A program made the position numbers and the translations under genes. A stretch of DNA of 25,191 nucleotides from a virus. Lineage: Duplodnaviria; Caudoviricetes. Shown one piece after another: positions 1 through 25,191 of this stretch (positions are counted from its first letter, which is position 1; each line of letters starts with the position of its first letter). The stretch spans positions 1 through 25,191 of the IMG/VR virus record IMGVR_UViG_3300047461_000116. One strand, given 5' to 3'. The notes under the pieces are model-generated. The model had not been told where the DNA came from. It was given only the letters and a program-made list of their open reading frames with translations, and did no database searches.

Positions 1-2547
1 GAATACACCTGCTGTTGTACTTCCATTGCCTTCATACGAACCAATTTTGCTAAATCCGGCAACAGAGGTAAAGCAAAGGGCAAAAAGGCTTTTGGTGTTA
101 TCAGAATTATTTGAGCCTACAGGGAAGACAGTTGACGTGGCTGTTCCGTCGTTCCAAAAACCTGCAAAGTCTGTAAATTTTCTCGTGTCGTTTAGATAAG
201 CGTAATGAGTTCCATCAAAGGTTGAGCTGTAAACAGGCCAGTTGTCTGAATAACTAGGGTCGCCATACACTTTGGCAATAATCAGATCAGGTTTAGCGTT
301 CAAACCGTGCCCAATAGTTCCAGCGGAACCTGTTCCTGTCCAGGTCACATGGGATATGCCAGCATCAGCATTTTTTACGACAGAGGAAGTAATTGTGCCG
401 TCAGTATTGCTTGATGCAGACCCTGGTATGTTCCAAGCCCACGCAACGTAAGTCCTGTTGCTTCCGTTCGTTTCTGCGTAATTTCCAATGTCAAAACCAT
501 CAGAATTAAATGCAGTTACGCCATTCTGCGTACTTTCTCCTGCGGCTGAAGAAGGTATCAAAAGCTTAGTCGCTCCACGCACAGTGTCATAAAGACCATG
601 CTTGTCTGGATCCGAACGACCTTTTAGCCATACGAGATTTGGGGCAAAATTGTAACCATTTACGGTTATCGTGCTGCTGCCGCCGTTGCCTGTATATAGC
701 TTGATATCAAAATGATCTCTGGCGGTAATCGTCGGGGTCGGGAGCGACGCAGTATTCAAAGCCTTGAAACCTGAGGGCGCTGCATAGGTCCAAGGTCTGG
801 CTCCAAAATTTGCCTCAAGTTCTGAAGAAATGCTGTCACCGTTATATGGACCGGCCATAAATAAATAGCCACCGCTATAAGTAAGACTGCTGAAGTCCGG
901 ATTGTTTCCGTTGGCCGGATCACCAGTTCCACTTGCATTGGTCATCCATGTTCCATTTTTTGCCACCCAAAGTTTTCCGGCATCAGCGTCGAAAGCTAGT
1001 GAAAGAATATCGCCGGTGCTTACTGAACTGCTGTAGTTATGTTGATTTGTGCCATTTGTTTGAGAAGTAAATCCGTTGCTGTGACACTTAAAACCAAAAT
1101 CTTCAGCAGTGCTAGTTACGCCGCTGCCTTCTGCACCGTCACGATTGGTTTGGCTGATCCCAAAAGTAATAAAATTACCACCATCCCCATTTGAATTTAT
1201 ATTTGATGTGTAGTGATATTCCATATACCACTTGCCACTTGTCATTGCAACTGTTGACGCAATAATTGCGTAGCCTGCCGCAGGCGCCTGTGCATTCAGA
1301 TTGCCATTTGAAAGCGATTTATTCTCGCCAAACAACGGGTTCCAAGTCGCGTAATTCCCCGAGACTTCTCCCCCGGCACCTGTGTCATCTGACGAATCGC
1401 CGTTTGTTGGTACGTCACGCAGAACGTCGTTGCCTACACCTGGATAAGGGGTAGCGTCCGCTAGCAGCTCTCCATCAATCCTGATAGCCGAGATCCGTGC
1501 GTTGCCTTGTCCATTTGTGTTATCTAGGTCAATACTTGTTAGCGGCGATGAAATGCCAGTAACAGTAACTACTGACAAGCCACTAGAAAACTGAGACGTT
1601 ACATTTGTCCCGTTAACGTAAATTTCCGCGCCATCATGCGCTCCCCTAATCGACAAAGTAGTGAAGGCTAGTGACGAAGGAGCTGTCCAGGTTGACTTAA
1701 CGTTGCTGCCCCCAATCGTCAGGCCAGTGCCGGTCCCGTTAAAGCAATTTGTAGCCGGAAAGCCTGCAAGCAGATTGTTAGACCAACCATTGCTCCATGT
1801 TGTAAGCGAAGCCTGAGAAATGTTGTTTACCGTAAAGTCATTGTCATTGCCACTTGAGTCGTGGCCCACTGTACTTTCTGACGCAAAGTCGAAAAGATGA
1901 AATCCGTTCGTTCCATATGCTCCGCTAAATGATGATGCTTGCCAGACTCCGTTATCGTCAAACGCTCCAAAGTCGGTTACATCTTTAGCCGTACCATCAA
2001 TCAGAATGGTAGATGCAAGATACCCGTTAAAGTAATCAGCAGCGGTATATGAACGGCGGCCAAACGTATGGGCTGCTGTTGTATTTACAAAAGTGTTTTG
2101 ACTTGATGGCATCAACGTGCCACTTACAGACTGAAGAACACCGTTGACATAGATCTTAAAACGATCAGCTTGTGTGCCGTTTGTGGTGTCTGCAATGACA
2201 ACAATGTGATACCACGCGTGATCACGGAAGACAGCATCAGTTGTAATTGAAAAAACTGTACTACTTGATGCAATTACAAATGCAAAAATCTTGTCAGAAC
2301 TGTTAAAACCAAAACCAAAACGTCCTGGGGTATTGCCAGCCCCCGCACCAAAAATGTGGTTATCGTTTCCGGTCTTTTTTACCCATGTTGAAAGCGTCCA
2401 GGTCGTATTTGAACCTGCAGATGACGGGGTGCGATTGAGAAATGCGGAGTCTCCTGAGTTGAACCGAACGCTTTTTTCTAGCGTGACCGCAGCATCAGCA
2501 GCAGCCGACGTGAAAAACAGCGGGCTTGCACTTCCAGGAATACTCAT
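1..2547 (-). CDS. Tail fibre/receptor-binding protein with LamG/concanavalin-A-like, SPRY-like and C-terminal beta-rich domains (3'-partial, >849 aa)
   Basis: Absent from the ORF track because it has no stop in the window. Manual translation from ATG 2547 (ATGA overlap with the upstream stop): MSIPGSASPLFFTSAAADAAVTLEKSVRFNSGDSAFLNRTPSSAGSNTTWTLSTWVKK (LamG-like); ...LSNGNL...SGKWYME...GDILSLAFDADAGKLWVAKNG (SPRY-like); ...LYTGNG...FAPNLVWLKGR...YVAWAWN...FSKIGSYEGNG, still in the same frame at base 1. Confidence 0.85.
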   Translation of the reverse strand, partial: MSIPGSASPLFFTSAAADAAVTLEKSVRFNSGDSAFLNRTPSSAGSNTTWTLSTWVKKTGNDNHIFGAGAGNTPGRFGFGFNSSDKIFAFVIASSSTVFSITTDAVFRDHAWYHIVVIADTTNGTQADRFKIYVNGVLQSVSGTLMPSSQNTFVNTTAAHTFGRRSYTAADYFNGYLASTILIDGTAKDVTDFGAFDDNGVWQASSFSGAYGTNGFHLFDFASESTVGHDSSGNDNDFTVNNISQASLTTWSNGWSNNLLAGFPATNCFNGTGTGLTIGGSNVKSTWTAPSSLAFTTLSIRGAHDGAEIYVNGTNVTSQFSSGLSVVTVTGISSPLTSIDLDNTNGQGNARISAIRIDGELLADATPYPGVGNDVLRDVPTNGDSSDDTGAGGEVSGNYATWNPLFGENKSLSNGNLNAQAPAAGYAIIASTVAMTSGKWYMEYHYTSNINSNGDGGNFITFGISQTNRDGAEGSGVTSTAEDFGFKCHSNGFTSQTNGTNQHNYSSSVSTGDILSLAFDADAGKLWVAKNGTWMTNASGTGDPANGNNPDFSSLTYSGGYLFMAGPYNGDSISSELEANFGARPWTYAAPSGFKALNTASLPTPTITARDHFDIKLYTGNGGSSTITVNGYNFAPNLVWLKGRSDPDKHGLYDTVRGATKLLIPSSAAGESTQNGVTAFNSDGFDIGNYAETNGSNRTYVAWAWNIPGSASSNTDGTITSSVVKNADAGISHVTWTGTGSAGTIGHGLNAKPDLIIAKVYGDPSYSDNWPVYSSTFDGTHYAYLNDTRKFTDFAGFWNDGTATSTVFPVGSNNSDNTKSLFALCFTSVAGFSKIGSYEGNGSTTAGVF

Positions 2548-4979
2548 GACACGTTCAGCAGCGAAGTGACCGTAATACGGGTCGAGCTTTCCACATAGTA
2601 GGCAAGAACATCAACGGCACTAGCCGTTGTCGTCAGAGTCGGTGCCGTTCCACCAGCAAACTTCCACTTGGTTCCCGTGTATGAAAGCGTTCGGCTGCCC
2701 GTTGAGTCCTGCGTCACCACGATCACACCAGACTGACCAGCAGTAACGTTTGTTGGATCACCTAAAGAGCGATTGCCTGCAAGCGTCACGCTGAAATTGT
2801 TGCCTAGGCTCAAGTCAACAGCAATCGTTGCTGCATCAGTCAGCGCAACAGGCGTTCCACGCTGTGCTTTTGTAAAGCTCTGAGTAACAGCAAGACCAGC
2901 GAGAGTTGTGGTGCTAGCAGGAATCGTGACGGTAACGTCAGCTGTTGGATCAGCAGCACTCAGCGTCAGCTCAAAATCATCAGCAGTTGCTCCCTCAAAC
3001 ACCAAGCTGGCATCAGTGCTGATATTCCCGACAACCTGCAACGTCGAATCAAGCGTTACCGCTCCAGTGACATCCAGCGTTCCAGGGATGTCTACATTGC
3101 TGGTGAACTCAACGCCAGTGCCAGCCGAATCGGTCTGCAGCAGTTGACGTGCAGTGCCATTCGCAAGCTTGCTAACTGCAATCTCTGCACTTGCGCTGAT
3201 GTCTGCGTTGGCAATCGTGCCATCCGCAATCATCGTGCTGGTAACAGTGCCGCTATCGCCCGTGCTCACCAAGGTGCCGGTGACATTGGGCAGTGACAAA
3301 GTTCTGTCAGCCGTAGGGTCAACAACTGTCAGCGTCGTTTCGTAATCGTCAGCAGTTGCACCCTCAAAAACAAGCGTTCCAGCAGTGTCGATCGTGACGT
3401 TGCCGGTGAATGTTGGATTAGCGGTGCCGACTTTTTCGGCGTCAAGCTCTTGCAGCGCAGCTTGCACGTCCGTGCTGCTGATGTTGCCGGATGCAACGAC
3501 AGAAATGTTGCTTGCAGTTTGGCCCGCGATTGCATTGGAAACGTCCACTAACTGGTACGCGCTTCCCGTGCCCAAACTTACAAGCATGTCCGGGGGTGCT
3601 AGAGCAACTGCAGGTGCAGGAGAAGACCCAGTTCCGCTCGTATCGACAACAACGTAATAGTTAAGATTGCTGTTTGCCGGATCGGGCAAGCCAGATCCTG
3701 ATGTGAAACCAGCAGCAGATCCAGCCGTCGTGACGCTGCTTAGCTGATTGGTGCTTGCGTCGTATGTTCCAGCGTTTACAAGGTTGCCGCTGATAACTGT
3801 GATTGGCTGGAAGGATGACCCGGTCCAGATATACAGATCGCCGTCAGTGGACTCGTCAAAGAAAAACTGACCTTTGAAGTCACCATCAGGAAAGACGACC
3901 ACGTTATCCGTCGCCCCGGCCCCACCAAATTTGGTAACCGATTCGTTCGCTAATTTTGTTCCAGTGACAGCAGCGTTAGCAATTCGCGCAGTCGGCAAAG
4001 TTCCAGACGTAATTTTGTCTGCATCAATATCCGGGATGTCAGCAGCAGCAAGATTGACTGCACTCGTAACGTGACCCTGAGCATCAACAGTGACCTTCGT
4101 AAAGGTGCCAGCTGTTGTGCTGTTGGTGTGATTAAGCGTGCCACCAGACGCAACTTCAAGACCCGATCCAGGGACAACAGCGCCCTTTGCACTAGATGTT
4201 GCTTCGGGTAGATCGCTTGCTGCAATAACTCGACCAGCAGTAATCAGACCGTTGGCGTCATATTGAACAAGGTGATGTTCAGTCGTTTCTGCCGTAACGG
4301 TGTTGTCAATCTGAATTTCGTCATTGCTCAGCGTCAGACCATTGCCGTTGACGGCAACAGCACCCTTTGCTGATGAAGTTGCAGTCGGCAAATCACCGCT
4401 TGCAATCGCTCGATAGCTGACCGCTCCAGATGCAGAAGTAGGACCAGCAAGGAACTGTGCGCCTGCAGTGGTGTTATCTAGTGAAGGCGTGATCGTTACT
4501 TCATCACCGCTTGTCGTGATGGTGATGTTGACGATGCCGCTACTGGTGCCGACAACGGCATTAACCGAACCAGCACCTTTGACTGACTGCCATGCGCTTG
4601 AATCCCAAATATAAATTTTGTTGTCGTCCGTGTCTAAAGCAAGCTGACCCGTATAAGCGCCAGATGCCGGTAGCGTTGTGACTAGATCACAGGTGGCTTC
4701 ATCAGCAATCTTTGCTGCCGTGATCGCATCGTCAGCAATCTTGGCTGTTGCAACACCAGCATCAACCAGTGCCGTGCCAGCAACCTCACCCGTACCAAAC
4801 AGAATCTTTGCGCCAGGGATGCTGTCGTCAGCAATCAGGTCAACACCAGACTCAATCAGGTTCTGGAGCGTGATCTTTTTGGTTTCAGACGCGCTGGTAT
4901 CAACAATCGCTAGCTCGTCACCAGTCGCCAGGTTCGCTCCGGCAAGAGCTGTAAGCTCACTAATCTTTAGATCGGCCAT
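2544..4979 (-). CDS. Long tail fibre protein (811 aa, Ala/Thr/Gly/Ser-rich, internally repeated)
   Basis: N-terminal MADLKISELTAL anchor-like motif, TAAKIAD-type shaft repeats, ATSSAKGAV repeats, C-terminal TQDSTGSRTLSY..WKFAGGTAPTLTT..AVDV domain; GGAGG RBS upstream; located after the tail tip genes. Confidence 0.85.
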   Translation of the reverse strand: MADLKISELTALAGANLATGDELAIVDTSASETKKITLQNLIESGVDLIADDSIPGAKILFGTGEVAGTALVDAGVATAKIADDAITAAKIADEATCDLVTTLPASGAYTGQLALDTDDNKIYIWDSSAWQSVKGAGSVNAVVGTSSGIVNITITTSGDEVTITPSLDNTTAGAQFLAGPTSASGAVSYRAIASGDLPTATSSAKGAVAVNGNGLTLSNDEIQIDNTVTAETTEHHLVQYDANGLITAGRVIAASDLPEATSSAKGAVVPGSGLEVASGGTLNHTNSTTAGTFTKVTVDAQGHVTSAVNLAAADIPDIDADKITSGTLPTARIANAAVTGTKLANESVTKFGGAGATDNVVVFPDGDFKGQFFFDESTDGDLYIWTGSSFQPITVISGNLVNAGTYDASTNQLSSVTTAGSAAGFTSGSGLPDPANSNLNYYVVVDTSGTGSSPAPAVALAPPDMLVSLGTGSAYQLVDVSNAIAGQTASNISVVASGNISSTDVQAALQELDAEKVGTANPTFTGNVTIDTAGTLVFEGATADDYETTLTVVDPTADRTLSLPNVTGTLVSTGDSGTVTSTMIADGTIANADISASAEIAVSKLANGTARQLLQTDSAGTGVEFTSNVDIPGTLDVTGAVTLDSTLQVVGNISTDASLVFEGATADDFELTLSAADPTADVTVTIPASTTTLAGLAVTQSFTKAQRGTPVALTDAATIAVDLSLGNNFSVTLAGNRSLGDPTNVTAGQSGVIVVTQDSTGSRTLSYTGTKWKFAGGTAPTLTTTASAVDVLAYYVESSTRITVTSLLNVS
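2918..3374 (-). repeat. Duplicated ~29-aa fibre module LVFEGATADD(Y/F)ExTLxxxDPTADxTxxxP (copies at ~3288-3374 and ~2918-3006)
   Basis: Directly visible in the translation: LVFEGATADDYETTLTVVDPTADRTLSLP versus LVFEGATADDFELTLSAADPTADVTVTIP. Confidence 0.9.
4175..4410 (-). repeat. Duplicated fibre motif IAxxDLP(T/E)ATSSAKGAV
   Basis: IASGDLPTATSSAKGAV and IAASDLPEATSSAKGAV in the 811-aa translation; coordinates approximate. Confidence 0.85.
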
Positions 4980-4986
4980 GAGCGAT

Positions 4987-5002
4987 TAACCCTCCAGGGT
5001 TA
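4987..5002 (-). promoter_or_regulatory. Hairpin containing the upstream stop codon and the fibre-gene Shine-Dalgarno
   Basis: Minus strand TAACCC-TGGA-GGGTTA: perfect 6-bp stem; TAA is the stop of 5000..5869 and GGAGG spans the loop and 3' arm. Confidence 0.6.
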
Positions 5003-5869
5003 CTGATCAGTCTCTAGAACGAGTTTAGCGTTTGCATCTTGATCCAAAAGTATGTCGTCGCCGCTTTCCTGCAGCAACGCATCAGGAACAATCAAGTTCA
5101 TCTTGAGTTGAATTGAACCTGTAGTGACAAAATCAGCTGTAATCTGCACTGTGTTGTCTGGGGCAAACTGCACCGCGCATGATGTAATTACGCCTTTGAA
5201 GTCATAATAAATTTCATCGTTTGCCCGCGCTGCAACACCACTTGGGTTGTAATCATTCCGCTTGATGTAAAATTTGCCGCGAAACTGACTGCCAACCTTG
5301 GTGCGAAGGGACAGTTCTACCAAGTAATTCGGCAGTTCGTTTGCGGTATCTCCGGTGTATTCCCAGAACGCACTCATGCGACCGGAACCAGATATCAACG
5401 TGTTAGCTCTTGAGCGAAACTCTTCAGAAAGCGCAGTTGTGTCAACGGTTTCGCGTTCTGTGTTTAACTCAAACCCAGTAACCTGAGCCAAAACCCTAGA
5501 CACACTGTTTTCAACAATTACCTCAATCGGTATCGAGTCACTAGGGACTGCAAGTGCTGTGGCGTTCGTTGATCCACCATTCACTGCATGAGCAAATGAG
5601 TCATACAGAAAAACACCGTCTAACTCGTCAACGTAGATAAATTTTTTTACCGACGAATCCGTATAACTGGCAATAAAGTCCAACGCGCTACCGTCAGTAC
5701 TTTTAATGACAATTTGATCGCCAGTAATTAGCTGACCATGATCAAAGTCGAAACTAAAACGCTTTTTTGTTGCGTTTACGTCGCCAGTGTCAATCGTTGA
5801 AAACAGTGAGCCGCCATCAAACTCCCGTTGCAGCTCAATTTCACCATGCGTGCCCAGGTAAACCGTCAT
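5000..5869 (-). CDS. Tail-tube-fold minor tail protein with an inserted domain and a C-terminal LLQESGD extension
   Basis: MTVYLGTHGEIEL...VLAQVTGFELNTERETVDTTALSEEFRSRANTLISGSGRMSAFW...GVITS..V......VQITADFVTTGSI aligns by eye with the 14501..14923 tube protein. Confidence 0.65.
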   Translation of the reverse strand: MTVYLGTHGEIELQREFDGGSLFSTIDTGDVNATKKRFSFDFDHGQLITGDQIVIKSTDGSALDFIASYTDSSVKKFIYVDELDGVFLYDSFAHAVNGGSTNATALAVPSDSIPIEVIVENSVSRVLAQVTGFELNTERETVDTTALSEEFRSRANTLISGSGRMSAFWEYTGDTANELPNYLVELSLRTKVGSQFRGKFYIKRNDYNPSGVAARANDEIYYDFKGVITSCAVQFAPDNTVQITADFVTTGSIQLKMNLIVPDALLQESGDDILLDQDANAKLVLETDQ

Positions 5870-6303
5870 GATCCAATAGAGGCAGTTGCAACAGCGCCAG
5901 TGCCTTGGAACGCAATTTCGGCTCGAACAATGTCGCCAGTCGCTGCCCCAAGGGTTGCGCTTGTAATGTAAGCGGTCAACTTAATGTCGTTGTTGTCCGT
6001 TCCATCAACCCAGCGAAAGGTCAACTCAACAGTGTCTGAACTGCTGACGCCATCCGTGCCCGTTTTAATCAGCTTGTTGAGCAGGTCTGTCGTGTTTATT
6101 GCGTTGTTGTCATCCTTGTAATACAACAACGTCGCACTGCCTGAATACCCTGTAACACCAGGGCTATAACTTCTAACGCCATCACCCAAAGTTGTGGTCT
6201 CAAGCGTTTCTAGGTTGCTGGATACAGCAAAATTCACGACTTTGGCAAGGGTCGTGCCAGCAAGCTGCATTACTCCATCCCTGCCGGTGTAAACCTTTGC
6301 CAT
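5866..6303 (-). CDS. Tail-tube-like minor tail protein (145 aa)
   Basis: YTGRDG..LAKVVNFAVSSNLETLETTTLGDGVRSYSPGVTGYSGSATLLYY...AYITSATL....GDIVRAEIAFQGTG follows the tail tube motif pattern. Confidence 0.7.
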   Translation of the reverse strand: MAKVYTGRDGVMQLAGTTLAKVVNFAVSSNLETLETTTLGDGVRSYSPGVTGYSGSATLLYYKDDNNAINTTDLLNKLIKTGTDGVSSSDTVELTFRWVDGTDNNDIKLTAYITSATLGAATGDIVRAEIAFQGTGAVATASIGS

Positions 6304-6677
6304 TAGAGCACACCAATTAAATTGACTGTAACGCTACTGGTCCCCGGACGCACAGACGAAATCTGTGGCGGCGATTCATATCGCCAGTTATTGCCGGTAG
6401 CAGCATCAATCGCTGCAGCGTCACCGTTCCAACCTGCACGAAACTCAGACGGCAGCGTAAATACATCAAAGCCACCTTTCACTTCGTCGTAGTGGGTAAT
6501 AAAATCATCGGCTGCGGTGTCAGCGATATTGGCGTACTGCAACTGCAGTTTCATGCCAGTTCGCTTGTCGCCGTAAAGAATGCGAATTTCTTTTCCAGAT
6601 TGGGATGAAAAGGTTTTGTAGCGATAGTCGCCAGCGTCAAAAGAACGGCCAGTAGGTTTATGCGCGGGAAACGCCAT
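6303..6677 (-). CDS. Distal tail (Dit)/lambda gpM-like minor tail protein
   Basis: 124 aa with the pattern F.SQSG.E.R......MKLQLQY.......FITHY.EVKG.F..F.LP...WRY..PP typical of gpM/Dit-like proteins; translationally coupled on both sides. Confidence 0.6.
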   Translation of the reverse strand: MAFPAHKPTGRSFDAGDYRYKTFSSQSGKEIRILYGDKRTGMKLQLQYANIADTAADDFITHYDEVKGGFDVFTLPSEFRAGWNGDAAAIDAATGNNWRYESPPQISSVRPGTSSVTVNLIGVL

Positions 6678-9600
6678 TACTCGCCAATATCTCCTTCGAT
6701 TGTAATCGCACCTGCAGTGTCGAGAACATCAATCGCGAGCTGGCTTACGCCGTTGGAATTCACTGCGTAGTTGCTGGCCTTAATCGTGACGATGCCGTCT
6801 TGATCAACATCTAACGCTTCGATTTGATAGATTTCAGAAACGCTGCCTGCGCTTTCTTTCAGGCTGAACACTGAGTTAAATAGCTCGGTAGCTTTGCCGT
6901 TTTTGACATGCAACACACCTTCGCTTACTGCAGTGGTCTGCCGTTCCCAGTAGTAAACGTTATAAGCGCCATCAGCCAAAGCGTTGATGGCGACAACCGT
7001 TCCATCATCCTGGATGATGCCGTTGTTGTCAGGACGGTATGGGCTCATCTCACTGGCAACACGGATAAACTTGCCAGCTTCCAAGTTCAGGCCCCAGGGC
7101 AACGTCTTAAACGTAATCGTATGAGTCAGGTTTTTGCGCAGTGACAGGAAGTACCTGGCAACCTTTGCAGCGTGCTCGTCACTGGTGATGTGATTGAAAG
7201 TAAACTCTTCAATCGGAAGGTCGCTGTTGTCCGAGCCGTAATAAGCAATTAACGTCTTTTGCTCAGGGAACTGGTTGACCCGTGACTGCTGATAGATAAT
7301 TGCAGCCTGGAACATCTTTCGTTCTTCCAGCTCAAGCCATGTAAATTCCAAGCTGTCTTCAATGATGTTCCCTTCGGTAAACATCGCTGAGATTGCTACT
7401 GGGTTGCTTGCATCAATCTTGTGGTTTGAGTCATAGGGCAGTGCAGGCTCCAAGCTCATCTTGCCGTTTTTCAAGGATACGAAGCACAGAACGCTGGGCG
7501 CTTGCTCAGACAACCAGCTGCGCAGATTGACTGGGTCTGTGATCACGTCATCCCAGTACAGCTTGTTGTTTTCCAAGTAACGACCAGTCGTCGTCAGTAA
7601 TGCCTTGTCAACAAGAGCGCTGTTAAGGATATTGCCCGCTCCAGTGTCCTTGTTCGTTACCAAGTACCAGAGCAGATCAGTCAACAGATTGCTTGATCCA
7701 GTACCTCCCTCGACTAAACGCTCCACCTCAATGCCGTTCTTGACGTATGTCCGAAGTTGATCAAGCTGGTTGAAGTTGTCGCTTGATTTGAGTTTCAAAC
7801 CAGCCATTGCGCAGCCGTCGTAGTCAGGAATGGTTTCTTCCGACAGCGTTTCGTTAACATATACCAGCTCATGCTCTGGACCGTTGTCGCAACTGCGGCT
7901 AATCAAATCACCGTAGTGAGATACCTCAGCAATACCGCTATATCTTTGCCACAATCGCGTCGCGGTTCTGTTGAATGAAACTGTGCCGCTTGAGTTGGTA
8001 TTTTTAACAAATTTATATTTGAACGCAAATTGAACCCCGTTTGCGTTTCTTGCGTGCTTGGTAAAAGTGTCGCCTGCCTCATAATCGCCGTTGTAATTAA
8101 GCAGCTCAACACGCTCAACACGCCACCATTTGTTTCGGGGTGTATGGTCGTAGTTTTGTTCATACGAAATCAGATGCAGCCTCATATAAACTTCTTTTCC
8201 TGAAACGCGGGTGTATTCCCAGTTTTCGATGGTACGCCTTGTGTCATTATGAAGTCCCGCATTGTTATTGGCAAAATACGGGTCTTCCCCAAGAGCCAAC
8301 GCATAGATATTGCTTTCGGTCCTATCGTTGATTTCATCCCCTTGCTTGTAGCCTGGCCCAGTATCGTTAGCCACAATGCTGACTGCTTCAGGGTTTAGAT
8401 CAAGACTTTGGTTTTCTTTGCTAAGAGTGCCATAAATGATATCAATGTTGCCGTCACCATCTTGGTCAACAACCTCAGGGACTGCAGCCATCTCAAGATG
8501 GACAAACTTGTTTCGTGGCTCTTGTTTGTACCCACGCGCTGTAATTTGAAACTGACCATAGATAGTTTCACCGAACCAAGCTTCCGCACCAGTGCGCCCT
8601 CCGTCTAAAACAAAGACATCGCCTTCGCCATTGCTTTGGTTTACAAAAATAGCGCTGTTAAATGGACGAAGACGATATTCAAATTGTTTGCGCTCAGGGT
8701 GCTTGACCCTGATAAATGAATACTGGTCAACAGGAGAATTTCCTAAAACAGCAAAAATATAGGGGCCTACATTGACCCACCCATTATTTGAGCTTTTTGA
8801 TTCGTCGTAATTGCTTGGGCGCACATCAAGAGCAAAAAACGACATCCGATGCGCGAATGAAGTCACTTTGCCTTCCGAGTAAGAAATCCTGTCTTTATTG
8901 CTTTCAACAAGAGTTCTAGGGGATGGGACAGTATTGAAATTGGTCATGCCTTCAAACTTTGCCCAGACTTGCGATTTGAGGCCAATCTCAGTTACGTCGC
9001 AAGCTCGGGTGTTTTGAAACGTTCCAAGCTCATATTTCAACAGCGGATACCATGCTTCATGAATATCATCATTGACTTGAGTGAACGGCACTTTTTTGCC
9101 AGCAATAATTGCGTCTTCGTCAACAATCCCAATTTTCTTTTGAAAACGACTCCAGACCTCAATACATTCAAGCGTAATCGTGATGCCATTGTTTACATGG
9201 CTTTCTTTTGATCCGTCATAAGGTCCATCGTCTATAGTGCTGCGCCTTATTACCTTCCAAGTCGTACGGCCAATCATCCAAGTGGAGCCGAGCGTAAACA
9301 TAGCGTCATATCTTGCAGATTCAGCTTGAATTGCAGATCGAATATCACTTAGGTCAACAGGCTCAACGCCTCCGACTGAAAAAGGCTTTTCTTCTTGCCT
9401 ACCCTTGCCAATCAAAACCTCAATAGTGTCCCCAACTTGGCACTCAATTTCTTTTTTTACATTTGCCCAGGACTCATGGTTCCTGGATGATGTGTGTCTG
9501 ACCGTATGAGTCACGCGCCCATGGCGACTATGGCTAACAATGCCTACTCGTCTTGCATAATTTGTACCAGTGCCGGGCATTCCGCAATCACTGCTACCTT

Positions 9601-10597
9601 CCTCGGTATCTTTCGAGCCGCCCCCAAAAGGATGCTCATCCATTAGATACTCATCTACATATTTTTTCTGTTGATTCTTAAGTTGTCTATCTGTTTTCTT
9701 TGCTTGCCCTTTCGGAATTGAAATAATTTTCCAGTTTGGCCTAAAGGGTGTGCCGTTTGGAACGCCACTAAATACACCAAAACGTGTTTGCGATGATGGC
9801 GTAAACGCACCACAAAATGCAGGCTGCGCTGCGCCACTTCTCGTAGGCGCATAGAACACTTGGTCTGAACCAGACAAGCCTGGGTTATCTCTGTCACCAT
9901 CAATCGCTAGGTTCCCGTAGCGCAAGTTATACGCACGCAGACGACTGCCAGCGCCTAAAACTTCAAAGCCGCCGTTCCAGTAAAAATCAAAGTAATCCTC
10001 GTAAATACCATCAAGCGCGTTATTGCCAAGAAAGATTCCGGCAAGTTCAGGTCTTGCCATGTTGCCTTGACCGGCAATCGCCACAATCTCAGCAACTTGA
10101 TAGCCGCCCCAGCTCTTCATGCGGGACCACGCCAGCTGTGGTGAAATCAACAGGCCGCCTGTACCCTTGTCGCTGTTTTGATCATTAGGGTCAACTTGAC
10201 CCTTGCGACGGGTAAACGCAATCGGAACGGTCTGACCGTACTCAGCTAATTCTTGGAGGCTGTCAAAGCCAAAGGACGGAGTGTAAACATCTTTGCCTGA
10301 ACGACCTCCAAGCTGACGACGCTTGGTTTGATCTCCTTTTGGCTGCTGAGGTTTTGGGGCAAGCAAAATTGCAGCCGCAGTGCTTAAAACACTGACGACA
10401 AGGCTGACAATCGCAATCGTTCCTGCCTCGTTCTGTATGTCTGGAATATGCGCAAAATCTTCTGGGCGCTCCTTGTATCGACGCTCTACTTCATTCGCAA
10501 ACTGTCGATATTCCTGCTCACTACAACCAAGAGCTGCAATCAGCCGCTTTTCATACGGAAGCAGTGGCTGCTCGACATTCCGTCGATGGGGCACCAT
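6677..10597 (-). CDS. Tail tip attachment/host-specificity protein (lambda gpJ-like, ~1306 aa)
   Basis: Large ORF after NlpC/P60; hydrophobic IAIVSLVVSVLSTAAAILLAPKP then FGFDSLQELAEYGQTVPIAF; SSNLLTDLLWYLVT, LKNGKMSL, FTEGNIIEDS and LEAGKFIRV J-like motifs. Start moved from 10645 to ATG 10597 to reduce the overlap (uncertain). Confidence 0.8.
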   Translation of the reverse strand: MVPHRRNVEQPLLPYEKRLIAALGCSEQEYRQFANEVERRYKERPEDFAHIPDIQNEAGTIAIVSLVVSVLSTAAAILLAPKPQQPKGDQTKRRQLGGRSGKDVYTPSFGFDSLQELAEYGQTVPIAFTRRKGQVDPNDQNSDKGTGGLLISPQLAWSRMKSWGGYQVAEIVAIAGQGNMARPELAGIFLGNNALDGIYEDYFDFYWNGGFEVLGAGSRLRAYNLRYGNLAIDGDRDNPGLSGSDQVFYAPTRSGAAQPAFCGAFTPSSQTRFGVFSGVPNGTPFRPNWKIISIPKGQAKKTDRQLKNQQKKYVDEYLMDEHPFGGGSKDTEEGSSDCGMPGTGTNYARRVGIVSHSRHGRVTHTVRHTSSRNHESWANVKKEIECQVGDTIEVLIGKGRQEEKPFSVGGVEPVDLSDIRSAIQAESARYDAMFTLGSTWMIGRTTWKVIRRSTIDDGPYDGSKESHVNNGITITLECIEVWSRFQKKIGIVDEDAIIAGKKVPFTQVNDDIHEAWYPLLKYELGTFQNTRACDVTEIGLKSQVWAKFEGMTNFNTVPSPRTLVESNKDRISYSEGKVTSFAHRMSFFALDVRPSNYDESKSSNNGWVNVGPYIFAVLGNSPVDQYSFIRVKHPERKQFEYRLRPFNSAIFVNQSNGEGDVFVLDGGRTGAEAWFGETIYGQFQITARGYKQEPRNKFVHLEMAAVPEVVDQDGDGNIDIIYGTLSKENQSLDLNPEAVSIVANDTGPGYKQGDEINDRTESNIYALALGEDPYFANNNAGLHNDTRRTIENWEYTRVSGKEVYMRLHLISYEQNYDHTPRNKWWRVERVELLNYNGDYEAGDTFTKHARNANGVQFAFKYKFVKNTNSSGTVSFNRTATRLWQRYSGIAEVSHYGDLISRSCDNGPEHELVYVNETLSEETIPDYDGCAMAGLKLKSSDNFNQLDQLRTYVKNGIEVERLVEGGTGSSNLLTDLLWYLVTNKDTGAGNILNSALVDKALLTTTGRYLENNKLYWDDVITDPVNLRSWLSEQAPSVLCFVSLKNGKMSLEPALPYDSNHKIDASNPVAISAMFTEGNIIEDSLEFTWLELEERKMFQAAIIYQQSRVNQFPEQKTLIAYYGSDNSDLPIEEFTFNHITSDEHAAKVARYFLSLRKNLTHTITFKTLPWGLNLEAGKFIRVASEMSPYRPDNNGIIQDDGTVVAINALADGAYNVYYWERQTTAVSEGVLHVKNGKATELFNSVFSLKESAGSVSEIYQIEALDVDQDGIVTIKASNYAVNSNGVSQLAIDVLDTAGAITIEGDIGE

Positions 10598-10905
10598 GCG
10601 ACCGCCTTCAAATGCCGGTTGATGTAGAGACATCCTCTGCTCCAAACGACTGCAAAAACAGGATCACCCTGATTTAGCAGCAACACGTCCCCATCGTACT
10701 GCGGTTGCTCAACACGAGTTCCCCACTTCAATAAATCACGCCCGTACTGTCTGACGCTTTGGTTATACCAGTCAGCCTGAAATTTAGGCGTTGGAATGTT
10801 TAACCGTGCCAATACCTCATAAACCAAATGAATGCAGTCAATCGCCCCGTCTGCCCCAGTACCATCAGCGCCTAGCCGATAAGGTTTACCAATAAGATCA
10901 ATCAC
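10540..10905 (-). CDS. NlpC/P60-like tail assembly protein (gpK-like)
   Basis: DLIGKPYRLG.......IDCIHLV and GDVLLL motifs; lies between the hub and J-like genes. Confidence 0.8.
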   Translation of the reverse strand: MIDLIGKPYRLGADGTGADGAIDCIHLVYEVLARLNIPTPKFQADWYNQSVRQYGRDLLKWGTRVEQPQYDGDVLLLNQGDPVFAVVWSRGCLYINRHLKAVAWCPIDGMSSSHCFRMKSG

Positions 10906-11396
10906 GCAACTCGAACAGCGCTAGTCAACGGCAAATGACCAACAAGCTGTCGTGTTAAACGCTTGCGTGGTACGTCCGCTCCAACAGCATCAAACACTGA
11001 TGCCATCTCCAATGTCAGTGCTGTGCTGTCCCATTTGGCGCTAACGATCTGCCCGATGTACTGGTTGATCAAGGTGTAACCGTCTTTGTCGTCTGGGTCG
11101 ATTAACACAGTGCGAACGTTGGCTAGATATTCGTCCTGCACTGCAATCGTTGCGAATGGACGGCTCAGCTCGTTGTTTGGAAACGCGATCGTTGCAGGTT
11201 GGTTGTCACCGGACTTAGTGACGGTGACACCTGAAAACGCAAACGGCATAAAACCAAATTCGACCCTAGCGCCAGTGTCCTGGTTAAAAAAAGGCGCGTT
11301 TTCACCAACCCAGTAGTTCTGGAACTTGTAATCACCCAGCGTAGTAGGTGAGCGCAACGTCAAATAATGACCAAACGCGAGGGCAGTATCACTCAT
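10902..11396 (-). CDS. Baseplate hub/minor tail protein (gpL N-terminal or DUF1833-like)
   Basis: Immediately follows the TMP; F.FMPFAF, ATIAFPN, LTLEMAS and VPRKRLT pattern of gpL-like hub proteins. Confidence 0.6.
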   Translation of the reverse strand: MSDTALAFGHYLTLRSPTTLGDYKFQNYWVGENAPFFNQDTGARVEFGFMPFAFSGVTVTKSGDNQPATIAFPNNELSRPFATIAVQDEYLANVRTVLIDPDDKDGYTLINQYIGQIVSAKWDSTALTLEMASVFDAVGADVPRKRLTRQLVGHLPLTSAVRVA

Positions 11397-13888
11397 TAGA
11401 GACCAATCCTCTTACGCTGCGAAGTGTTCTGTCTAAGGGTAGTCAAGGCACGTTGTTCACCTTGTGTCGCGCCTTGTGCTGCAGCCTGCTGCATTCCACG
11501 CTGGAACTGATCAGCAGTTACATAATCAACGCTATTGATACGTTCCACGGTGTAACGAACGTCGATTGGTTCGGCAACTGCTGTTCCGCCACCTTCGCCT
11601 GAGGTTCCAGAACCGCCCGTTTCGGGAATGACAGAACCACCACGAGCACCGCGAGAATAACGCGCCATGCTTTCACGCATTTTGCTTTCAGGGATAACGT
11701 ATTCAGGTTCACCGCCTTCACCAACAAGAGCATTAGTCGGGCCTGAAACGTAACCGCCTTCTGCATATCCTGTTGGTATGCCGCCAAGTGATCCAAAAAC
11801 ATTTGAATCGACTTGAGTGAAATTGCCAGTAGCACCAGATGACATTGCGAAGCTACCACCGCCAATGCCCAGCGCCTTCATGATCGTGCCGTACAGGATC
11901 ATCGCCAGCTGCTGCGCAATGATCTTTGCCGCCATATCAAGGAAGTGTTCGGCAACCGACGCCATCATGTCGGCTAGTGCTTCCTGAGCACTCTTGCTGC
12001 CAGTGATGACAGATGTGAAGGCATTGCTGAATGCATTGCCAATAGCAGTTGCACCAGCAGCAACCTGATTTTCAATCTTGAGTAACTCTTCTAGCTGCTG
12101 TTTCATTTGATATCCAGGATCAGCCTCTTGCGCTTTTCGACGCGCTTCTTCGGCTTCTTCGGCGTCACGTCGTGCTTTTTCGGCGGCATCAGCAGCGGCT
12201 TGTGCAGCCTCTTCGCGTTGTATTTCTGCTTCCCTTGCTTCATGCAATTTCTTGATTAAAACTTCGATGTTGTCAATTTCAGTTTGTTTCAGGTCTGGGA
12301 ATTGCTTTGCAAGATCTGCAATTTGATGATCCCGCTGCAAAATGCGATCTTTCGCATCATCAACTTCATTGGTTAATGCAATTTGTCGTTCAAGTTGTTT
12401 GATCATTTCAGCCGCTGATTGCGCTTGTCTTTGGCGACGTTTTTCGGCTTCCTCGGCTTGCTTTCGTTGTTGTTCTGTTAATTTAGTCTGCCTTTGTTGC
12501 TCTGCTTCGTTTGACATTTGATTGATCAAGCCCATATTCAAACCTGCACCCTGTGTTGCGTCGTACTCTTTGACGCGTGCTGCTTCTTTAAGAAGCTTGA
12601 CTTGTTCGCGCATTCTGCGAACGCGTTCGATATCACCTTCAAGTACAAAATCTTCGACAGCGCCTTGTGCCGCTTTGACTGCTTCTTCTAAACGGTCGGC
12701 TTCCTCTGTAAGTTTTTGCGCTTCTTCCTCAAGTTCAGAAACAGGTGCTTCCTCTAAACGTTTATTAAACCGGCTTTGTGCAGTGGCTGCGTCGTATAAC
12801 GAATAGCCAACAGCTGCAACGCCTGCAGCCAGTGCAACCCACGGCGCTGCCGCGATTAAACCGCCAACACTAATAGCGGCAAGCAAACTTTTAATTGCAG
12901 CCAATGCGGGTGCCATCGTCACAAATGCCCCGGTGAGGCCAATGACGGCGGCCGTGAAAGTTTTAACTGGTCCCGGAAGGTCTCCAAACGCCTTAATGAT
13001 TTCGGTCAGCTGTTTGACCAATGGAACAACAACAGGCAGCAATTCAGAGCCAACTGCATTGCTTAGTTCTGAAACTGCATTGCTAAATGCCTTGAATTGT
13101 TGCGCCGGAGATTCTGCTAGTAATGCATCAATCTTGCCTTTGTTCTCGTCAAAACCTTTTGCTAAAGCATTGATCAAAATGTCCGACGTAATCTTGCCTT
13201 CACTACCAAGCTGCTTGAGTTCACCTACCGTAACACCCATCTCTTTTGAGACAAGTCGCAAAATGCCCGGCACTTGTTCCGCAATAGAGCGGAATTCATC
13301 ACCCTGCAAACGACCAGAACCGAGCGCCTGACTCAACTGCAAAAACGCACCTGATGCAGCAGCGGCAGATGTTCCGCTCGCTAGTGCTGTTGCATTAAAG
13401 CCTTCGTAAACCGTTTGAACTTGTTCAAGCGAAATACCGAGCGGCCGCAAACGTGCATAAGCGTCTGAAAAATTGCTTGCCGCTTCGGCTTGCGATTGAT
13501 TGAAAGTCCTGGCATTTTTACTTACAAGTTGTTGAATGCGTCCGAACTCGCCATATTCTTCAGACAGGGCTTTTAGCCGCACTTGTGTTTGCTTAAACTC
13601 TGCGGCTTGCCCAATGATTCGTTTCGTTAATGCGCCTGCACCGACGCTAAGAATCGCTCCGCGAACACCACTTAGCTTATTGGTCAGTGCCCTTGCACCT
13701 GCCGCAGCCCGATCAAAAGCAGACCGCATCTGTTTGCCCATGCGGCCAGCCACAACAGACAAATTACGCATGGCACGTTGCGTGCCAGACATGGTGCGTT
13801 GTACTTTTTTGCCTTCCTTGTCAACCTGGCGCAACGGGTTAATAGCTTTGACCGCGTTGACAATCAGCTCAACGTTGGATACTGCCAC
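11396..13888 (-). CDS. Tail tape measure protein (830 aa)
   Basis: QLSQALGSGRLQGDEFRSIAEQVP tape-measure motif, long helical/coiled-coil body, C-terminal YAEGGYVSGPTNALVGEGGEPEYVIP motif; GTG start; follows the chaperone. Confidence 0.95.
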   Translation of the reverse strand: MAVSNVELIVNAVKAINPLRQVDKEGKKVQRTMSGTQRAMRNLSVVAGRMGKQMRSAFDRAAAGARALTNKLSGVRGAILSVGAGALTKRIIGQAAEFKQTQVRLKALSEEYGEFGRIQQLVSKNARTFNQSQAEAASNFSDAYARLRPLGISLEQVQTVYEGFNATALASGTSAAAASGAFLQLSQALGSGRLQGDEFRSIAEQVPGILRLVSKEMGVTVGELKQLGSEGKITSDILINALAKGFDENKGKIDALLAESPAQQFKAFSNAVSELSNAVGSELLPVVVPLVKQLTEIIKAFGDLPGPVKTFTAAVIGLTGAFVTMAPALAAIKSLLAAISVGGLIAAAPWVALAAGVAAVGYSLYDAATAQSRFNKRLEEAPVSELEEEAQKLTEEADRLEEAVKAAQGAVEDFVLEGDIERVRRMREQVKLLKEAARVKEYDATQGAGLNMGLINQMSNEAEQQRQTKLTEQQRKQAEEAEKRRQRQAQSAAEMIKQLERQIALTNEVDDAKDRILQRDHQIADLAKQFPDLKQTEIDNIEVLIKKLHEAREAEIQREEAAQAAADAAEKARRDAEEAEEARRKAQEADPGYQMKQQLEELLKIENQVAAGATAIGNAFSNAFTSVITGSKSAQEALADMMASVAEHFLDMAAKIIAQQLAMILYGTIMKALGIGGGSFAMSSGATGNFTQVDSNVFGSLGGIPTGYAEGGYVSGPTNALVGEGGEPEYVIPESKMRESMARYSRGARGGSVIPETGGSGTSGEGGGTAVAEPIDVRYTVERINSVDYVTADQFQRGMQQAAAQGATQGEQRALTTLRQNTSQRKRIGL

Positions 13889-13912
13889 GGCTACCTAAGC
13901 GATAGTCACATG

Positions 13913-14442
13913 CTATCGCCGCATTTTGGCGCGTTGCTGTGAACGCTCTTGCTCTTCCCCTTTAACTGCATAATATGCAGCGTAATAAATCAGCTCCGCA
14001 TCGGTTAGTTCCGTGCGAAGCCGACTAACAGTCATTCCTAATTCGCAGGACAAGAAAAACTCAAAATTGAGCCACTTGTCCTGCTTCAGTCGTTTTTTGC
14101 CTCGTCAATGTCAGGGTCCGTGCTGACGCCAAACAAGAACAGCTCAAGATCATTTAACACCGTTTCAGGCAGTCTGCGTTGCAGTTTCGCGGCATCAGCA
14201 GGCGCAAAGGCTTTGGTTCCATCCTCAAGTTCTGCCATTTGGCAAAGCATCTGCGTGCTGATGTCCAATGCTTCTTCAGTACCAGCAAGACTTGAAGCTT
14301 TTTTGCGATCTGCACGAGTGATGGGCTTGAAATACAGATCCGTCAGCTTTTCACCGTCTGCATTCTTTAGCTCAAATTTACGGCGTTGGTTCAGGTCGAA
14401 CGCCTCAGTAAGAAGGTCAACCGTTCGCTTTTGCGGTGCCAT
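13913..14442 (-). CDS. Tail assembly chaperone GT-like fusion made by -1 frameshift (~176 aa)
   Basis: Slippery A AAA AAC at 14092-14098; the -1 frame reads RLKQDKWLNFEFFLSCELGMTVSRLRTELTDAELIYYAAYYAVKGEEQERSQQRAKMRR to TAG at 13913-13915. Confidence 0.85.
14086..14442 (-). CDS. Tail assembly chaperone (gpG-like, 118 aa)
   Basis: Between tail tube and TMP; LYFKPITRADR and EDGTKAF motifs; ends ...EAKND* over a slippery site. Confidence 0.85.
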   Translation of the reverse strand: MAPQKRTVDLLTEAFDLNQRRKFELKNADGEKLTDLYFKPITRADRKKASSLAGTEEALDISTQMLCQMAELEDGTKAFAPADAAKLQRRLPETVLNDLELFLFGVSTDPDIDEAKND

Positions 14443-14443
14443 T

Positions 14444-14471
14444 AAAAAAGCGGGCCAAACTATGACCCGCT
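14444..14471 (-). terminator. Putative intrinsic terminator downstream of the tail tube gene
   Basis: Minus strand AGCGGGTCA-TAGTT-TGGCCCGCT followed by TTTTT (9-bp stem including one G-U pair). Confidence 0.65.
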
Positions 14472-14500
14472 AACAGTAGCACTAAACGCCTAAAAGTTCA

Positions 14501-14923
14501 TCACTCAAGGTTAGAAGTAATGGTGCCAGAGGTGACGAAGTTGCAGGTAACAATGACAAGCTCACCAACAGTGGAAGTGATTTCCATGTCGGTAATGATG
14601 CCAGAAAATTCCAGCGAATCCGTGCCAGTGGTGCTTCCGGTGGTGAACAGCTCAAATGATGCATCAGTGGCATCATTTGCCTTCACGACGTCCTCAATCA
14701 AACCGGCTTGACCCGTTGCGTCAGGGTCATAAACCAGCTCAACGGTGCCGGAGCCAGAAATCAAACCACCAACATAAGCACGGAAAGTATCGCCGTGATC
14801 AGTGGTTTCGTAGGTCTCTTTAGTGATCGACATCGACCAACTACGAGTCCCGACAACAGTTGCAAGGGTGCCTGATCCAGTTTCAAACTGAACAGAACCT
14901 TGCTCACCGCGAAGAATAGCCAT
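14501..14923 (-). CDS. Major tail tube protein (140 aa)
   Basis: RGEQGSV...RSWSMSITKETYETTDHGDTFRAYVGGLISGSGTVELVYD...GIITDMEI....GELVIVTCNFVTSG; canonical position and GAGG RBS. Confidence 0.9.
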   Translation of the reverse strand: MAILRGEQGSVQFETGSGTLATVVGTRSWSMSITKETYETTDHGDTFRAYVGGLISGSGTVELVYDPDATGQAGLIEDVVKANDATDASFELFTTGSTTGTDSLEFSGIITDMEITSTVGELVIVTCNFVTSGTITSNLE

Positions 14924-14925
14924 GG

Positions 14926-15351
14926 TCAGAGTTCCTCAATGAATTCAAAGGTCACACGGACCTGGGTTTGGTAATACCCTTCAGGCGATGGTGTTGCCAC
15001 TACCTCCGGGCCGATTGGTGCATCGAAGTAAACCCCCGACACAATGTTTCGATTATAGAGATCACGAATGCGCTTGCTGATTGTCAAATTGGCCCCAGCT
15101 CCTACACCTTGAGCACTGAAAACGTTGATAACAACCACTCCGGTCATGCGGTTGTCGGATCCTGTAGGTAGACCCTGCGTTAGATACGAACTGCTGTTAA
15201 AGCTGACAAGGCACTGCACCCACGATGAGTTCGGGGTTGGCTTGTATGCCATGTTGTGAAATACAACCGGCACCTGCGGGCTGTTATTTAGCTCAGTGGC
15301 AAGCCGACCTTCAATGGTCGATCTGATGGTGTTCAGGTTTGCTGCCGCCAT
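14926..15351 (-). CDS. Tail terminator protein (DUF4128-like)
   Basis: PVVFHNMAYKP, GVVVINVFSAQGVGAG and YYQTQVRVTF motifs; directly before the tail tube. Confidence 0.8.
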   Translation of the reverse strand: MAAANLNTIRSTIEGRLATELNNSPQVPVVFHNMAYKPTPNSSWVQCLVSFNSSSYLTQGLPTGSDNRMTGVVVINVFSAQGVGAGANLTISKRIRDLYNRNIVSGVYFDAPIGPEVVATPSPEGYYQTQVRVTFEFIEEL

Positions 15352-15836
15352 CAGCTTTGCCGCTTGATACGTTCATATTCTGCCTTCACATAATCACGAA
15401 GGTCGTTGTTGATTAAATCAATCCAACCAGGCCCATTGGTTTGGTGGCTGCTTCCTTTGCCGGGCTCTGCCCAGTTCGTTACCTTGCGATTTGGGTCATA
15501 CCGTTGTTCTTCTTTCTTGCCGGAACCGCCCTGCGCATAGGCGAGCTTTTCTGCGTATGGCAGGTTGTTATGGATGCTGTAATAGTTGCCAAGTTTTTCT
15601 GTGCCGTAGTTCGCTTTGCGCACTTGCGGCTGGGTGTTTCGGTAATCACCTTTAGGTAAGCCAGCAAACGGTGCAGCGTTTTGACCAATCGCCCAGCTGT
15701 TCCTAAACCGACCAAGGTCAACAGGGCTTGCCTGTTTAAGCATTGAATCGGCTTGCAAGACGGTTTTGCGCAAGACCTTTTCAACCTGCTCTTGCATGTG
15801 ATCAGCAATCTGATCGAGCCGTATTTCTTTTGCCAT
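15351..15836 (-). CDS. Neck/tail-completion protein (HK97 gp10-like)
   Basis: SPVDLGRFRNSW, NNLPYAEKL and GSSHQ...GWI motifs; ATG 15836 preferred over TTG 15842. Confidence 0.8.
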   Translation of the reverse strand: MAKEIRLDQIADHMQEQVEKVLRKTVLQADSMLKQASPVDLGRFRNSWAIGQNAAPFAGLPKGDYRNTQPQVRKANYGTEKLGNYYSIHNNLPYAEKLAYAQGGSGKKEEQRYDPNRKVTNWAEPGKGSSHQTNGPGWIDLINNDLRDYVKAEYERIKRQS

Positions 15837-15838
15837 GA

Positions 15839-16195
15839 TCAAGCACGCAAGAACAGCTCGTAAGTAATCGCGGTGTTTTCTAGCTCTTGCGTTGTGATCT
15901 GAATGATTTGATGAACGACGCCGCCAATCAAAACTCGATCATTAGTTTCAGGCGTGCTTGTCAGATCCTGCGCTGCAACTGTTAATCGCTTGTCACCAGC
16001 ACGCACAAGTTCGTTGACATCACGTTGATTGACATCTTCTAAAACACCCTTGATATTGTCGCTGCTACTGCTTGTAGTAATCGTGCCGCTTGACGTGTCA
16101 TAAGCACTAGCAGTCACAAAGGTGACCGTAACGCTGCCGCCAAACTTGCTGATGGCTTTGCCTGCAACCTTTTTCAGAGAGTTAGCAAGTCCCAT
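15839..16195 (-). CDS. Head closure/head-tail joining protein
   Basis: 118 aa with YD...G, LVRAGDKRL, P.TNDRVLIGG and YELFLR motifs; canonical position. Confidence 0.75.
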   Translation of the reverse strand: MGLANSLKKVAGKAISKFGGSVTVTFVTASAYDTSSGTITTSSSSDNIKGVLEDVNQRDVNELVRAGDKRLTVAAQDLTSTPETNDRVLIGGVVHQIIQITTQELENTAITYELFLRA

Positions 16196-16449
16196 CAGAT
16201 TCGATACGCAATGCAGGCACCGTTCTGAAGCTGAATGCTGGTAAACACACCGGTTAGATGGAAACCGGACGGCATCGACTCACCTGCAAGCGTGTTGCCG
16301 GTGTAATTTTCAGAGACGATTGAAGTAATCGTGCTGTTTTCGTAGAAGTCGATTTGCTTAAATCGACCTGTATGTGCAACAGAATCAGTGATTACTTCCG
16401 CGCCAACGGTGTAATCAACGTCGCCGTAGGATCCAAAACCTTTAGACAT
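16195..16449 (-). CDS. Small beta-rich virion protein, paralog B
   Basis: 84 aa, GAEVITDSVAHTGRF...GVFTSIQLQNGACIAYRI; coupled to the next gene; similar to 16452..16679. Confidence 0.7.
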   Translation of the reverse strand: MSKGFGSYGDVDYTVGAEVITDSVAHTGRFKQIDFYENSTITSIVSENYTGNTLAGESMPSGFHLTGVFTSIQLQNGACIAYRI

Positions 16450-16451
16450 GA

Positions 16452-16679
16452 TCAGAGTCGGTAAGCCATTACAGAGCCGCTGGTCAGCGTAATGCTGGTG
16501 ATCACACCGCAGATTTCGCAGCTTGCCTTCAATGGTGCTGCAGCCATTGAATTGCCGGTGATGTCTTCAGTGTCGATCGCAGCGATCACAGAATCCTCAA
16601 GGGCAACGATCTTGCCGAAACGACCTGTATGCGCTGCAGTGTCGTCAATGTATTCAGCACCCGGATACATGTATTGCAT
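16452..16679 (-). CDS. Small beta-rich virion protein, paralog A
   Basis: 75 aa, GAEYIDDTAAHTGRF...GVITSITLTSGSVMAYRL; GGAG RBS. Confidence 0.7.
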   Translation of the reverse strand: MQYMYPGAEYIDDTAAHTGRFGKIVALEDSVIAAIDTEDITGNSMAAAPLKASCEICGVITSITLTSGSVMAYRL

Positions 16680-16681
16680 GA

Positions 16682-17242
16682 TTAACTCCGTTTGATGGAA
16701 ACGTTACCCGGCCCACTGATTCTAATGCCGTTCAAATAACCCTGAACAATCGGTGGAATACGATCCAAACCGACAGCACCAAACTGATTTGGTGTGACAT
16801 TCAAGCTGCCGATACTGACGTTCTTGTAATCCTCAAGACCGCTTAGGCCGATGCCATCCTTGTTGTTGTTTAGATAAACAGCAAGCACCGCTTGTGCTTT
16901 TTTGACCCGCTCAGGGATCTCTTCGTCGGTGTAGTAATCAGTGGTAATACGAAACGGAAAACCAACGCTGTAAGTGTTGATATACGTCCCAGGGCGCCTG
17001 ACACCAGTTCGCGGCCATTCAAGCGCCTGCGTATCAGTTGCCTTTGCACCTAGAAACCGCTCGCGATCAATGCGCTGCGCAGCGGTATAAAGGGCACGAT
17101 TCTTTTGATCCGTGGTAGCACTTGCCCACGCAGTAACGTCATCATCTTCGATCAAGCCGTCGATGATATCTTGTGCGTCACTCAGCGTCAGGTAACTGTT
17201 GGCGCTTGCGCCGCCCGCTGTTGCGTCGATTGAGATTGCCAT
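16682..17242 (-). CDS. Head-tail adaptor (family often annotated as DnaT-like ssDNA-binding)
   Basis: ANSYLTLSDA, ALYTAAQRID, QALEWPR and IPERVKKAQAVLA motifs; lies after the capsid genes. Confidence 0.85.
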   Translation of the reverse strand: MAISIDATAGGASANSYLTLSDAQDIIDGLIEDDDVTAWASATTDQKNRALYTAAQRIDRERFLGAKATDTQALEWPRTGVRRPGTYINTYSVGFPFRITTDYYTDEEIPERVKKAQAVLAVYLNNNKDGIGLSGLEDYKNVSIGSLNVTPNQFGAVGLDRIPPIVQGYLNGIRISGPGNVSIKRS

Positions 17243-17351
17243 CGGCCTTCACGGTCCGTTTTTTAGATTTTGGCGCGTCAACAGAAGAAGAGGCCACCGC
17301 ATTTGCGGCAGCCTCAATCTCATGTTTTCGCCGGAAAGCGAACAACCCCAT
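17178..17351 (-). CDS. Small basic hypothetical protein (57 aa)
   Basis: Not in the track (<60 aa): MGLFAFRRKHEIEAAANAVASSSVDAPKSKKRTVKADGNLNRRNSGRRKRQQLPDAE; TGATG coupling at 17349-17353; fills the gap and overlaps the adaptor gene by 65 nt. Confidence 0.65.
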   Translation of the reverse strand: MGLFAFRRKHEIEAAANAVASSSVDAPKSKKRTVKADGNLNRRNSGRRKRQQLPDAE

Positions 17352-17713
17352 CAGGAAGCTGCACTCTTGATGACAACAAAGTTCAGCACAAGGGCTTCAC
17401 CTGCAGTCGAACCGACGTTGGAAAGGGTCACATCGAAAGACCCAGCAGCAACGGCGCTCACACTTGCGATGTAAGTACCGGTGCTTGCACCAGATTGCAC
17501 GCAGACAGACACCACATCGGTGGCGGCCACTTCGCTGTTAGTAACGGTGAAGGAAACTTCAGCCGCACCAGCAAGGGAAGCGTCGTCAGTGGTGATCTGA
17601 CCGCAGGGCTGGTTCAGGGTTACGCCAGTGGACTTATCGGTCAACTGGGTAACAGCGCCGCCTTTGACATAGCCAATGGCTTTGCCGGCGGTTACTTCAA
17701 AGAGGGATGCCAT
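17351..17713 (-). CDS. Putative capsid decoration/cement protein (120 aa)
   Basis: Beta-rich, Ala/Ser/Thr/Val-rich protein directly after the capsid gene with a GAGGT RBS. Confidence 0.6.
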   Translation of the reverse strand: MASLFEVTAGKAIGYVKGGAVTQLTDKSTGVTLNQPCGQITTDDASLAGAAEVSFTVTNSEVAATDVVSVCVQSGASTGTYIASVSAVAAGSFDVTLSNVGSTAGEALVLNFVVIKSAAS

Positions 17714-17724
17714 GGTTAATTACC

Positions 17725-18750
17725 TCAGTCTTGGTTGGAAACGTTGGTAATACGCACGATCCCGACGTTCTTGGTCTCAAAGACTTTCGTCCAGTTAGAC
17801 GCAGTTTCGAGAACAGTGCGGGTCGGGTTCACGGTTGCAGAACCGTACTTAGCACCAACGGGGTGGTACACATAATGAGCGTCAAGGCTCATTGCATCGG
17901 ATTTGGCAAGGATGTCCCGGTCTTGCTCGATGTCGAGGCCGGTTTGCTCGCCAGATGCAACAGCGCCAGGAGTGAATGCATAAGTTGCATACTCGGTTGA
18001 AGAACCAGAGCCTGCAGTCTGCACATCGTCGCTAACAATCACGCGCATTCCCATGTAAACGGGAACGGAAGGATTGCCGAACTGGCCGCTCACATCACCA
18101 CCTGACTGGGTGGTAGAAGTGCCGCGTGCATCTTCAGTGCTGACGTACTGAATTGCGTTGCGCTCAACGAGGTCGTAGTAAACCTTGCTGTGCATACAAA
18201 GCACAGAAAGCTTCTCGCCTTGGTCGCCCAGAATTGACCGAGCTTTTGCAATCTGACGCGCAGAAAGTGCGGTCGGAGTGTCACCAGACTCAGAGTCAAT
18301 GCACAGATCAAAGAATGCGCTGCTGCTGGTGTTGGCGTTCAGGGAACCGAACACACCGCTAAGGGTGGAAATCAGATCCTTTTGACGCTGGTGCGCAATG
18401 TAGCCAGCAAGTTTTTGACCAATAGCGGCCATAGGGTCCGAACCAGCCGCGAGGCTTGCGAGATCACGCGATTCGAACGCACGTCCCCTGTGGAGGATGA
18501 CGGCAGTTTGCTGGTTGGTTGTGATTTTGCCGGGAGTCAGTGAAGAGCTATCGGTCAGCACTTCAAAGTCGCCAGCCAGGTTTGCTGCGAAAGCAGGAAC
18601 CTTGACGAAATCACCGCCCTCGGTGGCATTCAGTTCCGCCATCGGAGACACAACACCGGACTGCAGGAATGCATCCCGACGGGTGGTCTCTTCAATGATG
18701 TACGGGGTAAATACCTCGGGTACGATGATATCGCTACGCAGGGTAGCCAT
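17725..18750 (-). CDS. Major capsid protein (341 aa)
   Basis: TLRSDIIVPEVFTPY, GGDFVKVP, LTPGKIT, GSDPMAAIG, MHSKVYYDL, YMGMRVIVSDD and IEQDRDILA motifs of HK97-fold coat proteins. Confidence 0.95.
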   Translation of the reverse strand: MATLRSDIIVPEVFTPYIIEETTRRDAFLQSGVVSPMAELNATEGGDFVKVPAFAANLAGDFEVLTDSSSLTPGKITTNQQTAVILHRGRAFESRDLASLAAGSDPMAAIGQKLAGYIAHQRQKDLISTLSGVFGSLNANTSSSAFFDLCIDSESGDTPTALSARQIAKARSILGDQGEKLSVLCMHSKVYYDLVERNAIQYVSTEDARGTSTTQSGGDVSGQFGNPSVPVYMGMRVIVSDDVQTAGSGSSTEYATYAFTPGAVASGEQTGLDIEQDRDILAKSDAMSLDAHYVYHPVGAKYGSATVNPTRTVLETASNWTKVFETKNVGIVRITNVSNQD

Positions 18751-18781
18751 AACAAATTACCAAAAAAAGGTTTACTGAGTC

Positions 18782-18816
18782 GGGCACAGCCCTTGTTGGC
18801 TCAGCACAGCCTCGCC
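18782..18816 (-). promoter_or_regulatory. Two CUGUG-loop hairpins in the capsid gene leader
   Basis: GGC-GA-GG-CTGTG-CT-GA-GCC (18816-18798) and GGG-CTGTG-CCC (18792-18782). Confidence 0.6.
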
Positions 18817-18827
18817 GTGATTAGATA

Positions 18828-19502
18828 CTAACGACCAGCTGCAAGTTTGAGCCTTTCGTACAAATCACGATCAGTGCGAGCCAAACGCATCTGTTCGGTG
18901 ATGTTGTAATGTTCTGGGCTGAACGGATTCTTCGTTCCTGCAGGAATGTCGCCGTTGCCGCGACTTGTCGGTGCGCCAGAACCTTGTGGTTTAGGTGCTT
19001 TCTGCATCCAGTCAGGCACATTTTGTTTCGCCCAGTCAGATACAGGTGTGCGCTGATAACCGTCAACCACTACAACGGTGCCATCAGATTCGCGCTCGAT
19101 CTGATTGCGATCTAGCTTCGTGTTCAGCACTAGCTCAGGATCATGCACAACATCAGCCAATGCACTAACAGCAGGGCTGATTAACTCAAGTTCACGAATA
19201 CGGGCCTCAAGTTCTGCAATCCGCTTGTCTTTTTCAGACGTTGCTTCGCGGAACTGTTGTTCAAGTGCTTGGCGGGCTTCGTCATACTTGCCCTTTGACT
19301 CAAGCTTCGATTGTTCGACGCTGCGCTTGAACTCGATCAGCTCGTTGACATCGACGCCATCAGGAACAGCTTTTGACTGTTGCTTGGCTTTCTTGTACTC
19401 ATCTAGAAGCTCGGCATTTTTGCGCCGCATTGCTTCTAGTTCGTTTTGCAGATTAGACAGTTCTGCATTTTGCTCCACAGGAGCAGTTTGCTCTTCAGAC
19501 AT
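18828..19502 (-). CDS. Capsid scaffolding protein (224 aa)
   Basis: Acidic coiled coil with a GKYDEA motif and C-terminal GSGAP...KNPF...NITEQMRL...DLYERLK; immediately before the capsid gene. Confidence 0.85.
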   Translation of the reverse strand: MSEEQTAPVEQNAELSNLQNELEAMRRKNAELLDEYKKAKQQSKAVPDGVDVNELIEFKRSVEQSKLESKGKYDEARQALEQQFREATSEKDKRIAELEARIRELELISPAVSALADVVHDPELVLNTKLDRNQIERESDGTVVVVDGYQRTPVSDWAKQNVPDWMQKAPKPQGSGAPTSRGNGDIPAGTKNPFSPEHYNITEQMRLARTDRDLYERLKLAAGR

Positions 19503-19519
19503 TTAACCCACAGGGCTAA
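19471..19519 (-). promoter_or_regulatory. Two CUGUG-loop hairpins flanking the scaffold start codon
   Basis: TTAGCC-CTGTG-GGTTAA abuts the ATG (19519-19503); TGCTC-CTGTG-GAGCA lies in codons 6-11 (19485-19471). Confidence 0.65.
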
Positions 19520-19529
19520 TTTGCAGGCT

Positions 19530-19541
19530 TAGTTTACACCT
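19530..19541 (-). promoter_or_regulatory. Putative -10 element upstream of the scaffold gene
   Basis: AGGTG-TAAACT-A fits TAnnnT; the same GTAAACTA precedes the portal gene. Confidence 0.45.
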
Positions 19542-19544
19542 TTT

Positions 19545-19820
19545 CTACCATTTGGTTTTATTTGACCAGTAGGCTGCAGACATTTTGCCCTTGGCAATGT
19601 TTTGCGCATGTCGCGCCTTAAATGATGCGCGGCGTTCTTTGGCCGCTTTACTTTCACCACTACGACGCGGTGAACCTGAAACGCCTTGTTGACCAAAGCG
19701 AATCAGTTTCACCTTGTCGCCTTCTTTCGCAAGTACCGCGTGCGATTTCTTCGGATGACCTGGCGTCCGCTTCGGTTTGTTGTAACCGCTGAATTCTTCG
19801 CCGCGATACTTGATGCTCAT
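19545..19820 (-). CDS. Small basic conserved viral protein (91 aa; resembles DUF5754-like proteins)
   Basis: KVKLIRFGQQG, RRASFKARH and SAAYWS motifs familiar from marine phage genomes; the family name is tentative. Confidence 0.65.
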   Translation of the reverse strand: MSIKYRGEEFSGYNKPKRTPGHPKKSHAVLAKEGDKVKLIRFGQQGVSGSPRRSGESKAAKERRASFKARHAQNIAKGKMSAAYWSNKTKW

Positions 19821-20041
19821 TTACGCTTCGGCGCGGAACGCAACTGTGAACGACGTTTCAACACAGGGTTGCCCGTGCTTTCCGACTTGATGCGGATCAC
19901 CGGGTCTTCCTTGCTGCCGACTCGGGTGACAGTGCCACCGCTCGGTCCTTTAACAGATGCCCGTGTACCTGCAGAACCAGTTACGACACCGAAGGTCCGC
20001 TTGCCTTGATACATCCAACTAACGCGCTGTCCTTTTTTCAT
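19817..20041 (-). CDS. Small Tudor/SH3-like protein (DUF2945/Hva1-Tudor-like, 74 aa)
   Basis: KKGQRVSW......FGVV and R.GSKEDPVIRIKSESTG..VLKRRSQL pattern; ATGA coupling on both sides. Confidence 0.65.
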   Translation of the reverse strand: MKKGQRVSWMYQGKRTFGVVTGSAGTRASVKGPSGGTVTRVGSKEDPVIRIKSESTGNPVLKRRSQLRSAPKRK

Positions 20042-20109
20042 TTTTTCTTGCTGCCTTTTTTCTTGACCGGTTTGGCGGGCTTTTTAGGGCCTTTCATGTA
20101 GCCAGGCAT
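20038..20109 (-). CDS. Lysine-rich microprotein (23 aa)
   Basis: MPGYMKGPKKPAKPVKKKGSKKK*; fills the gap and ends in an ATGA overlap with the next gene. Confidence 0.6.
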   Translation of the reverse strand: MPGYMKGPKKPAKPVKKKGSKKK

Positions 20110-20127
20110 GACAATGAAGACGCTGCT

Positions 20128-21378
20128 TCAATTTATCCGGCCGTAACGTTTCCGCAGGTCGGCCAGTGTTAATTCACTACCGTCATCGCGTACAAGCTTT
20201 GCGATTGCATCACGCGGGCCATACTTGCGGGAAAGCCTTTTGAAGTATGGAACTCGTGATTCTCCTAATGCTTCTACTTGTCGTGATTTGCCTTGCTTAG
20301 AAAGCCATTCGCCATAACTCTGATTTGCAGGCACCATGCCACCCTGCGCAGCACGACGGCCAACTGGTAGCGGTGTTTCGCCTTCCTCTTGTTCAATCAC
20401 CGGAACAGTCGTGGACCTGCAGTTGAAATGCTGCGGTGGTTTTGGTCCCTTGCCGTATTCAAACTCGCGGCCATCTAATGCACGACAGATTGCAGAGGTG
20501 CGCGTATCAAGCGTTGCGACGTAGCGATATCGCTTGGTGATGTCTTGGTTTGCCTCGTAGACCTGTTGCGATGCAGCGTTCGCGACTTGATTCACGCTGG
20601 TGCGCACAAGGGTCAGCACTTGGCTGTTCGTCACCCTCGTTAGTTCGCCGCCTGCTTTCTGCAGTTGCTTGACTGACAAGCCAGCTGCACGCACTTGACC
20701 GCGCGACAACGGACCAATATCACCAAAATCCAGCCGACCTTTGATGCGGTTTGCGATTTCCTGTGTTGGCTCACCAGTTAGCAAACCTTGCCGCACAACC
20801 TGCGCAAAACGTTCAGCCTGCTTCTCTGCAATGCCGCGAAATGCTTTGTTGACGACTTGACCGCTTGGCAACGTGATCGCCGTGCCTTGCGTTGCAGTAA
20901 GGCTGAACCTCTGCGGTGATCCTTCAACAGCAGCGAACAAGTCATCGCTAAGCGTCACAACTCCGATCTGCGTCGGGTCAGTCATCACGACCGATTGTGC
21001 AAACTGCGGTGAAATCTCAACCGTGTTGACAGCAGTGCGCGAACCAGCCGGCAAAGCTTGTTCCAGCTGACCTTGTACAAATTCAGACTGCAGTTCAGCC
21101 AAACCCTGCAACTCTGACGCAGTGAGCAACGAACTGTCGCCCGCCCAGGTGTCGAGTGATTCCTTAAGTTGTGCCAATATCGACCGCAACCGTGCGGCCT
21201 TTGCTGGCGCAGTAATTGGCTGTAATTCACCTTCAGTAACGTTCGGAATCAGCCTCTGCAGTTGATCTACAGAGTCCAAAATAATACGGTTGTAATTTTC
21301 GATGATCTGCCGTGCAACACTGTTGCTGTAACGATTCAGATCAATCGCATTTCTGAACAAAACTGAGGGTGTGCTCAT
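20128..21378 (-). CDS. Minor head protein (Mu gpF/SPP1 gp7 family)
   Basis: LVRTSVNQVAN, YRYVATLDTRTSAICRALDG, PPQHFNCRSTTVP and SYGEWL motifs. Confidence 0.92.
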   Translation of the reverse strand: MSTPSVLFRNAIDLNRYSNSVARQIIENYNRIILDSVDQLQRLIPNVTEGELQPITAPAKAARLRSILAQLKESLDTWAGDSSLLTASELQGLAELQSEFVQGQLEQALPAGSRTAVNTVEISPQFAQSVVMTDPTQIGVVTLSDDLFAAVEGSPQRFSLTATQGTAITLPSGQVVNKAFRGIAEKQAERFAQVVRQGLLTGEPTQEIANRIKGRLDFGDIGPLSRGQVRAAGLSVKQLQKAGGELTRVTNSQVLTLVRTSVNQVANAASQQVYEANQDITKRYRYVATLDTRTSAICRALDGREFEYGKGPKPPQHFNCRSTTVPVIEQEEGETPLPVGRRAAQGGMVPANQSYGEWLSKQGKSRQVEALGESRVPYFKRLSRKYGPRDAIAKLVRDDGSELTLADLRKRYGRIN

Positions 21379-21641
21379 TACTCATGCATCCCCACTTCTT
21401 CAGGGTCATAAGGGCATTGCAGGCAAACCTCAGCGCCGCCTTCAATCGCGGTTTTCATGACCTCGGCAAAACCTTTGATAGTTTCCTCGCCTTCGTCAAT
21501 GATTCGCACTTCGTCCACTTGTTCTGCGCCATGCTCTGAAAACCAAGTCATCCGCACAATGGCAAACAACGGGTGCGGCAATTCGCGCTGAACGTAGTGG
21601 ATCTGATATTTCTCTGATTTATTTGGCGTGTCCGATTCCAT
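21378..21641 (-). CDS. Acidic hypothetical protein (87 aa)
   Basis: Fills the portal-gpF gap, TAATG-coupled to gpF; ATG 21641 preferred over TTG 21647. Confidence 0.7.
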   Translation of the reverse strand: MESDTPNKSEKYQIHYVQRELPHPLFAIVRMTWFSEHGAEQVDEVRIIDEGEETIKGFAEVMKTAIEGGAEVCLQCPYDPEEVGMHE

Positions 21642-21672
21642 GATCAATCCGCCACTAATCCATCATGCCCGA

Positions 21673-23061
21673 TCATTCAATGATCGTGTCTTCGGGTGCA
21701 GCATCAAGCAAGCCGCCAGCCTGTGTGGCTTCAAGTTCACCTTCAATGTCAAAGTCATCGCCCAGCACTTCGTTGTCGCTGAGTTGTGACAGCAAGGTTT
21801 CTTGCGTGATCGTGCCAGCGGTGTAAAGCTGCAGCAGTGCTTGAATCTCTTGCGGTTCGAGGCGTGTGCCAAGAAAATCGCGGTTGACGTAGCAGCTGCC
21901 GGGTTGGCGATCGTTCAAATACTGCGCATGAAACTGCAGGCAGTTGTCGATCATGTCCTGCATGTTTTGCGCGATGACCATCATGGTGCTGTCACCTTGA
22001 CTGCGATCAAGACGCTTAGCTTCTGCGGTCTCGGCACTCAGCTTTTGACCAAGCACAGCAGACAGACCCAGTTCGTTGATCTGCTTTTCGATTTGATCAA
22101 GTCGTTGGAACTGCGATGCAAATGCATCTGATGGCGGGGCAATATATTGTGCGTCACCTTCGGCAGGGAAGCTAATCGCCTCACCAGGACCAGCACTAAC
22201 TTCCTCTGCGCTAGACGGAAAGCCCTTGAAAATCAAGAATGGCACCGCACTGATGTGCAGCTGATTGTCGAGATCGCTTTGCACCTGATATGCCTTCAGG
22301 TTCAGCATCGCGATATCTTCCAGCGGCGGCCGCGATTCCATGTAATTTACGCGGTTGGCGTATGCAACGCTGAACGGGATATCTTGCAGGCTTGTCGTAC
22401 CTTCATCGACGATTTCCATCTTGCCTTTCTTCTCGTCTTTCTGAAACAGCTTGAACTCACCAGGCGTCAACACACGCACCTGTTGCACTTGCTTTTCGCC
22501 GTACTCACCGTCAGGCAGCGTCACTGTTTCAGACAACCGCAGCTGGGTTAGTTTCTGCTGCCCGTCGATAATTTCATGTCTGAAGCCTAAAATTTGGCGC
22601 GGCGTATAAGTTACCCAGTAAGGCCTGCCGTTGCCATCAGTAGGTGCATCAACAAGAACGCCGATGTGCCCGTAACGAATCAGCTTGCGTGCTGTTTCAT
22701 AGGTCCAAACGTTGAGGTCATCTTGCAGGTCAACGTTGAACAGCTGTTCACGGATCTGATCTGACGTGTCGTTAAGCCGCACCGGCTTACGGGTCAACAT
22801 GCCCGCCAGCATTTTTTCGAGGCGCTGCAGGTAAGGGGGAACGACTGACCTGCTCAAACGATGGTCATAGCTGATATCTTGCTCTCGTTCTTCCTGTGGC
22901 AAGTACCGGCGATGACGACGCCGCACTTCGTAAGTGCCACCGATTAAGTCTTCGATTAGACCCCAATGCGGTTCTTGGTTGTGCCAAGCGGCATTAGGGT
23001 CTGAGACCTGCGAAACTTTGCTGAATCGCTGGCGATCGTAATGAGAAAAACCAGAATACAC
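21673..23061 (-). CDS. Portal protein (DUF4055-containing, 462 aa)
   Basis: YLPQ....SYDHRL, YGHIGVLVD, RPYWVTY, IPFSVAY, PPLEDIAMLNLKAYQVQSD, LHISAVP and GTITQETLL motifs; GTG start. Confidence 0.93.
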   Translation of the reverse strand: MYSGFSHYDRQRFSKVSQVSDPNAAWHNQEPHWGLIEDLIGGTYEVRRRHRRYLPQEEREQDISYDHRLSRSVVPPYLQRLEKMLAGMLTRKPVRLNDTSDQIREQLFNVDLQDDLNVWTYETARKLIRYGHIGVLVDAPTDGNGRPYWVTYTPRQILGFRHEIIDGQQKLTQLRLSETVTLPDGEYGEKQVQQVRVLTPGEFKLFQKDEKKGKMEIVDEGTTSLQDIPFSVAYANRVNYMESRPPLEDIAMLNLKAYQVQSDLDNQLHISAVPFLIFKGFPSSAEEVSAGPGEAISFPAEGDAQYIAPPSDAFASQFQRLDQIEKQINELGLSAVLGQKLSAETAEAKRLDRSQGDSTMMVIAQNMQDMIDNCLQFHAQYLNDRQPGSCYVNRDFLGTRLEPQEIQALLQLYTAGTITQETLLSQLSDNEVLGDDFDIEGELEATQAGGLLDAAPEDTIIE

Positions 23062-23086
23062 AGCTAATCTCGCAGGCCAATGCTGA

Positions 23087-23094
23087 TAGTTTAC
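23087..23094 (-). promoter_or_regulatory. Putative -10 element upstream of the portal gene
   Basis: GTAAACTA overlapping the abrB stop codon, identical to the scaffold upstream motif. Confidence 0.4.
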
Positions 23095-23435
23095 TCAGCG
23101 TTTGCAGCAGTCAGAACAACGCTGTTGCGACCCACCTTGATGTCAAACTTTGCGCCAGGTTCCAGACCCAGTTCGCTGACATATGCGCTGCCGATTAGCA
23201 GCTTGCCATCTTTTTGGATCTTGGTCTGATGCGTTAGCTTGCGACCCATCCGCTTTTCGGTCTTTAGAACAAGACCTTTTGCGGCGAGCAAGGCTTCATA
23301 AAACTCGGTGAACTTGATGCGCTCACCTTGTCCATCAGGACGCTCAGTAACGTAACCACATGCACGCACCAAGTCGGATTTAGACAGATGCGTACCCTCG
23401 CGACATTTTGCGAGCAAATCAGCGCCTTCGAGCAT
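23091..23435 (-). CDS. abrB: Cyanobacterial-type AbrB family transcriptional regulator (cyAbrB)
   Basis: L.GADLLAK......SKSDLVRACGY...FTEFYEALLAAKG (cyAbrB N-terminal domain) and GRKL......Q.DGKLLIGSAY...LGLEPG.KFDIKVGR (AbrB-like C-terminal domain). Confidence 0.9.
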   Translation of the reverse strand: MLEGADLLAKCREGTHLSKSDLVRACGYVTERPDGQGERIKFTEFYEALLAAKGLVLKTEKRMGRKLTHQTKIQKDGKLLIGSAYVSELGLEPGAKFDIKVGRNSVVLTAANAE

Positions 23436-23476
23436 GTTTCAATAAACAGAACTCGACTAAGTTACACCTGAGGCAA

Positions 23477-23611
23477 TTAATTGTCTAGTGTTTTGTCTTT
23501 GATGATTTTGGCCGTGCCGTTGGCATTGACCTTGATCACTTGATGCTTGCGTGGTTCGCCATTTTTTGGCTGCAGCATCCGGCCGACCGCTGTGACTTTA
23601 GGCTTCGTCAT
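23477..23611 (-). CDS. Small basic hypothetical protein (44 aa)
   Basis: MTKPKVTAVGRMLQPKNGEPRKHQVIKVNANGTAKIIKDKTLDN*; GAGG RBS; overlaps the upstream stop; not in the track. Confidence 0.65.
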   Translation of the reverse strand: MTKPKVTAVGRMLQPKNGEPRKHQVIKVNANGTAKIIKDKTLDN

Positions 23612-23738
23612 CGTCAACCTCAAACAGGCTTTCGATCAGTTCGGCTTTAGTAATTTCAAGGGCACCGACCATTTCAATGAGCGATACCCCTTCCTGTTCA
23701 GCGATCAGGTCGTTCAGCTTGGTGAGGAATGATTCCAT
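23598..23738 (-). CDS. Small acidic helical hypothetical protein (46 aa)
   Basis: MESFLTKLNDLIAEQEGVSLIEMVGALEITKAELIESLFEVDDDEA*; amphipathic; tiles the gap; not in the track. Confidence 0.7.
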   Translation of the reverse strand: MESFLTKLNDLIAEQEGVSLIEMVGALEITKAELIESLFEVDDDEA

Positions 23739-23774
23739 AACGGAAGCATGTAGCGGCTGAACTATAGATCAGAT

Positions 23775-24893
23775 TTAACGCATTGACCTTGGCAACCTAA
23801 AACCACGGCGCGTTTTGTTGACTGATTTCAAGGCTTGCTTCGGATCCTTGTAAAACTCAAGGGCTCTTTCAGCGCGAAGATTGCCGCGTGTCATCTTTTG
23901 AGAAGGTCGCCTGATCATGGTTGATCCTGGCTTGTTACGGGTGTCAGCAGTACGGGCAAGGTTTGCTTGTGCTCGTTGCTCACGGCCAGCCCTCGTCAGC
24001 AACTTCACCTGTTGCGATGGTGCCATGCCTTTGATCGTGGCTTTTACCTCGCTGACTTTGCGGCCAGATTTAGCAGCGAAGTCCTTAGCAAGCTGATCGC
24101 CGTACTTGCCGCGAAGTGCTTTAGCGCGTGATTGATCAGACTTGAATTGCGCGTTGCGTGCTCGGCTTTCAGCGCGTTTAGTTGTGCGCTGCTGTGTGAC
24201 GTTGCGGGTGATCTCACTGTCAAGGCGACGACCGCGTGAACCACGCATCGGCACGTTTACAGAAGCAGTGTCGCCGCGTCGCCGTGCTGCATTCTTCGCC
24301 GCAAGTCGTTGACTGGCTGCACGTCGTTCGCGTTGCGCTCTGATCGAGTTATCACGACCAGGCAGCTGACCGGTTCTTGTGAAATCTTGCGCACGCTTCA
24401 ACGTCAAAGAACGCTTAATCGCTTTGTCGTATTGACGCGGATTTGGCAAGTTTCCATAACGAGTCATGTTCCGCAGGTTCGCTTCATTCACAGCGACCTT
24501 GCGATCAACGCGACGCGCAACAGTTCTCGGGTCATTGCCTTTGGTGCGTGGTTTGGCAACTGTTGATGCAGGACGTTGAGCACGAATCCGACGCGCTTTG
24601 GGTTGCGCAGGAATCACAGAGCCTCGATCAGCTATCAATCTGCGCTTGGCTGCAGTTCTGAGCTTCAGGCGATTTGTTGCCTGTTCGCGTGCGCTTGAAA
24701 CTTTCGGCTTTTCAGTGCGCCTTGCCTTGATCGTGCTGCGCTTTGTCGTTCCACGCTTGGATTCACCAGGCGTTGCTTTCATCGTTTGCGCTTTGCGTTT
24801 ATTGCCGCTTGCTGTTCTTAAACGACCGCCGCGAGCCGTTGCACCTGTGGTTGCAAATCTGCCGCGATTGTCGCGTACATATCGACGGGCCAT
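23775..24893 (-). CDS. Highly Arg/Lys-rich hypothetical protein (372 aa)
   Basis: Long ORF in operon orientation; about 28% R+K by hand count, no Cys or Trp; N-terminal RDNRGRFA motif. Confidence 0.8.
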   Translation of the reverse strand: MARRYVRDNRGRFATTGATARGGRLRTASGNKRKAQTMKATPGESKRGTTKRSTIKARRTEKPKVSSAREQATNRLKLRTAAKRRLIADRGSVIPAQPKARRIRAQRPASTVAKPRTKGNDPRTVARRVDRKVAVNEANLRNMTRYGNLPNPRQYDKAIKRSLTLKRAQDFTRTGQLPGRDNSIRAQRERRAASQRLAAKNAARRRGDTASVNVPMRGSRGRRLDSEITRNVTQQRTTKRAESRARNAQFKSDQSRAKALRGKYGDQLAKDFAAKSGRKVSEVKATIKGMAPSQQVKLLTRAGREQRAQANLARTADTRNKPGSTMIRRPSQKMTRGNLRAERALEFYKDPKQALKSVNKTRRGFRLPRSMR

Positions 24894-24911
24894 GACTTGC
24901 AGCCGATTAAC

Positions 24912-25191
24912 TCAATAAATTCTAAAACCAGTACCACGTCCAGCCCGCATTTCCAACAGGCTGAATTGTTTCCATACCAAGTAACCCAGCGCATCGACCA
25001 TGTGGTCATACCCTGCGTCTTTATCTGGGTCGCCTGCTTCCGTATAAGACTGCAGTTCGAGGCACTCGATCAGCTTGGTGCAGTGCTTCGCTACTTGCAA
25101 TCTGACTTCCCCTTTGCCGTTCTCCAAAGCAGCTTGAACAGTAGAAACCCGATCGCGGACGGGAGGATTTGACCGACCCGACTGGTTAATG
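24912..25191 (-). CDS. terL: Terminase large subunit, C-terminal nuclease end (5'-partial)
   Basis: Frame is open to the window edge: INQSGRSNPPVRDRVSTVQAALENGKGE...CTKLIECLE....DPDKDAGYDHMVDALGYL; DH..DAL.Y is the TerL RNase H-like motif. Confidence 0.9.
   Translation of the reverse strand, partial: INQSGRSNPPVRDRVSTVQAALENGKGEVRLQVAKHCTKLIECLELQSYTEAGDPDKDAGYDHMVDALGYLVWKQFSLLEMRAGRGTGFRIY

Follow-up and report, generated by a model that had tools for sequence, protein, structure and literature searches.

Hairpins at the scaffold and capsid genes of cyanobacterial siphoviruses: a conserved, probable RNA operator system with the scaffold N-terminal helix as its likely reader

What do four hairpins that carry the same loop do at the scaffold and capsid genes of a tailed phage, and which molecule, if any, reads them? 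The window analysed here, a stretch of 25,191 nucleotides, covers the head-tail region of a siphovirus, with genes for the portal, a minor head protein, a Tudor-domain protein, a 91-aa basic protein, the scaffold and the capsid. The head scaffolding protein, which is the proposed reader of the hairpins, has 224 aa and is encoded on the minus strand at 18828..19502 (phrog_206, E 4.7e-27); its homologue in phage S-H1 is annotated as 'putative scaffold protein'. The major capsid protein gene lies on the same strand at 17725..18750 (phrog_247, E 2.3e-78; PF20036). Some further features of the minus strand may be recorded here: an AbrB-like regulator gene (PF14250; 23091-23435) immediately upstream of the portal gene, a very basic 372-aa ORF (23775-24893) directly after the terminase end, which has no Pfam or PHROG match, and an unannotated 57-aa Arg/Lys-rich ORF (17178-17351) between the post-capsid gene and the head-tail adaptor, which overlaps the adaptor start. 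Within the latter ORF, 3′ of the capsid gene and the next gene, stands a terminator-like hairpin of 11 pairs with a U-rich tail (17290-17315).

The four hairpins were found on the coding (minus) strand, where the initial annotation had placed them. H1 (19503-19519), with the loop C(UGU)G, ends directly before the scaffold ATG at 19502, and H2 (19471-19485), with the same loop, falls within scaffold codons 6-11. In the capsid leader, H3 (18798-18816), which contains a purine internal loop, stands where the capsid message is predicted to begin, and H4 (18782-18792; GGG-C(UGU)G-CCC) has its loop 39 nt upstream of the capsid AUG. They had been described as open CTGTG pentaloops; instead, each hairpin alone folds as a UGU triloop closed by a C-G pair. 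The excess of such hairpins is weak when counted in the window: at least three flanking pairs are present at 3 of 17 minus-strand CTGTG occurrences against a background of 5.6% (p = 0.067), and a cluster rule for CTGTG hairpins, defined post hoc after the data had been viewed, is satisfied in 1 of 60 shuffles. The 101-nt capsid leader folds no better than its shuffles (z +0.41), and the lowest-energy fold of the window's own leader excludes H3. These window-only statistics are weak; it is relatives that show the hairpins to be real.

Relatives were collected via the scaffold protein, the capsid protein and DNA pattern searches, and all four hairpins recur in a large family of cyanobacterial siphoviruses with hundreds of members. 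Among cultured phages a matching scaffold was found in only 8 records, which belong to Synechococcus and Prochlorococcus siphoviruses (KBS-S-2A, S-H1, MED4-184 and their kin); S-H1 has all four hairpin sites, KBS-S-2A and MED4-184 the capsid pair only. Across the scaffold and capsid leaders of related phages the hairpins are conserved and their stems covary, so that the differing, compensating stems noticed in the window are borne out. For H1, 59 unique 17-mers have 91.8% of their cells paired and contain 60 two-sided changes, where shuffles have 18.6 (0 of 500). When the partners are slid by one column, pairing falls from 91.8% to 47.5-53.4%. Because these 59 rows had been chosen by a stem rule, the count was redone with anchoring on loop text and position only. 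In the resulting 65 unique contexts pairs 1-3 are Watson-Crick in 62, 59 and 57, respectively; 12 cells are G·U and no cell is A·C, a bias that points to the mRNA strand; the loop text is missing in 21 upstream (H1) contexts. H2 keeps one frame in 79 of 79 unique contexts, coding for 11 different dipeptides, and is missing in 2 contexts. Synonymous sites are constrained: in 42 of 42 starts of loop type A (see below) that have H1, the Pro-Val codons preserve the loop, compared with 2 of 32 starts that lack H1. H4 shows little covariation because its stem is nearly invariant. The idea of an RNA operator common to the scaffold and capsid messages is thus backed by covariation, strand bias and synonymous-site constraint and, to judge from sequence comparison, the four hairpins are real and conserved and probably form an RNA operator system. 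Some loci have a different layout. Upstream of the scaffold ATG of L311, L312, L314, L315 and L596 the H1 stem is retained and its loop is altered to a non-matching sequence, which suggests that autoregulation was lost with the structure retained; the capsid leader of L596 contains three UUGUG loops, and in L650 and L651 the scaffold stop is followed by other sequence instead of the capsid leader.

The loop had been taken as invariant, and this holds within one phage but not across relatives, where four loop types occur in a coded way. Across the family the loop reads Y-URY-G, a triloop closed by Y-G, and its types are A (YUGUG), B (YUGCG), C (YUACG, the commonest) and D (YUAUG). A UNCG tetraloop in the register C(UNCG)G was rejected, since the stems pair in the Y-(URY)-G register instead. 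With the loop left unspecified in the search pattern, Y-(U/C)RY-G was recovered in 92 of 93 unique contexts among the matches listed. H1 and H4 have the same loop core in 200 of 201 unique contexts, and where all four sites are present (193 contexts) the cores agree in 192. Among 32 near-complete genomes, 58 of 58 hairpins near the scaffold are of the phage's own type, and a genome-wide regulon was not detected in this set: outside the scaffold region own-type hairpins show no excess (11 of 1552, 12 of 2515 and 4 of 1003 loop occurrences), which resembles the level of other types (0.2-1.3%). Two more loop classes were seen in the scaffold-capsid gap, UUUGCA-like hexaloops (L424, L428, L435, L436) and longer AG..GC loops (L431, L440, L441), each paired with a different scaffold N-terminal segment.

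As candidate binders, the scaffold and the adjacent small basic and Tudor proteins had been proposed; the scaffold is supported, its N-terminal residues tracking loop type, but the adjacent proteins are not, being 98-100% identical across types. The proposed RNA-reading segment, scaffold residues 18-39 (19386..19451, minus strand), is a heptad-repeat helix with Asn29 at 'a', on which the residue alignment was anchored, and it predicts loop type through two residues. The residue at -3 (Arg26 in the window; 19425..19427, minus) is non-acidic where loop position 4 is U and Asp or Glu where it is C, and the residue at +6 (Glu35; 19398..19400, minus) is Glu or Asp where loop position 3 is G and Lys where it is A. 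This rule predicts the H4 loop of the capsid leader, about 600 nt away, in 313 of the 316 unique scaffolds that have the Asn motif and a readable H4, against an agreement of about 36% that random pairing at the observed type frequencies would give by arithmetic. It was correct in 21 of 21 held-out viral segment-loop pairs from later searches; of 16 new metagenome segments it fitted 14 (78 of the 80 loci analysed). A prediction for type D, which is a single lineage, was written down beforehand and came half true: Lys was found at +6, and -3 was Leu rather than Arg, for which reason the rule at -3 was broadened from Arg to 'non-acidic'. Different types share half-segments in a 2x2 pattern corresponding to single loop bases, and the rule is also valid in lineages without H1/H2 (L089, L308, KBS-S-2A, MED4-184-like, L596, L652). 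Twelve more distant loci all have type A residues; eight of them have four A hairpins, two have the capsid pair only, and in the remaining two H1/H2 are present and other sequence follows the scaffold. Among 16 MED4-like loci without the Asn motif, 9 keep Arg at -3, Asp at +6 and UUGUG loops, 4 have a new segment with UUUGCA/UGUGCG loops at both capsid-leader sites, and 3 have another segment with longer AG..GC loops; in these 7 loci with a replaced segment, the loops at both capsid-leader sites belong to new classes. A CCGUG loop variant accompanies Lys at +5 in L007, L471 and L474. Each segment type may go back to few origins, so that these counts are not of independent events. The heptad motif Leu-x-x-Lys-Asn-x-Glu-Leu-Leu recurs in many distant scaffolds of this family (proteins P0192-P0269). 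In five of five loci of proteobacterial prophages, whose distant scaffolds share the Asn-heptad motif, no matching hairpin pairs were found by eye.

AlphaFold predicts a single helix over scaffold residues 10-44 (block pLDDT 74-87 for residues 11-40; pTM 0.37), and in 160 unique segments hydrophobic residues occupy -11, -7, -4, +3 and +7 in 94-100%, as in a heptad repeat. In this register, with Asn at 'a' (fixed by the anchor), -3 takes the 'e' and +6 the 'g' position, where salt bridges of a coiled coil could also drive covariation. In an ideal parallel dimer, a face combines residues -3 and +4 from one chain with -1, +2 and +6 from its partner, the distance between -3 and +6 being about 18 Å; the dimer has two equivalent faces of this kind, which would fit the occurrence of the hairpins in pairs; this geometry is idealised and is not a model of the scaffold itself. 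Structure searches by sequence and by fold against the PDB gave no match for the scaffold at E up to 0.001.

Since the loop type and two N-terminal helix residues change in concert, the scaffold is the likely binder, and the best explanation is that the hairpins are probably RNA operators bound by unassembled scaffold, which would repress its own translation and to whose free form capsid synthesis would likely be coupled. Such control would keep the output of the two main head proteins in balance. Two helices would pair in parallel as a dimeric coiled coil, offering each hairpin of a pair one of two equivalent faces. Free scaffold dimer would bind H1 and H2, which flank the AUG, and block initiation in a P22-like feedback, and capsid assembly would use up free scaffold and so relieve the block. 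Predicted -10 boxes precede both pairs on the minus strand, TAAACT (19531..19536) before H1 and TAGTAT (18825..18830), which overlaps the scaffold stop, before H3. In relatives, 206 of 232 contexts have TAnnnT at a distance of 14-30 nt ahead of the H1 loop, compared with 10 for a control window. The scaffold stop is covered by TAnnnT in 218 of 227 contexts; there the stop codon supplies the TA, and the informative letter is the last T. These boxes suggest that each pair probably starts its own transcript, at the 5′ end of which it would sit; a consensus promoter scan of the window called neither -10 site. In the lineage of L021, L022, L027, L089 and L095 a TTGACA-type -35 box precedes the -10 box upstream of H1, and this promoter region is common to types A, B and C.

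The sign of the effect at the capsid leader is the least certain part of this explanation. We lean slightly towards a positive one, in which binding to H3 and H4 would protect the 5′ end or tether scaffold to nascent capsid, and such coupling would avoid capsid protein being made without scaffold; repression at this site is a lesser, though substantial, possibility. The capsid pair likely has the primary function, since it is retained when H1/H2 are lost. In relatives the H4 loop lies 33-45 nt upstream of the capsid AUG, and the A/U-rich leader that runs from H4 to this AUG (18751..18781 on the minus strand of the window) has, in relatives, the consensus ACACCGUAAAC followed by a U-rich run. 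The capsid-leader hairpins mostly form unaided, with a median pairing probability of 0.89 and 0.75 at 20 °C in 77 leaders; for H4 it is below 0.5 in 21 of the 77. An anti-start-codon switch was rejected, since only 3 of 77 leaders lost more than 1 kcal of opening energy when H3 and H4 were forced; no structural switch therefore supports a positive effect, the start region being left closed. Positive coupling is favoured because H3 and H4 lie outside the usual ribosome footprint, form unaided and do not open the start region. Neither gene had been thought to have an obvious SD, which is right for the scaffold (GGA-type text is absent in 222 of 232 contexts) but not for the capsid gene, as GAGG, GGAG or AGGA occurs in 86 of 220 relatives' leaders. 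An unlikely variant keeps the scaffold as binder and changes the outcome, so that it would repress both genes or act on nascent RNA by pausing or antitermination in a nut-like manner. The predicted -10 boxes just before H1 and H3 speak for it, the pairs beginning within a few bases of the predicted starts, as do the retention of the capsid pair where H1/H2 are lost, the result that no structural switch was found and the terminator-like site 3′ of the gene after the capsid gene. Yet the AUG is bracketed by H1 and H2, and within the coding sequence H2 persists at synonymous sites, the usual layout of a translational operator, and we infer that capsid repression under excess scaffold would aggravate the imbalance.

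It is also doubtful, at slightly longer odds, that the loops are read by an unlinked, fast-evolving phage or host factor, with the scaffold residues merely hitch-hiking with H1/H2. The segment does lie within about 100 nt of H2, and it follows H1/H2 in all three discordant loci (L006, L581, L601), whose H3/H4 differ in type from the segment and H1/H2; in L006 the type switch is located inside H3. Viable recombination or chimeric assembly may explain these loci, which count against the scaffold as reader. The roughly 600 nt that separate the segment from H3/H4, however, recombine freely, with identities of up to 100% across types in the scaffold middle and the last 75 residues. Cross-type pairs of at least 90% identity, counted with the three discordant loci left out, number 253 for the scaffold middle and 247 for the last 75 residues, whereas the 22-residue segment has 0. 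Between types, identity is 98-100% for the capsid and upstream genes. As scaffold body, capsid and upstream genes are near-identical across types, linkage is insufficient as an explanation. On a scaffold-body tree the type changes 32 times over 89 rows, a figure inflated by the thinning of rows within each type. Against an unlinked reader it also counts that the two-residue rule is valid without H1/H2 in several lineages, where new segments bring new loops, and that the 2x2 sharing of half-segments follows single loop bases; a host factor is further opposed by near-identical phages that differ in loop type. A very short or divergent gene could escape the BLAST survey of genes, which covered ORFs of at least 30 aa at E 1e-3 with 9 reference genomes as queries.

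That no protein is needed, an antisense or small RNA pairing with the identical loops and so forcing their match, is highly improbable. It would account for the identical loops within a phage, but it leaves the residue rule in lineages without H1/H2 unexplained; moreover, antisense hairpins are weakened by G·U pairs, and YUACG is by its sequence incapable of self-kissing. Nineteen gene families were tested for near-identical proteins occurring in different loop types. Just two of them lack cross-type pairs at 90%, namely the scaffold, whose maximum is 89%, and a 47-aa tail protein, at 88%; the latter, with 36 sequences, has no diagnostic column. The Tudor, basic 91-aa, capsid, decoration-like, adaptor, terminase and portal proteins and the small Arg-rich ORF were rejected as type determinants, being near-identical across types. 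Families present in at least 25 of the 32 near-complete genomes are all head, tail or packaging families or the antisense shadow of one, and the widest non-structural family, which we take to be RusA-like, is present in 23. The 57-aa Arg/Lys-rich ORF has relatives in 27 of 32 genomes and does not track loop type. Specific reading by the Tudor (PF11160), 91-aa basic or capsid protein is hardly credible: the first two are adjacent, basic and widely retained (the 91-aa protein in 26 of 32 genomes), but identical or 98-99% identical copies occur across loop types and no column separates the types (best balanced accuracy 0.49-0.58). As non-specific helpers these proteins may act. Sites at the DNA level, be they double-stranded operators or template-strand hairpins, deserve the least credence, for although they lie near predicted promoters and the reverse complements of two loop types, CGCAG and CGTAG, resemble stable DNA GNA triloops, the arms vary with compensation around a kept centre and the coding strand tolerates G·U (12) and not A·C (0).

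For translational autoregulation by the P22 scaffold (gp8), the 1985 work of Wyckoff and Casjens is said to be the reference. In a preprint, the N-terminus of the P22 scaffold is 'implicated' in translational autoregulation (bioRxiv 10.1101/2022.12.13.520362). As with gp8, the regulated gene encodes a head scaffolding protein (phrog_206), and the cis element (H1/H2, absent in some lineages here) lies at the scaffold translation start. The N-terminal segment is, in the present family, a candidate for the regulatory part through its strong correlation with loop type in the sequences compared. Unlike P22, where scaffold control spares the coat gene, the present phages have a hairpin pair at the capsid gene, kept even if the scaffold pair is lost, as well as defined RNA sites and a residue-base correlation. 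No P22 scaffold family is among the PHROG and Pfam matches, which sets the family apart from gp8 by profile only. By analogy, the system would work like P22 scaffold autoregulation, without being counted as a member of that type.

No Rfam model, GP20-a and GP20-b included, matched window positions 17000-21000 (E up to 10) or six loci that represent the four loop types (E up to 1), in line with the first impression of an unnamed motif. GP20 is a scaffold family. The relevant part of a recent study (Fremin et al., 2023, PMC10690425) describes GP20-a (RF02991) and GP20-b (RF03003), together with another six candidate RNAs that precede GP20 genes. Like these, the hairpins are a candidate cis-regulatory RNA directly upstream of a phage gene; unlike here, the hosts named in that part are not cyanobacteria and the binder is unnamed, so that the two are set apart by descriptions and by Rfam models. 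One unnamed cyanophage candidate RNA of Fremin et al. (2023) may overlap the present hairpins. None of the 17 window proteins scanned belongs to the CsrA family. The operators of CsrA/RsmA are GGA hairpins, with a short loop on a variable stem and paired sites for a dimer, and the lambdoid N-boxB systems have phage-type-specific pairs of loop and protein. The present system resembles both in its short loop on a variable stem, CsrA in its paired sites and N-boxB in its type-specific loop-protein pairs, and differs from them in that the loop is neither GGA nor GNRA-like (Y-URY-G) and its candidate reader, a coiled coil, belongs to an assembly protein. A literature search largely confined to open-access papers found no description of a Y-URY-G hairpin motif or of a residue-to-base code; what appears to be new is the correlation, which names the likely reader and its predicted code.

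How phages match scaffold output to capsid output is an old question, for which the P22 N-terminus is, in the text cited above, only 'implicated'. Natural variation in the present family provides the RNA site, a candidate reader of 22 residues, a predicted residue-to-base code and four natural protein-RNA pairs. Somewhat short of an even chance, it is possible that a leucine-zipper-like coiled coil serves as a sequence-specific reader of RNA triloops with a modular base code of two to three residues; its dimer would clamp two hairpins, repress its own message and license capsid synthesis, as a ratio controller whose type-specific codes would prevent cross-regulation among co-infecting relatives. 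If this holds, RNA loops would be read in a simple code by a short coiled coil, an uncommon kind of RNA-binding module, and this would hint at where the readers of similar head-gene operators in other phages may be sought.
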